DNA of 64,000 bases from Myxococcales bacterium (GCA_037441385.1 JBBISH010000007.1:34963-98962); one strand, 5' to 3'; positions 1 to 64,000 are shown, counted from the first letter of the stretch. Made by a program: numbers and translations. Notes: generated by a model from the letters alone, not told the origin.

Positions 1-529
1 CCTCGTTCTCCAGTTGCTCCACGATGTACTGGCGCATCGCCGGCGTCGCCACCCCGTCGGGCTGGTACGGCACGTGCAGCATCACCACCGGGCAGTTGTA
101 CTCGTGCTGCAGCAGTTCGAACCACTTGAGGAACGTAAAGCAGCCGGTGTAGCTGAGCAGCAGCAGGTCCGGCTCGGGCAATTTCTGCCCCGTGGGCCCG
201 ATGTTGCCGCTTTTCAGCATGCCGATGTCGCACTTGACGTACGTACACACGTCTTCGCTGTGGCCCGCCTTCTCGGCCTCGGCGATGTAACCGCCCGACT
301 TCTTGCGCATCCCTGACTGCAGCGCGTTGATCTCGGGCAGCACCGGCAGCAGGTCCAGCGCCAGCAACAGCTCGGTCAGATTGCCAGGCACAAACGTGTA
401 GACCACCTTCTTGCCGTCCTGCTTGGCGCGCGACAGCTTGTCAAAGTGGTTGGCGATCATGTCCTTTTGCCGCTTCTGGCTGTCGTCTTTCTGCGCGGCC
501 GGCGCGTCCTTGCTCGGCCGGTCGGCCAT
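1..529 (-). CDS. bcrB: Benzoyl-CoA reductase subunit B (class I BCR), 3' part outside the window
   Basis: Not in the ORF track because it is open at the window edge. Manual translation from ATG 529 (AAGGA upstream; alternative in-frame ATG 547) gives MADRPSKD...KVVYTFVPGNLTELL...PEINALQSGMRKKSGGYIAEAEKAGHSEDVCTYVKCDIGM, typical of BcrB/BadE. Lies downstream of bcrC. Confidence 0.88.
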   Translation of the reverse strand, partial: MADRPSKDAPAAQKDDSQKRQKDMIANHFDKLSRAKQDGKKVVYTFVPGNLTELLLALDLLPVLPEINALQSGMRKKSGGYIAEAEKAGHSEDVCTYVKCDIGMLKSGNIGPTGQKLPEPDLLLLSYTGCFTFLKWFELLQHEYNCPVVMLHVPYQPDGVATPAMRQYIVEQLENE

Positions 530-604
530 CAGGTGTCCTTCACTCATCGTGTCCCCCCCGCGATCCCCGCCTCACCGGTTTGTCCTGCACTCACCTTGTG
601 TTCC

Positions 605-659
605 GCCCCTCGCCCAAAGCGTTGGGAGAGGGGCAGCCGCGCAGCGGCGGGGTGAGGGC
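605..659. repeat. REP-like palindromic element between bcrC and bcrB
   Basis: Hairpin GCCCCTCGCCCAA-AGCG-TTGGGAGAGGGGC followed by GGGGTGAGGG, the common CCCTCACCCC...CCCTCTCCC...GGGAGAGGG type of intergenic palindrome. Confidence 0.6.
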
Positions 660-675
660 ATTTCCCTTGCTGTGC

Positions 676-1905
676 CTACTCCACCTGCCCCCACAGCTTG
701 ACCGCGTCCGAGAACGCACCAGCCTGCTCGCGGATCACCTGGAATTGCCCAGTGTTCTCGGCGTACTTGAAGCTCGTGTGCGGAATCTTGGCTGCGTCCA
801 TCGCCGCTTCCAGCATCGGCTGGTCCAGCAGCGCCGGATCGCAGAACGACGCCGCAGCGAAGATCACGCCGTCGGCCTTGGCAGCCTTGACCTTGTCGAT
901 CAGCGACTTGCCCTTGACCTCGTCGGCAATGTAGCGCGACGCGACCGCCTGGCCCTTGTGGATGAAGCCCATCGCCAGCGCCAGCAGCGGGTCCTCGGCT
1001 TCGGCGTCCAGATCGCCTTCGATCATCCGCATTCCCAACTGGAAATCGTCGTCGACGATGTCGCAGCCGGCCTTCTCCAGCGCCCGGATCAAATCCACCG
1101 GGGCCTGCTCGCAGAACGCACCGACCAGGACGACCCGCACGTTGTCGCGCGGCCGGACGTCGCGGGCTTTGGCGGCGTCTACAAATTCCTCAATCATCGC
1201 CGCGTGATCCGTGGCCATCAGGCCGCCGCCGGCTCGCACCAATAGGTACGCCTCGGAGGCCAGGCAGCGGTGCGGCTCATTGCGGCGCAGGTCGTCCAGC
1301 TTGCCGATGGCGGCCCGGCGCGTGTTCTCGTTGCGCATTGCCTGGCGCAGCTTGGCCGGATCCAGCGGCTCGGCGCCATACTTGTGCATCTCGTCGGCGA
1401 TGCGCCCCAGCTCGTGGGCATAGAACTTGCCGCCAATGCCCTGGGCAAAGTTCTGCGGCAGGTCCACATACGCCGAGTACTTGTTGGGAAACAGCAGTTT
1501 CCACATGCCGCCCAGATTGCGGATCACGTCGCAGATGCTGGGGAACATCATGCCGTCCAGCACGTCGAACTGCCCGCCCAGGCCCAGCTCGATGGTCGAG
1601 CGCGGAATGTGGCAGATGTACGACTGGAAGTAGCTGTCGCCGCGGATGATGTCGACCTCTTCGCCGCCACCGAACACCGCCACCGCCAGGCCGCCTTGCG
1701 CTTCGACCAGCGGCCGCGGCGCGTAGATCGGCATGTGGCCCATGACAAAAGCGCCCGGATGCGCGGCCTTCCACTGCTTGACGTGCTGCAGGTCGTGATC
1801 CTCGACCAGTGCGCGGCAGCGCTGCAGGATGGGCGCGCACGGGTCGGCGAGCTTGGCCGCGGGCATCGGGGTCGCCGGCGGGACGAAGTCGATAGTAGCG
1901 GTCAT
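676..1905 (-). CDS. bcrC: Benzoyl-CoA reductase subunit C
   Basis: 2-hydroxyacyl-CoA dehydratase-like subunit with DIIRGDSYFQSYICHIPRSTIELG, FPSICDVIRNLGGMWK, SFCDPALLDQPM and FKYAENTGQFQVIREQAGAFSD; operon context. Confidence 0.9.
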   Translation of the reverse strand: MTATIDFVPPATPMPAAKLADPCAPILQRCRALVEDHDLQHVKQWKAAHPGAFVMGHMPIYAPRPLVEAQGGLAVAVFGGGEEVDIIRGDSYFQSYICHIPRSTIELGLGGQFDVLDGMMFPSICDVIRNLGGMWKLLFPNKYSAYVDLPQNFAQGIGGKFYAHELGRIADEMHKYGAEPLDPAKLRQAMRNENTRRAAIGKLDDLRRNEPHRCLASEAYLLVRAGGGLMATDHAAMIEEFVDAAKARDVRPRDNVRVVLVGAFCEQAPVDLIRALEKAGCDIVDDDFQLGMRMIEGDLDAEAEDPLLALAMGFIHKGQAVASRYIADEVKGKSLIDKVKAAKADGVIFAAASFCDPALLDQPMLEAAMDAAKIPHTSFKYAENTGQFQVIREQAGAFSDAVKLWGQVE

Positions 1906-2597
1906 GAAGGCCCCACATCTTGACCCGGTACCGGGTCCAGGAGATTCGAAGATTCCAGAACGGGTACAGCCGGTTCGCGCTCACCCGGCGTGCGCGTGCT
2001 GCACGATCCCAGGCCGCCCAGCACCATGCGGTAGATGTTGCGCGCCAAGACCTCGGCGTCGCCGTGGCGGCCGGGCTCGTGCCAACCGTAGACCCAGTTC
2101 AGCATGCCAAAGATGTTGTAGGTCGCGACTTCCACACAGCGATCACCGGGGGAGCACGCGCAAAACTCGGCCACGATGTCGCGCAGTTGCACGAAGTAGC
2201 GGGTCTTGAGGGCGCGCACCTGGGCACGCGACGCCGGGTCCAGGGCCGAGGCTTCGGTCACCAGCAGGCGCATCACGGCCTGGTTCGACAGGACGTAGTG
2301 CACATGCTGAAAAATGAAGGCGAACAGCCGGTCCTCGGCCGCGGCGATGCCCGTCCTGGCCGACTCCTTGCAGACCAGCTCCGCCGTGTCGCACAGGTTC
2401 TGGAAGGCCCGCAGCTGGATGGCCAGCAGCAGCGCCTCTTTGCTGGGGAAGTCGTTGTAAAGCGTAGAGATATTCTTGCCGGTCGCCTTGGCCAACTCGC
2501 GCATCGACATGCCGTGGAAGCCACGCTCGGCCACGAACTCGGCGGCTGCGTTCAAGATTTCGCTTTGGCGCTGCTGCGCCCGGTCCATACGGTTCAT
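1902..2597 (-). CDS. TetR/AcrR family transcriptional regulator (KstR2/PaaR-like C-terminus)
   Basis: HTH EILNAAAEFVAERGFHGMSMRELAKATG...TLYNDFPSKEALL and C-terminal IFGMLNWVYGWH. Start moved to ATG 2597 to avoid overlap with dch; 4-bp overlap with the bcrC start. Confidence 0.88.
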   Translation of the reverse strand: MNRMDRAQQRQSEILNAAAEFVAERGFHGMSMRELAKATGKNISTLYNDFPSKEALLLAIQLRAFQNLCDTAELVCKESARTGIAAAEDRLFAFIFQHVHYVLSNQAVMRLLVTEASALDPASRAQVRALKTRYFVQLRDIVAEFCACSPGDRCVEVATYNIFGMLNWVYGWHEPGRHGDAEVLARNIYRMVLGGLGSCSTRTPGEREPAVPVLESSNLLDPVPGQDVGPS

Positions 2598-2607
2598 CGG
2601 TCCTGCC

Positions 2608-3396
2608 TTACCGGTCTTGCCAGTCTGGAGCACGCCGCTCCAAGAACGCCGCGATGCCTTCGTTGCCATCGTGGCTAGGGATCAGGCCCTGAACATAGGT
2701 CTTTTCGGCAAGGTCGAGAACGGCACCCAGGCCACCTTGCTGATCACAGCTGCTGGTCCGCCGCACCAGACCGGTCGCGACCCGCAGGCTGTGGGCCGAC
2801 AAGCCCAGCAAGTGCGCCCGCAGCCACTGCACCGCAGTCGCCCGCACGTCGTCGCTCTGCGGCAACATCGTGGCAAAACCCGTACTTTCGGCGGCACTCA
2901 AGGGCAGATCGCAGCCGGTCAGCACCAGCTTTTCGGTCCAGGCCCCGCCCAAGCGCGCCGGCCCCAGCGCCGCCAGCACCGGAGGCAACACACCCAGCTT
3001 GATCTCGGGGCAAGCAAAGTTGGCCGTGGGGGTCGCCAAAACCAGGTGGCAGACCAACGCCAGCTCAAAGGCGCCGCCCAGACACTTGCCCTGGACCAGC
3101 GCCACCACGGGCACAGGAAACGAGGCAACTTCGCGCAGCGACTGATGAAACGTCGCCAGCATCGCGGCCGCCTGATCGCGCTGGTGCTCTTCCACGCTGG
3201 CACCAAAGCTGAAGTGATGACCAGCACCCTGGATCACGGCAGCACGCAAGTGTGGATTCCGGCGATGGTTGTTCAACACGGTGGTGAGCGCCTGCAGCAC
3301 CGCCATGCTGAGCACATTGCCCTTGCCCGCGGCGATGGTCAGCCAGAGCAACTTGCCCTCTTCCAAAACCTCTGCAATCACTGGACCTTCACTCAT
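2608..3396 (-). CDS. dch: Cyclohexa-1,5-diene-1-carbonyl-CoA hydratase (crotonase family)
   Basis: KGNVL, HFSFGASVEEH, GKCLGGAFELAL and PEIKLGVLPP motifs; lies between oah and the bcr genes. Start MSEGPV at ATG 3396. Confidence 0.85.
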   Translation of the reverse strand: MSEGPVIAEVLEEGKLLWLTIAAGKGNVLSMAVLQALTTVLNNHRRNPHLRAAVIQGAGHHFSFGASVEEHQRDQAAAMLATFHQSLREVASFPVPVVALVQGKCLGGAFELALVCHLVLATPTANFACPEIKLGVLPPVLAALGPARLGGAWTEKLVLTGCDLPLSAAESTGFATMLPQSDDVRATAVQWLRAHLLGLSAHSLRVATGLVRRTSSCDQQGGLGAVLDLAEKTYVQGLIPSHDGNEGIAAFLERRAPDWQDR

Positions 3397-3444
3397 CGCC
3401 CGCCCCTCTGCCTGCACCCGCGACCCGTGCCGCGCCTTCAAAAA

Positions 3445-4572
3445 CTACGGATTCTGGCTCCGATACGCCGCCCGACCGGCCCGCGCCGACGGCTTGAGCA
3501 CTTCGGCGGTCAGGGCCTCCTCGACGCGCCCCCCCTCGGCCAACCGCTTGCGCAGCAACACGAAATCGATCTCGCGCTCGGCGCGGTCGCCAAAGTGAAA
3601 GGCCGGGAAGCCAGCCGCCGCCTCGGTGTTCATGTTCAGCGCCAGCCAGCTGCGGTTCGACTCAGCGTTCTGGTACCAGTGCTGGAGCTTCTTTTTCCGC
3701 ACACTTTCCAAGGTCTTGCGCGTGCAATCCGGGAACGTATACATCAGCTTGGTCACCAACTTGTTCACCGCCGCGTCCAGCGGCGCCAGATCGATGCTCA
3801 GCCCCGCTGCCGCCGCCTTGGCCGCGTCTTTGGCCGCGCCTTCTTTGTACTCGCCGTGAACGATGCGCCCGAATTCATCCAGATAGCGATCGGTCACGAC
3901 CCAGGGGTTGGCCACGTACTCGCCGGCCGCGTTCTTGTGCACCGGCACCACTTCGTTCACGACGCCCAGACGCGCCGCCTTGTGCGCGCTCCACGCTTCG
4001 CACAGCACCAGCGACTCGACCGCTTTGCCAAAGCCCACGAATTGGTCCAAGAAATCCGTCGATCCGCCATCCGGCGCCGAGCCGTGCACCGGTCCCGCCT
4101 GGCCAAAGCGCGCGTGGTCGCCGGTTACGCTGAAGTCGCACGCCATGCCGATCTCTTGGCCGCCGCCGATGCGCATGCCGTTGACACGGCACACGACCGG
4201 CTTGTCGCAGTGCAGGATCGACGTGACCATGTCGTTGAAAAGCCGCATGTACTGGTGGTACTCCAGCGGCCGGTTGGCGTAGTAGGTGGCGTACTCAGCG
4301 GTGTTGCCGCCCGTGCAGAAGGCCTTGTCGCCCACCGCCGTGAACACCACCGCCACCGCAGCGCGATCGTTGCTGGCGCGGCGGAAGGCCAAGATGACCT
4401 CTTTGACGGCCTCGGTGGTGTAGCTGTTGAATTGCCGCTCGTTGTTCAGCCAAATCCACACTTGGTGCAGACCGTCCACGGCTTTGCCAGCGTGGTCGAA
4501 AACCGGGCGCTCCTCGTACAAGATGTGGCTGAATTGCAAGTCAGGGAGCAGATCGTGGTTGATGAGCGTCAT
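3445..4572 (-). CDS. oah: 6-oxocyclohex-1-ene-1-carbonyl-CoA hydrolase (ring opening)
   Basis: QFNSYTTEAVKEVILAFRRAS, AFCTGGNTAEYA, RVNGMRIGGGQEIGMACDF and GQAGPVHGSAPDGGSTDFL, characteristic of Oah/BamA. Confidence 0.92.
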   Translation of the reverse strand: MTLINHDLLPDLQFSHILYEERPVFDHAGKAVDGLHQVWIWLNNERQFNSYTTEAVKEVILAFRRASNDRAAVAVVFTAVGDKAFCTGGNTAEYATYYANRPLEYHQYMRLFNDMVTSILHCDKPVVCRVNGMRIGGGQEIGMACDFSVTGDHARFGQAGPVHGSAPDGGSTDFLDQFVGFGKAVESLVLCEAWSAHKAARLGVVNEVVPVHKNAAGEYVANPWVVTDRYLDEFGRIVHGEYKEGAAKDAAKAAAAGLSIDLAPLDAAVNKLVTKLMYTFPDCTRKTLESVRKKKLQHWYQNAESNRSWLALNMNTEAAAGFPAFHFGDRAEREIDFVLLRKRLAEGGRVEEALTAEVLKPSARAGRAAYRSQNP

Positions 4573-4607
4573 CTAAAACCTCGCGTTTCAAGAAGGAACG
4601 GCAGAAT

Positions 4608-5687
4608 TTAACAGGAAGGATCCAGAACCATGCGCTTGGTCAGCTTGTGGCCTGCCATCGCGGCGAGCAGATCGTTGACCTGCGACATCGGCGCATACTC
4701 GACCAACGGCGCCAGTTGAATCGCGCCCTTGGCAATCAAATCGAGAACTGGCGGATACTCTTCTGGTGGGCAACCCCAAGTACCCAAAGCTGTTCCGTCA
4801 AAGGCCATCAGGTTCGACAGGCGCAGCTCCACCGCCCCGGCGGCATAGCCCACTTGCACGTAGGTAGCGCAGCGCGACAGCAAGCTCCACGCCAAGCTCT
4901 GCCCCGCAACTGCGCCGCTGCACTCGAAAATCTTCCAATTCAGGCTGTCGGCCCGGCCCTTGGCCAGCCCTTGCGCCTCGGCTTTGACTTCTTTGGCCGC
5001 ACGCCCGGCCACCAGCACACCCGCGTCGGCACCCAGCGCTTTGGCGGCCTCTAGCCGCACGTCGCTCGTATCCAGGGCGATCACGTAAGCGCCCAAGGCC
5101 TTGGCAATTTGCGCGACGAAGCTGCCCACACCGCCCGCACCCACCACCAGCGCCACATCGCCGGCCCGCAGATTGGCGCGCTTGGCCGCTTGCCACGCGG
5201 TCGACACCGCGTCCGCCACCACCGACAGCGCCCGCAAGTCGCCGCCCGCCAGCTTCCCCAGCGATTGCTGTAGCTTGGATAGAGACTGCAGGGGCGCGGC
5301 GGGCACTTTCAGGTGGGTGGCAAAGCCACCGTGGTCGTCGTTGCCGGGCATCAGTTGCTTGGGGCAGGCGTTGGCACGGCCCGACTTGCAGAACACGCAC
5401 TTGCCGCAGGGCAGCACGGCCGGAACGATCACCGGTTGCCCCAGCAGATGGGCAAAGTTCTCGCCCACTTCGACAACGGTGCCCACGACCTCGTGGCCCA
5501 GCACCAACGGCAGCGCGTGCTTGGGCGGCACCGAGCCGTCGGCGTAGCCCAAGTCGGTGTGGCACAGGCCGCACGCCAGCACCTGCACGATGGCTTCGGC
5601 CGGTCCGGGCGTGGCGAGCTCGATGGGGCGCCGCTCCAACGGTTGACCAGCGGTGTGCAACCACCACGCGCTCGCTTGCAGTGCCAT
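4608..5687 (-). CDS. had: 6-hydroxycyclohex-1-ene-1-carbonyl-CoA dehydrogenase (Zn-dependent ADH family)
   Basis: CGLCHTD, GHE, PCGKCVFC...C, VVADAVSTAWQA, GAGGVG and LSNLMAFDG...GTWGCPPE. ATG 5687 has a GGAGG SD; the 852-aa track ORF is an upstream over-extension. Confidence 0.9.
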   Translation of the reverse strand: MALQASAWWLHTAGQPLERRPIELATPGPAEAIVQVLACGLCHTDLGYADGSVPPKHALPLVLGHEVVGTVVEVGENFAHLLGQPVIVPAVLPCGKCVFCKSGRANACPKQLMPGNDDHGGFATHLKVPAAPLQSLSKLQQSLGKLAGGDLRALSVVADAVSTAWQAAKRANLRAGDVALVVGAGGVGSFVAQIAKALGAYVIALDTSDVRLEAAKALGADAGVLVAGRAAKEVKAEAQGLAKGRADSLNWKIFECSGAVAGQSLAWSLLSRCATYVQVGYAAGAVELRLSNLMAFDGTALGTWGCPPEEYPPVLDLIAKGAIQLAPLVEYAPMSQVNDLLAAMAGHKLTKRMVLDPSC

Positions 5688-5751
5688 CGGGACCTCCGTC
5701 GCATCGTCGATTTGGGCGTGTGCCCAAAAACTCTGGGAATTTTCTGGACCT

Positions 5752-5791
5752 GAACGTTCGCTAGATTCTGGAACGAACGTTCGATTGTCAA
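5752..5791 (-). promoter_or_regulatory. Putative promoter/operator of the had-bcr operon: TTGACA plus two GAACGTTC palindromes
   Basis: Minus-strand TTGACA at 5791-5786. Palindromes GAACGTTC at 5752-5759 and CGAACGTTCG at 5774-5783. Best -10 candidate (CAGAAT) has a short 15-bp spacing. Confidence 0.55.
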
Positions 5792-5939
5792 CCGCCCTTC
5801 GACAATACCGTGACATTTCTGCGTCGGTTACGGAGCGTGAGGCGAGCCACGCCGGTCGCCAGCGGGGGCTTGTCGCGACGCGCGGATCTGCCGAGACTAC
5901 GCCGCCGCGGCGCCCCTGTCCGCCTGGAGTCCCTTCCGC

Positions 5940-6857
5940 ATGCAAGCCAAAACGCCCAATTTTGTCAGCGACTTGTTTGACTCCAGCGCCTGGACCGCCG
6001 TGGCGGGTTTCCAGGGTTTGAGCGACGTGACCTACCATCGCGCGGTGGACCAAGGCACCGTCCGCATCGCCTTCAACCGCCCCGATTGCCGCAATGCCTT
6101 CCGCCCGCAGACCGTGGACGAGCTGTACGCCTGCCTGGAGCACGCTCGCCAAAGCCCAGACGTTGGCTGCGTTTTGCTCACCGGCAACGGCCCCAGCCCC
6201 AAGGACGGCGGCTGGGCCTTTTCGGCCGGCGGCGACCAGCGCATCCGCGGCAAAGACGGCTACCAATACGGCCAGGCCGACGATCCGGTCGCTCAGGCCA
6301 AGCTCGGCCGCCTGCATATCTTGGAAGTGCAGCGCCTGATTCGCTTCATGCCCAAGATCGTCATTGCGGTCGTACCGGGCTGGGCCGTGGGCGGCGGCCA
6401 CAGCCTCCACGTAGTCTGCGACCTGACGATCGCCTCGCGCGAGCACGCCCGCTTCAAGCAGACCGATCCAGACGTCGCCAGCTTCGACTCGGGTTACGGC
6501 TCGGCCTACCTGGCGCGGATGGTCGGCCAAAAACGCGCCCGCGAAATCTTCTTCTTGGGCTTTGACTACACCGCCGAGCAAGCCTGCGCCATGGGCATGT
6601 GCAACGCCGCGGTACCGCACGCCGAGCTGGAGACCACCGCTCTGGAATGGGCCAAGATCATCAACAGCAAGTCGCCCACCGCCATGCGCATGCTCAAGTT
6701 CGGCATGAACATGGTCGACGACGGGCTCGTCGGCCAGCAGATCTTCGCGGGCGAAGCCACGCGCCTGGGTTATGCCAGCGACGAAGCGCGCGAGGGCCGC
6801 GATGCCTTCTTGCAGAAGCGCGACGCGGAATTCCAGAAGTTTCCTTGGCATTTCTGA
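5940..6857 (+). CDS. menB: 1,4-dihydroxy-2-naphthoyl-CoA synthase (Mycobacterium-type MenB)
   Basis: RIAFNRPDCRNAFRP, GNGPSPKDGGWAFSAGGDQRIRG, GRLHILEVQRLIRFMPK and FKQTDPDVASFDSGYGSAYLAR. Confidence 0.88.
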   Translation: MQAKTPNFVSDLFDSSAWTAVAGFQGLSDVTYHRAVDQGTVRIAFNRPDCRNAFRPQTVDELYACLEHARQSPDVGCVLLTGNGPSPKDGGWAFSAGGDQRIRGKDGYQYGQADDPVAQAKLGRLHILEVQRLIRFMPKIVIAVVPGWAVGGGHSLHVVCDLTIASREHARFKQTDPDVASFDSGYGSAYLARMVGQKRAREIFFLGFDYTAEQACAMGMCNAAVPHAELETTALEWAKIINSKSPTAMRMLKFGMNMVDDGLVGQQIFAGEATRLGYASDEAREGRDAFLQKRDAEFQKFPWHF

Positions 6858-6945
6858 GCGGAGCGCAGCGGATTCGCGACGGCCAAAGCGAACGCCAAGC
6901 CGCCTCTGTGTCAGCCATGCCCTCCAAGCAACCGCGGACTGCCCG

Positions 6946-9213
6946 ATGAGTCGACGGCGAATCGACATCGATCTCTCGCCCACCGTGTGGAGCGTACCCG
7001 GCCATGCGGGCGTGGTCACCGACGTGGCTCGTTCGCCGGGGGGGCGCGTCCTGGCGAGCTGTGGCACAGACGGCGACGTGGCCCTTTGGCGACCTGGAAC
7101 TGGGGCAGTCTTGGCCCGTCGCGCGCTGGATCCCCAAGGGTTACGGTCCCTTTGTTGGCTCGGCACCCATCGGATGCTCGCTGTCGGCGGGGAAGCCTAC
7201 GCGTGGCTGCTCTCGGATCGGGTGCGGCGAGTTCGCCGCGTCGACCTGCCCGAGCCTGCCCTTGACGCGCGTTCGGCGGGAGCAGCGGCCATCGTTCGCC
7301 TCGCCGGCGGCGGCCTTTGCCGGGTATCTGCCGAAGGCGTGGTGCGCCGCATCGAGATCGAGGGGACCACGGACGGGCTGTGCAGCCACGACGGCGGGGT
7401 CGTGCGCGCCCACGGAACGCGCTGGCAATGGCTCGACGACACGGGTGGAGTACTTGCCTGCGGCGATTTGGCTGCGACGGTGGATGGCCAGTGGCGGGGC
7501 CTGGACCTTGCAGCCGGCGACCGCGGTCGCTTCCTGGCGCTGGTCCACGGCGAAGACTCGATGAATTTCAGCACACTTGCCGCGGTTCTGATCGATCCCC
7601 GAAATGGCTTGGCGCAGCTGTGTCCAGATTGGACGGTCGGTTATCTCGCGCCCGCACCGCACGTGGCGGCAGACGGCAAGCCGGTCTATTTCGCAAACCA
7701 AGTCATCGACGCAGTGGCCCGGATGAAATTCCTCGATGCCGGTGTCACCGCAGTTTGCGCAGGACCTGGCGGCACCATGGTCACGGGAAGCGACGATGGC
7801 GGGCTGCGCTGTTGGCGCGTCGCTGGCCCCGCACAGCGCGTTGCGGGCAGTTTTCTAGACGGCGCTGCCCGGCGTCGCGGCGAAATCGCGACCAGAACCA
7901 GCACGCAGGTGCAGTGGTGGTCCGCCCTGAGCGGCCAATGGTTGCGCAGTGAGCGAGTGGGCGACCAAGTCCAGGTTGCGGCGGACGGCAGCGGCCTAAT
8001 TGCGCTCAAGTCCTTGCCGTTCGGCGAAGCACAAATCGAGGTTTGCTCCGCAGGCTGGAGTACGCCCACAAGCCGGGACCGCAACGCAATTTGCCTGGCA
8101 GAAGGGGGTCGCTTTGCCGGGCTGTCGGTACCGGTCTACCGAGTCGAGAGCCAAGATGGCACAACCTTTCCTACCCCACATCGCAAGTGGGGCGGCGCTG
8201 TCGCCTGGAGCGACCGGGTCGTCAGCTGGGACCGCGCTGGCGAGGTGCTCGCATGGCGCCAGGACGGCGTGCTGCTTTGGCAACGCACCTTGGCGGGTGG
8301 AGTCTGCGCGGCCGCGTGGACCGATCAAGGTGAGCTGGCCCTGCTCCTCCAGGCCGACGCAGGGACGACCTGGGTAGAGTGGCTCGAGCCGGTGCGCGGC
8401 CAGAGCGTGGTGGTGGGTGGGCGCAGCGACGGCGCCGCCCATGACCAGTTGTTGGCAACTGAGGAAGGCGATGTCATAGCGCCAGGTTGGGGTGCGGTCC
8501 GCTATCCACGCGTGGCTGGTGCCGTGGGCTACCCGGTGCAAGTTCAGCGGAAAGCCGAGTCGGCACCCGCATGGCGGCTGGTCGAGGGCTTTCAGTTCCT
8601 CTGTTTTGACCTGAGCCTCAGGACGCAAGTCTGCTCCATCGATGTCGATTTGTCGGACGCGGTGCTAGCCAGCGACGGCAGCGCAGTTTTCGCCCGCGGC
8701 ACGATCTACAGCCTTGCCGACCAAACTGCCGTGGTCCTGCCCGAGCCGTGGTGGCGTGGCCGCAAGGCCGCTTTCTTGCCCGCAGGACATCTGCTGCTCT
8801 ACGGCCGCGAGGATGGGCGCCTGATTTGGGCAAAGACGGGTGCGTGCCTGGCATCGTTGGGCGGGGCAGTCCATGACTTCGCCGTGAGTGCGCGCGGTGA
8901 CCGCCTAGCGCTGGCGCAAGCGACCGCCGTGGTGGTCCTGGACCTGGCAACAGGCCATCAGCTGGTGCAGATTGCGACACCGGCCGCAACGGGCCTGGGC
9001 TTCGACGCCATGGAGATGCTCGTGATCGCCTGTGGCTACGGGGTCACGTCGTGGTCAAGCGACGGCACTCGCGCCATGTACTGGCCTCTGACCGAGCGCG
9101 TCACCGGCCTGTGTGTAGACGGCCATTTGGTAGCTGCGGTGGACGCACTAGGTCGTCTTCGGATTGTGCGCAGCGGCGAGGTCAGCGGCACCCGGGACGC
9201 CAAGCGCGACTAG
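6946..9213 (+). CDS. WD40/beta-propeller repeat protein
   Basis: WD-like repeats GHAGVVTDVARSPGGRVLASCGTDGDVALW and AGVTAVCAGPGGTMVTGSDDGGLRCW plus degenerate blades. Start placed at ATG 6946. Confidence 0.65.
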   Translation: MSRRRIDIDLSPTVWSVPGHAGVVTDVARSPGGRVLASCGTDGDVALWRPGTGAVLARRALDPQGLRSLCWLGTHRMLAVGGEAYAWLLSDRVRRVRRVDLPEPALDARSAGAAAIVRLAGGGLCRVSAEGVVRRIEIEGTTDGLCSHDGGVVRAHGTRWQWLDDTGGVLACGDLAATVDGQWRGLDLAAGDRGRFLALVHGEDSMNFSTLAAVLIDPRNGLAQLCPDWTVGYLAPAPHVAADGKPVYFANQVIDAVARMKFLDAGVTAVCAGPGGTMVTGSDDGGLRCWRVAGPAQRVAGSFLDGAARRRGEIATRTSTQVQWWSALSGQWLRSERVGDQVQVAADGSGLIALKSLPFGEAQIEVCSAGWSTPTSRDRNAICLAEGGRFAGLSVPVYRVESQDGTTFPTPHRKWGGAVAWSDRVVSWDRAGEVLAWRQDGVLLWQRTLAGGVCAAAWTDQGELALLLQADAGTTWVEWLEPVRGQSVVVGGRSDGAAHDQLLATEEGDVIAPGWGAVRYPRVAGAVGYPVQVQRKAESAPAWRLVEGFQFLCFDLSLRTQVCSIDVDLSDAVLASDGSAVFARGTIYSLADQTAVVLPEPWWRGRKAAFLPAGHLLLYGREDGRLIWAKTGACLASLGGAVHDFAVSARGDRLALAQATAVVVLDLATGHQLVQIATPAATGLGFDAMEMLVIACGYGVTSWSSDGTRAMYWPLTERVTGLCVDGHLVAAVDALGRLRIVRSGEVSGTRDAKRD

Positions 9214-10026
9214 TCCGTCGACGGTCATCTGTCCATTGGCCGCAAGGGTCGCGGCCCAAGCCCACAACAGCTCGCGCTCGGCCGCTGGTCGCCCGATCAA
9301 CTCGGCCGCTGCGATCGGCAGGACGTCGGGCGCCCCGCTGCAGACCAGGCGTTCGCGCAGCGCAGCGAATTCAGGGGCGTCAACTTGAACGGGCGTAGAC
9401 CAGTCCGGGCCGTGGCCTTGGGCAATCTCGCGCAAAGCGACAGCGATCTCAGTCAGCGCAGCACGACGCAAAGGCACACAGTCACACAGGATTCGCTCGG
9501 ACAACGCCGCCAGACGGCCCGTAGCCACCAGCAGTGGATAGAGCCCGTGCATCTTGACCAGCGCATCCCATGCCGCTGCGCGTACGTAATAGCTGCCGTC
9601 ATCCAGGGCCGTTCGCAGCACGTCCTCGGCAGACGGGCCAAGGCTCGCGGCCGACGCCACAGCGCGCAACTTGGCTGCAGACGTCACCCGGTCGCCCCCA
9701 GCAAGCACCGCTTGATAGACGGCTTTGGCATCGACTTCCGGATCGCCAAGGGTGAGCAACGCCCGCGCCGCCTCGACCCGTACGCTGGCGTCGCCGGTCG
9801 CGGCAGCCATCCGCAGCTCCGCACGGGCCTCTGTGGCGTGCAGGGCGGCCAACGCCCGCGCGGCCCTTGCATCCCCCGCGCGGGTCAGCAGCGGCAAGGT
9901 GGCGGCGATCGCCTGGGTTCGCTCGCCACCAACAAGGTAGTCGACCGAAAATAGGTCAAAATCATCGGCGAATACGCGGTCAGATGACGCAAGACTGTCC
10001 AAGAAGTTGCGGAGGTATTCGGTCAT
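9148..10026 (-). CDS. HEAT repeat protein
   Basis: Repeated motifs such as DASVRVEAARALLTLG and ALDDGSYYVRAAAWDAL. 3' end overlaps the WD40 ORF by 66 bp. Confidence 0.65.
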   Translation of the reverse strand: MTEYLRNFLDSLASSDRVFADDFDLFSVDYLVGGERTQAIAATLPLLTRAGDARAARALAALHATEARAELRMAAATGDASVRVEAARALLTLGDPEVDAKAVYQAVLAGGDRVTSAAKLRAVASAASLGPSAEDVLRTALDDGSYYVRAAAWDALVKMHGLYPLLVATGRLAALSERILCDCVPLRRAALTEIAVALREIAQGHGPDWSTPVQVDAPEFAALRERLVCSGAPDVLPIAAAELIGRPAAERELLWAWAATLAANGQMTVDGLVALGVPGAADLAAAHNPKTT

Positions 10027-10082
10027 ACCGGGTCCTTTGGGGGGCGATTGCGTTGCCGGCTCGGCCCCGCTAGTCTAGGGCC

Positions 10083-10688
10083 ATGACCCGTCTAGGTACC
10101 TGGATTGCCACAGCCATCGCCCTAGTCAGTCTCGGTCTGCTTGCCGGATTGGTCAAGCTGGCCCTTGGCGGCAACGACGACGTGCGCGCAGGCCTTGCGG
10201 CCAATGGCTGGCGCGTCGCAAGTCTTGGCCAGGGACCAGGCTGGCAGGCAACGCGCGACCTTCCGGCGCCCGCTACGGTGCTGCGGGTCGAGACAGCGGG
10301 CACTCGTCAACAACGGACCTGGGCGACCCTTTCCGTCCGCGTGCCAGTTGGGGCCGGCGACATACTCCTGACCGAGCACTTGCCTGGCCTGCTGCGAGCC
10401 GATGGCGCCCTGCTGCACGCGGCCGGCGAACGTGCTCCGCCTGCCTGGCAGGGCGCGCCGGCCGAGTTGGCGGCGGTTTGCGATGTGTACGCCACCGATG
10501 ACGCCACTGCGCGTCGCTGGCTGAGCCCGCCGGCACAGGCCGCTATCGTTCGCTTCGCCAAGGCCTGGCCCATGGTCGCACTGCGAATCCAAGGCGGCAC
10601 GTTGGCGGCACACTGGCGCGAGGCGCCCCAGTCGACGGCACAAGTACTTGCCCTTGCCGACTTGCTCAGCGCAATGGCCGCGCAGTAG
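10083..10688 (+). CDS. Hypothetical protein with N-terminal membrane anchor
   Basis: 201-aa ORF with a hydrophobic N-terminus; fills the gap between neighbouring genes. Confidence 0.55.
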   Translation: MTRLGTWIATAIALVSLGLLAGLVKLALGGNDDVRAGLAANGWRVASLGQGPGWQATRDLPAPATVLRVETAGTRQQRTWATLSVRVPVGAGDILLTEHLPGLLRADGALLHAAGERAPPAWQGAPAELAAVCDVYATDDATARRWLSPPAQAAIVRFAKAWPMVALRIQGGTLAAHWREAPQSTAQVLALADLLSAMAAQ

Positions 10689-10747
10689 CGCCGGCCGAGA
10701 GGGAGCCCGCCTCTGGAATTGCTAATGGGCCCTCCCCCGGTTGCCCG

Positions 10748-11086
10748 CTACGGCCTAGCTGCCGCTCCGGCACCGCTCATGATCCACTTGGCTACGACCA
10801 GGCTTGCCACCAACGTCGCGCACAGCAACGCGAAACCCCATCCAGGGTGACTGGACCGCCACAGTAGCCAGACTCCCGCGCCCGGCAGGCCCAACCACGC
10901 CAAACCGGCCAAAGCGACGGCGAACCCGGCCCAACGGTCCACGTCCGATACGCTGCGCACGAGCATCCACGCCAGAACCCAGCACGCGCCGGTAACGGCA
11001 AGGGCGGCCAGCCCGGCAGCGGATACCAGAATCCATCGGCCCGCAACGAACGCGATCTCCGCGGCCTCCATCCAACCTCCAGCCAT
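10748..11086 (-). CDS. Small hypothetical membrane protein
   Basis: Three hydrophobic segments in 112 aa; starts 24 bp after the upstream stop. Confidence 0.5.
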   Translation of the reverse strand: MAGGWMEAAEIAFVAGRWILVSAAGLAALAVTGACWVLAWMLVRSVSDVDRWAGFAVALAGLAWLGLPGAGVWLLWRSSHPGWGFALLCATLVASLVVAKWIMSGAGAAARP

Positions 11087-11110
11087 CGCCAGACTGCCTG
11101 GGGCCCAGAC

Positions 11111-11800
11111 CTACTTGCCCCCGGCTGGTCCTGGCTGCCAAACGAACGTCGGCGCGAGCGCTACCCGCACCTCACGGAACCACATTGGGCCGCGCACCTT
11201 TTTGCCCGTCCTGCTGATATCCAAAATCAAGACGCCGTCGCGGTAGGCAACGACCCGATGAACTTCGGACTGGCCCAGCCCACGGACATGCCACCACGTG
11301 TTACGACCCGTTCCTTGCACATGGATGGTCATGGGCGGCGGCCAGTCGAAGTTGCGGTGGGTCAGTTGGGCAAGCGCCGGCGCAGTGCACAAATCCCCAA
11401 CGGCAAAGACAAGCTCTCCGCCATTGGGCAAGTACCGCCGCAATTCAAGCTGACACGGTTTTGCGCTTGCGTAGTCCAAGGTTGGCGTTCCCTCTGGGTG
11501 CTTGACCGCCCCCACAATCAGCCAATCGTAGCGGGCCAGGTCGGCGGCCAGGCTGCCTTGCACATCGCCGGGTTGCATGGCCTCTAGCTTGGGAACCGGC
11601 ATCCAGGCCCGCTGACGCGCGGCAGTTGCCTCGGCCACCAGACGCGACACGTCGGCCGGTGGTTGCACCGCGACTTGGGCAGCGGCGTCCCCCGCGCCCC
11701 AGATGAGGCCGGCCAGGGCCATCAGAGCCGGGCAGAGCCCCTTGGCGTACACCGTTGGGCGCCAAGGGACGGCCACCCAGCAGGTATTTTGGTCCCCCAT
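11111..11800 (-). CDS. Hypothetical, probably secreted protein
   Basis: Signal-peptide-like segment (LMALAGLIWGAGDAAAQ) followed by a globular region; start uncertain. Confidence 0.5.
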   Translation of the reverse strand: MGDQNTCWVAVPWRPTVYAKGLCPALMALAGLIWGAGDAAAQVAVQPPADVSRLVAEATAARQRAWMPVPKLEAMQPGDVQGSLAADLARYDWLIVGAVKHPEGTPTLDYASAKPCQLELRRYLPNGGELVFAVGDLCTAPALAQLTHRNFDWPPPMTIHVQGTGRNTWWHVRGLGQSEVHRVVAYRDGVLILDISRTGKKVRGPMWFREVRVALAPTFVWQPGPAGGK

Positions 11801-11915
11801 GTGCACCTCGGCCACAAAACCCTGTGCGGTCAGAGTCACCAGACTCTCCCACATCGCCCGGCCGACATCAACGGCAGGTTGCGGTCTGCAGCAGAGCCCG
11901 ACCTCGATCGCGGAG

Positions 11916-12125
11916 CCCAGGATCCACCACCGAAATTCGCCCTGGCCGCCGATTTGGGATGCAAATCAAGGCGCAAGGAGCGGAGCGACTGAGGCGACCT
12001 AGCGGTCGCCGCAGGGAGAAGGGCCCCAGCGGTCGCCCGAAGGGTGAACGGGTCGCCCCAGTGGGGCAACCCGTAGCTGGGACGACGCAGCAACGCCGAG
12101 TTGCGCCCAAAGCGGCGGATCGGGG
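11916..12125 (+). repeat. Dispersed repeat family B, long copy (MITE-like, highly palindromic)
   Basis: Both ends match the 45522-45584 copy almost exactly. Imperfect terminal inverted repeats (GATCCACC / GGCGGATC) and several internal hairpins. Confidence 0.75.
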
Positions 12126-12231
12126 GAGCACCCATGGCTTTACCTCCAACGGCTCCTGGTGCTAGCCTGTGTTGCGTTCGCGCAGCACTGAACTCTTGAC
12201 CCTGGCGTCACCAGCCTACCGGAGACTTCCC

Positions 12232-13692
12232 ATGCGAAAATTCCTTTCTGGCCTGCTTGTGGCCTGCACGACCCTGGTCCTTGCCACGGCGGCGCACGCC
12301 GACCCGCCGACCAGCGGCCCCTACGTGGTTGGCGCGACGGTCGAAGCGCAATACTTCGGCAAGTTTCAGCGAGGTGTCATCGTCAGCATTCGCGTCTTGC
12401 CGGCGTCTGGGCAGAAGAAATACAAGGTGAAGTGGGAGCAAGGCGGCGGCGAATATGAAGTGACGGAGGCCCAGATGCGCTGGCCGGCCATCGTCAACTT
12501 CTCAGGGAAGGATTTCAAGGTCGGCGAATTCGTGCACGTCTGGTACAGCAACGCGTGGCTTGAAACCCAAATTCTCGACGTCAAGGACGGCAAGATCAAG
12601 GTCATGTACGGCGGCTACGGCGAGAGGTGGTTCGCCTTCGACGACCGGACCATTCGCAACAAACCGCGCGAAGAGGCCGAAGCCAAGGCCGCGGAACGCG
12701 AAAAGGCCTTCATCGCCGAGGTAGTCAACCCGTACTACCACTACGCCGTGGCCATCATGTGGGCTACCGGCGACAAGCGCCTGGCCACGAACACGGTGGC
12801 CCGCGTGCCGTGGACCGGGGCCCGCGGCCCCAAATTGGTCAAGGAAGTTCCTCAAATGGCTCAAGGACTGCAGAACTTGGCCAAGCTGATGCAGGACAAG
12901 TACGGCGACTACGCGGACATCGACGTCGCGAATCACCCGCAGTTGAAGCTCCTGAACGAAGAAAACAAGGACCTCAAGTACGGCGCCAGCTTTTACCGCG
13001 AAGCCGTCAAGCGCACCAAGGACGGGCTGCCCAAGTTCTTGGCCACGCGCGTCCGGAGCACCCTGGATGACCAACTGAAGAAGCTCGGCGCCCTGGGCGA
13101 AGTCAGCGAGCACGCCGCTGGCGGCAAGGGCGTGTGGGTGGCTGAGTCCAAGGCGGATCCAGCCGTGCCCGGTTATGACGCTTTTGAACCGGGCACCAAG
13201 GACGTGGCGATGGAAGACGGCAAAGCGTGGAAGGCGGCGCTCCAGAACTACCTGGAACCCATCTACAAGGCCGCGGGGCTGGGCGACGCGGAGTTGGCGC
13301 CGCTGTATGCCGAGGCCGACAAGGCGATGGCCGACGCCAAAGCCGCCTTCCAGAAGAACTTGCCGGTCATGGTCGTCAATTTCCCGAGCAAAGACCCGGT
13401 CGTCGAAGCCTTCGCCAAGTCGTTCATCGTCAAGAACGTGCCGGGGGCCAACGTGATGAAGGCTGGCACCACCTCGGCCGATTGGAAAGTTTGGACCAAT
13501 GCGGCCGGCATCCCGGAGTCGCGCACTCGCTGGGGCGGGGCCCTATACAAAGATCCCGTCACGGGTCTTTGCGCCTACGGCGCGGTGCAGGCAGGCCAGG
13601 ACTATGCCGGAGGAGGAAAGTACAGCAAAGACACCTACTTCTCTGGAATGGGCGGAGCGATGTTTGCCTACTACGTGGGCAAGTGCAAGTGA
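12232..13692 (+). CDS. Secreted protein with two Tudor/Agenet-like SH3-fold domains
   Basis: Signal peptide MRKFLSGLLVACTTLVLATAAHA; repeats YVVGATVEAQY...YKVKWE and FKVGEFVHVWY...IKVMY; strong GC3 codon bias. Confidence 0.75.
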   Translation: MRKFLSGLLVACTTLVLATAAHADPPTSGPYVVGATVEAQYFGKFQRGVIVSIRVLPASGQKKYKVKWEQGGGEYEVTEAQMRWPAIVNFSGKDFKVGEFVHVWYSNAWLETQILDVKDGKIKVMYGGYGERWFAFDDRTIRNKPREEAEAKAAEREKAFIAEVVNPYYHYAVAIMWATGDKRLATNTVARVPWTGARGPKLVKEVPQMAQGLQNLAKLMQDKYGDYADIDVANHPQLKLLNEENKDLKYGASFYREAVKRTKDGLPKFLATRVRSTLDDQLKKLGALGEVSEHAAGGKGVWVAESKADPAVPGYDAFEPGTKDVAMEDGKAWKAALQNYLEPIYKAAGLGDAELAPLYAEADKAMADAKAAFQKNLPVMVVNFPSKDPVVEAFAKSFIVKNVPGANVMKAGTTSADWKVWTNAAGIPESRTRWGGALYKDPVTGLCAYGAVQAGQDYAGGGKYSKDTYFSGMGGAMFAYYVGKCK

Positions 13693-13759
13693 TCGCGTCC
13701 GTTTGCCGTTGCAGGTTGGCCCGCAGGCCAAGTCCCTGCAATCGCCGATCGCAGCCCTG

Positions 13760-13891
13760 ATACGCACCCCAGCTGATTCGCGCCTGTACGGCGTCCCGGC
13801 CCCCTGCGCAACCGGCGAGAATCAGGCGGGGACCCCGGTTCGGACCCAAAAGATTGCCCGAGTTTTCGATCCGATTCAGACGGAACTGGTA
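13760..13891 (+). repeat. Dispersed repeat family A, copy 1 (~132 bp)
   Basis: TACGCACCCC...GAGAATCAGGCGGGGACCCCGGTTCG...GACGGAACTGGTA; aligns by eye with copies at 31795, 44965, 48876 and 48969. Confidence 0.85.
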
Positions 13892-13910
13892 CGAAGGATG
13901 GCCCACCCCG

Positions 13911-14252
13911 TTACGGCGCCTGCACCCGCTTGGACGTCGACAGCGGACGCGCCGCCTCGGGCAGAAAATCGCCAAGCACTGTACGACCCTGCAGCAGGCG
14001 CTCGTTCACGGTCATCGTATCGGGGCGCGCGGCCAGCCACACCCCGGCGCTGGCCATGCCCAGCAGCAAAAGCGCGGCAACCACACCAAGAATTTGCAGC
14101 GGCAGCCGCTTCTTGCGGTCCGGAATCGGCTGCAGGGGGTCCAGCACCGTAGAGACCGGCCGCGGCAGGTTGCGATGGGGCCGGTACAGGCTGGCGACCG
14201 GCAGATCCGCCTCGGCCGAACCCTGCGAGATCGGGCTATTCGAATTCGACAC
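13911..14252 (-). CDS. Small single-pass membrane protein
   Basis: GTG start with GGAGG SD; one TM segment preceded by RKKR. Confidence 0.5.
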   Translation of the reverse strand: MSNSNSPISQGSAEADLPVASLYRPHRNLPRPVSTVLDPLQPIPDRKKRLPLQILGVVAALLLLGMASAGVWLAARPDTMTVNERLLQGRTVLGDFLPEAARPLSTSKRVQAP

Positions 14253-14403
14253 AGGGCCTCCGCTTGTGCACCGTACGACCGGACGATCGCGCCCCCGACG
14301 CGCGACACCCGTTCAGTATAGCCACCGCGCTGGCGATCGCCACATATCCTTACAAATGGCGCGCTGGCTTGGCGCCGCGCGACCGCCGTGCGATCCTGAA
14401 GCA

Positions 14404-16485
14404 GTGAAGCCCGCTCTCCCGCACCCACAAGCCCGTCCCCCCCTGCAATGCCCTGCCCGCCGGCGGCTGATCCACGGGTTGTTTTGTATGGTTGCGCTAT
14501 CTGCGGCCCAGCCGGCCGTGGCGAGCGAAGACGGCGCGGTGGTGCTGCCGGGCAAGCGTGTCAAGGGAAAGAGGCCCGTTGGCAAGGGCGCAGAGCTAGA
14601 CGGCGGCCAGGCCGTGACCGTGGTCACGGGCCAAGAGTTGCGCGAGCACCACGCGGAACTTGCCGAAGCCCTTGCGCAATTGCCCGGAGCCCAGGTGCTG
14701 CGGACCGGCGGGGTTGGAAGCCCGGCTCTGCTGAGCCTGCGTGGCAGCACCGTCGAGCAAGTCGCGATTCTACTGGGCGATGCCGTGCTGGACTTGGCCG
14801 ATGGCGCCCCACTGGACCTGAGCGACGTGCCGCTGTTGGGCGTGGATCGCGTCGAAATCTATCGAGGTCTTGCACCGTTGCAGGTCGGCAGTCAGCCGCT
14901 GGGGGGCACGCTGCGGCTCACGTTGCGGCGCGGCGCCGGCAGCAGCGCTCAGGCCACCGCGGCGATGGGCAGCTATGGCACGCACCAGGGTGAAGTGGGC
15001 GCCAGCGTGGGCGGCGAGTGGGGCGACGGCTACGCCGGTCTGCGCTGGCTTGAAAGCACAGGGAATTTTCCCTACCTGGCCCGCGGTGGCACCGCCTACG
15101 TTCGCAGCGACGACCACATGCGAACGCGGGCCAACAACGACCTGCATCGCCTTGGGGGCGTACTGTCGCTGCAGGGTCGCTGGTCGCCCGACTCTGCTTG
15201 GACGGTGCACTGGTTGGGCAGCGGGCTGGAGCAAGGGGCCCCAGGTGCGGCGGTCTTTCCGGCTCTGCACGCGCGCTACAGCCAAAACCGCCAGATCCTG
15301 GTGGCCACCGCCAGCCGCGACCATCTGGGCCGCCTGGACGCACGCGCCGAACTCGCGATTCACGCTGTGGGGCGCTGGAGCGAAGTAGAGGATACGCTGG
15401 GCGAAATGGGCTTTCCCTGGCGTGCAACCCAGCGAATGTTGGGCGGTGGCGCCGCGGGCCTGCTGCGCGTACCGCTGGTCGACCGCGACGACCGGCAGCT
15501 GACCCTGCATGGTCGCGTGGGGGCACAAGCCACGCAAATTCAGGGCGCTGAGCTGCTGAGCCACACCGATCGACCCGCTTCGCTGCGCCAGTCGGGCCAG
15601 GCATCGCTGGGGGCGCTGGGGCGACTGGGTGCCTGGCAGGCGACCTGGTCCGGCGGCGGCGAACTCGCGCACCAGCAGGTCACCGATCTGCGGCAGTACG
15701 CGTCCAGCTACAGCCAACCTCGACAAGACACGCTGCCGGCCTGGCACACGGCCCTCGCCCTGCGCTGGCAGCCGCAAGACCACTGGCTCGTCGACGCGGC
15801 ACTGCGGCGAGCGTTGCGATTGCCCAATCTGCAAGAGATGTTCGGAGACTCGGCCACTGTCATCGGCAACCCCCAACTGCTCAGCGAGACTGCGTCTTCC
15901 GCCGAACTAGGGGCGCTGGGCAAGACCCGCATGGGGCCCATCGCGGTCACTGGCGAACTGCGCGGCCATGCCACGTGGGCCGAAAACCTGATTCAGTTGG
16001 TCGGCTTGGGCCCCCATCAGGCGATGTACCAGAACGTGGGCCAGGCGCGCTTGCTGGGCGCCGAGGCCACCCTAGCGGCCGACTGGAACGGCCTGCGCGG
16101 CGAACTGCGCCACACCACTCTGGTCACGCGCGACCAGAGCGGTCGCGTCGGCTACGACGGCAAAGTGCTGCCCATGCGGCCACGCACCCGCTGGGGCGGC
16201 TTGGCGCGCTGGCAAACCGACCTGGGATCCTGGAGATCCTCGCTTTGGGCGTCGCTGGACTGGCAAGCCGGTGCGTTTGTCGACGCCGCAAACTTGGTGG
16301 TGACGCCAGCGCGCACGCTGGCCGCGGCGGGGATCCGCCTATCGACAAGCCAACCTTCGATCTTTGTGGACTTGCGCGTCGACAACGTGACCAACGCGGC
16401 CGTGTATGACCTGATCGGCTATCCCCTGGCCGGCCGCACGCTGTGGCTGCAACTAGGTTGGCATGCAGACGCGGGGACGCCATGA
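14404..16485 (+). CDS. TonB-dependent outer-membrane receptor, probably cobalamin (BtuB-like)
   Basis: Plug domain (LAEALAQLPG...SLRGS...DRVEIYRG) and barrel end (LRVDNVTNAAVYDLIGYPLAGRTLWLQL); heads an ABC uptake operon. Start uncertain. Confidence 0.8.
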   Translation: MKPALPHPQARPPLQCPARRRLIHGLFCMVALSAAQPAVASEDGAVVLPGKRVKGKRPVGKGAELDGGQAVTVVTGQELREHHAELAEALAQLPGAQVLRTGGVGSPALLSLRGSTVEQVAILLGDAVLDLADGAPLDLSDVPLLGVDRVEIYRGLAPLQVGSQPLGGTLRLTLRRGAGSSAQATAAMGSYGTHQGEVGASVGGEWGDGYAGLRWLESTGNFPYLARGGTAYVRSDDHMRTRANNDLHRLGGVLSLQGRWSPDSAWTVHWLGSGLEQGAPGAAVFPALHARYSQNRQILVATASRDHLGRLDARAELAIHAVGRWSEVEDTLGEMGFPWRATQRMLGGGAAGLLRVPLVDRDDRQLTLHGRVGAQATQIQGAELLSHTDRPASLRQSGQASLGALGRLGAWQATWSGGGELAHQQVTDLRQYASSYSQPRQDTLPAWHTALALRWQPQDHWLVDAALRRALRLPNLQEMFGDSATVIGNPQLLSETASSAELGALGKTRMGPIAVTGELRGHATWAENLIQLVGLGPHQAMYQNVGQARLLGAEATLAADWNGLRGELRHTTLVTRDQSGRVGYDGKVLPMRPRTRWGGLARWQTDLGSWRSSLWASLDWQAGAFVDAANLVVTPARTLAAAGIRLSTSQPSIFVDLRVDNVTNAAVYDLIGYPLAGRTLWLQLGWHADAGTP

Positions 16486-17792
16486 CTGCGCAGAACTTCC
16501 CTTCAAACCCTACGCAATGGTATGGGCTCCACCTGCGTTTGGCCCTTTGCCTGGTGGCCGCGGCGCTGCCCGGATGCTTTGACGATACCCAAGGCGTCGT
16601 CCAAGCTTCGTACTCTGGGCCCTTTGGTGTCGCGCCCGATCCGGCCCAGGGTGCCCGCTTCTTGGGTGCGGTGGGCGGCGACTACAAATCCAGCGTGGTC
16701 AGCGTGATCGACCTGGCCAGCGTGGCCGAGGGCGACGTGCAGTCGACACCCGCGCGCCACAGCGCGGTCCTCCATTCGGGTTCGCAAGTGGGTGCGACCG
16801 CTCTGGCTTTGAGTGGCGACGTGGTCTGGGCCAATGCCGATCTGCCCGACCGGCACCTGCTGGCCGTCGATCGCGGCAACGCGGCCCTGATCGAGCTGAA
16901 TCCGCGCACAGGCGCGGTGGTGCGGCAAGTGTCGGTCAGTACGTCGTTTTACTCCAATCCCCAAGACGTGGTCGTGCGCGACCCGCACACCTGGCTGGTG
17001 TCGCGGATGAACCGCAACCCCCTGGCCGGCAGCCAGGTTTTCGATGCGGGCGACGACGTGGTGGCTCTGGATCCCAGCAGCGGTGCACTGCTGGCCCGCG
17101 CTGACCTGAGCCAGGCGGTGACGGGGACCGAAGCAGGCCTGCTGGCGGCGCCGCAGCGCATGGTGCTGACGGACCGCCTCTATGTGCCGCTGGCGATGTT
17201 CAAACCGAACTTCAAAGGCCAAGACCACGCCAGGCTGGCGGTCCTGCGGCCGGATGACCTGCAAGTGGAGCAGGTAATCGGTTTGGCCCCGATCCGTAAC
17301 TGCGTGAATATCCAAGTCATCACTCCCGGCCGGCTGTTGCTGGCCTGCCAAGGCTCGTTCCAAATGCCGACCGAACAGCTGGCCCAATCGGCGCTGGTGG
17401 TGGTCGATAGCAGCAGCGCAACCCCGCAACCCGTGAAGTGGATTGGCGCTCCGCCGCAAGGTGGCCCGTGGAGCCGCGATGTGGCGGTCTTGGATGCCCA
17501 GTGGGTGGCGGCGGTGTCGCTCGGCTCACTGCAGCCCAACCGCCCGGATCGCCTGTGGTTGGTCAGTTTGGTTACCGGCGAACGGCGCCCGGTGCAAGAC
17601 TCGGCGCAGCCGTTCGGCTACAGTGGACTCTGGGCCGACCCCCAACGCCGCTGCGTTTGGCTGGGCGAGACTCAGCGCAAGGATGGAGACTTGTTGCGAT
17701 TTCTGATCACGGCAACGGGGCAGATCGCGGTCGGGGCGCCGGTGGCCGCCAATCCGGGCGGGCTGGGCACGTTGGAGTTGATGGCACGATGA
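16482..17792 (+). CDS. Beta-propeller lipoprotein associated with the TonB receptor
   Basis: Lipobox LPGC; NPQDVVV and VVALDP blade motifs; ATGA overlaps with both neighbours. Confidence 0.7.
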   Translation: MTAQNFPSNPTQWYGLHLRLALCLVAAALPGCFDDTQGVVQASYSGPFGVAPDPAQGARFLGAVGGDYKSSVVSVIDLASVAEGDVQSTPARHSAVLHSGSQVGATALALSGDVVWANADLPDRHLLAVDRGNAALIELNPRTGAVVRQVSVSTSFYSNPQDVVVRDPHTWLVSRMNRNPLAGSQVFDAGDDVVALDPSSGALLARADLSQAVTGTEAGLLAAPQRMVLTDRLYVPLAMFKPNFKGQDHARLAVLRPDDLQVEQVIGLAPIRNCVNIQVITPGRLLLACQGSFQMPTEQLAQSALVVVDSSSATPQPVKWIGAPPQGGPWSRDVAVLDAQWVAAVSLGSLQPNRPDRLWLVSLVTGERRPVQDSAQPFGYSGLWADPQRRCVWLGETQRKDGDLLRFLITATGQIAVGAPVAANPGGLGTLELMAR

Positions 17793-18799
17793 GGAACTGC
17801 TGGTTGGCATTGGCTTTGGTCGCCTTGACCACCCTGGCCTGTCGCAAAAACGAGGCGCCGCCCGGCACCGTAACCGACGACTTGGGCCGCTCGGTGCTGC
17901 TGGCCAGGACGCCGCAGCGCCTCGCCTCGCTCTCGCCCGCCACGACCGAGCTGTTGTTCGCCGTGGGTTGTGGCGACAAGCTGGTGTTGCGCGACGGGTG
18001 GAGCGACTACCCGCCTGAGGCCAAGAAAGTCCCCAAGATCGAAGGACTTCAGCCTAGTGCAGAGGCCATCCTGGCCTATCGCCCCGACCTCGTGCTGGTG
18101 AACTATCCCGGCCCCAGCCTGCAAGCCGCCCTGGACGGTGCCGGGGTGGCCTGGGCGGCGCTGTCGCCCGAGACGCTGCCTGCCGTGGCGCGCTCGCTGG
18201 ATCTGGTGGGGCGCCTGTGTGGGCAGCCGCAGCGTGGCGCGGCCAAGGCCGCCGAGTTCCGCACGCAAGTCGATCTTTTGACGGCCGCGTTGAAGAACCG
18301 GCCACGGCTGAAGGTGTTCTACGAGATGGACGTGGGCGACGGCACGCGCCCGTTTACCGTGGGCGCCCGCAGCTTTGCGAGCGGTCTGCTCGAAGTCGCC
18401 GGTGGGCGCAACGTATTTGGCGACCGACAAGAGGCGTGGTTTCCCGTGGGCTTAGAGGCCATCCTGGCCGCCGACCCCGACGTGGTCGTCCTGGGCGACA
18501 GCGACGTCCCAGAGCACCCCCAAACGCCAGCTTTGTTTGCCGCGCGACAGGGATTCGCACAGCTGCGGGCGGTCCAGCAAAACCGGGTGGCGCCCATTCC
18601 GGCGAGCTTGGCCTCGCGTCCCGGCCCGCGACTGCTGCAGGCGGCAACGGCCCTGGCGCGGGTGCTGCATCCCGAGGTGGTGCTTCCCGGAGATCCGCCC
18701 CGCCCGACTGCGGTGCCCGCGCCCAATGCCGCGACGCGAACCGCCGCACCAGCCGCCCCGACTGCAGCCACCGCGACCACGGCGGGACCGACGCCGTGA
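17789..18799 (+). CDS. btuF: Cobalamin/iron-siderophore ABC transporter substrate-binding lipoprotein (BtuF-like)
   Basis: Lipobox LAC; VTDDLGRSV, RLASLSPATTELLFAVG, SDYPPEA, AGGRNVF and SRPGPRL. Confidence 0.78.
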   Translation: MRNCWLALALVALTTLACRKNEAPPGTVTDDLGRSVLLARTPQRLASLSPATTELLFAVGCGDKLVLRDGWSDYPPEAKKVPKIEGLQPSAEAILAYRPDLVLVNYPGPSLQAALDGAGVAWAALSPETLPAVARSLDLVGRLCGQPQRGAAKAAEFRTQVDLLTAALKNRPRLKVFYEMDVGDGTRPFTVGARSFASGLLEVAGGRNVFGDRQEAWFPVGLEAILAADPDVVVLGDSDVPEHPQTPALFAARQGFAQLRAVQQNRVAPIPASLASRPGPRLLQAATALARVLHPEVVLPGDPPRPTAVPAPNAATRTAAPAAPTAATATTAGPTP

Positions 18800-20622
18800 T
18801 CCTGCGCAACCGCCCTTTGATGCTGTGGATCTCTGGGATGGTCGCCAGCCTGGGTGCCTTTGCCATTGCGCTGGCGGTGGGGCCTGCACCGTGGTCGCTT
18901 GCCCAACTCCTGCAGCTCTCGCACGACGGTGACGCCGCCGCGCGCGCCATCTTGGTCCACATTCGCGGTCCGCGCGCTTTGGGCGCGTGGTTGGTGGGGG
19001 CCTGCTTGTCGCTGGCGGGCGTGCTGTTGCAGACCGCGACGCACAACCCGGTGGCCGACCCGTACTTGATGGGCACCAGCGCGGGCGCGACCTTGGCCGC
19101 CGTGACCTTGGTGCCGTTGTGCCTGTGGCTCGGCGAGACCATGGGCTGGCCGCTGGGGGGTGCGCTGCCGTGGCTGCAGACCGGTACCGCGCTGTTGGGC
19201 GCGCTCGCGGCCGTGAGCCTGACGTTTGCCCTGGCGCGCGGGCGGCATCGGTCGGCCGAGCGGGTGCTCGTCGGCGGCCTGGTGATCACCGCGTTTGGCG
19301 GCGCAGCGACTTCCTTTGTTCTTACCCGGCTTTCCGATGTACGCCTGCGGGCGGCAACGCAGTGGCTGATGGGCGGCGTGGCGCTGCCGGACCTGGCTTC
19401 GGCGTTGCCGGGCGCGCTGGCGGTGGCGATCGCGCTGGGGTGGTCGCTGGCTAATTTGCCAAAATTACAGGCTTTGTCCCTGGGTGACGAGGCCGCGCAC
19501 GGTTTGGGACTGGACGCAGCCCAAGTTGGGCGACGGGCCATGGGCTTGGCGGCGCTGCTTTCGGCCGTAGCGGTGGCGCTGGCGGGCATCGTCGGCTTTG
19601 TGGGGCTGCTGGTGCCGCACGCTCTGCGTCTGGCCCTTGGTCGGGATCCGCGCTTGATTTTGCCAGGTTCTGTGCTGTTGGGTGGCGCCGCGCTGGTGCT
19701 GCTCGACGCGGTGTGCCGAGTGGCCGTGGCGCCGAGCGAGCTGCCGCTGGGCATTTTGACCGCGCTGATGGGCGCGCCGGTGCTGGTGCTCCTGCTGCGG
19801 GATCCGCGCGCAGCGCGTCAGCCGCCGGGCACGCAACTGGTTGCGCAGACAGGCACTAGCGCAGCACCCGCGATTCAATTGTGCGACGTGGCCGTGCAAG
19901 CTCCAACGCGAACGCTGCTCAAGGGCGTGTCAGCCCGCTGGGAAGGTCCGTCCGTGGTGGCGCTGGTTGGCCCGAACGGGTCGGGCAAAACCTCGCTGCT
20001 GCGCACCCTTGCGGGCCTGTGGCCGCTGGCAGGCGGCGAGATGACGGGCGCTTGTGGGGCGGCGGCTCTGGCGCGCGGCGACTGTGCCTACCTGCCGCAG
20101 GATATGGCAATTCCCAGCGATCGCAGCGTGCTGGAGCTGGTGGCGACGGGTCGGCATCACCAGTTGGCCCACGACTGGGGCTGGCGCCTGCAAGGACGCT
20201 TGCCGACCAGCGAATTGCCCCAACTCAATGCCCTGTTGCAGCGTGTCGGTCTGGCTGACCGCGCAGACTCGCCGGTCGAGCAGCTCTCTGGCGGCGAGCG
20301 CCAGCGGGCCCTGGTGGCGATGGCGCTGGCCCGGCAAGCCAAGGTGCTGCTGCTGGATGAACCGACGGCCTCGCTGGACTGGGGCCAAGCGCGGTCAATC
20401 CTTCAAGATCTTCACCGAGATGCCCACGCGGCCGGGCTGCTGGTGGTGGTGACGCTGCACGACTTGCCGCTAGCCGTGGAGTGGGCCGACGAACTGGCGG
20501 TGCTCGACGGGGGCCGTTTGGTGGCCAGCGGCCCGCCCGCCAACGCCGAAGTGCGCACGGCCGTCCTGCAGGTCTTGGGCGCCGAATTGCCCGAGGCACC
20601 GCGCCGCTCTGCCGCGCGTTGA
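18796..20622 (+). CDS. Fused FecCD/BtuC permease plus ABC ATPase (BtuCD-like)
   Basis: Permease motifs (NPVADPYLMG, IVGFVGLLVPH, ELPLGILTALMGAP) run in frame into Walker A GPNGSGKT, signature LSGGERQR, Walker B LLLDEP and an H-loop. GTG start overlaps the btuF stop. Confidence 0.85.
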   Translation: MILRNRPLMLWISGMVASLGAFAIALAVGPAPWSLAQLLQLSHDGDAAARAILVHIRGPRALGAWLVGACLSLAGVLLQTATHNPVADPYLMGTSAGATLAAVTLVPLCLWLGETMGWPLGGALPWLQTGTALLGALAAVSLTFALARGRHRSAERVLVGGLVITAFGGAATSFVLTRLSDVRLRAATQWLMGGVALPDLASALPGALAVAIALGWSLANLPKLQALSLGDEAAHGLGLDAAQVGRRAMGLAALLSAVAVALAGIVGFVGLLVPHALRLALGRDPRLILPGSVLLGGAALVLLDAVCRVAVAPSELPLGILTALMGAPVLVLLLRDPRAARQPPGTQLVAQTGTSAAPAIQLCDVAVQAPTRTLLKGVSARWEGPSVVALVGPNGSGKTSLLRTLAGLWPLAGGEMTGACGAAALARGDCAYLPQDMAIPSDRSVLELVATGRHHQLAHDWGWRLQGRLPTSELPQLNALLQRVGLADRADSPVEQLSGGERQRALVAMALARQAKVLLLDEPTASLDWGQARSILQDLHRDAHAAGLLVVVTLHDLPLAVEWADELAVLDGGRLVASGPPANAEVRTAVLQVLGAELPEAPRRSAAR

Positions 20623-20777
20623 CCCGCCGATCGATGCTGCGGCTTGGGCCGAGCCAGGTGCGCCGGCACTCGATCCGATCGGCACGGATTCGGTCGGATT
20701 CTTGAGGTTGCCCGCCACCGACGCCACAGGTACCATGCCGTGGGTTCGGCCGCATTGCTCGCCAGGCACAGCAGGCC

Positions 20778-22145
20778 ATGGAGTTCGCTATGTTCCTGAT
20801 CGCAGACCGTCTATCTGTTCTTCACCGCACCGCTTGGCTGGCCCTGGCCATGCCGCTTCTGCTCACGGGTTGCCCACAGACTGAAACCCACGACGAAGAT
20901 GCCCAGACCGGCGACGGCACGGCCGCCAAGGACACCCTTGCGGGCGGCGACGGTACCACGGCCGACACGAGCACCGCGGACACAGCGAGCACGTATCCCG
21001 AATTCAAGCCCAATTGCAGCGCCAGCCAGGCATGCGCCGGCGGCAAGACCTGCGTGGACGGCGTCTGCGTGGTTGACCCCACCGCCGCGCAGAAGGGCGA
21101 AGTCACCGATCCGTTCAACGACTACCTGCCCACAACAGACGCCGTGGAGCTGGGTTGCGTGGACGTGCCGCTCGAGACCCAGCTGAAAGACGTCAAAGGC
21201 CCCAGCTCGGTCACCCTTTGGGGCCGCGTCGACCGCTTTGGCGGCGGTCCGCTGACGGCCAACGTCGAAGTCGCCGTCTTCGAACTGAGCAAATTCCACC
21301 CCGAAGCCTGCGCCGGCATCGAAGACGACGACGCCCGCGCCGCTTGCTTCGTCAGCGACAAGGTCGGCACGCCCGTGGGCAAGTCCGTCTCGATCGACCC
21401 CGACTTGGCCAAGGACAACGGCCTGGACGTGGCCTCCAAGGTGGCGGCCGGCCAAGGTTGCGTGCACCACTTGGACTGCCCTTCCGGCTACGAGTGCCGC
21501 AAAGACAACGCCGCGGCCGGCGCCAAAATCTGCCTGCGAACCCATGGCTTGTACGCCATCGAGAAAGTGCCGACCAACACGCGCCTGGTCATTCGCGTGC
21601 ACGGACTGGCCGCCAAGGACAAGTGGCACGACGGCTACTACTGGGACGTGGTGCTGTTTGCCGACCACGCCGACAAGAAGGGCGCCGAGACGCAGCCGAG
21701 CAAGTACGTGAATCAAGACACCTATCGCTCGAACCCAACGATCGTGGGCGAGGGCCAATGGCAGCTAGTGCCCACCACCATTGGCCTGCAGGGCATCGAA
21801 CTGGGCCACGGCGTCATCGGCGGCCGCATCCGCGACTGCGGCGTGGCGAGCGGTCGGGGCGGCTGGGCCATCCACAACGCCAAGGTGGGCATGGGAGTTC
21901 TTCCCAAAGGTTTCGCCTATTTCAATGACAACGAGGATGACACCGTCCCGGTCAAGACCGCCTCGGCGACCGACACCTTGGGGCGCTTTGCTGCCGTGGA
22001 CATGCCGGCCGGGCACAACCGCGTCGCCGCAGCAACCATGATCGGCGGCAAGGCCACGTCGCTCGGCAGCCTGGACGTGTTCGTGATCCCAGACGCCCTG
22101 ATGATCGTCAGCTTGCCGGGCCGCATCCCGGTGCTCACCAAGTAG
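20778..22145 (+). CDS. Cys-rich lipoprotein of unknown function
   Basis: Lipobox LTGC, D/T-rich linker, Cys-rich modules and carboxypeptidase-regulatory-like beta segments; strong codon bias. Confidence 0.75.
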   Translation: MEFAMFLIADRLSVLHRTAWLALAMPLLLTGCPQTETHDEDAQTGDGTAAKDTLAGGDGTTADTSTADTASTYPEFKPNCSASQACAGGKTCVDGVCVVDPTAAQKGEVTDPFNDYLPTTDAVELGCVDVPLETQLKDVKGPSSVTLWGRVDRFGGGPLTANVEVAVFELSKFHPEACAGIEDDDARAACFVSDKVGTPVGKSVSIDPDLAKDNGLDVASKVAAGQGCVHHLDCPSGYECRKDNAAAGAKICLRTHGLYAIEKVPTNTRLVIRVHGLAAKDKWHDGYYWDVVLFADHADKKGAETQPSKYVNQDTYRSNPTIVGEGQWQLVPTTIGLQGIELGHGVIGGRIRDCGVASGRGGWAIHNAKVGMGVLPKGFAYFNDNEDDTVPVKTASATDTLGRFAAVDMPAGHNRVAAATMIGGKATSLGSLDVFVIPDALMIVSLPGRIPVLTK

Positions 22146-22198
22146 CCCACCTGGGTAGCAGGGGCCCCGCTGGCCCGTGCCGCCAAGCCAAGGACGCC

Positions 22199-22711
22199 AT
22201 GAAACACCTCTCCGTTGCTCTGGTTTTGCTGTCGCTGCAGGCCGCGGGTTGCGGTCGCGCCGCCCCGCCCGAGCACGCCAAACGCACGCCGACCGCCGGC
22301 ACGGCCCAACTGCCCGAGACGCCGAACCTGGACCCGGTTGAGGCGCCGCTGAGCTATCCGGATGGCGCCCTGTCGGTGCGCGGTCTGCTGGCGGCCGACA
22401 AGGGGATTTTGGCCAAAGAGGTGGCGGTGCGCGGCTACGTGGCTGCCATGACCACCTGCCCGCCGGCCGAAACGGCGTGCAAGCCGGCGCCACACCTTTT
22501 CCTGAGCGATCAGGCCGATCGACTGGGCAAGCGGTTGCTGGTGGGCGGCGAGCGCCACCTGGAGGCGCGCGGGTTCACCATCGGCCAGCAGATCACCGTC
22601 AAGGGCCATTTCACCACCTCGAGCGACGATGGCGTGTACTTCGCGCCCGGGGGCCTGCTGCTGCTGACCCCGCTGGAGCCGCCGCCTGCTGCCGCGCCCG
22701 ACGCGAACTGA
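22199..22711 (+). CDS. Small lipoprotein, possible OB-fold
   Basis: Lipobox AAGC; EVAVRGYV...CPPAETAC...IGQQITVKG; AAGGA SD. Confidence 0.7.
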   Translation: MKHLSVALVLLSLQAAGCGRAAPPEHAKRTPTAGTAQLPETPNLDPVEAPLSYPDGALSVRGLLAADKGILAKEVAVRGYVAAMTTCPPAETACKPAPHLFLSDQADRLGKRLLVGGERHLEARGFTIGQQITVKGHFTTSSDDGVYFAPGGLLLLTPLEPPPAAAPDAN

Positions 22712-22721
22712 GGCCGCGCGC

Positions 22722-24896
22722 ATGCCGTGGGCCGCGATGCTGGGCAAGTCCAAGCAGATCCTGTTGGTTTGCGTGCTGGCCGTCGCCATGACTGGGCCGG
22801 CGTGGGCCGCGTCGCCTCCAATCGGTCCAGGCCGCGAAGCCGACGTGCTGCAGCTGTTGGCGCCCTATCGCGATGGCGCGGAGGTGCTGCCGGGCATCCG
22901 CCTGCAAGAGGTGGCGCTGCAGCCCACGTCGATCGAGTTGAAGCTGCAGGGCCCGCAAGACAGTACGGCGTCTCTGGTTTTTTCGACCAGCGACGGAGCC
23001 CGCTCGTTCGTGGAAACGCGCCGGCAGGCCAGTTCGCCCAGCCTGGAGCCGGCCCTGCAAGCTTTGGCCCAGGCGGTGGGCCAACACGACCACGGCACCT
23101 TCTTTGCCAACGCCGCGCCCCTGGCCACGTCCCACGCTCTGGGCGACCTGCCAGCACCAGGGGCAACCCCCGGTACGCCCACGCTGACCACGCCGCTGGA
23201 TTGGGCCGCGCTGCTGGCGTGGCTGGTGCTGCTGGTGGCGATGGCGGCCAAGGCCCTGCGGCCTCCGCGCACCTGGACCACCGTGGTGATGGGCCTGTTG
23301 CTGTGGGTGGTAGCCGCGCAAGTGCGCCACGCGCTGCCGCTGACGCCGCTCCACGCCGACGACCACGCCTACCTGGAGCTGGGACTGGCGGCAGGGGCCG
23401 ACCCGCACGGCGCGCGCCTGTCGCACCTGCTGCAATTCTACGGGCCGGCGTGGTTCCAGGCGCAACAATGGACCGCGGGCCTGTTCGGCGCCCACCACGA
23501 CGGCGTGGGCCATTGGGCGGCTGCGGTGAGCGGCTTGTCCGTGGCGTTGGCGGCGGTGGCCGCGCGGCGTGCCTCTGGGCGCTGGCTGCCGGCCTTGTTG
23601 GCGGCGGCGGTGTGCATCTGGGCGCCCGTGGCCGCGCGGGTGGGCCACAGCGAAAGCGCCTTGGTGGTGGCCCAGTTCCTGATTGCTGCCGTGCTGTGGC
23701 TGGCCTCGCCGCCGTACCCTCCGCGCAGTGGCGCCTGGGATCTGGCTGGGGTGTCGGCCGGCCTGGCGCTGCTCTGCTGGGGGCACAGCCTGGGCCCGAT
23801 CTACGCCGCGGGCGCTGGACTTTGTGCCTGGGCCTTGTCCGTGCGGCCGCGACCCACGACGACCGCCGGCCACCCCGACCCCGAGCACGCGCTGCCTGGG
23901 CCCGAATCCCGAGCAACCACGCTGGATTGGCTGCCAAGCCGCGGCTCCTTGCTGGCCGGCGCGGTAGGGGGAACGCTGGCCCTGGGTGCGGCATTGTGGC
24001 AATTCGTCAGTCACCGCGCCCTCTTGGGCGATCGCTTGGGTGCGACTGACTCGCTTCTGCCCGTGCCCGGCCGGTTCTGGGCCTACCTGCTGTGGTGGAA
24101 CGGCGACTGGGCGCCCACCGCCTTCGCGACCGTGGTCGTAGGCTTTGGTTTCGCCGGGTTGTATGCCCAACGCCGCGTCCATGGCCGCGCCATCGGTGCA
24201 CTGAGCGCGGGCGCCTATGCTTTGGGCACCTTGGCCACCGCCGTAGCCGGCCTGCTGGTGGTGGCGTGCACGACAGACGCAGCCCGCTACCAAGCGCCCC
24301 TGGCGCCTACGCTACTGGTCGTGGCTGGCTTTGCACCGCGGTTTGCCGAGTTGTTCGCCGAATCGCGCCATTTGCCCGCCATCGGCGCGGCCACCTTGGC
24401 CCAGATGGCCGCGCTGGTGCAGGTGCTGATGGGCTTGCCGGCGCGGAGCAGCCTGGACGCCCAAGGCCAGTTCTACGCCGTGCTCCGCCACGAATTGGCC
24501 AGTGAACCGGGCGAACTCACCTTGGTCGTGCCCACGCGCAAACCCGGCGAACGGCGCCACGTAGTCGTGGACCTGCCCAGCGGTCGCTGGAGCCAGGCGG
24601 GCCCCACCAGCCAGACGATGTCGGCCCAGGAATTCTTGGGCCGCTGCAAGCAGCTAGGTGCCAAAGCCGCCGAGCACACCTGGGTCGCACTGTCGCCGGC
24701 CTGCGAAGCCGTCGATCTGCCTGGGCTGGCCAAGCCTTGCGCTGAACTCGAGGCCCTGCTGGCTCCCACGGGCCCGCTGCGCGCCGGCTTTGTGCGGCCG
24801 TGGGCGGGAGAGCCCGAGCGGGGGCTGGCCGGAGAATTCCATAAATTTCCGTCAGATTCCGTACCCTGGCGCTTGGGCCAAGCCCGCTGCCCCTAG
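22722..24896 (+). CDS. Polytopic membrane protein (possibly GT-C glycosyltransferase-like)
   Basis: Signal peptide, periplasmic N-domain and many TM helices with an HADDHAY acidic motif in an early loop; function inferred only. Confidence 0.6.
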   Translation: MPWAAMLGKSKQILLVCVLAVAMTGPAWAASPPIGPGREADVLQLLAPYRDGAEVLPGIRLQEVALQPTSIELKLQGPQDSTASLVFSTSDGARSFVETRRQASSPSLEPALQALAQAVGQHDHGTFFANAAPLATSHALGDLPAPGATPGTPTLTTPLDWAALLAWLVLLVAMAAKALRPPRTWTTVVMGLLLWVVAAQVRHALPLTPLHADDHAYLELGLAAGADPHGARLSHLLQFYGPAWFQAQQWTAGLFGAHHDGVGHWAAAVSGLSVALAAVAARRASGRWLPALLAAAVCIWAPVAARVGHSESALVVAQFLIAAVLWLASPPYPPRSGAWDLAGVSAGLALLCWGHSLGPIYAAGAGLCAWALSVRPRPTTTAGHPDPEHALPGPESRATTLDWLPSRGSLLAGAVGGTLALGAALWQFVSHRALLGDRLGATDSLLPVPGRFWAYLLWWNGDWAPTAFATVVVGFGFAGLYAQRRVHGRAIGALSAGAYALGTLATAVAGLLVVACTTDAARYQAPLAPTLLVVAGFAPRFAELFAESRHLPAIGAATLAQMAALVQVLMGLPARSSLDAQGQFYAVLRHELASEPGELTLVVPTRKPGERRHVVVDLPSGRWSQAGPTSQTMSAQEFLGRCKQLGAKAAEHTWVALSPACEAVDLPGLAKPCAELEALLAPTGPLRAGFVRPWAGEPERGLAGEFHKFPSDSVPWRLGQARCP

Positions 24897-25044
24897 CGAG
24901 CCGCCCCTGCCTATTGCGACGGGATGGCCCCCTCTTTTCTATCCACCCCGATCTGGTGCACAATCCGCGGCGGCGGCTGCCCTGGCTTTGTTGCCGCAGT
25001 GGGGAACGCGCCCCGAACTTCTCTACGCCGCGCGCAGGTAGTCT

Positions 25045-25296
25045 ATGAGCAACAAGCACAATATCGTCCGCGTCAGCAACTCGTTCACCCGCCAAGAGAT
25101 TCGCATCCTGTGCGACATCATCATCCAGGCGACCTCGCAGGAATTCCGCGGCCGCAACCCGCTGCTGAAGTACGTGGAAAACCCCAACTTTCCGCAGCTG
25201 TACCGCAAGCTGACCAGCATGCAAGAGAAGGCCGATGCCCTGCACCAGTCGGCGCGGATGGGCGGCGGCGACGGCGGCGAGAAAGCCGAAAAGTAG
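25045..25296 (+). CDS. Small hypothetical cytoplasmic protein (83 aa)
   Basis: Strong GC3 codon bias, AGGT upstream; stop sits 5 bp from the convergent gene's stop. Confidence 0.65.
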   Translation: MSNKHNIVRVSNSFTRQEIRILCDIIIQATSQEFRGRNPLLKYVENPNFPQLYRKLTSMQEKADALHQSARMGGGDGGEKAEK

Positions 25297-25301
25297 CCCG
25301 C

Positions 25302-27605
25302 CTACGGCAGGCCCGCCAGACCGCGACACTGCTGCTTCAGCGTCGCCAGGTCGCGCGCCGGCAGGGCACACACCCCAGCGCGGCAAACGTAGGCGCAGGG
25401 CTGCGCGGCCTCGGCCGGCCGATCGCGCACCAGCGGAGACACAGCCAGCCAATCGCTGTAGTTTTCTCCACTTCGCAGTACTAGCGCCACGTCAAACTCG
25501 GCGATCGCACCCATAACCACAGAACGCCACTGCACTTCGTCTGCATGTGGCGTGGTTGGCAACACCAGCACGATACTGTGAGCCGCCCCATTGCGCGCTT
25601 CGACCACGCGCAACATCTCGGCGAAGGCCAAAGGAATTCGCCCAAGCTCGCGGCCGACCCGCCCCAGCAGCTGGTCGCAACGGGCCAACCAACTCGCATC
25701 GTCGGTCCAACGGTACAGGCGCAGCGCGTTGGCCGCCGCCACGGACTGCCCGGCCGGCTCGGCGCCGTCGTACTCGCTTTGCGGCCGCGCCAGCAGGCGC
25801 TCGCCGCCCAGGGGCGTCTGGAACCAGCCCCCCAGCGGGTCGCCAAAGCGTGCGTCCAGTTCGCGCTGCAGGTCCGCGGCGCGCCGCAACCAGCGGAGGT
25901 CGCTCGTCGCCTGCAGCAAGTCCAGCAAGCCCGCAACCAGAAAGGCGTAGTCATCCAAGAACGCCGCAGGACCGCGCCGCCCACCCAAGGCGCTGCGGTG
26001 CAGCACGCCTTGCTCGTCGACCAGATGCTGCAGCAGTCCCTGGGCAGCCTCCGCCGCCGCCCGGACATAGGGCTCCTCGCCCAGCCGCCAACCCGCCCGA
26101 GCCAAGGCCCCGATCGCCAAGCCATTCCAGCTGCACAGCAGCTTTTCGTCGCGAAGGGGCGGCTCGCGACGCTCGCGCGCGCTCCGCAGGGTGTCCAGCG
26201 CCTTCTCGATAGCAGGAGCCGGCGGAAATTCACCCGTTGCAACTGGATCGCAATGCAATAGATTGCGTCCTTCTGGGAACTCCCAGTGTTCGCCAAAGAA
26301 ATTGCCATGTTCGTTGGCCCGGTACCGCTGCGCGAATTCGCCCACGTCGTCGCCCAGCAGGTCGCACAACTGGGCCCATGGCCAGGTGAAATACCACCCC
26401 TCGCGGCCCTCGCTGTCGGCGTCCGTGGCGGCATAGAATGGCCCATCGGGGTGGCGCAGGTCGCGCAGCAGGTAGTCCAGGGTGCGCCGCACCGCGTACT
26501 CGCTCCACGCCTCCGGACTCGCGCGATAAAGATCCAACAAAGACAGAACGATCAAGGCCTGATCGTAAAGCATCTTCTCAAAATGTGGCGCAAACCACCT
26601 AGAATCAGTACTGTACCTGTGCCATCCACCTGCGACGTGATCGTGGATGCCGCCTTGGGTCATGCGCAGCAGCGTCAGGCGACAAGCGTCGACCAGTTCG
26701 GCGCGGTCCCGGCGAGCCGCAACCGCCAGCAGCAAGCGAATCGGCAGGTGCGACGGGAACTTGGGGGCCCCGTGCCGGCCGCCCCATTGATGGTCCAGCT
26801 CGCGCAGCGCCTGGGCTACAGCGCGGTCGACCACGTCCAGGCCCGGGAGGCTGCCGGGTTCGTCTTGACGAGCCTGCAGTTGGGCGCGCACGGCCGCGGC
26901 AATCTCGCCACCCTGCGCCAATACCGCCGCTTGCTGCTCGGTCCACGCCGCATGCAAACCCAGCAGGATCTGGTCAAAACCTTGGCGGGCCCCGCGCACG
27001 CCCTGGCGCGGCGGAAAGTACGTCCCGCAAAAGAACGGCAGCCCGGTCACCCCTTCGGCGCCGGGCAGCAGCCACACGCTCATCGGCCAGCCACCGTGGC
27101 CGCTGGTGGCCTGCAGCGCGGCCATGTACACCGCGTCCACATCGGGCCGCTCTTCGCGGTCGACTTTGACCGGCACGTACAACTCGTTGAGAATCGTGGC
27201 GATCTCTACGTCCTCGAAGGACTCGTGCTCCATCACGTGGCACCAATGACACGTCGAGTAGCCCACCGACAAGAAGATCGGCCGGCCCAGGGCGCGCGCC
27301 TCGTCAAACGCCTGGGGGCCCCACGGTCGCCAGTCCACCGGGTTGAAGGCGTGCTGGGCCAGGTAGGGACTCGCTTCCAAAATCAAGCGGTTGCAGTAGT
27401 TGGGCCGCGCACCGGCCGGGGCGCAGGGCACGTGCTGCTCGCCGTGCTCGGCGCCATTCCAATGGCGGGTGCGCGGGGCAAAATCCACAGGCAAGGCCTG
27501 CCACTGCGCCTCGATAGCCGCCTGGATTTGGGCAGGCCGCAGCGGCGCGGCGGGACAGGGTTGCAGGGCGTGAGCGAGGTCGGGCGAGGTCTGGGGTTGG
27601 CTCAT
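25302..27605 (-). CDS. Thioredoxin-domain protein, DUF255/YyaL/SSP411 family
   Basis: [61 protein letters not shown] and DADSEG. Confidence 0.9.
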
Positions 27606-27738
27606 GGTGCCGGCACCTTCGGGCCGTCGCGGCCACGGATCAAGGGGGGCATTTTCTACTCTATGAAAATAGGTCGGTTTCCGCCCTACCTTGCCCGGCG
27701 ACGGTGAACGCGCTAGAAGGCGGGGCGTGGAGGCGAAA

Positions 27739-28815
27739 ATGACTCGTTCTGTCCTTGGTTGTGGCGGCCGCCGTTGGGTAGGCCTGACTTTTGTCGCACT
27801 CACCGCGCTGGCGAGCGCCACAGGCTGCGGCAAGGGCGAGAAAAAGGAGGCGCCCAACTACTTTGCGCCCGACCCCAAGCCGCCCAAGCTGGACCTGAGC
27901 GACGTCATTCCGGTGGAGTCGGCCGACGTGGCCGCGCCCGAGCCGGATTCATGGGCGGGCAAGGTCAAGGAACTTGTCGCCACGACGGAGGCCGACCTGC
28001 AGCGCTGCCGCAACGAGTTCTTGATTCCCTTCCAGTTCGCCGCCATGAAACGCCGCGACCTGCTCCTGTCGGGCACCATGGACGAGGTGTGCATGACCGG
28101 CAGCAAGGAGCTGAAGACCCGCGGTCCGCGCAAGCTCTTGGACCTGCTGGCCAAAGAGCACATCGGCAAGCACCCGGCGCTGGACCGCTTCATCGTGCTG
28201 GGCATGGAGCAAGTCGAGACGTACGCGGTGTTTTCGTACATGACCAAGAAGATCGGCGCGCCCGACCTAGACAACGTCGTCGACATTGCCAAGAACGCTC
28301 AGCAGCGCATCCTGGAGCTGGCGCCACAGCTGGACAAAGCCGCTGCCGAGATCGCCAAGTGGGAGGACAAGCAACTGGCCGACGACGACCCAGCGGTGGC
28401 GGGCGCCGCCATCGACGCCGCAGCCTTCAAGCAACACCTCATCGACGGCTACGCCCCGGTGATCGCCGACCTGGCCACCGGCTACGAGCGCATGGCCGAC
28501 AAGTCGTGGCAGGGCTACAACATGCCCAAGCTCGACACCATCCAGGCCATGCAGGTCATCTTGGAAAAGCGCGTGCAGCAGGACCGCGCGCGGCTGGCCA
28601 AGGTCACGGCCGACGACAAGCAAAAGGCTGAATTCGAAGCCTTCTTTGCCGCGTGCGACGCCGCCGCCAAGCAAGTCGCCACCTGCTACGACTACTACAA
28701 GAAGAAGCCCAAGGACGAGCGCCCGGAACGCGATCCCAACCTGAAGAAAGTCCAGGCGGCGCAAAAGGGGCTGGCCAAGTCGCTGGCGGGTTGGGGCTGG
28801 GCAGCGCCCAAGTAG
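27739..28815 (+). CDS. Helical lipoprotein of unknown function
   Basis: GGAGG SD, lipobox ATGC, strong codon bias. Confidence 0.75.
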
Positions 28816-28818
28816 ACG

Positions 28819-29529
28819 ATGGCCATCGCGCGGCTGGGCGAGACCATCGCCTTTCCTGATCCCGAGTCGGCCCACCCCAGCGGCGCCGTGGCCTTTGGCG
28901 GCGACCTGAGCGTGGAGCGACTCCTGGTCGCCTATAGCATGGGCATCTTTCCGTGGCCCAGCGGTCCCCGGCAGTTGTGGTGGCACGCGCCGGCCGAGCG
29001 GTTCGTGGTCGCACCGGGGCAGGTCCACATCAACCGCACCTTGCGCAAGGTCTTGGCCAAGCACCCCTATCGGATCTCGCTGGATACGTGCTTCCAGCGG
29101 GTCATGGAGGCCTGCGCCAACACGCCGCGTCCGGGGCAAGACGGCACCTGGATCCTGCCAGAAATGGTGACCAGCTATACCCAGCTGCACCACATGGGCC
29201 TGGCGCACAGCGTCGAGGCCTGGCAGGGCGACGAGTTGGTTGGTGGCCTGTACGGCGTGGCCCTGGGGCGCGGCTTCAACGGCGAGTCGATGTTTTCGCA
29301 CGCCGACAACGCCAGCAAAGTTGCGTTCGTGACACTGGCCGAGCAACTGCGCCGCTGGGGCTTCTACTTCATCGACGCGCAAGTGCACACGCCGCTTCTG
29401 GAATCCTTGGGCGGCGCCGCCATTCCGCGGCGGAGTTTTACGCAGCTGGTGCAGGCGGCCGTGGCGCAGTCGGGCGTGCCCGGACCGTGGCAACTCGACG
29501 CAGACCTGCGGCAAGGGCGCGGGCCGTAG
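28819..29529 (+). CDS. aat: Leucyl/phenylalanyl-tRNA--protein transferase
   Basis: GGDLSVERLLVAYSMGIFPW, AHSVEAW, LVGGLYGV, GESMFS and NASKVAF. Confidence 0.93.
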   Translation: MAIARLGETIAFPDPESAHPSGAVAFGGDLSVERLLVAYSMGIFPWPSGPRQLWWHAPAERFVVAPGQVHINRTLRKVLAKHPYRISLDTCFQRVMEACANTPRPGQDGTWILPEMVTSYTQLHHMGLAHSVEAWQGDELVGGLYGVALGRGFNGESMFSHADNASKVAFVTLAEQLRRWGFYFIDAQVHTPLLESLGGAAIPRRSFTQLVQAAVAQSGVPGPWQLDADLRQGRGP

Positions 29530-29638
29530 CGGTTTTTGCCGCCGCACCGTAGCGTGTCGCCCCAGGAATCGGCTACGCTTGCGCTTCTGCCCGCCAACGG
29601 GCATCCGCTTGTCGCCTCCACATCCTACAGGAAGGACC

Positions 29639-30520
<882 letters not shown>

Positions 30521-30526
30521 GCAAGT

Positions 30527-31768
30527 ATGTTCACGGGCTTCCATAGCATGTTGCGGGCCGCCGGGCTGCCGGTCGGCGTGGGCGAGTGGCTGGCCGTGGT
30601 GTCTGCACTCGACCGCGGCGCCATCGGCCCGTCGATGCCCGAGTTCTACCACGTCACCCGCGCGCTGGTGTGCCGCGACGAAGGAGACTTTGACCGGTTT
30701 GATCAAGCCTTTGCCGCGTATTTTCAGGGCGCTTCGCTGCCCGAGCCCCTGCATCAGCTCATCCACAGTTGGCTGGACAACCCGCTGGAGAAACCGCCGC
30801 TGACCCCCGAGGAACTGGCCGCGCTAGAGAGCTATGACCTAGAAACCCTTCGCAAACTTTACGAAGAACGCCTGAAACAGCAGACCGAGCGGCACGACGG
30901 CGGCTCGCACTGGATCGGCACGGGCGGCACCAGCCCGTTTGGGCAGGGCGGCCAGCACCCCACCGGAATGCGGGTGGGCGAAGGCGCTTCGGGCCGCGGG
31001 CAGGCCGTGTCGATGGCTAAAGCGCGCCGGTTCCGCAACTACCGCAGCGACGTGGTGCTGGACACCCGCCAGATTGCTGTGGCGATTCGCAAGTTGCGGC
31101 GGCTGGAGCACAAGTCGCGGCGGCTGGAGCTGGACATCGACGCGACCATCGCCGCTACGTCGCGAAATGGGGGCGAGATCGAGATCATCGAACGCCCCGA
31201 GCGGCGCAACCAGGCGCGGGTGGTGCTGATGCTCGACGCCGGCGGCTCGATGGACCCGCACGTTCGCACGGTCGAAGCGTTCTTTTCGGCGATGAAGCAA
31301 GGCGGCGGGCTGCGCGAAGTCGAGACGTACTACTTCCACAACTGCGTGTACGGCTTTGTCTATACCGACATGGCCATGCTGCACAAGAAACCGCTACCCG
31401 ACGTACTGCGTTCGGTTCCGCCGCACACCTACTTGATGATGGTGGGCGACGGCTGGATGGCGCCCCGCGAATTGTTCAGTCCCTACGGCGCCATCGAGTA
31501 CGGCATGGCCGACGAGGTACCCGGCATCGAGCGCATCGCCACCATCGCCGCCGCCTTCGAGCGTCGCGCCTGGCTCAACCCGATTCCCGACAACTATTGG
31601 GGCGAGTCGACCATCGGCGCCATCGCCGAGCTAGTACCCATGTTCCCGCTGACTGTGCAAGGAATGATCGACGCCGTGGCCACGTTGATGGGGCAAGGCG
31701 ACCGGCGCCCGCGACCCGTGCGCAAGCCACTTTGGTCCCGCGGCGAAGACCCCTTCGACTGGCCGTGA
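30527..31768 (+). CDS. VWA domain protein (CoxE-like partner of MoxR)
   Basis: HDGGSHWIGTGGTSPFG, MIDAS-like DAGGSM, YYFHNC, VGDG and WLNP. Confidence 0.88.
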   Translation: MFTGFHSMLRAAGLPVGVGEWLAVVSALDRGAIGPSMPEFYHVTRALVCRDEGDFDRFDQAFAAYFQGASLPEPLHQLIHSWLDNPLEKPPLTPEELAALESYDLETLRKLYEERLKQQTERHDGGSHWIGTGGTSPFGQGGQHPTGMRVGEGASGRGQAVSMAKARRFRNYRSDVVLDTRQIAVAIRKLRRLEHKSRRLELDIDATIAATSRNGGEIEIIERPERRNQARVVLMLDAGGSMDPHVRTVEAFFSAMKQGGGLREVETYYFHNCVYGFVYTDMAMLHKKPLPDVLRSVPPHTYLMMVGDGWMAPRELFSPYGAIEYGMADEVPGIERIATIAAAFERRAWLNPIPDNYWGESTIGAIAELVPMFPLTVQGMIDAVATLMGQGDRRPRPVRKPLWSRGEDPFDWP

Positions 31769-31785
31769 CCCCCTGCTGGAGTACG

Positions 31786-32988
31786 ATGCAAGTAATACGA
31801 ACCCCGTCTGATTCACGCCTGTACGGTTCCTCTGACCCGGTCTGCAACCGGCGAGAATCAGGCGGGGACCCCGGTTCGGGCCCGAAGAATTGCCGAAGTT
31901 TTCGAGCCGATTTGGACGGAAACCGTAAAAGGATTCTGGCAATTCAATTCGCGACCACCGCGGTAGTGGCCCTGGCTGCCGTCAACGGCCACGCAGTGCC
32001 ACCGCCGCAGCCCAGCGCCCCCGTGCTCGACGTGCCGCTCGAGGCCGGTCAGGTCGAAGAGGCCCGCTCGGTGCTCGGCCGCCAAGTGGCGGTGCGCGTT
32101 CAGGTGGCCGACAACACCGCCGGCCGCGCGGCCACCGGCAAGGCGCTTGCAGAAATCACGCGCATTCTCAACCAGTACCTAAGTCACAGCCGCCTATCCG
32201 AGCTGCACAGCATCAACGCCAACGCCGACAAGGACGAGGTGGTCGTGGGCGACGAGATCCACGCCTTGCTCCAGCGGTCCTTGGATCTGTGCCGGCAGAC
32301 CGGGGGCGCCTACGATCCGACCGTGGCAAGCTACGATTACTTGTGGAATTTTGAGCACAGGCCGTTCGTGCGTCCCCTGCCGGACGAGGTCGCGGCCCGG
32401 CGCGCCATCGCCACGTGCAAGAACATGGTCATCAAGCCCAACCATACGATTCGCCTGATGAAGCCGGGTATGCGAGTGACCTTGGCCGGCTTGGCTACCG
32501 GGTTTGCGCTCGAGCGCGCGGCACAGGTGCTCCGCGACGCCAACGTCGAGAACTTCCGCATCCAAATCGGCGGCTCGGTGTACGTGCAAGGCCGGATGGG
32601 CACTCGGCATTGGTACACCACCGCGCCGAACTCGCGGCGGCCCGGCGCCCCCTTGGCACAGCTCTACCTAAGCAGTCACGCGGCCATTACCCGCTCGGAC
32701 AGCGATCTGTGGGTCATGCGCGGCAACCACCGCTACCACGACGTGCTGGACCCGCGCACGGGCTCGCCCAGCGAGGGCGTAGTCCAGGTGACCGTCATTG
32801 GCACCGAGCCCACCGTGGCCGACGCCCTGGCCTACGCCGCGATGGTGCTGGGGCCCAAGGCCGGTTTGGAACTGCTGGAAAAACAAAAGAACGTCGAGGG
32901 CTTCTTGGTCGACAGCCAAGGTCGGGTGCTGGCGACCAAAGGCATTGCCGACGTCGCCCGCCTGCCCGCCAAGATGGAGTTGCAGTAG
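31786..32988 (+). CDS. apbE: FAD:protein FMN transferase (ApbE family), divergent
   Basis: SELHSIN, TGGAYDPTV, YHDVLDPRTG and VTVIG...ADALA. Start uncertain: ATG 31786 with GGAG SD, or a TTG inside the repeat. Confidence 0.75.
   Translation: MQVIRTPSDSRLYGSSDPVCNRRESGGDPGSGPKNCRSFRADLDGNRKRILAIQFATTAVVALAAVNGHAVPPPQPSAPVLDVPLEAGQVEEARSVLGRQVAVRVQVADNTAGRAATGKALAEITRILNQYLSHSRLSELHSINANADKDEVVVGDEIHALLQRSLDLCRQTGGAYDPTVASYDYLWNFEHRPFVRPLPDEVAARRAIATCKNMVIKPNHTIRLMKPGMRVTLAGLATGFALERAAQVLRDANVENFRIQIGGSVYVQGRMGTRHWYTTAPNSRRPGAPLAQLYLSSHAAITRSDSDLWVMRGNHRYHDVLDPRTGSPSEGVVQVTVIGTEPTVADALAYAAMVLGPKAGLELLEKQKNVEGFLVDSQGRVLATKGIADVARLPAKMELQ
31795..31927 (+). repeat. Dispersed repeat family A, copy 2 (inside the 5' end of the apbE ORF)
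   Basis: TACGAACCCCGTCTGATTCACGCCTGTACGG...GAGAATCAGGCGGGGACCCCGGTTCGG...GGACGGAAACCGTA. Confidence 0.85.
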
Positions 32989-32994
32989 GGGTCT

Positions 32995-34095
32995 TCAGCC
33001 CGCAACACCGCGCAACGCTTCGAATTCCTTGGCACCAAATCGTACCGGCCGCTGCGGCAGCTTGGACCAAGCAAAGCGCGGCACCAGCTCGGCCAGCGTC
33101 GCCGCAGCCCCCAATCCCACCGACTCGCCGATCCAGCGCACCAGCGCCGCCGCCGGCACCCCAGCTTGGCGCAGACTGTGCAAGTGCAGGGACGCATTGC
33201 GTTTGGCCAACCGCCGACCGTCGTCGCCCAGCACCAGCGGCAGGTGGTAGTGCCGCGGCGGCGTCCACGTGCGCGCCCGCAGCCAAAATGGCCGCATCGC
33301 CAAATCGGATGGCGCGTCAGCCAGTTCTAGCTCTGCCACCTGGGCCAGGGCCGTGTAGACCGCCAACTGCTGACCCGTCACCTCGAGCAAATCGTCGCCG
33401 CGCACCACCTCGCGCACGCCCATCGCCAAGTCGTCGATCACCACCGCCAGCATGTAGGCAAAACCGCCGTCTTTGCGCTGGACTACGATGTCACCGCACG
33501 TCGCCGGCAAGCTGACGCGCTGCGGACCGCACAGCTGATCGACGAATTCCAGCTCGGCGTTGGGCACCTTGAGCCGCAGCGCCACGCCCTGGGCGGCCCG
33601 CCCCTCGGCCGCCGCGCGCGCCTGTTCGAACTGCAACGCTGCTTCGATGCTAGAAAAACGGTCACGGCACGTACCCGGGTAGGCTTGACCGCGGTCCTCA
33701 AGGTGCGGCGCCCGCGCAGCTTGATCGATGTCTTTGCGCGTACACACGCACGGATACACCAGCCCGTGCCGCGCCAAAGCCGCTAGCACCGCCGCGTGCA
33801 CGGGAGCCCGAGCACTTTGCAGACACCAGGGCGGCTCGTCGCCCACGGGCGGCTGCGGCTGCCACAGCGCGCCCGACTCGGCCCCATCCCAGTCCAGGCC
33901 CAGCCAGCGCAGATCCGCCAGCATTGGCGCGATGTTCGGCCCCTGCCCGGGCAACAGGTCCTCGATGCGCAGGTAGATGCGCCCGTCGGCAGCCCGCGCC
34001 GCCAGCCAAGCCAGCACCAAGCTACGGGCATTGCCCACGTGCAGGATCCCCGTGGGGCTGGGGGCCAAACGGCCGATATGCAAGGGACTTGCCAT
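32995..34095 (-). CDS. gluQ: tRNA glutamyl-Q(34) synthetase
   Basis: GRLAPSPTGILHVGN, LRIEDL, YPCVCTRKDI...YPGTCR, LAVVIDD...VVRGDDL and RLAKR; no anticodon-binding domain. Confidence 0.88.
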   Translation of the reverse strand: MASPLHIGRLAPSPTGILHVGNARSLVLAWLAARAADGRIYLRIEDLLPGQGPNIAPMLADLRWLGLDWDGAESGALWQPQPPVGDEPPWCLQSARAPVHAAVLAALARHGLVYPCVCTRKDIDQAARAPHLEDRGQAYPGTCRDRFSSIEAALQFEQARAAAEGRAAQGVALRLKVPNAELEFVDQLCGPQRVSLPATCGDIVVQRKDGGFAYMLAVVIDDLAMGVREVVRGDDLLEVTGQQLAVYTALAQVAELELADAPSDLAMRPFWLRARTWTPPRHYHLPLVLGDDGRRLAKRNASLHLHSLRQAGVPAAALVRWIGESVGLGAAATLAELVPRFAWSKLPQRPVRFGAKEFEALRGVAG

Positions 34096-34181
34096 GACAG
34101 CATGGGTGCGAAGTGGGGCAAAAACACCAGCGGGCAGGGAGCTTGTGGCCACCCTGCCCGCCCGATGGGTTCACGAACGAC

Positions 34182-36686
34182 TTACGGGAAGTTGGTCACG
34201 TTGTCGACCTTGAGGCACAGCTTGCCGGCGCCCATGTAGCTCGACCAGTTGTGCGCGATGTAGCCGTCGCTGTAGTCCACGTGGTCCCAGCTGTACAGAC
34301 CGCCCACGTACAGCGAGTGGCCGGTCATCTGAATGTAGCCGTTGTTATTCCAGCCCTTCAGCGTGTCCATCGGCATCGACACGTAGCCGCTGGGGCAGTT
34401 GCCGGTCTTGATCGTGCGCACGTTCAAGTACGGTTTGGCGACGCGGGCGAAGTACTTCCAGCACATCGCGGTCACGTGGCTGTTGTGGTAGTAGGTCTGG
34501 GCGTAGTTGTCGCCGCCGTAGCCCCAGCCGCCCATGCCGCCAAAGTAGCTGGAGTTGTCGGTCACCACGTTGTAGGTGTAGCCGTTGCTGCTCTGGATGG
34601 CCGTGACCGCCTTGGCATTCCAACCAGTGGGGCACTTGCTGATGTCCATCACGCCAAACACGACCGGGAACACGCCCGACTGGGTGGCCGGCTCTTCGGT
34701 GGTGCCGTAGACCTTGAAGCAGACGTCCGTGGCTTCCGTGGTCACACTGCGGCGCTGCCAGCCGCCAAATTCGTTGTAGGCCTGGGCGTTGTAGTCCCAC
34801 GTGTCCACGTAGCCCATGTAGGTGCCGGCGCGATTGCTGATGAAGTAGGCGTTGTTGTTGTTGCCGCGCAGCTTGGCCACCGGCACCCAGGTGTAGCCGG
34901 TGGGGCAGGAGTTGGCGCCCGCGTTGGCGCTGGGCATGAACACGCTGATGTGGGCGTTGCCGGTGGGCACGTCCCACGTCTTGTAGCACATGACGGCCGC
35001 GCCCTGGTTCATGTTGGTGTAGGCGAAGCCCATGTAATTGTACATTTGGCCGTAGGCCTTGCCCTGCATGCCACCCATCCAGAAGCCGCTGGTCAGCAAG
35101 TTGACGTACACGTAATTGTCGTCGCCGATGAGGTTCGACACCGGCTCTTGCGTCCAGCCGGCCGGGCAGTTGACGCCGTCGCGCATGCTCATCATCACGG
35201 TGTACTTCGACGTGTTGACCTTGACTTCCGGAGCGGTGCTGGTGATCAGGCCGCCGATGGCCGCGTCCTTCTTGAAGCTCACGTTGCCGTCGACGATCAG
35301 ATCGCCCTTGATCTGGATCTTCTTGTTCGACAGGGTCTGGATGTTGATCGACCAGTTGTACTTGCCGTCGGCGCCGCCGCCCAGGTTCTGCAGCGTGTCC
35401 TTGACAACGATCGACCACGCGCCGGCGATGTTCTTGCCCTTCCAGTCGCCGGTCAGGTCGCCCTTGACGATCGCGTCGGTGTCATTGAACTTCATCGACA
35501 GGGTGGTGCCGGACTTGCCACCGGAGTACAGGTTGTACGGCGTGCTCAGACCGGGGCCGTACAGGTCAACGACCAACTTGCTCACATCGCTGTTGGTGGC
35601 GTCGAACGAGACCGAGATCTTCTGGGCCAGGCCGATGTCCGGGAAGTTCAACGTGTCGGACACGCCCGCGACCAAGCCGTCTTTGATGACCACGTCGGCC
35701 GTGCCCGAGGTCGAGTCGACGAACTGGTTGTAGATCAGGCCGTTCGACACCTCGTCGATGCCGTCGCCCGGCATGTCGCCTTCGACCAGCTTGACGCAGT
35801 TGATCGAACCGTCGGCGTTGTAGCCCTTCATGTACAGGCCGGTGCCGCACAGCGAGTTGACCGCCGGGATCGCCGGCTTGTTGGTCAGGTCGGCGTACGA
35901 GCCGGTGGTGGCGACTTTGGCCAGGTTGGGCGTGTTGGTCAGGTCGGTGTAGCTGCCGGTGCCGGCGACCTTGGCCAGCGACGACGCCTGGACGTAGTTG
36001 GCCAGATCACTGGTCTTGGCATAGGGGGTCAGGTCTGGCCCACCGGTCAAGTCCGAGTACTTGCCGCTGGTGGCCACCTTGGCGAGGGACGCGGACTTGG
36101 CATAGTCGGCCAGGTCCGTCGTCTTGGCGTAGGCGCCCAGGTCGGCGGCCTTGGCGTAGGCGCTCAGATCGCTGGTCTTGGCATAGGGCTGCAGCACCGC
36201 GGCGTCGATCATCGCGCCCTTGACGCAACCCGAGCAATCCAAGCCTTCGGCCAGGCTGGCGCGCAGGGCGTACAGCGAGGCGCCCAGCGGCTGCCGACCC
36301 AGCTCTGGATCACTGCCAATCTGAATCGAAAGGTACGGGGTCGCCAGGCTGAGCACGGCGGCCGTCAGTGGCGTCTTGCTGCCCATCAGGTACGCCATCT
36401 GGCCGTTCTTGACCGAGATGGCCACCGGGCCTTCGGTCCAGACTGGGTTGCCGCCGGTCGCCGCCGCGAACAGCGCAAAGGTAACCTGGTAGGTGCCATC
36501 TGCAGCCGGACCGCCGCCCGTAGACAGCAGCAAGCCTTCGACCGAGGCGGCAGCCGGCATGGCGGCCTGAGCCGGGGCAGCGCCCAAGAGCAGTGCGCCG
36601 GTCAGCGTGGCACCAGCCAACAAAGCCTTCATGATAGGGGAGTTCGCGCGATTGGGCACGCGCTGCGCTTGAGTCGTTGCAGGCAT
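34182..36686 (-). CDS. Secreted phage-tail-fibre-like adhesin with a P-domain and four C-terminal Cys/aromatic repeats
   Basis: AGGAG SD, signal peptide, N-domain (GTYQVTFALF...VWTE...LSIQIGSDPEL.RQPL), DLxxYAK and LAKVATSGxYxDL repeats, proprotein-convertase P-like domain (GKNIAGAWSIVVKD) and four CPxG(W/Y)...CxK units. Confidence 0.8.
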   Translation of the reverse strand: MPATTQAQRVPNRANSPIMKALLAGATLTGALLLGAAPAQAAMPAAASVEGLLLSTGGGPAADGTYQVTFALFAAATGGNPVWTEGPVAISVKNGQMAYLMGSKTPLTAAVLSLATPYLSIQIGSDPELGRQPLGASLYALRASLAEGLDCSGCVKGAMIDAAVLQPYAKTSDLSAYAKAADLGAYAKTTDLADYAKSASLAKVATSGKYSDLTGGPDLTPYAKTSDLANYVQASSLAKVAGTGSYTDLTNTPNLAKVATTGSYADLTNKPAIPAVNSLCGTGLYMKGYNADGSINCVKLVEGDMPGDGIDEVSNGLIYNQFVDSTSGTADVVIKDGLVAGVSDTLNFPDIGLAQKISVSFDATNSDVSKLVVDLYGPGLSTPYNLYSGGKSGTTLSMKFNDTDAIVKGDLTGDWKGKNIAGAWSIVVKDTLQNLGGGADGKYNWSINIQTLSNKKIQIKGDLIVDGNVSFKKDAAIGGLITSTAPEVKVNTSKYTVMMSMRDGVNCPAGWTQEPVSNLIGDDNYVYVNLLTSGFWMGGMQGKAYGQMYNYMGFAYTNMNQGAAVMCYKTWDVPTGNAHISVFMPSANAGANSCPTGYTWVPVAKLRGNNNNAYFISNRAGTYMGYVDTWDYNAQAYNEFGGWQRRSVTTEATDVCFKVYGTTEEPATQSGVFPVVFGVMDISKCPTGWNAKAVTAIQSSNGYTYNVVTDNSSYFGGMGGWGYGGDNYAQTYYHNSHVTAMCWKYFARVAKPYLNVRTIKTGNCPSGYVSMPMDTLKGWNNNGYIQMTGHSLYVGGLYSWDHVDYSDGYIAHNWSSYMGAGKLCLKVDNVTNFP

Positions 36687-37000
36687 TCTCGCTCCTGTCG
36701 CCTCGTCCCCGGCCGGACATGTGCCGGTGGATGCGAAGGCATCGAGGTCGACCACCGGGCGGGGCGTTGGCGCGGACTCCGCTGTGGAAACAGCAGCGCG
36801 GCTCGCCGGTGCGACGTCGCAAGCAGCGTAGCAACGTTGCCGGCGGCTGGCAATGGTCAAATGCTGCACCCAAACGGGTACCTGAGGCGTCGAAGTCCAG
36901 GTGCCGCTGGACGCTGCGCCGGCGGCGCGCTCGCTTGACAGCCTTGCAGCGCCGGGTTCAACCTCTGCCTCACAAACCGGCAAAATCCCAGGGGGTCCCT

Positions 37001-40000
37001 ATGCTCAACAGCCATCCCATGGAGCTGCATCGCGATTTCTTGCGCCACGGCCAGCGCAAGCCCGCCGTCGAGCTGGTTGAGCGGCACGGCCCGCTGCTGC
37101 GCGCGTGGCTACAGTTCACGGAACCGACTGCGAGCGACCTCAAATTCTGCAATGTGATCGGCCAGTTCCTTGGAACACCCTACCGCGGCGTTGGCGAGCT
37201 GTGGCTGCCGTTGCTGCTGGCACGCGGCCACGCCAGCAGTCCAACCGAACGCAATCGTTGCGCTTTGTGGCTGGCGGCTCAGACGGGCTGGACGCCGGAA
37301 CAACTGGGCGCCGCGCTGGCCATTCAAGCCGACGAGGCGGCCGCGGCACTGCAAAGCGCCGTGCTCGAGGCCACGCAAGCTGGGGAGAATCCAGAAAAAG
37401 ACCCGACGCAGCTTGGCCCACTCCATCCGTCGCGAAGCCAACTTGCTGGGGCGGCGACCCGGTCGCTTGGGCCGGCCGGCGCCAGCGAAGCCGCCCTGCA
37501 TCTGACCTGGTGCACACCTTGCAGAGACGAAGTGGGGCGCCTGGCCACAGCGGCTCAGGCCGCGTCCGCAGACCTGCCCGCGCTGGACCCACAGCTGATC
37601 CAAAAAGCCGTGGACTCGGCCGTGACCGCGCGCGAAGAAAATGCCATGGGTCCGCGTATTTCGCGCTTCTTGGGGCTTCGTCCTGGGGCCAAGTGGCGGG
37701 CGCTGCGGTTGGCGGCCATCGCGGCTGGGCTCCTGCTGTGCTTGGCGAGCGCCATCACCCAAGTGCGCCACCGCTGGATCGAAGACGAGCAGCCGGGGCC
37801 CATGCTGAGGGTCCAACTGGGGCCAACCCTGCGTGTGGGCGAGCCGGTGGCCATCGCGGTAGCGGCCTTGGATGGCGCGGGCGTGCCCTACACTGCCGCG
37901 ACCCGCACCGCCGTGCAGCTTGCCGTCCTGGACGACCACGGCCGAACGCTGGCGACCCGCGCCGTGGCGCTGGAGGCCGATGGCACTGCCCACACCACCC
38001 TGACCGTGGCGAGTCTGGACCAGAGGCAGCGGTCGGGCTATCTGCAGGCAACGGCGATACTAGCTGGCCACGAGCGGCGCGCCCAGGTCGACGTGACCGT
38101 GGAGCAGGTGATTCGGCAACATCTTTCGCCGGACAAGCCTACCTACCAGCCTGGGCAGACGGTGCACCTGCGCGGGCTGACCTTTGAGGGGGGCAGCGGC
38201 AAGCCGCTGGCCGGAAAGGCGGCGCGGTTGGAGCTGCGGGATCCCAAGGGCACGCGCGTGGCGCGCAGCGACGTCACGGTCTCGCCGATGGGCGTCAGCT
38301 CGGCCGACATCGAACTGGCGGGCGGGGCGGCGCTCGGCACCTGGCACGCGGTGCTGAAGGTGGGCGAGACCGAGACTTCGGTGCCCATCACCGTCGAGCG
38401 CTACAGCCTGCCACCGTTCAGCGTCAAGGTGACGCCATCCGTGAAGTCCATGACGGATCTGGTGGATTTTGACGTAGACGTGGCGGCCAACCTGATGACC
38501 GGTACGCCGCTGACGGCCGGCAAAGCCAGCCTGACCGCCAGATTGGGCGGGCAGACGCTAGCCTACGACGTCAAGCCGCTGGGCGCGGCGCCGGTGCGTT
38601 TCCACGTGACCATGCCCAAGGGCAAAGACAACAACCTGCGCAGCTACGGGCACTTCTTTGAACAAGTTCAGCTAGAGGTGGTGGTGCGCGACCCCGCCGG
38701 GCGGGCCGAGAGCGGCGCGGGCACGGTCAAGGTGGTGCGCGACCAGATGCGGGTGACTGTGGCGAGCCAAGCGCCGTCGGTACGCCGCGACCTGCCGCGA
38801 CCCAACAAGATCTTGGTGCGGGCGGTGCGGGTCGATGACTCGCCCGTGCAGACCCAGGTGGCGCTGTTTGCGCCGGGCGACGGCGAGCAAGAGACCGTGG
38901 GCGCTGGCGAAAAGCTGGGCGAGGGCACCACGGGTCCCGACGGCATTGCGGCGCTGGACCTGCCGCCAGCGTTTTTTGGCAGGCCGCTGGCGGTCTTGGC
39001 CAAGGACCCCAAGGACGGGCGCACCTACTGGACGCGGCTGGAGCCACCCCAACTGCGCGAGGGCAACCTGCCGCTGGCCTGCGACAAGGCCTTGATTCGG
39101 GCTGGCGATACGCTGACTTGCGAAGTGTTTGCCCCGCTGGCGGCGCGGCCTCAGGTGCGAGCGGAGCTGGATGGCCGCACGGTGGCGATGGTGGCGACAC
39201 CCGCCAAGCCGGGGATCGCGCAGGTGGCCATCCAGATTCCCGACGAGGTGGTGGGCCTGGTACTCATCGCGGTCGACGGCGCGCCCGAGGACGATGTGCT
39301 GAAGGTGCTGGTGGCGCCCAAGGACGGCCTGCGGGTGGCGCTAAGGGGCCTGGAGGCCAAGAAACCCGGCGAAGAGGCTCAGGTTTTGCTGAAGGTCAGC
39401 GACAGCGCGGGTAAGCCCAAGGCAGCGGCGGTGGGTCTGGCAGTGGTCGACGCGGCAGTGTTTGCGCGGGTGGCCGGCGAGACACCCGACAAGGTCATCG
39501 CGGCGTTGTTTGCCCAAAGCGAGCTGGCCGAGGCGGCGATGGCGCTGCTTTTCCCAGAGGCGGAGCCGGGTACCCCCGGCGGGCAGGGGCAGTGGACGCC
39601 GGCCCAGCAGGCCGCAGCGCGCTGGTTCCTGGCCGGTCAGAGCGGCAGCGCCGGGCCGATGCACGACGCCTCGTCGCAACAAAGCGACCTGGACCGGCTG
39701 CGCAATGTGCAGGTCGATGCGCGGATTTTGGCCGACAATACCCTGCACTGGACACTGCTGGTTTGGTCCGCGCTGCTGGCCTTGGCGCTGCTGGTGGCAT
39801 CCTTCTGGTTGCGCAACACGGCGGGCGCGGCCTTGATCGCGCTGGCGATCGGCGGGATGGCCAAGTGGCTGATGAGCGAAGTGGTCGACATCGACCGGCG
39901 CACGGCGGATCCGGTGGTGCTGTTGCTGGCGATTGCCGCGTTCGGCATGGTACTTTGGCTGGTGGTACGCGAGCGGCGCAAGGTCACGCAAGCTGCGGCG

Positions 40001-42604
40001 AGTCCACGGCTTTTGCGCGGGTTGCAGTCGGCGATGTGGGCGACTCTGGCAGTGTTGTTTGTGCTGTCGCTGTGGGGCGTTAGGGGAAGTCTGGGTGGGG
40101 CCAAGGTGGCGATGGCTCCAGCGCGCGACGAAGCGGCGACGGCGACCGTGGAAATGCGGGTAGAGGAACGGGAGCGCGACGACCGCGGCGACGACCACTT
40201 CCGGGCCAAAGCCGAAGAACCCATGGCAGCAGCTGCACCCAAGCCCGCAAGTGCACCGGCCGGCATGGCTGCGGACGGCGATAGCATGGCGCGGAATCGG
40301 GCCCAAATCGAACGAAAGACCATTGCTGGCGCGTTCAAGGACGGCGGGACGAAGCTCTTTGCCGACGACGAGGGCGAGGCCGTCGCCAAGACTTTTGGCA
40401 AAGGCGGCGGAGGGGGCGGCGGCGAAGAAGCGCCCGTAGCCATCCGCAAAGACTTCCCCGAAACCCTCTACTTCAACCCCGCCGCGATCACCGCGGAAGA
40501 CGGCACCGGCTCTGTGCAATTCCACGTAGCCGACTCGATCACCGCCTGGCAAATCTACGCCCTGGCCAGCGACGCAGCCGGCAGCCTGGGCCACGGCAGC
40601 GGCGAGTTGGTGGTCACCAAGCCGTTCCACCTGGACCTGGACGTGCCGCACGACCTGACCGTAGGCGACGAAGTGGCCGTGCAAGTGGCGGTGCAGAATG
40701 AGACTTCGCAAAAGGGCGAGGCCCAGCTGACCGCCAAGAGCGACACCGGCCTGGTGGTGGACGCGACGCTGCTGCAGCAGCCGATTGCCGTGGGGCCGCA
40801 AGGGATTGCGGGTCTGCAGCTGCCGCTGAAGGCTAGCGCGGCCGGCGTGCAGAACGTGACGGTCGCTGGTTCGCTGGCGGGTGACAAAGATGCGCTGCAG
40901 AAGCCCATCGAAGTCGCGCCGGACGGCAAGCAGTTCCTGCAGACCTTTGCCGGCACGGTGACCTCGGAGGTGCGGCGAACGGTGGCGATCCCCGACCTGG
41001 CGCTGGCCGAAGGCCGCTCGGTGCAGCTGACGGTGCTGGGCAGCCCGCTGGCGGCGGCGCTGGACAGCTTGGAGCAAATGGCCCAGGAGCCGCACGGTTG
41101 CTTCGAGCAGCAGGCCTCGACGCTGCTGGTCGACGCCCTGGTCCTGCAGCAGCTGCGCGCGGCGGGCGTGGGCAAGGGCGAGCGCCAAGACCGGCTGGTG
41201 CGCACGCTGGCCCTTGGTTATCAAGAGCTTTTGGGCTACGAGGTCAGCGGCGGCGGCTTTGGTTACTTTGGCGCAGACCGGCGCACCGAGCTGACCGCCT
41301 GGGGTCTGGTCCTGCTGAGCGAGCTGCGCAAGGTCATCTATGTGGACGACGAACTGCTGGAGCGCACGCAACGGGCCCTGTTGGACGCCAAGCACAGCGA
41401 CGACACCTTTGGCTCGCCGGCCGAGACCGCGTATGCGGCCATGGCGCTGGTGGCCGCCGATCCCGACTGCACCCTGCCCTTGGACCCCACCGCCACGCAA
41501 GCGGCCAAGAACCTGCGCGAAACCTGCGGCAAGGTGCTGCACCGCGTCGATCAGATGTTTGCGGCGCCGGCCGGCTTGGACCCGTACGCGCTGGCGTTGG
41601 CGGCCGACGCGCTACTGGGCGCCGGACCCGTGTACCAGAAGCGCGGCGAAGCGCTGCTGGACGAGCTGGATCACCGCGGTGCGCTGGTGGGCGAAGGGCG
41701 CGATCGGCGCGTCAGCTTCCAGCCCAAAGGCGGAACCTTGTTCGCCAGTTATGGCCTGGGCGCCGAGCTGGAGACGACCGCGCTGGTCACCCACGCCTTG
41801 ATCGTCTACGGCGGCCGACCCGACAAGGCGCGCGAGGCGCTACGGGCGGTGCTGGCTTTGCGCAGCGACGACGGCGGCTTCTACTCGACCCAGGGCGCGG
41901 CGCTGGCGGTGCGGGCGCTGTTGGTGGCGAGCGCGGCGGCCAAAAACACCGGCAAGCTGGCGGTACAGGTCGATGGCAAGCAGGTCCGCGAAATTGCCTG
42001 GGATCCTACAACGTTGGCCGCCCCGCAGTTGTTGGAATTGGCACCGCAGTTGCATGCGGGATCCGAGGTCAAGCTGCTGCTGCAAGGCGGCAACGCGCTG
42101 GCCGGCGATGTGGGCTACCGCATCCGCGTCCAGTACTACTTGCCGTGGACTGCGCCGGTGGGGCCGCCGCTCGCGGTGACGGACGAGGTGACGCCGCGCC
42201 TGCGCCTGAGCCAAGGCATGGACCGCGCCGTGTACAACCTGGGCGACAAGGCCACGCAGCAGGTCACGGTGTGGCGCGACGGCACGGCCGGCCAGCGCGG
42301 CATGCTGCTGGTGCAAGTGGGCCTGCCGCCCGGCTTCCAGCTGGCCCAGGGGGCGATCGACAGCCTGCAGCGCGGCGGCGTCAAGCGCGTGGAGCCCTAT
42401 GCCCGCGGCCTGGCCATCTACATGGAGGACCCGTACCGCTGGGGTCCGACGACGATCAGCCTGCCGCTCACGGCTGCGCGGGCGGTCAAGAAGGTGCAAG
42501 TGCCCAGGAGTCGAGTGTATTTCTACTACCAGCCGCAGATCGAGGCGATCGCACCGCCGGTGCCCGTGCTGGTCAAGGCGACCCTGGCGACGGCCCCACG
42601 CTGA
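37001..42604 (+). CDS. Thioester-containing alpha-2-macroglobulin family protein with an N-terminal sigma-like/zinc anti-sigma module and internal TM helices
   Basis: MG2 motif HLSPDKPTYQPGQTVHLR, VGLAVVDAAV, IRKDFPETLYFNP, DSITAWQ, thioester HGCFEQ (41096-41110), GGFYSTQ, VGLPPGF and YFYYQP; HLTWCTPC at 37499-37522. Confidence 0.88.
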   Translation: MLNSHPMELHRDFLRHGQRKPAVELVERHGPLLRAWLQFTEPTASDLKFCNVIGQFLGTPYRGVGELWLPLLLARGHASSPTERNRCALWLAAQTGWTPEQLGAALAIQADEAAAALQSAVLEATQAGENPEKDPTQLGPLHPSRSQLAGAATRSLGPAGASEAALHLTWCTPCRDEVGRLATAAQAASADLPALDPQLIQKAVDSAVTAREENAMGPRISRFLGLRPGAKWRALRLAAIAAGLLLCLASAITQVRHRWIEDEQPGPMLRVQLGPTLRVGEPVAIAVAALDGAGVPYTAATRTAVQLAVLDDHGRTLATRAVALEADGTAHTTLTVASLDQRQRSGYLQATAILAGHERRAQVDVTVEQVIRQHLSPDKPTYQPGQTVHLRGLTFEGGSGKPLAGKAARLELRDPKGTRVARSDVTVSPMGVSSADIELAGGAALGTWHAVLKVGETETSVPITVERYSLPPFSVKVTPSVKSMTDLVDFDVDVAANLMTGTPLTAGKASLTARLGGQTLAYDVKPLGAAPVRFHVTMPKGKDNNLRSYGHFFEQVQLEVVVRDPAGRAESGAGTVKVVRDQMRVTVASQAPSVRRDLPRPNKILVRAVRVDDSPVQTQVALFAPGDGEQETVGAGEKLGEGTTGPDGIAALDLPPAFFGRPLAVLAKDPKDGRTYWTRLEPPQLREGNLPLACDKALIRAGDTLTCEVFAPLAARPQVRAELDGRTVAMVATPAKPGIAQVAIQIPDEVVGLVLIAVDGAPEDDVLKVLVAPKDGLRVALRGLEAKKPGEEAQVLLKVSDSAGKPKAAAVGLAVVDAAVFARVAGETPDKVIAALFAQSELAEAAMALLFPEAEPGTPGGQGQWTPAQQAAARWFLAGQSGSAGPMHDASSQQSDLDRLRNVQVDARILADNTLHWTLLVWSALLALALLVASFWLRNTAGAALIALAIGGMAKWLMSEVVDIDRRTADPVVLLLAIAAFGMVLWLVVRERRKVTQAAASPRLLRGLQSAMWATLAVLFVLSLWGVRGSLGGAKVAMAPARDEAATATVEMRVEERERDDRGDDHFRAKAEEPMAAAAPKPASAPAGMAADGDSMARNRAQIERKTIAGAFKDGGTKLFADDEGEAVAKTFGKGGGGGGGEEAPVAIRKDFPETLYFNPAAITAEDGTGSVQFHVADSITAWQIYALASDAAGSLGHGSGELVVTKPFHLDLDVPHDLTVGDEVAVQVAVQNETSQKGEAQLTAKSDTGLVVDATLLQQPIAVGPQGIAGLQLPLKASAAGVQNVTVAGSLAGDKDALQKPIEVAPDGKQFLQTFAGTVTSEVRRTVAIPDLALAEGRSVQLTVLGSPLAAALDSLEQMAQEPHGCFEQQASTLLVDALVLQQLRAAGVGKGERQDRLVRTLALGYQELLGYEVSGGGFGYFGADRRTELTAWGLVLLSELRKVIYVDDELLERTQRALLDAKHSDDTFGSPAETAYAAMALVAADPDCTLPLDPTATQAAKNLRETCGKVLHRVDQMFAAPAGLDPYALALAADALLGAGPVYQKRGEALLDELDHRGALVGEGRDRRVSFQPKGGTLFASYGLGAELETTALVTHALIVYGGRPDKAREALRAVLALRSDDGGFYSTQGAALAVRALLVASAAAKNTGKLAVQVDGKQVREIAWDPTTLAAPQLLELAPQLHAGSEVKLLLQGGNALAGDVGYRIRVQYYLPWTAPVGPPLAVTDEVTPRLRLSQGMDRAVYNLGDKATQQVTVWRDGTAGQRGMLLVQVGLPPGFQLAQGAIDSLQRGGVKRVEPYARGLAIYMEDPYRWGPTTISLPLTAARAVKKVQVPRSRVYFYYQPQIEAIAPPVPVLVKATLATAPR

Positions 42605-42616
42605 GGCGACCGAGCA

Positions 42617-44314
42617 TTACCCTTTGCGTTCCGTCCCTTCCAGTCCCAACCGCTTGACCAGGGTATCGGCCAGCCGAAAGCCCAGCGCGTAGACGGTCCA
42701 GGTGGGAGGCACGCTACCTCCGGTCGGAAACACAGACGCGTCGGCCACGTACAGGTTGTCGCAATCGTGGACGCGCCCCGTGGCGTCGACGACGGATGTG
42801 GCAGGATCCGCGCCCATGCGGCACGTCCCCGACGGCAGGTTGGTCGCCGGCGCGCCGCGCGAGGACTGGTAGACGTTCTGTGCGCCCAGGCGCTCCAAGA
42901 TGGCCACCCCCTGCGCGAGCAGGTGATCGGCGACCTGCTTGTTGTGCGGGTGTTTGTCGATACGCACCCGCGCCACGGGCTGGCCAAGGTGGTCGCGAAC
43001 CTGCGGATCCAGCGTCACATGACCGGCAGGCGTGGGCAGCCAATCGGCAAAGACCTCGAAAAGCACGCGCTTCTTGCCACGGAATTGCTCTTCCAACGCG
43101 CGCTTGAGCGGCAGCCCCCACAGGGGCACGTCGCCAGTAAAGGCCGCCGACTCCGCCGCGCTGATGCGGTTGGGGCTGCCCAGCATGAATTCGATCAGCC
43201 CGCCCTTGCGCCGCTGACCGGTCTGAGGATCGCGCACGAAGTAGTGGTCCAACACGGCGCGATGCAACCACGGTCCGGGGTGGCGCAATTCGGCGCGCTG
43301 GGCCTCGCTGAAGTCGCGGTACACCAGCTCGCCTCGCGCCCAAGCAGCGGTCGAGAACGCGAGATTCTGGCCGACTTGCCCACTGCTGTTGCCCAAACCG
43401 GCCGGATGCCGCGGACCAGTCGACCGCAGCAGCAGGCGCGCCGTCTCGATGGCCTGGCATGCCACCACGTAGAAGCGCGCCGTCACCTTATGCAAGGCAC
43501 CGAACTTGTTCCGGTACTCCACGTGCGTAATCTGGCCGCGGGCGTTGGTCACCAGCCGTTGGGCGGTCGCCTCGGCCCGCACTGCGCAACTGCCGCTCGC
43601 CACCGCCGCCCCCAGCAGCGCCGCCCGCGAGCTGCCCTTGGCGCCGGTTGCACAGCCATAGTCACCACAGAACCCCGTATATGAACACGGGTTGCGCACA
43701 CCACTGGACCGCGACAACACCGCCCGCGGCACGGGAGTCGCGTGCAGCCCCAACTCGGCACAAGCGCGGTCCAACCAGTCCGCCAGTGGGTGTTCGGCCA
43801 GCGGCGGCAGCGGAAAATCGGGCGTAGAGCGGCGATCGGCCAGGGGATGCAGCCGCGCGCGCCCTGATACGCCCACCGCCGTCTCGACCAGCGTGTACCA
43901 CGGCTCCAGGTCATCGTAGCTGATTGGCCAGTCGGCCACGTTGGCGCCGGGGATGGGACCGAACTCGCTGAGAAGACGAAAATCCTCTGGCTTGAGGCGG
44001 TGGAAGAAGCCGCTCATCAGGTTGCTGGCGCCGCCCACCAGGCTGCCATTCCAGAAGTCCCAGCCGGTGCCTTCGGTGGTCTCGGCCTGCCAACCCTCGT
44101 CTTCGTCGTAGGTTTCGACGACGTGGGGCTCGCTGCGCCGGTCGGGGACGTAGCGAGAGCGGCGCACCGCCGCCACTTCGTCTTTGAAGAAGTCGCCATC
44201 GCGCAGCCACGGGCCCTTTTCGAGCACGACTACGCTCGCTCCAGCCTGAGCCAAGGCGCTGGCCACGCTGCCGCCCCCGGCGCCGCTGCCGATGACGCAG
44301 ACGTCGAATTCCAC
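42617..44314 (-). CDS. GMC family flavoprotein oxidoreductase
   Basis: DVCVIGSGAGG, VGGASNLM, DWPISYDDLEPWY, CxxxGxCxxxGC cluster, GTCRMG and NLYVADASVFPT. GTG start 2 bp after the upstream stop. Confidence 0.9.
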   Translation of the reverse strand: MEFDVCVIGSGAGGGSVASALAQAGASVVVLEKGPWLRDGDFFKDEVAAVRRSRYVPDRRSEPHVVETYDEDEGWQAETTEGTGWDFWNGSLVGGASNLMSGFFHRLKPEDFRLLSEFGPIPGANVADWPISYDDLEPWYTLVETAVGVSGRARLHPLADRRSTPDFPLPPLAEHPLADWLDRACAELGLHATPVPRAVLSRSSGVRNPCSYTGFCGDYGCATGAKGSSRAALLGAAVASGSCAVRAEATAQRLVTNARGQITHVEYRNKFGALHKVTARFYVVACQAIETARLLLRSTGPRHPAGLGNSSGQVGQNLAFSTAAWARGELVYRDFSEAQRAELRHPGPWLHRAVLDHYFVRDPQTGQRRKGGLIEFMLGSPNRISAAESAAFTGDVPLWGLPLKRALEEQFRGKKRVLFEVFADWLPTPAGHVTLDPQVRDHLGQPVARVRIDKHPHNKQVADHLLAQGVAILERLGAQNVYQSSRGAPATNLPSGTCRMGADPATSVVDATGRVHDCDNLYVADASVFPTGGSVPPTWTVYALGFRLADTLVKRLGLEGTERKG

Positions 44315-44316
44315 GG

Positions 44317-44925
44317 TTAGACGGCCCCTTTGAACCAGGGCTCGGGCGGTTGCGGCCACGCGGGCACAAGGCCAAGCCAGCGCCACCCCGCGCCATGGCG
44401 ATTGCCGCCGTAGACGGGGTCGCTCAGCGCCGCTTCCAGCGTGAATACGACCGCCACGCCAAACCGTTCGGCAGCATCGGGGTCCGTCAGCAATTCCTTT
44501 AGCACTGTCGTCTGTTTGTCCACGTCCAGAGCGGCAAACGAAGTCCCGCCAGCACGCTGGACGTGGTCCGCTACGTTTTTCAGCAGTTCCGTCAGCGACT
44601 CCAAATCGTCTGGGTCCAGGCGCGGATCGGCAAGGGCCAGGCGCAGGTAGACCGTCGCACCCAGCTCCGCAGCCCCAGGAGCGCTGGGCTCACTTGGAAG
44701 AATCAAGGCTTGCAGTGCCTCGACCTCGCGCCACTGCGCTGGCGTCAGCGGGTCTACGCGGGTCTGCAGCCACGGCCGCGGCAGCAAACTGGCGGACACG
44801 GCAACGGCAACCGCGGTGAGCGCCGCGCCCTGGGCGAGGAGATCTCGCAACAGAGCGCGGCGACTCACTTTTTGTGGCACCTCTTCCGGACTGGCCGGCT
44901 CGGACGTCTGCAGGTCATGGTCCAT
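44317..44925 (-). CDS. Gluconate 2-dehydrogenase subunit 3 family protein (Tat-exported partner of the GMC enzyme)
   Basis: Twin-arginine SRRALL; ILPSEPSAPGA, SFAALD and SDPVYGGN...GWRWLG. Confidence 0.85.
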   Translation of the reverse strand: MDHDLQTSEPASPEEVPQKVSRRALLRDLLAQGAALTAVAVAVSASLLPRPWLQTRVDPLTPAQWREVEALQALILPSEPSAPGAAELGATVYLRLALADPRLDPDDLESLTELLKNVADHVQRAGGTSFAALDVDKQTTVLKELLTDPDAAERFGVAVVFTLEAALSDPVYGGNRHGAGWRWLGLVPAWPQPPEPWFKGAV

Positions 44926-44964
44926 GCCCACCGATCGACTCCCTTGCCACGCCAGACGCGATCC

Positions 44965-45096
44965 CACGAACTCCACCTGATGGACGGGTGCACGGCTTCT
45001 TTGACCCGATCTGCGACCTACGAGAATCGGGCAGGGACCGCGGCTCTGACCCGAAGAATTCCAATATCTTCAAGGCCATTCGGACGGATTCGGTAT
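44965..45096 (+). repeat. Dispersed repeat family A, copy 3 (degenerate)
   Basis: CACGAACTCCACCTGAT...GAGAATCGGGCAGGGACCGCGG...CGGACGGATTCGGTAT; collinear with the other copies but more diverged. Confidence 0.7.
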
Positions 45097-45111
45097 TCCT
45101 TGACCGCCGGA

Positions 45112-45345
45112 CTACTTGCCCTTGTCGCCGCCGCACGACTTCTCGGCGCCGCCCTTGCCCTTCTCGCCGCTGCACGACTTTTCGCCGCCGCCCTTGGCCT
45201 TGGCGTCTTTGCCGCCCTTCTTGGCCTTCTCGGCCTTGGCCGGCGCTTCCTTGGCCGGGGCTTCGCCCGCCGACGCCGACACGGCGACCGCGGTCAAGCC
45301 CAGGGAAAATGCCGCCAACACCGCCAGAATCATGCTCTTCTTCAT
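45112..45345 (-). CDS. Small secreted Lys/Gly-rich peptide with two EKSC(S/G)G motifs (possible RiPP/metal-binding precursor)
   Basis: GGAG SD, signal peptide MKKSMILAVLAAFSLGLTAVAVSASA, then ...GGEKSCSGEKGKGGAEKSCGGDKGK. Confidence 0.75.
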   Translation of the reverse strand: MKKSMILAVLAAFSLGLTAVAVSASAGEAPAKEAPAKAEKAKKGGKDAKAKGGGEKSCSGEKGKGGAEKSCGGDKGK

Positions 45346-45381
45346 GTTCGTTTGCTCCAGCTACTGCCACAAGGGCAGCCC

Positions 45382-45447
45382 ATTGCGCGCGCATTGCACG
45401 CCGATTGCACGCCAATTGCACGCCGATTGCACGCCAATTGCGTAATG
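45382..45447. repeat. Tandem 11-bp repeat, six units (ATTGCACGCCR)
   Basis: ATTGC recurs at 45382, 45393, 45404, 45415, 45426 and 45437. Confidence 0.9.
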
Positions 45448-45521
45448 CGAGCACCCCCCTGGGTTCCCGCCGTGTGCCAGCATAGCAAGGTGCTGCCCGA
45501 TCCGACCAGCCCTCCTTGAGG

Positions 45522-45584
45522 CCCCGATCCGCCGCTTTGGGCGCAACTCGGCGGCCGGGGCGAATTTCGGTGGTGGATCCTGGG
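45522..45584 (-). repeat. Dispersed repeat family B, short copy (lacks the 147-bp interior)
   Basis: Reverse complement equals the two ends of 11916-12125 joined at CGCCGA, with one mismatch. Confidence 0.8.
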
Positions 45585-45724
45585 AGGCCACGTGCCTGGA
45601 CACGGAGAAGTAGCGGCCGCGGCAGCGCAATTTGGCCTGACTGCACCTGAATCCGGGCGCAGTGTCCGGGCGCGCGCACCAACACGGCCCACCGGAGTCA
45701 CCTTGGGTTTTCAAAACGGAGCCC

Positions 45725-46449
45725 ATGAAGGGGATCGGTGGCGACGCCGTACTCGGATTTTCAGGCGCGGCGGCCGGCAGCCAGATCTGCGGCGGCAGGC
45801 CTCTCTAGGTTAGCGTAACAATTGACAAACACCTGTTCGAGACCAGGGTCGATGTTACCGCCGCCCAGAGCGTGAGCACCGCCGACGGTAACAAGGGTGT
45901 CATCGAAGGCTGGTAAATCCAGAAAGATCCTTTGCCACCAAGTGCTTGTGGCTCATTCGACGGAGCGGACGCCGGGTCGACAGGTGCCGGCGCGGCCGAT
46001 GCGGGGTGGCAGACGCGCGCGCCGCTGACGGCAGAGGAGCCGACTCGGCCACGGCAGAGGTCATGAAAGTGGGCGCCGGCACTGCGGACTCACCTGGCCC
46101 GGACTGCGGCCTACCGGGCGGTCTGGACTGCGCCAACGTCGACCCGCCGGTCGACGACTCCAAAGATCAGAACCCAGGCGCCGCGGATACCGGCACGGAA
46201 ATCGAGGACGCGGGCCAGCCGCCACTGCCCAATACCCAAGCCAAAGCACACACTTCGAGCACCGGCGGCGCTCCACTCGGCGGCACTGACGCATCCGGCA
46301 CCGGTGCTACCATGTCGTCACCGGCAGCCAATCCCAGCGGTTGCTCGGCAAATCGCTCGGCGGGCGGCGGACCTGCATGGCCTGCCTTGGTCTTGGCCAC
46401 TCTGGCGGTTTGGCGCCGCTGGGAGCGCGTTTCGGCCACCCCACGATAG
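45725..46449 (+). pseudogene. Decayed MYXO-CTERM surface-protein gene
   Basis: Frame from ATG 45725 has TAG at 45806 and TAA at 45914. An apparent frameshift near 46000 leads into a D/A/G/T-rich stalk ending SGCSA...WPALVLATLAVWRRW. Confidence 0.55.
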
Positions 46450-46612
46450 CGGCAATACGGAACCACCTCGGGAGGTTTCGCACCGCAGCGCCGGTTTGAC
46501 ACGCCGCGGCCAATTGCCCACGATGCGTCATCCGGCGCGCCCAAGCGCGAACGGAGGCACGATGCAGGACCCGCGCGCGTTCCTTTCGCCCCCACCGTCC
46601 CAAACGCCCGGC

Positions 46613-47479
46613 ATGCGACCGCTTGTGCTGTTTCTGCTGTCGCTGGCAGTGGTTGCAGCAGCTTGCGGCGGCTCGGGCGGCAACGGCGGCTATGCCCTGC
46701 CAGGGGTCGACGTAAACGGCGGCGACGGCGCCATCGCCAAGGATTCAGTTGCGGCCGACAGTGCAGGCGCCGACAGTGCAGGCGCCGACAGTCCAGGCGC
46801 CGACAGTGCCAAGGCGGATGCACCAACGACGAGTGCCGACGCCCAAGATAGCGGCACAGCAGAGGATAGCAGCACAGTGCCCGTGAACAGCGCGCCCAAA
46901 TTCGACAGCCTGGCCGTGCTCACCTTGGATCAGGGCACCTCGACTTCCCTAGACATTGCGCCGTTCTTGCACGACCAAGAAGACACCGCCGCAAAACTGA
47001 AGCTGAGCTGGAGCGCCAAGCACGTGGCGCTGAAAGACCCCGGCGACCACAAGCTGTACGTGGTGGCGCCCACCACCTGGACCGGCACCGAGCCCATCGC
47101 AATGACCGTTACGGACACCGGCGGGGCCACGGCGACCGCGACGCTGACCGTGGTCGTCAAACCCGTGACTGTGCCCACGCCGATTGCGCCCGAGTGCGGC
47201 AAGCACACGTTCTCGTTCAAGGTTGGCGCGGGCAATCACACCGTTCTGTTGTCGGGCTCGTTCAATGGTTGGGCCAAGACCGCGGACAAGGCCGACACCA
47301 TGACCGATCCAGGCGGAACTGGTACCTATTCGGTCGTCAAAGTGCTGGCTGCCGGCGTGTACCAGTACAAGTTTGTGGTCGACGACAAATGGCAACCCGA
47401 CACCGCCAACCCCAACCAGGTGCCCGACGGCTACGGCGGCACCAACGCAGTCATCGAGGTCAAGCCATGCGCACCCTGA
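46613..47479 (+). CDS. Lipoprotein with Ig-like and CBM48/AMPK-type glycogen-binding domains
   Basis: Lipobox AAAC; C-terminal VLLSGSFNGW...AGVYQYKFVVDDKWQPDTANP...DGYGGTNAVI. Alternative start at 46562. Confidence 0.8.
   Translation: MRPLVLFLLSLAVVAAACGGSGGNGGYALPGVDVNGGDGAIAKDSVAADSAGADSAGADSPGADSAKADAPTTSADAQDSGTAEDSSTVPVNSAPKFDSLAVLTLDQGTSTSLDIAPFLHDQEDTAAKLKLSWSAKHVALKDPGDHKLYVVAPTTWTGTEPIAMTVTDTGGATATATLTVVVKPVTVPTPIAPECGKHTFSFKVGAGNHTVLLSGSFNGWAKTADKADTMTDPGGTGTYSVVKVLAAGVYQYKFVVDDKWQPDTANPNQVPDGYGGTNAVIEVKPCAP
46754..46810 (+). repeat. Coding 15-bp tandem repeat (ADSAG x ~4)
   Basis: GCCGACAGTGCAGGC repeated in the lipoprotein linker. Confidence 0.85.
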
Positions 47480-48876
47480 TGGTTCTTTTGGTGTGCGCCG
47501 TGGGATTCGTCGGCTGCAGCGACACCAACACGAGCGGCAATTCGTCCAACGCGGCCGGCGGCGATGCCAGTTCCGACGTGTCGTTTGGCTCGGGCCACGA
47601 CGGCAGCGGCCTTGGCGACGCAACCACCGACAGCGACATCACTTTGACCGCCGACACCGCCAACGACACGGCTGGCGAGAGCGACAGCGGCGGCGGCGCC
47701 GACAGCCAGACCACCGACACCAAGAGCGGCTTCAACTACGAGTGCAAGCCGCTGACCATCGAGTCGTGCGTCACCGCGTGCGGCTCGGCGGGGCTTCGCA
47801 AGTGCTTGAAAGAATGGGGACCGTGCTTTCCGCCCGATGAGTTCTGCGGCAACTGCGTCGACGACAACTGCGACGGTCTGATCAACGAAGGTTGCCCGCC
47901 CAACCCGGCCTGTTCGCCGACCAAGCAGCCCTGCCCAGTCGCCAAAATCCAAATCACAGAGGGCGTTAGCGTCAACGCCGGGACGACCCTGCACCTGTCC
48001 GCCGACGGCTCATTTGGCCAGGGCACGGCCAAGGTGACCAAGTGGTCGTGGAGCGTGCAGGCCCCAGCAGGTGCCGCAGGCAACTTTGCCCCCACTGCGA
48101 CCAGCGCCAGCGTCACGTTTGTGGCCGATGTCGCCGGCCAATACCTATTCCAATTGCAGGTTTGGGACGACGCCGGTGTAGCCAGCTGTGTACCGGCCGT
48201 CACCAGCGTGAGCGCCGCAGTCTACCCGCCCCAAAAGGCCGAGGTGGGCTGCGCCGACGGCACCCGCGAAGGCTTCTTGGACGAGGCCGCGTGGCCGCAA
48301 ATCGCAGCCTGCGCCGGTGCTTGGGAAAAGCCGGGCGTCACGCCAGACAGCGTGGTCCCCACCTGCAACCACCAAGGCGGCAACAGCGGCAGCAAGGCCG
48401 ACGGTTCGGGGTGCGCCGCACCGGATCTGTGCTCGGCGGGCTGGCACATCTGCAAGACCTGGCAAGAAGTCGCCCAGAAGTCGCCCACCGGCTGCGCAGG
48501 CGCCACGCCCGCCGACGCCAAGCCCAAGTCGCTGTTCTTTGCCATCCGCCAACCCAGCTTCAACGGCAGCGTGTGCGGCAACTGGGGCGACGGCTTCAAC
48601 GACGTGTTCGGCTGTGGCAACCTGGGCACGGCGCTGCAGGCCGACAAGAAATGTGGCCCGTTGGACCGCGTAATGGCCAGCACCAAGCCCAACTCGTGTG
48701 GCTTCAACGAAGCCGAGCCCAACCTTGGGCCGTGGCAGTGCCTGGGCAGCGGCGCCAGTGACCTGAACGAAGGCGCGAACGTGACCAAGAAGGCCTGCCA
48801 AAACCAAACGTGCCAGTACGATGGCGCGCCCATCGGCCCCGCCGACAAGGGCGGCGTCCTTTGCTGCCACGACTGA
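47467..48876 (+). CDS. Cys-rich lipoprotein with a PKD-like domain
   Basis: Lipobox FVGC; DDNCDGLINEGC; PKD-like TLHLSADGS...KWSWSV...AGQYLFQLQVWD; C-terminal GCADGTREG...GGVLCC domain. Overlaps the upstream gene end. Confidence 0.78.
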   Translation: MRTLMVLLVCAVGFVGCSDTNTSGNSSNAAGGDASSDVSFGSGHDGSGLGDATTDSDITLTADTANDTAGESDSGGGADSQTTDTKSGFNYECKPLTIESCVTACGSAGLRKCLKEWGPCFPPDEFCGNCVDDNCDGLINEGCPPNPACSPTKQPCPVAKIQITEGVSVNAGTTLHLSADGSFGQGTAKVTKWSWSVQAPAGAAGNFAPTATSASVTFVADVAGQYLFQLQVWDDAGVASCVPAVTSVSAAVYPPQKAEVGCADGTREGFLDEAAWPQIAACAGAWEKPGVTPDSVVPTCNHQGGNSGSKADGSGCAAPDLCSAGWHICKTWQEVAQKSPTGCAGATPADAKPKSLFFAIRQPSFNGSVCGNWGDGFNDVFGCGNLGTALQADKKCGPLDRVMASTKPNSCGFNEAEPNLGPWQCLGSGASDLNEGANVTKKACQNQTCQYDGAPIGPADKGGVLCCHD

Positions 48877-48957
48877 TGCGAACCCCACGTGCATTCACGC
48901 CTGCACGGCTTCCGTGACCCGCTCTGCAATCTGCGAAAATCAGGTGGGGTGCGCATA
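48876..48957 (+). repeat. Repeat family A, short copy with terminal inverted repeats
   Basis: ATGCGAACCCCAC...AAATCAGGTGGGGTGCGCAT. Confidence 0.8.
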
Positions 48958-48968
48958 AGGCTCTGTAA

Positions 48969-49102
48969 TACCAGTTCCGTCCGGATCGGATTGAAAAATC
49001 GGGCAATTCTCCGGGTTCGAACCGGGGTCCCCGCCTGATTCTCGCCAGTTGCACAACGGGCCAGAAAAAGCGTATAGGCGTGAATCAGGTGGGGTGCGTA
49101 TA
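48969..49102 (-). repeat. Repeat family A, long copy in reverse orientation
   Basis: Reverse complement TATACGCACCCCACCTGATTCACGCC...GAGAATCAGGCGGGGACCCCGGTTCG...GGACGGAACTGGTA. Confidence 0.85.
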
Positions 49103-49271
49103 GTGAGTTAACTTGAGCATTTCGGCTGCTGGGTGGGCCGCAAGCTCACGGCCTTTGGGCCGATTCGCCGCGGCGGCGTTCGGAAGTGATCGACTTGTTT
49201 CGAGAAAGACCCTAAGCATGCTCTTAGCCTCTCTTCATGCGGTTCCGCGGGGGCCCAGGCACTCTGTGCTG

Positions 49272-50489
49272 GTGAAAACGGTCCTCCCCATCGCCGTTTT
49301 GTTCCTCGCGTTTGCACCAACCATGGCTGTAGCGCTGAGCTTTGACCAAGCTCTGGTGCGCGCGGCGGGAGCGCCAGCTGTCCAAGCCGTAGAGGCCGCG
49401 CTGCTCGCGCGCCAGCAAGGCGACCGCCAGATTGCCCGGCAGACCCACAACCCCGAGATCAGCGCTGCGCTGGGTCCAAGCCTGCCGGGGCCCAGCGTGT
49501 CCCTGCTCTTGGGTGCGGCCCAAAGTTGGAGCTTGACGGACCTGGGCTCGGCCCGCCGCGCAGCCGCCGACCGCGAACGAGCCGTGCTGGCCAACGCCGT
49601 GCGCCAACAACTGCTGCAAGCGAACCTAGAGGTGGCCGACGCCTGGATCCGAACGCGTTCGGCCCAGGACCAACTGCAGCTCGCCGAGACGGAAGTCCAG
49701 ACCGCGACAGACTTGGCCAACGCCGTGACCCAGGCTGCAGCGCGCGGCGCAGTGCTGGCGGCAGACGCGGCAGAGGCCAAATGGTTTGCCGCCGAGGCGC
49801 GTCTGCTGGCGCTGAGCTTGGAGGGCCAACTTCGCGAGGCGGCTGGGCACCTGGCCCGCACCGCCAAGCTGGCGCCCGAGCCGCCGCCGCGCGCCGATGG
49901 CGACCTGCCCCGCCCGCAGCTGCCCCCAGACGCCGCGGCATGGCGGCAGCGCAGCGCCGGCGTGGCCCAGCTCCCCGAGGTCGAGACTCTGCGCCTGCAG
50001 GCCATCGCCGACCGCGCACGCGCGGCTGAGGTGGCCGCAACCCATGGCTCTTCGGCAGCTTTTGGCGGCCAGCTCCAAGTCGATCCCAGTGGAGGGCTGG
50101 CCATCTTGGCGACGGTGGGCCTGCGCTGGTCAGCCTTCGATCGCGGCGAACGCGCGCAGTCCAAGGAATTCGAGGCAGCCGCGCGCAGCGATGGCGAAAG
50201 TCGCGCTGCGGGGCATCGCCTGGAGCACGAGCTCACCTTGGTGTGGCACGACATCGAGCACACCCGCGAAACGGAAGCACTTTTGTCAGCGGACGTGTTG
50301 CCCGCGGTCGATGCCCTGGTCCAGGCGCGCCAGGCCGCTCTGACCCGCGGGGCGGGCACGGTGGTCGACGTGATTCGTGCCCGCCGTGCGCGTATCGAGG
50401 TCCAGCGGCGGTTGGCCCAAGTGCGCGGCGAGCGGTTGTGGGCCGAGGTGCGCGGTTGGCTGCTGCTCGGCGCCATGGAGTCGAAATGA
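49272..50489 (+). CDS. czcC: TolC-family outer-membrane efflux protein (CzcC-like)
   Basis: Signal peptide, LSFDQAL, NPEI and helical OEP pattern; first gene of the RND operon. Start uncertain. Confidence 0.7.
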   Translation: MKTVLPIAVLFLAFAPTMAVALSFDQALVRAAGAPAVQAVEAALLARQQGDRQIARQTHNPEISAALGPSLPGPSVSLLLGAAQSWSLTDLGSARRAAADRERAVLANAVRQQLLQANLEVADAWIRTRSAQDQLQLAETEVQTATDLANAVTQAAARGAVLAADAAEAKWFAAEARLLALSLEGQLREAAGHLARTAKLAPEPPPRADGDLPRPQLPPDAAAWRQRSAGVAQLPEVETLRLQAIADRARAAEVAATHGSSAAFGGQLQVDPSGGLAILATVGLRWSAFDRGERAQSKEFEAAARSDGESRAAGHRLEHELTLVWHDIEHTRETEALLSADVLPAVDALVQARQAALTRGAGTVVDVIRARRARIEVQRRLAQVRGERLWAEVRGWLLLGAMESK

Positions 50490-51601
50490 TTGCGAAGAAG
50501 CCGTCTTGGCGGCCATCGCTCGCCGCCGTCTTGACCGGGCTGGCGGCGTGGGCCGCGCAAGGCTGCGGAAAGGCGGCCGAGCCGCCGCCCGTGGTTTCCG
50601 CCGAGGCGCCGACGGGCGTGGCCAGCGCGGCTGTCCGCTGGGTGCCGGCGCGCCCAGCCAACGACATGAGCCTGTTCGATGTGCCCGCAGTGGTGCGATC
50701 ATCGCCGCAGTCGATGGCGGTGATCACGCCCCCGGTGCGGGCGCGGTTGCTGGACATGCCCGTGCAGGCTGGCGATCACGTCACCGCCGGGCAGGTTATC
50801 GCGCTGGTGCAGTTGCCCGAGCTGGTCCAGGCGGCCGCCACGTTGCGCAGCTGTGCAGAGCGCATGGCGGCCTACAAACGCTGGCTGGCCGAGCTGCGCA
50901 CGCAGCGATCTCTAGGTATGGCCAAGAGTTCGGACGTGTTCGACGTAGAGAGCAGGCTGGCCGACCTGGTCGCGGTTCAGGCCGCCGCAGAGGCTCAGTT
51001 CAAGGCCGCGGGGCTGAGCTTGGCCGACGCGCACCGGCTGGGTCGCGACGGTTCGTGGCCGCTGCGCTCGCCCAGCGACGGCGTGGTGCACAGCGTAGAG
51101 GGTGCCATTGGCGGCGTGGTCGAACCCGGCACGGCCCTGGCGCGCATCGTGACGACCCAGGCGGGACGCGTGGAAGTGCGGCTGGTTCAAGCCCTTCCCG
51201 ACCATGGCCAGCTGCAATTCGTCGCGGCCGATGGCACTGCCGTGGACCTCCAGGCTGCCCCCACCGCCACGGCCGTGGACCCCGCCGACGGCGCACTGTT
51301 GGCCTGGTACGAGCCCAAGCAACCGCAACCCCTGCCATCGGGCCTGCGCGGCCGCCTGCGAGTCGCCGGGCTGCCTGGTCACGTGGTCCAGATTCCCACG
51401 CGCGCCCTGCTCCGCCGCGACGCCAAGGCCTGGGTCATCACTCAAAACGGGCAAAAGCAAAGTGAACTGGCCGTCACGGTCCTGGCCATTGCGGGCCCGC
51501 TTGCCCTGGTCGAAGGCCTGCCGCCGGGTACGCGCGTGGCCGCCGAAGCCGATCACGCGACCCTGCCCGCCGAAGACACGGCGACCAGAAAAGGCGAATA
51601 G
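50486..51601 (+). CDS. czcB: RND periplasmic adaptor (CzcB-like)
   Basis: Lipoyl halves VQAGDHVTAGQVI and LRSPSDGVV...GGVVEPGTAL; ATGA overlap with czcC. Confidence 0.78.
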   Translation: MIAKKPSWRPSLAAVLTGLAAWAAQGCGKAAEPPPVVSAEAPTGVASAAVRWVPARPANDMSLFDVPAVVRSSPQSMAVITPPVRARLLDMPVQAGDHVTAGQVIALVQLPELVQAAATLRSCAERMAAYKRWLAELRTQRSLGMAKSSDVFDVESRLADLVAVQAAAEAQFKAAGLSLADAHRLGRDGSWPLRSPSDGVVHSVEGAIGGVVEPGTALARIVTTQAGRVEVRLVQALPDHGQLQFVAADGTAVDLQAAPTATAVDPADGALLAWYEPKQPQPLPSGLRGRLRVAGLPGHVVQIPTRALLRRDAKAWVITQNGQKQSELAVTVLAIAGPLALVEGLPPGTRVAAEADHATLPAEDTATRKGE

Positions 51602-54600
51602 ATGGAACGCCTTGTCCTGTTCGCGCTGCACTACCGCGGCATGGTCATCGGTCTGACGGTGGCGGTGCTGGCGGCGGCGCTTTGGTACGGCTTGCGGCTG
51701 CGGCTGGATGCCCTGCCCGACGTGACGAGCAACCAAGTGCTGGTGCTGACGCGCGCTCCCGGCCTGACGCCCGAGGAAGTGGAGCGGCTGGTCACCCGCC
51801 GGGTCGAGACGGCGCTGGGTGGCGTGCCAGGGTTGGCGGGTCAACGCAGCATCTCGCGCTACGGCATTAGCTCGGTAACCGCGCTGTTTCACGACGATGT
51901 GGACGCCTATCGCGCCCGGCAAGTGGTGCAAGAGCGGCTGGCCCTGCTGGGCGACTCGCTGCCGCCAGGGGTCGAGGCGCCGGAGCTGGGGCCGCTGACG
52001 GGCGGTTTGGGCGAAATCTACCACTTTGCCGTGACTTCCAACCTGCACACCGACGCTGAACTGCTGGAGGTGGTGGAGCTGACCATCGCGCCGCTGTTGC
52101 GGGCGGTGCCGGGCGTGGTCGAGGTCAATTCCTGGGGCGGTCGGCAGCGGACCATGGAAGTGGTGGCAAAGCCAGCCGAATTGGCCAGGCGCCACCTGAC
52201 CCTAGAAGACTTGGCCGAAGCGACGCGCCGGGCCATCGGCAGCGCGGCGGGCGCGAGCGTGCCGGCCGGGTCGGCGCAAGTGCTGCTGCGCGGCGTGGCG
52301 TGGCCCAAACAAGCCCACGAGCTGGCCGGGGCGGTGGTGCGCGCCGAACCGGGTCAGCCGGCCGTGCGCATCGCCGACGTGGCCGAGGTACGCGAAGGAG
52401 CCCTGCCGCGGATCGGAACGGCCACATGGTCGGGCCGCGGCGAGACCGTGTACGTGATGGTTCAGATGCTGCGCGACGAGAACGCGCTGGTGGTCATGCG
52501 CAACATCTTGAAGACCATGCCATCGGTAGCGCGCGCCGTGCCAGAAGGCGTGAAGCTTTCGCTGATCTACGACCGCAGCGACTTGGTCAACCGCACCTTG
52601 CGCACGGTGGGCGCCAACTTGGCCGAAGGCGGCCTGCTCGTGGTGGCGGTGCTGTTCCTGCTGCTGGGCAGCCTGCGGGCCGGCGTGCTGGTGGCGCTGG
52701 TGATCCCGATGTCGATGATCGGCGCCTCTGCCGCGATGGTCTATTTTGGCGTGGCCGGCAACTTGATGAGCCTGGGCGCGCTGGACTTTGGCCTGCTGGT
52801 CGACGGTGCGGTGGTGATGGTCGAAGGCCTGTTCCATGCGCTGAAACCGCATGGGCACGACGACGAGGCGCATGTCGACGTGCACGAGCCCGTGTTTGCG
52901 CGCATGGAGGCGATGGCGACGCGGCTGGCCCGGCCCGTGTTCTACTCCGTGCTTGTGATCATCTTGGTTTACGTGCCGATCCTGTCGCTGCAGGGCGTGG
53001 ACGGCAAGATGTTCCGGCCGATGGCGCTGACCGTGATCTTTGCCCTGGTCAGCTCGCTGGTGCTGGCCATGACGTTTGTGCCGGCGCTGGCTTCGTGGAT
53101 CTTGCGCCCCCGCGATGTGCCCAACCGGCCGCCGCCGCTGATCCGTTTGGCCGAGTTCATCTATCGACCCGTGCTGGCCTGGGCTTTGCGGCGACCGTGG
53201 CAGGTTCTGATTTCGGCCCTAATTTTGCTGACTTTGGGCGGTTGGCTTTTCGGCCGCGCCGGCACCAGCTTTGTGCCTCAACTCGACGAGGGCGACCTGG
53301 TGGTCCAGTCGACCCGCGCCCCCGACATCTCGATCGAGGCCGCCGCCGACGACGCCATGCGCCTGGAAAAAGTCCTGATGCAGGTTCCCGAAGTGGTGCA
53401 AGTGGTTTCGCGCGTGGGCAGCCCTGCCGTGGCCACCGACATCATGGGCCTGGAACAGGCCGACGTCTTTGTCAAACTCAAGCCGCGCGCCGAATGGCGG
53501 CCCGGCCTGGACCGCGAAGCCCTGATTGCGCAACTGGAAGCCTTGGCCAAGAAGCGCGACCCCAGCAACGAGGCCAGCTTCACCCAGCCCATCCAAATGC
53601 GTTTCAACGAGCTGGTGGGCGGGTCGGTCACCGACGTCGACGCCTCGGTGTATGGCGAGGACCTGGCGCAACTGCGCGAGCTTGCCGAGAAAGTGCGCAC
53701 AGCCATCACCGGCATTCCCGGCGCCGAGGACGTGAAAATCCTGGCGCCGCCGGCGGTCGATCTGCTGGAAGTGCAGCCCAAAGCACTGGAGGCCGCGCAA
53801 TGGGGGCTGTCGTCGCGCGAAGTGCTCGACGCGGTGGCGGCCGTGCGGACCGGCGTGGATGTGGGCATCACCTACGATGGTCCCGTGCGCATTCCGGTGC
53901 GTTTGCGCCTGAACGAGCAAGCGAGCGCTTTTACGATGGCCAGCGCGCAACTGCCCACGCGTTCGGGTCAATTGATCGAACTGGAGCGGGTCGCCCGGGT
54001 GGAAAGCCGCGAGACGCCGGGCGCCGTGCAACGCGAGGCCGGCCAGCGCCGGTTGGTGGTCGGCTTCAACGTGCGCGGCGGCGACCTGGGCGAAGTCGTC
54101 GCGGCGGCGCAGGCCAAGGTCGACAAGGCCGTCAAGTTCCCCAACGGCTTCCGGATTCACTGGGGCGGCCAGTTCGAGACCTTTACCGCTGCCCGCGCGC
54201 GCATGGCCGTGGTCATCCCGGTGGTGCTCGTCGGCATCCTGCTCATCCTGCTGTGGACGTTTGGCAAGGTCGCTCCAGCGTTGCTGATTCTGCTCAACGT
54301 GCCGTTTGCCGCGGTGGGCGGCGTGGTGGCCCTGACACTCCGTGAGTTGCCGATCTCGATGTCGGCGGCGGTGGGCTTCATCGCCTTGTCGGGCATTGCC
54401 GTGCTGAACGGCGTGGTGCTGATGTCGACCATGCTCGAAATGCGAAGCGACGGCATGAACTGGCCGGAAGTCGCCGAGCACTCGGCCAAGCAGCGCATGC
54501 GGCCCGTGCTGATGACGGCGCTGGTGGCGATGCTGGGCTTTGTCCCCATGATGATGGCCACGGGCGCCGGCGCTGAGGTGCAGCGGCCGCTAGCGACGGT

Positions 54601-54751
54601 GGTGGTGGGCGGTCTGGTGACGTCGACGGCGCTGACCTTGGTGGTGCTGCCGTCGCTGGTCAGCTGGTTTGGCCAGCGCGGCCAAGGCAAGCGGAAGGCC
54701 GGCACAGGGGCGCCCGCAAGCGAAGAACCGGCAGACGAAGTGCCCGGCTAG
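51602..54751 (+). CDS. czcA: Heavy-metal efflux RND transporter, CzcA type
   Basis: DALPDVT, GPLTGGLGEI, TM4 SLGALDFGLLVDGAVVMVE (DFG indicates divalent-cation type), FTQPIQMRFNEL, RMRPVLMTA and GAEVQRPLA. Confidence 0.9.
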   Translation: MERLVLFALHYRGMVIGLTVAVLAAALWYGLRLRLDALPDVTSNQVLVLTRAPGLTPEEVERLVTRRVETALGGVPGLAGQRSISRYGISSVTALFHDDVDAYRARQVVQERLALLGDSLPPGVEAPELGPLTGGLGEIYHFAVTSNLHTDAELLEVVELTIAPLLRAVPGVVEVNSWGGRQRTMEVVAKPAELARRHLTLEDLAEATRRAIGSAAGASVPAGSAQVLLRGVAWPKQAHELAGAVVRAEPGQPAVRIADVAEVREGALPRIGTATWSGRGETVYVMVQMLRDENALVVMRNILKTMPSVARAVPEGVKLSLIYDRSDLVNRTLRTVGANLAEGGLLVVAVLFLLLGSLRAGVLVALVIPMSMIGASAAMVYFGVAGNLMSLGALDFGLLVDGAVVMVEGLFHALKPHGHDDEAHVDVHEPVFARMEAMATRLARPVFYSVLVIILVYVPILSLQGVDGKMFRPMALTVIFALVSSLVLAMTFVPALASWILRPRDVPNRPPPLIRLAEFIYRPVLAWALRRPWQVLISALILLTLGGWLFGRAGTSFVPQLDEGDLVVQSTRAPDISIEAAADDAMRLEKVLMQVPEVVQVVSRVGSPAVATDIMGLEQADVFVKLKPRAEWRPGLDREALIAQLEALAKKRDPSNEASFTQPIQMRFNELVGGSVTDVDASVYGEDLAQLRELAEKVRTAITGIPGAEDVKILAPPAVDLLEVQPKALEAAQWGLSSREVLDAVAAVRTGVDVGITYDGPVRIPVRLRLNEQASAFTMASAQLPTRSGQLIELERVARVESRETPGAVQREAGQRRLVVGFNVRGGDLGEVVAAAQAKVDKAVKFPNGFRIHWGGQFETFTAARARMAVVIPVVLVGILLILLWTFGKVAPALLILLNVPFAAVGGVVALTLRELPISMSAAVGFIALSGIAVLNGVVLMSTMLEMRSDGMNWPEVAEHSAKQRMRPVLMTALVAMLGFVPMMMATGAGAEVQRPLATVVVGGLVTSTALTLVVLPSLVSWFGQRGQGKRKAGTGAPASEEPADEVPG

Positions 54752-54905
54752 CCCGATGCGGAACCGGAGCCGGATCTCGGATCCCAAGACGGATTCCGCG
54801 CTGCCCTTGACAGATCGGCACCGCGAATTTTCTTGCGCCGGCTCGCTGCTCGACCGGGACGGCGGCGCGAGTCCACCCACGACACTCCGAACTGCGAGGT
54901 AACCC

Positions 54906-56873
54906 ATGTCCGAGACGAGGCAATTCCAGGCTTACACCAAGAAGCTCCTTGACCTGATGATCCACAGCATCTACGCGCACAAAGACGTATTCGTGCGCGA
55001 GCTGATCAGCAATGCTTCGGACGCCATCGACAAAGTGCGCTTCGAGGCGTTGACCAACCCCGACCTGCTCGAAGGCGATGGCGACTTCAAGATCCGCCTG
55101 ATTCCGAGCGAGCAGGAGCACACGCTGACCATCAGCGACAACGGCATCGGCATGACCTACGACGAGGTCATCGAGCACATCGGCACGATCGCCCGCTCGG
55201 GCTCGGAGCAATTCGCCGAGCGCCTGAAGACCGCCGGCAGCGACGCGGCCACTCCGGACTTGATCGGGCAGTTCGGCGTGGGCTTCTACTCGGCGTTCAT
55301 GGTGGCCAAGAGGGTCGAGCTGTGGACCCGCAAGGCCGGCGCCGACCACTCGGTGCACTGGGTCTCGCAAGGCGACGGCGAGTACACGATCGAGAAGCTG
55401 GAAACCGGGCGCCGTGGCACGACCATCACCCTGCATCTGCGGGACAAGGACGCGCCGCGCGCCGAAGACGAAGAAGACGTGGACGAGATCTTCAACCAAG
55501 AGAGCTACACCGACACGTGGACACTGAAGAAGATCGTCAAGAAGTACAGCGACTTCATTGCCTTCCCCATCGTGATGGACACCAAGAAGTGGGAGAAGCC
55601 CAAGGACGCCGATGGCAAGGAAGTCGAGGGCGCCGAGTCGGTCGAGACCACGGTGGAAGAGACGCTGAACAGCGGCAAGGCCCTATGGACGCGGCAGCCG
55701 TCGAGCATCACCAAAGAGGAATACACGGAGTTCTACAAGCACATCTCGCGCGACTGGCAGGAGCCGAGCGAGACGCTGCACTTCCACGTCGAGGGTGCGC
55801 AAGAGTGGACCGGTCTGCTGTTCTTCCCCGAAAAAGCGCCCTTTGACCTGTACTCGCGCGAGCCGCGCCGCGGCCTGCAGCTGTACATCAAGCGGGTGTT
55901 CATCGCCGAGGACGTCAAAGAGCTGGTGCCCGAGCACTTCCGCTTCATCAAGGGCTTGGTCGATTCGGCCGATCTGCCGCTCAACGTCTCGCGCGAGACC
56001 GTGCAGCACGACCGGCTGGTGCCGCTGATCCGCAAGCGCGTGGGCAACAAGCTGCTGGCGCACTGCAAGGAATTGCTGGAAAAGGACCGCCCGCGCTACG
56101 AGAAGCTGTGGGAAGAGTTCGGCATGTGCATCAAAGAAGGCTTCCACTACGAGCCGGCGCAGAAGGACAAGCTGGCCGAGGTGGTGCTGGTCAAGACCAC
56201 CACCCACAGCGGCTGGTCGACCCTGAACGAGGTGGCCGAGCGCAAGAAGGAAGGCCAGACCGCGCTCTACTACCTGACGGGCGACAAGGTCGAGGTGCTG
56301 CAAGGCGCACCGCAGCTGGAAGTCTTCAAGAAGAAGGGCGTGGAAGTGCTGCTGCTGCCCGAAGCGGTCGACGAGATCATGGTGGGCGCGCTCAACAAGT
56401 TCGCCGACCTGGAGCTGAAATCGGCGGCGCGCGGCGAGTTGGACGGCCTACCTGAGACCGAGACCAAGGAAGAAAAGGCCGAGAAGAACAGCAACTTCGC
56501 TCCCCTGACGGCGCGGCTGCTCACGATCCTGGCCGATCAGGTGGCGCAGGTACGGATGTCGGACCGGCTGACGGACAGCGCCGTGTGCCTGGTGGCGGAC
56601 CAGGACGGCATGAGCAGCCAGCTCGAGCGGATGCTGCAGGCGATGGGCCAGCCGGTGCCGCAGCAAAAGCGCATCCTGGAATTGAATCCGGATCACGGGC
56701 TGATCCAGGCCCTGCGCGACCTGGCCGACCGCGACAGCAGCGACGAGCGACTGGCCGAGTACGCCGAGATGCTGATGGATCAGGCCCTGCTGGCCGAAGG
56801 TGCGCCGCTGAAGAACCCGGCGCGGTTTGCCCAGCGCGTGGCGAGCGCGATGGCCGCCGCCGTAGGACACTGA
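54906..56873 (+). CDS. htpG: Hsp90 chaperone HtpG
   Basis: FVRELISNASDA, DNGIGMT, IGQFGVGFYSAF, DLPLNVSRE and ILELNPDH. Confidence 0.96.
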   Translation: MSETRQFQAYTKKLLDLMIHSIYAHKDVFVRELISNASDAIDKVRFEALTNPDLLEGDGDFKIRLIPSEQEHTLTISDNGIGMTYDEVIEHIGTIARSGSEQFAERLKTAGSDAATPDLIGQFGVGFYSAFMVAKRVELWTRKAGADHSVHWVSQGDGEYTIEKLETGRRGTTITLHLRDKDAPRAEDEEDVDEIFNQESYTDTWTLKKIVKKYSDFIAFPIVMDTKKWEKPKDADGKEVEGAESVETTVEETLNSGKALWTRQPSSITKEEYTEFYKHISRDWQEPSETLHFHVEGAQEWTGLLFFPEKAPFDLYSREPRRGLQLYIKRVFIAEDVKELVPEHFRFIKGLVDSADLPLNVSRETVQHDRLVPLIRKRVGNKLLAHCKELLEKDRPRYEKLWEEFGMCIKEGFHYEPAQKDKLAEVVLVKTTTHSGWSTLNEVAERKKEGQTALYYLTGDKVEVLQGAPQLEVFKKKGVEVLLLPEAVDEIMVGALNKFADLELKSAARGELDGLPETETKEEKAEKNSNFAPLTARLLTILADQVAQVRMSDRLTDSAVCLVADQDGMSSQLERMLQAMGQPVPQQKRILELNPDHGLIQALRDLADRDSSDERLAEYAEMLMDQALLAEGAPLKNPARFAQRVASAMAAAVGH

Positions 56874-56903
56874 CGGAACGCGCCGCGATCCGACGGCGAC
56901 CCA

Positions 56904-58262
56904 TCACGCAAGTTCGGCAAAACGAACAACAAATCGAGCGCCACCGCCCTCGGCGGCTTCGACCCAGGCGCGACCGCCGTGGCGCTCGGCGATTTGAGCG
57001 ACGATGGCCAAACCCAGGCCCGAGCCAGCCCGGCGGCGGTCCAAGCGGTAAAACGGCGAGAATACGGACTCGCGGTCCGCTTCGGGCACGCCCGGTCCGC
57101 GATCGCGCACGCTGATCTGCCAACCCGGCTCCAGCGCGGCCACCGCCACATCCACGGCCGTGCCGGCGGGCGCAAAGCCCATGGCGTTGCTGAGCAAATT
57201 GTCCAGAACGCGCCGGAGCGACGCTGAATCGGCGCGCACCGGCAAGGTCGCAGGCGACTGCAGTTGCACGGTCACGTTGCGCTCTTCGGCCGGCCCTTGC
57301 CAGGCCAACACGGCGACGCGGGCCAACGCCACGGCGTCAAAGGCCTCGACGGCAGCCGCCTCGCGCCGCATGGTGGCCAACTTGAGCAGATCGTTGGCCA
57401 ATTTGGCAAGGCGGTCCACCTCCTCGCGGGCGCGCTCCAACGCTTCGCGCAGTTGCTCTGGCGGGCGCTCGCGCCGCAGAGTCACGTCCACGTCGGTGCG
57501 CAACACGGCCAAAGGCGTACGCAATTCGTGGGCCGCGTCGGCCACCAACCGCTGCTGGTCTTCGCGCGCCTGCCGCAGGCGCTGGGTGGCACTCTGGGCC
57601 AGGTCACGCAGTTCGCTCAGAACGTCGCCCGAAGGGTCGGCGGCCGGCACGTGGTCCAGATCGCCCAGATGCAGCCGGCGCAGATGCTGCGCCAATCGCT
57701 CGATGCGCGCGTTCAGCTGACGGGCAAAGCGGATTTGCAGCGTGAACAAGCCAAGCAGCACCATCAGGCCCACCAGCGCCGCCGCCTTGGCGTAGGCGAC
57801 CATGGTGCTGTGCTGCAAGTCCAGGGGTTGCGCCAGCCGGAGCCACCAGACCTTCGCGTCCGGCCCAGGCACGCCCACGACCAGCACCCGCTGCCCGGCC
57901 GGTCCCGGCCCAGGCTCGTCTTGCAGGTGTGGTTCGCCCAGCTGCACTTTGCCAGCCAACTGCGCCGGGACCTGGGCTTGGGCCGGCGTCTTCATGTGGA
58001 GCGCGCCATCCGAGCCGTAGAGGGCGGCCCACGCCGTCATGCCTTGCGCCCCGTGCATCGGCGACAGCGCAACGTGCAGGTGGGCGCCGTCGGGCCGATC
58101 GAACAGCGATACCGACTCCACGGCGGCTTGAGCCAGCAGCGCCCGGTCCACCGACTGCCGCTGCAGCTGGTACAGGCCAAAACCCACGGCAACCAATGCG
58201 GAAACTACCAAGCCGGCCGGCACCACCGCCCCGTTGAGGAGCAGTCGGACCGAAAGTTTCAC
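56904..58262 (-). CDS. Sensor histidine kinase (HAMP-HisKA-HATPase)
   Basis: Two TM segments, ADAAHELRTPL, NLLSNA, DRGPGV and GSGLGLAIV. Confidence 0.92.
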   Translation of the reverse strand: MKLSVRLLLNGAVVPAGLVVSALVAVGFGLYQLQRQSVDRALLAQAAVESVSLFDRPDGAHLHVALSPMHGAQGMTAWAALYGSDGALHMKTPAQAQVPAQLAGKVQLGEPHLQDEPGPGPAGQRVLVVGVPGPDAKVWWLRLAQPLDLQHSTMVAYAKAAALVGLMVLLGLFTLQIRFARQLNARIERLAQHLRRLHLGDLDHVPAADPSGDVLSELRDLAQSATQRLRQAREDQQRLVADAAHELRTPLAVLRTDVDVTLRRERPPEQLREALERAREEVDRLAKLANDLLKLATMRREAAAVEAFDAVALARVAVLAWQGPAEERNVTVQLQSPATLPVRADSASLRRVLDNLLSNAMGFAPAGTAVDVAVAALEPGWQISVRDRGPGVPEADRESVFSPFYRLDRRRAGSGLGLAIVAQIAERHGGRAWVEAAEGGGARFVVRFAELA

Positions 58263-58945
58263 TTGGCGGCCTCGTCGCCCTGCTCCAAGCGGAAGCCCAC
58301 GCCGCGCACGGTGCGCACGCCCACTTGCGTCGAGCCGAGTTCCGCGAGCTTCTTGCGCAGATAGCCGATATACACGTCGACTACGTTGGGTTCACCGTCA
58401 AAGGCCGGGCCCCAAACGCGCGCCAGCAATTCGCTCCGCGTCAGGACGTCGCCTGGGTGTTCAAAAAGCTCGCGCAACAACTGGTACTCGCGGGCAGTCA
58501 CGGCAACCTCGCGATCACGCAGCCGAAGCAGGCGCCGACGCGCATCCAGCACCACGTCGCCAAACTGCAACAGGGCTTGACCTGCGCCGCCGCGGCGTTG
58601 CAGGGCCTCCAGCCGCGCCAACAGCTCGTCAAAAGCAAACGGCTTGACCAAGTAGTCGTCGGCACCGGCCCGCAGCGCTTGCACTTTTTCGGCCGTCTCG
58701 CCACGGGCGGTCAACATCAGCACGGGCATGGACGCGCCGCGACTCCGCCAGTTGCGCAGCACGGTCAGCCCATCGACCGCCGGCAGCATCCAGTCCAAAA
58801 TGGCCACATCGTAGGGCAGTTGCATGCCCTGGTCGATGGCCAAGTCGCCGCGATCGCAGGTGTCGACCTGGTGCCCGTCTTCTTGCAGCCCGCGCACCAA
58901 GCTGCGGGCCAGCCGTTCCTCGTCTTCAACCAAGAGTATTCGCAT
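58259..58945 (-). CDS. OmpR-family response regulator (CzcR/CusR-like)
   Basis: MRILLVEDE, ILDWMLP, GADDYLVKPF, NVVDVYIGYLRKKL and TVRGVGF. Confidence 0.92.
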   Translation of the reverse strand: MRILLVEDEERLARSLVRGLQEDGHQVDTCDRGDLAIDQGMQLPYDVAILDWMLPAVDGLTVLRNWRSRGASMPVLMLTARGETAEKVQALRAGADDYLVKPFAFDELLARLEALQRRGGAGQALLQFGDVVLDARRRLLRLRDREVAVTAREYQLLRELFEHPGDVLTRSELLARVWGPAFDGEPNVVDVYIGYLRKKLAELGSTQVGVRTVRGVGFRLEQGDEAAK

Positions 58946-59026
58946 CGAGTCATCGCTTGGCGACCAGCGCCGCGGTGAGCATAGCACAAACAAAACGGGC
59001 CAGGAGACTGGCGGAGCGCAATGCAA

Positions 59027-59055
59027 TTATGTAGCACTATCCATTCGTTATGTAG
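59027..59055. promoter_or_regulatory. Direct repeat TTATGTAG x2 (21-bp period) in the regulator/kbl divergent region
   Basis: Copies at 59027-59034 and 59048-59055 in an AT-rich patch. Confidence 0.4.
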
Positions 59056-59156
59056 ATTCGTCGCGTTTCTCCGACAGGCTCCTTGCTGACGGCCCGCCCC
59101 GGCTGTGCTAATACGCGGCGCGCACGGCCCACCACCTTGGGCCCCAGCGAGGCAGC

Positions 59157-60350
59157 ATGTACTCTCAAACCCAGGCGCGCTTTGAACAAACACTGGCCGA
59201 CATCGAGTCCGCCGGCCTGACCAAGCCCGAGCGCGTGATCGTTACGCCCCAGGGCGCGACCATCGCCGTCACCAGCGGACGGCAAGTCCTGAACTTTTGC
59301 GCCAACAACTACCTGGGTCTGGCCAACCACCCGGCCATCGTGCAAGCGGCCCACGCCGGCCTGGACGAATGGGGCTACGGCCTGTCCTCGGTCCGCTTCA
59401 TTTGCGGCACCCAAGCCATCCACAAGCGGCTAGAGGCGGCCATTGCGGCCTTCTTTGGCACCGACGACACGATCCTCTACTCGTCGTGCTTCGACGCCAA
59501 CGGCGGCGTGTTCGAAACGCTGATGGAGCAAGAAGATGCTGTGATCTCCGACGCGCTGAACCACGCCTCGATCATCGACGGAATTCGCCTGTGCAAAGCC
59601 GAGCGCTACCGCTACGAACACGGCAACCTGGCCGACCTGGAACGCTGCTTGCAAGAGAGCCAGGCGCAGCGCAGCCGGCTGGTGGTCACCGATGGCGTGT
59701 TCTCGATGGACGGCGACGTGGCGAACCTGAGCGCTATCGCCGACTTGTGTGACAAGTACCAGGCGATCCTGATGGTCGACGAGAGCCACTCGACCGGATT
59801 CTTTGGCCCAGGCGGTCGCGGTGTACCGGCACACCACGGCGTGCAGCGGCGCGTCGACCTCATCAGCTCCACCTTGGGCAAGGCGCTGGGCGGCGCGTCG
59901 GGCGGCTTCGTCACTGGCCACAAGGCGATGATCGACCTGCTGCGCCAGCGCTCTCGGCCGTATTTGTTCAGCAATACCTTGGCGCCGGCCATCGCCGCCG
60001 CTAGCCTGGCCGCCCTGGAACTCATCGAGCGGGGCGACGATTTGCGCGCCCGGCTGGCAGCCAACACCCAGCGCTTCCGCACCGCCATGGCCGAGGCAGG
60101 GTTCCAGGTCCGTCCCGGCATCCACCCGATCGTGCCGGTGATGCTGGGCGACGCCAAACTGGCCCAAGACATGGCCCGCATGCTGCTGGAAGAAGGCATC
60201 TACGTCATCGGCTTCTCGTTCCCGGTGGTGCCGCGCGGTCAAGCACGGATTCGCGTGCAGCTGTCGGCCGGGCACCAGCCCGAGCACGTGGAACAGGCCA
60301 TCGCCGCTTTCGTCAAAGTTGGCAAGCACTTGGGTGTGTTGCCCTCCTAG
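59157..60350 (+). CDS. kbl: Glycine C-acetyltransferase (2-amino-3-ketobutyrate CoA ligase)
   Basis: VLNFCANNYLGL, SVRFICGTQ, SCFDANGG, STLGKALGGASGG, RQRSRPYLFSN and ARIRVQLSA. Confidence 0.95.
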   Translation: MYSQTQARFEQTLADIESAGLTKPERVIVTPQGATIAVTSGRQVLNFCANNYLGLANHPAIVQAAHAGLDEWGYGLSSVRFICGTQAIHKRLEAAIAAFFGTDDTILYSSCFDANGGVFETLMEQEDAVISDALNHASIIDGIRLCKAERYRYEHGNLADLERCLQESQAQRSRLVVTDGVFSMDGDVANLSAIADLCDKYQAILMVDESHSTGFFGPGGRGVPAHHGVQRRVDLISSTLGKALGGASGGFVTGHKAMIDLLRQRSRPYLFSNTLAPAIAAASLAALELIERGDDLRARLAANTQRFRTAMAEAGFQVRPGIHPIVPVMLGDAKLAQDMARMLLEEGIYVIGFSFPVVPRGQARIRVQLSAGHQPEHVEQAIAAFVKVGKHLGVLPS

Positions 60351-61115
60351 CAGCAAGGGCGCTTTGGCCGCGCCGTGCGGACCTCCGTGTTGGCTCGTGC
60401 CAACGAACGCCCACCTACGCCTCGTCTTTCAACGCGCTGCGTCAACTCAAGCGAATGGGCCACAGGTCCCTCTCCACCCGGCGTTCCGCTGGGCCTTTCC
60501 TGATTCCATGTCGTTTCTGAGCGGGCCGCGCCGACCGGACCTGCAGATCTGCGATCGGGCTGCGCGGCCCAAGAGGCAAGACGGCGTGCCTTTGCTGCTT
60601 TCGGCAACGAACGCGCGGTCATCACACGATGCTTACTTCTCTTCACGGATTCCCATGTCCGTTGACTTCGCTGCATTATCAGGTACATAGACAATTACAC
60701 CCGCCAAGACCCGGTCCATCCCAGGCTTGGCATTCCGTGCCGCCATGGTAATGTGGTCAAGGCCTGCCAACGATGGACAGTGCCCCGTAAGCAAGACCGC
60801 CTCCCTCCCCCCTCTGCCGGCGGTTCGAGCTTGCCATCGCGTTCCCGAGATTCCGCCTTGCCCCGAGCACTGCTGGAATTTCGCGCCCATGGAACGCCTA
60901 GACCCTTGCACCGACCGCCCTACCCGGAGGGCGGATGCCGTCGAGTCGGAATGTCCCGTGGCGTGGTGAGCCCGCGCCAGGCATTCGTGATTCGGAGGTT
61001 CGCGCGGTGTGCGGGCGACACAAGCTGGTGAGCTCAAACACGATAACCCGATTGCTTTGAAAGCTCCCCGCCTGCGGCCCAACTTGCACGGGCCCGAAAT
61101 TGAAGAGAGGTTGAG

Positions 61116-61355
61116 ATGACGATGCGCAATGGTACCGCCACCGAATTCCTGCTGGGCACGCTGAACACCCATTCCGACCGCGAAATCCAAATCGCCGAGC
61201 TGTTCGATTTGGCTAGTGGAAAGTTTACCAAGATGAACTTGCGTGAAGCTCTGTTGAGACTGCATGAAAAAGGCTACGTCACCAAGGTCAACGACGACGA
61301 CCGTAGCGTCTGGTGGTCCATTACCGCCGACGGGATCCGCGCCATCCAGGCGTAG
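61116..61355 (+). CDS. Small winged-helix-like protein
   Basis: GAGAGG SD; LREALLRLHEKGYV...WSITADG resembles a wHTH recognition helix and wing. Confidence 0.55.
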   Translation: MTMRNGTATEFLLGTLNTHSDREIQIAELFDLASGKFTKMNLREALLRLHEKGYVTKVNDDDRSVWWSITADGIRAIQA

Positions 61356-61632
61356 TGTCGCGCCTACCCGCGCCTAGCTATTCAGGATTCGTAGCTTGCG
61401 ATCCGCCCCCTTGGTGCCAAGGGGGCCGCAGCTCCATGGCGAGTGCGCCAACTGGAACTTGGGTAGTTGGATCGGCGTTTGGGATCGCAGTAACCACAGC
61501 ACAGCTTGCTGCCATGCAAGCGCGGTCGGGCCTGGCGCCGTGAGGGCGGCGCGTTCCGCGGATATTGCCGACTGCGGGGCAATTTCGTTAGTCTACGCGC
61601 TCGGTCGCCGGGGTTGGCGACTCAGATCGGGT

Positions 61633-64000
61633 ATGCCGCACTCCTCCACTGCCACCGCCCCATTGGACCTTCTGCGCAGCCGCTCCCGATCGGGGTGGCT
61701 GCACGCCTGCGTTGCCTGGGGTTGCGTGGCCGCCTTGGCCGGCTGCTACGAGACCCAGTTCGGCCCAGGCGACGCCCTCAGTGGCGATCAGCTCGCGGCA
61801 GGCGATGGACCGGCCGCAGATGGGAGCACCCCAAGCGACAGCGCAATCGGCAGCGACGGCACCGGCGACGCAAGCCAAGATGGGCAGCCAGGCGATGGCG
61901 ACGCCCTGACGGGCGACACCCAGACAGGTGGCAATTGCACGGGCGGTCCCGGCAGTGCGGGCTGTACCTGCACGGCAGGCAGTGACTGCACGGCGGGGAT
62001 CTGCCTGCCCACTTCCGAGGGCAAGAAGTGCGCGGTGTTCTGCACCGAGGGCAACTGCCAGCCCGATCACGTATGCGGAGCCGTGGACGTCAGCGCCACC
62101 GCGGGCGGCCCAGTCACCAAGTACGGGGTGTGCCTGCCCCGCTGGCCCAAGCGCTGCCTGCCGTGCCAGACCGACAGCGTGTGCGGCCACGCCGCCGACA
62201 AGACCGCCGCGTGCATTGACCTGGCCGGAGGCAACGGCGCCGGGGGGCGCTTCTGCGCCGACTCGTGCAAGTCCGACGGCGATTGCCCCAGCGGCGACAG
62301 CTGCCTGCCCAGGTCGAACGCCGCTGGCGACATCGCGCAAGCCTGCGTACCCAAAGACAACAAGTGCACGTGCAGCGGCCTTGCAGTCGAACTGGCGGCC
62401 ACCACGGCGTGCACCCGCACGGCACCAGGTATGGGTGTGTGCAAAGGCAGCCTGGCCTGCTCGGCCGCCGGCTTGAGCGCATGCAGCGCGCCCGTCCCCG
62501 TGGCCGAGGCCTGCAACGGCCTGGACGACGATTGCGACGGCGCCACCGACGAGGTGGACACCTCGCCCCTGTGCGACGACGGCAACCTGTGCACCGACGA
62601 CAGCTGCGGCGGCAGCGCCGGCTGCGTCCACCTGCCCAACGCGGCCACCTGCAACGACGGCGACGCCTGCACCAATCCCGACGTGTGCACCGGCGGCAAG
62701 TGCACCGGCGAAGCGGCCGCCTGCGAGGACCTAAACCCCTGCACCAGCGACAAGTGCGACTCGGAAGCGGGCTGCGTCTACGTGGCGTTGACGGTGCCGT
62801 GCGACGATGGCAGCGCGTGTACCGCCGGGGACATGTGCACCGACGGTTCTTGCAAGTCCGGGGCCACGATCAAGTGCGACGACAACAACCCTTGCACCAA
62901 CGACTGGTGCGACGCGAGCAAGGGCTGCGTGTTCTTGCCCAACGACGCGACCTGCGACGACGGCAACTCGTGCACGGGCGTCGACATGTGCAGCGGTGGC
63001 AAATGCCAAGGGCCCAGCCTCACCTGCGACGATGGCTGGGGCTGCACCACCGATACGTGCGACGCCGTCGCCGGTTGCAGCTTTGTGGTCAAGGACACCG
63101 GCTGCGGCACGGCCACCTTGCCGTACACGGCTCCGTTCACCTGCGGCGATCCGGCCATCGCGGCCTGGCATGTCACGGCGGCCGGAATCGGCATGGCCAA
63201 CCCGCAGCCGCCCCTTTTGCAGTGGGCGGTGGATGCCCTGCCGCAAGTGACCGCCGACGGCTCGTGCACGTTGAACATGAACAACGGCAAGGACTTGACC
63301 TGCGGCCTTGGCCAGTCGTGGATCAACCAGACCGCCGACTCGCCGCTCATTGACGCCACCAGCCTTGCCGTGGGCGCGCCCTTGATTCTGCAGTTCGAGA
63401 GTGCGGGAAGTTGGGCCGCCAGCCAGACCGCCAAGGTCTTTGCCCGCGTCGACGGCGGCGCCTTTGACGAACTGGCCAAACCGCCGGCCACCGGACTGCT
63501 CTGGGGCAAAGCCATCCTGGATGTGTCCAAGTACGCCGGCAAAAAGTTCCAGATCCGCTTTGGCTTTACCGCCCCAGACTGCAGCGCGACCAGCGGCGGC
63601 GGCTGGTTCCTGCGCAATTTCAAAGTGGCGGTCGACCCCTGCGCCACCAGCAACGGCGGCTGCGCCGGCAACGCCCTCTGCAGCGTGGGCACCAACAATG
63701 CCGCGGTCTGCACCTGCATGGACGGCTACGCGGGCAACGGCACGGTGTGCAACGACGTGGATGAGTGCAAGAACGGCACCGCCAAATGCGCGGCGGGGAG
63801 CGTATGCAGCAACACGCCAGGTTCCTTTTCGTGCGGCTGCGGTCCCGGCTACACGGGCGACGGCCAAGTCTGCACCGATATCAACGAATGCGCCTTGAAC
63901 ACGGCGGGTTGCTCGGCCGACGCCACCTGCACCAACCAGCCGGGCAGCTTCACGTGCACTTGCAAGCCGGGCTACACGGGCAACGGCAAGAGCTGCACCG
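61633..64000 (+). CDS. Large Cys-rich surface lipoprotein with CDDGNxCTxDxC repeats and calcium-binding EGF domains, truncated by the window end
   Basis: Not in the ORF track because it is open at the edge. Manual translation MPHSS...VAALAGCYETQF (lipobox), EACNGLDDDCDG, several CDDGNxCT units, a beta-sandwich-like insert, then DVDEC...CSNTPGSFSCGC and DINEC...CTNQPGSFTCTC. Confidence 0.88.
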   Translation, partial: MPHSSTATAPLDLLRSRSRSGWLHACVAWGCVAALAGCYETQFGPGDALSGDQLAAGDGPAADGSTPSDSAIGSDGTGDASQDGQPGDGDALTGDTQTGGNCTGGPGSAGCTCTAGSDCTAGICLPTSEGKKCAVFCTEGNCQPDHVCGAVDVSATAGGPVTKYGVCLPRWPKRCLPCQTDSVCGHAADKTAACIDLAGGNGAGGRFCADSCKSDGDCPSGDSCLPRSNAAGDIAQACVPKDNKCTCSGLAVELAATTACTRTAPGMGVCKGSLACSAAGLSACSAPVPVAEACNGLDDDCDGATDEVDTSPLCDDGNLCTDDSCGGSAGCVHLPNAATCNDGDACTNPDVCTGGKCTGEAAACEDLNPCTSDKCDSEAGCVYVALTVPCDDGSACTAGDMCTDGSCKSGATIKCDDNNPCTNDWCDASKGCVFLPNDATCDDGNSCTGVDMCSGGKCQGPSLTCDDGWGCTTDTCDAVAGCSFVVKDTGCGTATLPYTAPFTCGDPAIAAWHVTAAGIGMANPQPPLLQWAVDALPQVTADGSCTLNMNNGKDLTCGLGQSWINQTADSPLIDATSLAVGAPLILQFESAGSWAASQTAKVFARVDGGAFDELAKPPATGLLWGKAILDVSKYAGKKFQIRFGFTAPDCSATSGGGWFLRNFKVAVDPCATSNGGCAGNALCSVGTNNAAVCTCMDGYAGNGTVCNDVDECKNGTAKCAAGSVCSNTPGSFSCGCGPGYTGDGQVCTDINECALNTAGCSADATCTNQPGSFTCTCKPGYTGNGKSCT

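Follow-up and report, generated by a model that had tools for sequence, protein, structure and literature searches.

Gene structure and domain layout

The window, i.e. the whole 64,000-nt stretch of DNA from an uncultured member of the Myxococcales that was analysed, contains at positions 37001 to 42604 on the plus strand one real gene, flanked upstream by a divergent gene for a secreted repeat protein and downstream by a convergent gene for a GMC oxidoreductase. From the N to the C terminus, the encoded protein carries a 130-aa sigma-like domain, a zinc anti-sigma (ZAS) domain of the HHCC type, a transmembrane (TM) helix and a thioester (GCFEQ) alpha-2-macroglobulin (A2M). The following features were identified.

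37001..42604, plus strand: whole coding sequence, 1867 aa, monocistronic (ORF list, translation and GC by codon position)
37013..37228, plus strand: sigma2-like half, aa 5-76, four predicted helices (AF2, VIA-align to sigma region 2 structures, hhalign)
37241..37384, plus strand: sigma4-like half, aa 81-128, three predicted helices including a helix-turn-helix (AF2, hhalign to region 4.2)
37385..37423, plus strand: low-confidence linker at the former gene boundary, aa 129-141 (pLDDT <50 at aa 130-134)
37424..37669, plus strand: class I zinc anti-sigma domain, aa 142-223, with ligands H142, H167, C171 and C174 (four AF2 helices)
37649..37714, plus strand: juxtamembrane motif GPRxxRFxGLxPGAxxRxLRLA, with invariant R222, G225, G229, R233, R236 and L237
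37703..37765, plus strand: TM helix 1, aa 235-255, N-terminus inside (Kyte-Doolittle peak 2.17; AF2 helix 233-261; first hydrophobic segment aa 234-255, nt ~37700-37765)
37787..39478, plus strand: periplasmic part from MG1 to MG6/bait-region domain, aa 263-826 (Pfam MG2, MG3 and A2M_BRD)
39749..40093, plus strand: four predicted TM helices, aa 917-937, 941-962, 971-989 and 1011-1031, inserted at the bait-region position (hydropathy)
40091..40444, plus strand: Ala/Gly/acid-rich linker, aa 1031-1148, a candidate bait, poorly conserved and directly before MG7
40463..40729, plus strand: A2M (MG7) domain, aa 1155-1243 (Pfam PF00207, 5.7e-16)
41018..41920, plus strand: thioester domain, aa 1340-1640 (Pfam TED_complement, 2.5e-15)
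42296..42550, plus strand: C-terminal receptor-binding-type domain (MG8/RBD), aa 1766-1850 (Pfam A2M_recep, 3e-7)

The open frame extends from 36677 to 42604. GC by codon position is flat between 36677 and 37000 (0.68/0.66/0.69) and coding-like from 37001 (0.72/0.55/0.75); an AGGGGG run resembling a ribosome site precedes the ATG at 37001, and five full-length homologues have N-termini that fall no more than about 7 residues from this start in the alignment. The genome is a metagenome-assembled draft of 221 contigs, and GC3 is lower over the first 253 codons (0.75) than in the body of the gene (0.85), which would be consistent with an assembly or frameshift error that fused two genes, or with an untranslated upstream part and a true start at Met216, before the TM helix. 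However, a contig from an independent assembly of the probable source run spans 36900-38100 with 0 differences, and in a second sample from that study, three small contigs span 37220-37841 with one substitution and no indel, which leaves no join error at the junctions. An orthologue, about 79-80% identical overall, is in frame over its whole length, and five more distant genomes share the frame despite differing linker sequences, so that the fusion is kept in six genomes besides this one. Compared with the 79% orthologue, dN/dS was 0.29 in the sigma-like part and 0.26 in the ZAS domain, indicating that the N-terminal region is translated. None of the homologues begins at the TM helix: the short forms have the ZAS domain as their N-terminus, and a sigma or mini-sigma is encoded separately upstream of them. 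The artefact, contradicted by the contigs of two samples, the orthologue frames and dN/dS, was thus rejected as extremely improbable.

The sequence-only reading had noted the absence of pbpC from this locus, and indeed no PBP was found by Pfam among the neighbours, which are the repeat protein and the oxidoreductase. The single BiPBP_C match in the 6.6-Mb genome lies on another contig (C30), adjoining a lipoprotein thioester A2M with ...LTVAC.

The A2M body and its predicted membrane anchors

A Kyte-Doolittle scan of the N-terminus revealed no hydrophobic segment before about aa 234, and the 15 residues ahead of TM helix 1 include 5 K/R. As nothing hydrophobic precedes the first TM segment, there is no signal peptide or lipobox, and the N-terminus is a 233-aa soluble module, in agreement with the sequence-only reading, which had also placed the TM helix correctly.

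The predicted full A2M body with an intact thioester was recovered as well. Four Pfam domains, MG2 (aa 374-459, 2.9e-18), A2M, TED_complement and A2M_recep, exceeded their cut-offs, MG3 (aa 468-511) and A2M_BRD (aa 741-821) were matched, and GCFEQ lies at aa 1366-1370 (nt 41096-41110). In a phmmer search of PDB, the body matched metazoan A2ML1, CD109, A2M and TEP1, at E-values from 6.8e-30 (A2ML1) to 4e-20, with the MG1-MG6 part matching MG2-MG3 of TEP1, while no bacterial A2M structure was found at E <= 1e-3. G1366, E1369 and Q1370 are invariant, and the thioester cysteine is replaced in 2 of 8 relatives, indicating that not all family members trap covalently.

Residue 729 of human A2M aligns to aa 1146, and the bait position before MG7 is occupied by the four TM helices and a disordered, low-complexity and fast-evolving linker of 118 aa. 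The linker contains 22 D/E, 17 K/R, 17 G and 27 A among its 118 residues, and is 51% identical to the orthologue, versus 80% for the whole protein. The TM helices were assigned by hydropathy only, the third internal one being weak (1.57), and a positively charged loop, RERRKVTQAAASPR (5 K/R), lies between TM4 and TM5. All near relatives keep the four-helix cluster, and canonical ZAS-A2Ms have 2-4 segments; by hydropathy, ZAS-type relatives mostly have 2 or 4 internal segments (L012 and L014 reach 3 at the threshold), and two non-ZAS A2Ms have none.

The dN/dS of the A2M core is 0.12, about half that of the cytoplasmic module (0.26-0.29), which makes the latter the less constrained part of the protein.

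The zinc anti-sigma domain

The HxxxCxxC motif, which had been read as a ZAS signature, corresponds to HLTWCTPC (H-x3-C-x2-C) at aa 167-174 (nt 37499-37522), and H142, at which HPSRSQL begins, lies 24 residues ahead. All four ligands are invariant in 8 of the 8 family members, which bears out the assignment. The anti-sigma factor RslA (3hug_B) matches residues 141-197 of the model (VIA-align Z 4.8, 25% identity). Pfam zf-HC2 gave no match in the window at E <= 1, and the NCBIfam antisigma model NF052375 matched at E 0.0036 with 17.3 bits, under its cut-off of 100; of 5 A2M N-termini compared with zf-HC2, 4 were above its cut-off, namely those of the canonical relatives L012, L013, L014 and L016, which align with the ZAS domain of the window. 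The stretch comprising the juxtamembrane motif and TM1 has a dN/dS of 0.125, the lowest of the N-terminal part.

Fold of the sigma-like domain

The N-terminal segments listed in the sequence-only reading were all found in place: AVELVERHGPLLRAW at aa 22-36, ERNRCALW...LQSA at aa 83-120, and the two zinc-binding segments described above. Its suggestion that the first two resemble ECF sigma regions 2 and 4, compressed and degenerate, gained considerable support from profile and structure comparisons. An alignment of 8 N-terminal domains was matched by hhalign to 10 real ECF sigmas with Prob 71%, E 3.7e-5 and a score of 35.9, colinearly across 108 columns; reversed controls scored 13.8 and 15.7, and the best of 20 column shuffles 11.8. 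In L057, the family profile aligns colinearly with the end of a real sigma4 and the start of a ZAS domain, across the stop codon.

The AF2 models had a pLDDT of 89.7 and a pTM of 0.77 for aa 1-262, and a pLDDT of 86.2 for aa 1-135, with predicted helices at aa 6-16, 19-40, 46-57 and 65-75 in the sigma2-like half and at 81-95, 99-106 and 110-128 in the sigma4-like half. Among 48,161 PDB chains, the top VIA-align structures were CnrH (Z 9.9, rmsd 3.1, 126 aligned) and SigW (Z 9.7, 127 aligned), a Z of 9.9 being below about 13, the range where a match can be a common helical arrangement. Fourteen of the 18 rows at Z >= 5.6 were sigma or sigma-complex entries, and one was PhyR. With the domain alone, Foldseek gave CnrH first (prob 1.00, TMq 0.61), followed by PhyR sigma-like domains and SigW, with no row at E <= 1e-3. 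The nearest named language-model clusters were all of Sigma70_r4 type (score 0.90). Thus, the structure matches span both halves, and the sigma2 plus sigma4 helical fold is present in aa 1-130.

Complex prediction of aa 1-135 against the ZAS domain yielded an ipSAE of 0.85 (best control 0.00), on a scale whose pass mark was met by 116 of 157 solved complexes and 2 of 215 mismatched pairs, counts that are only rough for this docking since own alignments were used; as a textbook pair, it may also pass through its likeness to solved sigma/anti-sigma complexes. At least 94% of contacts agreed between runs, with a partner pLDDT >= 85, and the predicted interface draws on both the sigma2-like (aa 13-60) and the sigma4-like (aa 89-125) parts.

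Loss of sigma motifs

No Pfam family matched the N-terminus of the window protein at E <= 1, and none of the other five fused N-termini examined matched any sigma model at E <= 10, while all 6 canonical neighbour sigmas passed the Sigma70_r2 and r4_2 cut-offs at about 1e-15. The 136-aa split form of L010 reached only r4_2, at E 0.092 and 12.8 bits versus a cut-off of 25.7. The D/E-x-x-Q-E/D motif of region 2.2 mediates core binding, and regions 2.3-2.4 recognise the -10 element. All 10 real sigmas have the region 2.2 Q and none of the 8 sigma-like domains does, and the region 2.3-2.4 block is reduced to 15-18 aa with 0-2 K/R, compared with 19-23 aa and 3-7 K/R for real sigmas. In the window protein, the recognition helix contains 0 K/R and 3 D/E (2-5 K/R in real sigmas) and is net acidic in 6 of the 7 fused forms. 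By hhalign, about 45 template positions, covering the sigma2-sigma4 linker and region 4.1, have no counterpart, and the domain measures 128-136 aa versus 186-228 aa in real sigmas. Its only invariant residues are L72, L73, L91, A92, G96 and A116, all at core or turn positions.

As it lacks the region 2.2 motif, the linker and region 4.1, and has a truncated region 2.4 and an acidic helix, the domain is not expected to work as a sigma factor. Judging from the models, it most probably mimics a sigma in the manner of PhyR and docks in cis on the anti-sigma domain. The sequence-only reading had offered two versions of the signalling, in which the protein either releases its own sigma-like domain or titrates an ECF sigma, and the evidence speaks for a mimic or for titration rather than for a working sigma that is released.

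The release version would have a minimal but active N-terminal sigma freed by regulated intramembrane proteolysis after protease attack, which then transcribes targets including its own gene. The fold, with its two sigma-like halves, would permit this, and there are precedents: according to passages of PMC8999054 and PMC5826349, ECF52 (SCO4117 of Streptomyces coelicolor), ECF48/53 and IutY (ECF243) combine sigma, zinc finger, TM and extracytoplasmic domains in one protein, in the same order as here, and such fusions have been proposed or shown to be proteolysis-activated. These proteins, however, function as transcription factors with a full, model-recognised ECF sigma; on the outside they have proline-rich/carbohydrate-binding or FecR-like domains rather than an A2M, and ECF52 is described as exclusive to Actinobacteria. 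The earlier remark that no characterised protein of such an architecture was known is therefore true of the A2M ectodomain and the degenerate sigma, which are new, and not of the sigma-ZAS-TM fusion as such. Besides the missing region 2.2 Q, the shortened region 2.4, the loss of about 45 residues, the acidic helix and the failure of Pfam sigma models, a difficulty arises from the expected proteolysis. In known systems, the cytoplasmic anti-sigma remnant is cleared by proteases working from its end; in the fusion, these would run on into the sigma. A working sigma is thus improbable here.

Relatives and origin of the fusion

In six loci from Myxococcota and Planctomycetota (L012-L016 and L023), a canonical ECF sigma gene lies directly upstream of a ZAS-TM-A2M gene, so that canonical operons number at least 6, in two phyla. 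In 5 of the 6, the sigma gene extends to where the ZAS-TM-A2M gene has its start codon (4-nt overlap in L012), and in L023 the two are separated by a gap of about 130 nt. L010 has a separate 136-aa mini-sigma gene that overlaps its ZAS-TM-A2M gene by 4 nt, and the stop and start codons of this overlap map to the position of the aa 129-141 linker. At least 29 among the 120 homologue clusters listed carry a ZAS domain on an A2M. In a quick ML tree of A2M bodies, the 7 fused forms fall into a single clade with an SH-aLRT of 99; the split form groups as sister to this clade (97), and the short forms branch off at the base. The sigma reading of the N-terminus is also borne out by these relatives, which have a separate gene at the sigma position of the operon. 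We conclude that the protein descends from an ECF sigma/zinc anti-sigma operon whose anti-sigma carries a periplasmic A2M.

It could still be that the module no longer signals and that the A2M is a membrane-anchored protease trap that protects the periplasm, as is assumed for other bacterial A2Ms, the pseudo-sigma/ZAS part being only a stably folded cytoplasmic anchor that sets the N-in topology. The loss of every motif needed for sigma function fits such a relic, as do the relaxed dN/dS of the cytoplasmic module relative to the A2M core and the confinement of invariant residues in the sigma-like domain to the hydrophobic core. Neither the gene neighbourhoods nor similarity searches yielded a partner sigma: no ECF sigma gene adjoins any fused gene, and the canonical A2M-operon sigmas give only generic 30-38% matches in this genome. 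Nor was an ECF-type promoter (GAAC-N15-17-CGT) detected upstream of the gene in the window, which speaks against a working sigma too. Against a mere anchor, the module and all four zinc ligands are retained in a clade with A2M bodies of only 41-50% identity, the juxtamembrane motif ranks with the most constrained parts of the protein, and the retention of the L010 mini-sigma as a separate, overlapping gene would be hard to explain. In addition, the fused genes of L007, L008 and L011, from one genus, keep an invariant GAACTTTTCCGGTG...CGT element (GAAC-N16-CGT) in otherwise divergent upstream DNA; this ECF-type footprint counts against a relic and is what would be expected of an autoregulated ECF operon with a working sigma. 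On balance, we regard the relic as somewhat unlikely.

Comparison with known systems

Class I ZAS/ECF pairs in PDB (RsiW-SigW, RslA-SigL, ChrR-SigE and CnrY-CnrH) likewise combine an HHCC, four-helix anti-sigma domain and one TM helix with a partner of sigma2 plus sigma4 fold, and the canonical relatives likewise have the sigma gene upstream. In the window protein, on the other hand, the partner is in the same chain, about 60-70 residues shorter and degenerate, and the place of a small sensor domain on the outside is taken by a thioester A2M of 1600 aa that has internal TM helices.

PhyR, from the PhyR-NepR-EcfG switch of the alphaproteobacterial general stress response, has a domain of about 130 aa with sigma2 plus sigma4 fold that is not a sigma and occupies the anti-sigma. 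Several PhyR structures matched the model (3n0r at Z 7.3; 9cb6, 2lfw and 4g97 at Foldseek prob 0.89-0.99 and 15-20% identity), and the sole sub-threshold PDB sequence match of the sigma4-like part was the PhyR entry 9cb6 (E 0.15). The likeness is in fold and lost sigma motifs only: PhyR is soluble, its mimic is fused to a receiver domain, controlled by phosphorylation and binds NepR rather than a ZAS domain, whereas the window protein has no receiver domain and carries ZAS-TM-A2M instead.

Type I A2Ms (E. coli ECAM/YfhM and Salmonella SaA2M, with PBP1c) and Type II (MagD) are likewise multi-MG traps at the inner membrane facing the periplasm, and the CxEQ thioester is shared with Type I, as described in parts of PMC5764988. 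Unlike Type I, the window protein has neither lipobox nor pbpC, is anchored by TM helices and has a membrane cluster at the bait position; its genome holds a separate pair of lipoprotein A2M and pbpC on the other contig mentioned above. Another large transmembrane ZAS anti-sigma with a cognate ECF sigma, DdvA-DdvS, is reported from Myxococcus xanthus (PMC11506125), and relatives of the gene in the window are labelled Myxococcota; DdvA-DdvS has a different outer domain and a separate, functional sigma, and regulates a defence island.

Proposed mechanism

Taken together, we give close to an even chance to an inner-membrane protein derived from a sigma/anti-sigma operon, in which a pseudo-sigma mimic is docked in cis and the A2M acts as periplasmic protease trap and sensor. 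The sigma-like domain would sit in the sigma-binding groove of the anti-sigma domain, as the PhyR domain mimics a sigma, and the A2M ectodomain would be tethered by TM1 and the four-helix cluster. Cleavage of the linker beside the membrane cluster by a foreign protease would be followed by the known A2M rearrangement, and the TM bundle and conserved juxtamembrane motif might relay this change to the anti-sigma domain, altering its hold on the tethered mimic or on a free ECF sigma, i.e. partner switching in one protein. This is the likeliest chain of events, but taken on its own it is tentative and falls somewhat short of even probability.

Perhaps, and here we go furthest, A2M-bearing anti-sigma factors in general constitute a transmembrane protease alarm. 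The A2M would snap shut on a foreign periplasmic protease that has cut the linker next to the embedded helices, and the movement would reach the zinc anti-sigma domain via the TM bundle, freeing the ECF sigma in canonical operons; in the lineage of the window, the sigma would have turned into a tethered PhyR-like mimic, and the single protein would switch partners in cis, capturing a free ECF sigma or letting it go. We consider this broad reading speculative and rather unlikely.

Significance

The prevailing view of bacterial A2Ms is that of passive protease traps in the periplasm, and ECF anti-sigma factors are, to our knowledge, the commonest bacterial route by which the transcription machinery is informed of envelope events; the locus described here and its relatives unite the two. 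No paper was found that describes A2M-type anti-sigma factors or the pairing of an ECF sigma with ZAS-TM-A2M, and the family, which is unstudied, looks as if built for sensing foreign proteases. The cluster of membrane-embedded helices that takes up the bait position is structurally new for the A2M fold and as yet unexplained. With its intermediates, the form in the window records the decay of a sigma factor into a fused sigma mimic, in parallel to PhyR. If the signalling is true, these proteins would provide a direct protease-sensing pathway, and the alarm, if it exists, would be a bacterial equivalent of innate immunity by thioester proteins, coupled directly to transcription.

Gene structure, frame and start

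The gene under study lies in the open frame 36677-42604 (+), and its product, from the ATG at 37001, is 1867 aa long. It encodes a sigma-like domain, a zinc anti-sigma domain of HHCC type (ZAS), a first transmembrane helix (TM1) and a thioester alpha-2-macroglobulin (A2M), in this order. The sequence-only reading had quoted the H-x3-C-x2-C motif, the hydrophobic helix and GCFEQ, and all its strings were found at the places it gave.

37001-42604 (+), gene encoding sigma-like domain, ZAS, TM1 and A2M
aa 167-174, H-x3-C-x2-C motif
aa 235-255, hydrophobic helix (TM1)
aa 1366-1370, GCFEQ thioester motif
42617-44386, GMC oxidoreductase, downstream and convergent
34182 to ~36635 (-), divergent upstream neighbour, a secreted protein of ~817 aa

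Codon-position GC is unstructured before ATG 37001 (0.68/0.66/0.69) and coding-like from there on, where GC3 is 0.75 over the first 253 codons and rises to 0.85 in the body. An AGGGGG run precedes this ATG, and the starts of five full-length homologues fall within ~7 residues of it. The gene stands alone, between the minus-strand gene upstream and the converging GMC oxidoreductase. The upstream neighbour (34182-36635, minus strand) has 27-nt and 54-nt tandem repeats encoding 9-aa DLxxYAK-type units and a GC content of 0.61–0.63, below that of its surroundings; it matched no Pfam family, and its PHROG matches were all of unknown function (3e-11).

The fusion is one gene and is neither an assembly join nor a frameshift. 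In an independent assembly of the probable source run, 36900-38100 is reproduced with 0 differences, three small contigs from a second sample of the same study span 37220-37841 with one substitution and no indel, and a partial orthologue with 79% identity keeps the frame through the junctions, with differing linker residues. Against this orthologue, the sigma-like part has a dN/dS of 0.29 and the ZAS part one of 0.26; thus, the N-terminal region is translated and under purifying selection, which acts on the sigma-like domain as well.

In the whole protein, the Pfam families MG2, A2M, TED_complement and A2M_recep scored above their cut-offs, and A2M_BRD and MG3 slightly below. On the other hand, aa 1-253 showed no Pfam family at E <= 1 and only sub-threshold anti-sigma matches in NCBIfam (aa 162-248, E 0.0036).

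Fold and degeneracy of the N-terminal domain

The sequence-only reading had likened the N-terminus to sigma regions 2 and 4, and our comparisons agree with it on a sigma fold. With hhalign, we aligned eight N-domains of the family against ten genuine ECF sigmas, nine of them encoded in this genome and the tenth at the related locus L012. Sixteen genes of this genome match Sigma70_r2. The alignment gave a probability of 71%, an E-value of 3.7e-5 and a score of 35.9; its 108 colinear columns extend from the first sigma2 helix as far as the helix-turn-helix of region 4.2. Reversed alignments scored 13.8 and 15.7, and twenty column shuffles no higher than 11.8. The AlphaFold2 model of aa 1-262, built with ten alignment rows (mean pLDDT 89.7, pTM 0.77), has four helices, three helices, a linker, four helices and the long TM helix, with low confidence in the linker at aa 130-134; the N-domain alone (135 aa) reached a pLDDT of 86.2.

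Neither the 262-aa nor the 135-aa model had a Foldseek match at E <= 1e-3, although CnrH, PhyR sigma-like domains and SigW nonetheless took the top ranks. In VIA-align, which is independent of Foldseek and was run over 48,161 chains, the best match was CnrH (Z 9.9, rmsd 3.1, 126 residues, model 4-131), followed by SigW of the SigW-RsiW complex (Z 9.7, 127 residues). Fourteen of the 18 rows at Z >= 5.6 were sigmas or sigma complexes, the others being PhyR (1), Orc6 (2) and one unclassified chain. The zinc anti-sigma factor RslA matched model residues 141-197 (Z 4.8, 25% identity). Since a common helical arrangement can give helical models such Z values, the case for a sigma fold in the N-terminal 130 residues is supported by the agreement of independent lines, and not by Z alone. 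As a lead only, a language-model look-up returned Sigma70_r4-type clusters exclusively (score 0.90). A PDB profile search with the N-domain alignment, which we do not count as support by itself, gave weak rows only (a designed repeat protein, E 1e-4, matched through a repeated HTH-like 20-mer; PhyR-type entry 9cb6, E 0.15; CnrH, E 0.66).

The domain is also degenerate. Comparing the eight sigma-like domains with the ten real ECF sigmas, we found the region 2.2 motif Q in 10/10 real sigmas and 0/8 sigma-like domains. The region 2.3-2.4 block has 15–18 aa with 0–2 K/R, against 19–23 aa with 3–7 K/R in real sigmas, and the region 4.2 recognition block has 0–3 K/R and 0–4 D/E (0 and 3 in the window's protein), against 2–5 K/R and 0–2 D/E. 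These motifs serve core binding and -10/-35 recognition. The "compressed" of the earlier description is likewise borne out, as the sigma-like domains have 128–136 aa and the real sigmas 186–228 aa, the missing part being the linker and region 4.1. Only L72, L73, L91, A92, G96 and A116 are invariant, all of them at core or turn positions. As an analogue, the sigma-like domain of PhyR comes closest, in size, in fold and in lacking sigma motifs; how PhyR works is set out in PMC8999054 (section 2.2).

Relatives and origin of the fusion

An exhaustive HMMER search with aa 1-270 against 1.84 billion representative proteins retrieved 9 proteins at E <= 1e-3: the 79%-identical partial orthologue, three long forms (1857–1898 aa) matching from about residue 6, three forms of ~1700 aa starting at query residue 142, a 136-aa protein covering residues 4-127, and an ordinary 233-aa anti-sigma factor. 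A scan of one genome per species gave 23 loci, in which three arrangements were identified. The fused form is found at six loci (L005, which is partial, L006-L009 and L011), all in metagenome-assembled genomes (MAGs) labelled Myxococcota, Myxococcales, Bradymonadia or Deltaproteobacteria. In the split form (L010), a 136-aa gene (5992-6402) overlaps by 4 nt a 1703-aa gene that begins at the ZAS domain. In the canonical form, a ZAS-TM-A2M gene is immediately preceded by the gene of a canonical ECF sigma; this form was found in Myxococcales MAGs (L012-L015), Planctomycetota (L016) and Pirellulaceae (L023). Here the sigma gene ends at the start codon of the A2M gene in 5/6 cases, with a gap of ~130 nt in L023. 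All six sigmas are above the Pfam cut-offs for Sigma70_r2 and r4_2, and the A2M N-termini exceed that of zf-HC2 in 4/5 (L015 left out; L023 scored 19.3 vs 22.2). H-x3-C-x2-C was absent from L017 and L018 (Poribacteria), L019 (Verrucomicrobia), L021 and L027. Scanning metagenomes with an alignment of the full-length proteins as query turned up 6 loci, none of them a new fused form.

When 401 genomes of the phylum were searched with a profile built from the first 262 residues of the window's protein, strong full-length matches (E <= 1e-40) came from 7 of them: genome G000, one of the 7 other genomes in its genus, two others in its family, among them the split form, and three from a single genus in another family. 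The remaining matches, in 148 genomes, were weak; most of the matches listed cover the ZAS part only, and several cross a stop codon, spanning positions ~90-215. At one locus checked (L057), a real ECF sigma (r2 2.4e-16, r4_2 9e-16) precedes a zf-HC2 anti-sigma factor, so the sigma4-like and ZAS parts of the window's protein are colinear with a real gene pair. Another match across a stop codon (L066) was dropped, its ZAS half alone being borne out. L080 (2752-8172, +, genome G305, contig C60) was rejected as an A2M; its 1807-aa product, caught by the ZAS part of the profile, has HxxxCxxC near the N-terminus and then a Ser/Thr kinase, an nSTAND1 NTPase and WD40 repeats.

We built a quick maximum-likelihood tree of A2M bodies with the N-terminal modules trimmed (15 rows, midpoint root; L005, P0003, L013, L015, L016 and L019, which are partial or cut, were left out). 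Seven fused forms group in a single clade (SH-aLRT 99), with the split form as sister (97) and two short forms, which begin at the ZAS domain, basal to both (100); the canonical forms lie across the midpoint root from all of these. The tree suggests that the sigma first became smaller while still a separate gene and later underwent a single fusion, an order that hinges on the root. The window's protein descends from sigma/anti-sigma operons.

The canonical family is of some size: residues 1-330 of the L012 protein, used as query (E <= 1e-5), retrieved 232 proteins. Of the 120 matches listed, H-x3-C-x2-C occurs at residues 26-32 in 29, of which 26 have GCxEQ too; one match listed was named 'anti-sigma factor RsiW' by its source.

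Around the fused genes of one genus, a PP2C phosphatase gene lies two genes upstream in L007 (4150-4917, minus strand) and L008 (1919-2686, minus strand), a divergent Ser/Thr kinase-TPR gene directly upstream in L011 (2320-5802, minus strand), and a TPR protein downstream in all three.

A2M body and membrane cluster

Among the structures in the PDB, those nearest in sequence to the A2M body are metazoan A2ML1 (6.8e-30), CD109, A2M and insect TEP1; no bacterial A2M structure in the PDB matched the whole protein at E <= 1e-3. The bait-region domain runs to ~aa 826 and MG7 starts at aa 1152; three elements lie between them:

between bait-region domain and MG7, conserved helical stretch
aa 917-937, 941-962, 971-989 and 1011-1031 (window 39749-40093), four TM helices predicted by hydropathy
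before MG7, Ala/Gly/acid-rich linker of 118 aa, fast-evolving (51% identity to the orthologue)

The four-helix cluster at the bait-region position was not mentioned in the sequence-only reading. TM helices were called from hydropathy scans alone. Since five K/R precede TM1 and five lie in the loop between the last two cluster helices, the simplest topology would be N-in with both A2M halves periplasmic. Near relatives also have four cluster segments, L012 and L014 three to four, and L016 and L023 two; two Poribacteria A2Ms without ZAS have none. Among the matches listed, 28/29 ZAS-type homologues have at least one such hydrophobic segment.

The thioester Cys is replaced (GTFEQ, GSFEQ) in P0005/L006 and in P0008, which are 2/8 aligned family members; thus, covalent trapping is not kept family-wide. 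Two lipoprotein A2Ms are encoded elsewhere in the same genome:

contig C30, 45917-51913 (-), canonical lipoprotein A2M with thioester (GCTEQ); adjoining sole pbpC-type gene at 43488-43709 (-)
contig C39, 12880-19179 (-), second lipoprotein A2M, no thioester motif

The window's A2M is therefore a third, distinct kind in this genome. Type I and Type II bacterial A2Ms are described in PMC5764988.

Upstream regions

In one genus, the fused genes (L007, L008 and L011) are preceded by an invariant, ECF-promoter-like footprint, GAACTTTTCCGGTG...CGT (GAAC-N16-CGT), amid otherwise divergent DNA:

L007, ~5860-5900, GAAC-N16-CGT
L008 and L011, ~5880-5920, GAAC-N16-CGT

Such a footprint would suit a working sigma that is freed by proteolysis, as in ECF52 or IutY. 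Against this stand the missing sigma motifs and the upstream region of the window's own gene, no GAAC-N15-17-CGT being found between 35743 and 37944, and we regard a working sigma as improbable. Over the whole window this pattern occurs 29 times against 25.6 expected, which is no enrichment. Canonical operons L012-L015 have GAACC-N17-CGTT ~30 nt before the sigma start. In 36500-37100, no sigma-70-type site and no terminator were found; a TTGACA at about -60 of the window's gene was rejected as a promoter, having no acceptable -10. To look for a free partner sigma, the sigmas of four canonical A2M operons were compared with the genome by tblastn, and the matches were only generic (30–38%). Among the 3 sequencing runs found, none is listed with RNA.

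Predicted docking and a putative mechanism

The complex was predicted from custom alignments, with aa 1-135 as one chain and the ZAS domain (aa 138-226) as the other. The score was 0.85 (runs 0.85, 0.86 and 0.85), against 0.00 for the best of three controls; the pass mark was reached by 116/157 solved complexes and 2/215 mismatched pairs, counts that are approximate here because custom alignments were used. At least 94% of contacts agree between runs, and partner pLDDT is at least 85. Predicted contacts join sigma2-like aa 13-60 and sigma4-like aa 89-125 to the first, third and fourth ZAS helices. As sigma/anti-sigma complexes are among the solved structures, a pass indicates likeness and is not proof of binding. 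We infer that the sigma-like domain may mimic a sigma while tethered in the same chain, with the ZAS domain holding it.

The A2M would then act as a periplasmic protease trap and sensor. In the reading that we tentatively favour, a protease would cut the linker beside the membrane cluster, the resulting A2M rearrangement would be relayed via the TM bundle and the juxtamembrane motif, a conserved stretch between ZAS and TM1, and this relay would alter whether the ZAS domain holds its own mimic or a free ECF sigma. The juxtamembrane motif is strongly constrained (dN/dS 0.125). In the main alternative to this relay, to which we give a somewhat lower probability, signalling no longer takes place and the module is a mere folded anchor.

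Fused sigma/anti-sigma ECFs are described in PMC8999054 and PMC5826349. Full-text literature searches found nothing linking anti-sigma factor, alpha-2-macroglobulin and ECF, and no paper on a transmembrane bacterial alpha-2-macroglobulin; papers combining macroglobulin with anti-sigma factor or extracytoplasmic function were unrelated, judged by title. The main text of the ECF re-classification (PMC7826278) has no 'A2M', and the searched part of one supplement has no 'A2M', 'macroglobulin', PF01835 or PF00207.

Taken together, the original observation is confirmed, and its structural interpretation is supported. The finding widens to an unstudied family of A2M-bearing anti-sigma factors, of which the window's gene is a rare derived form with a fused pseudo-sigma.
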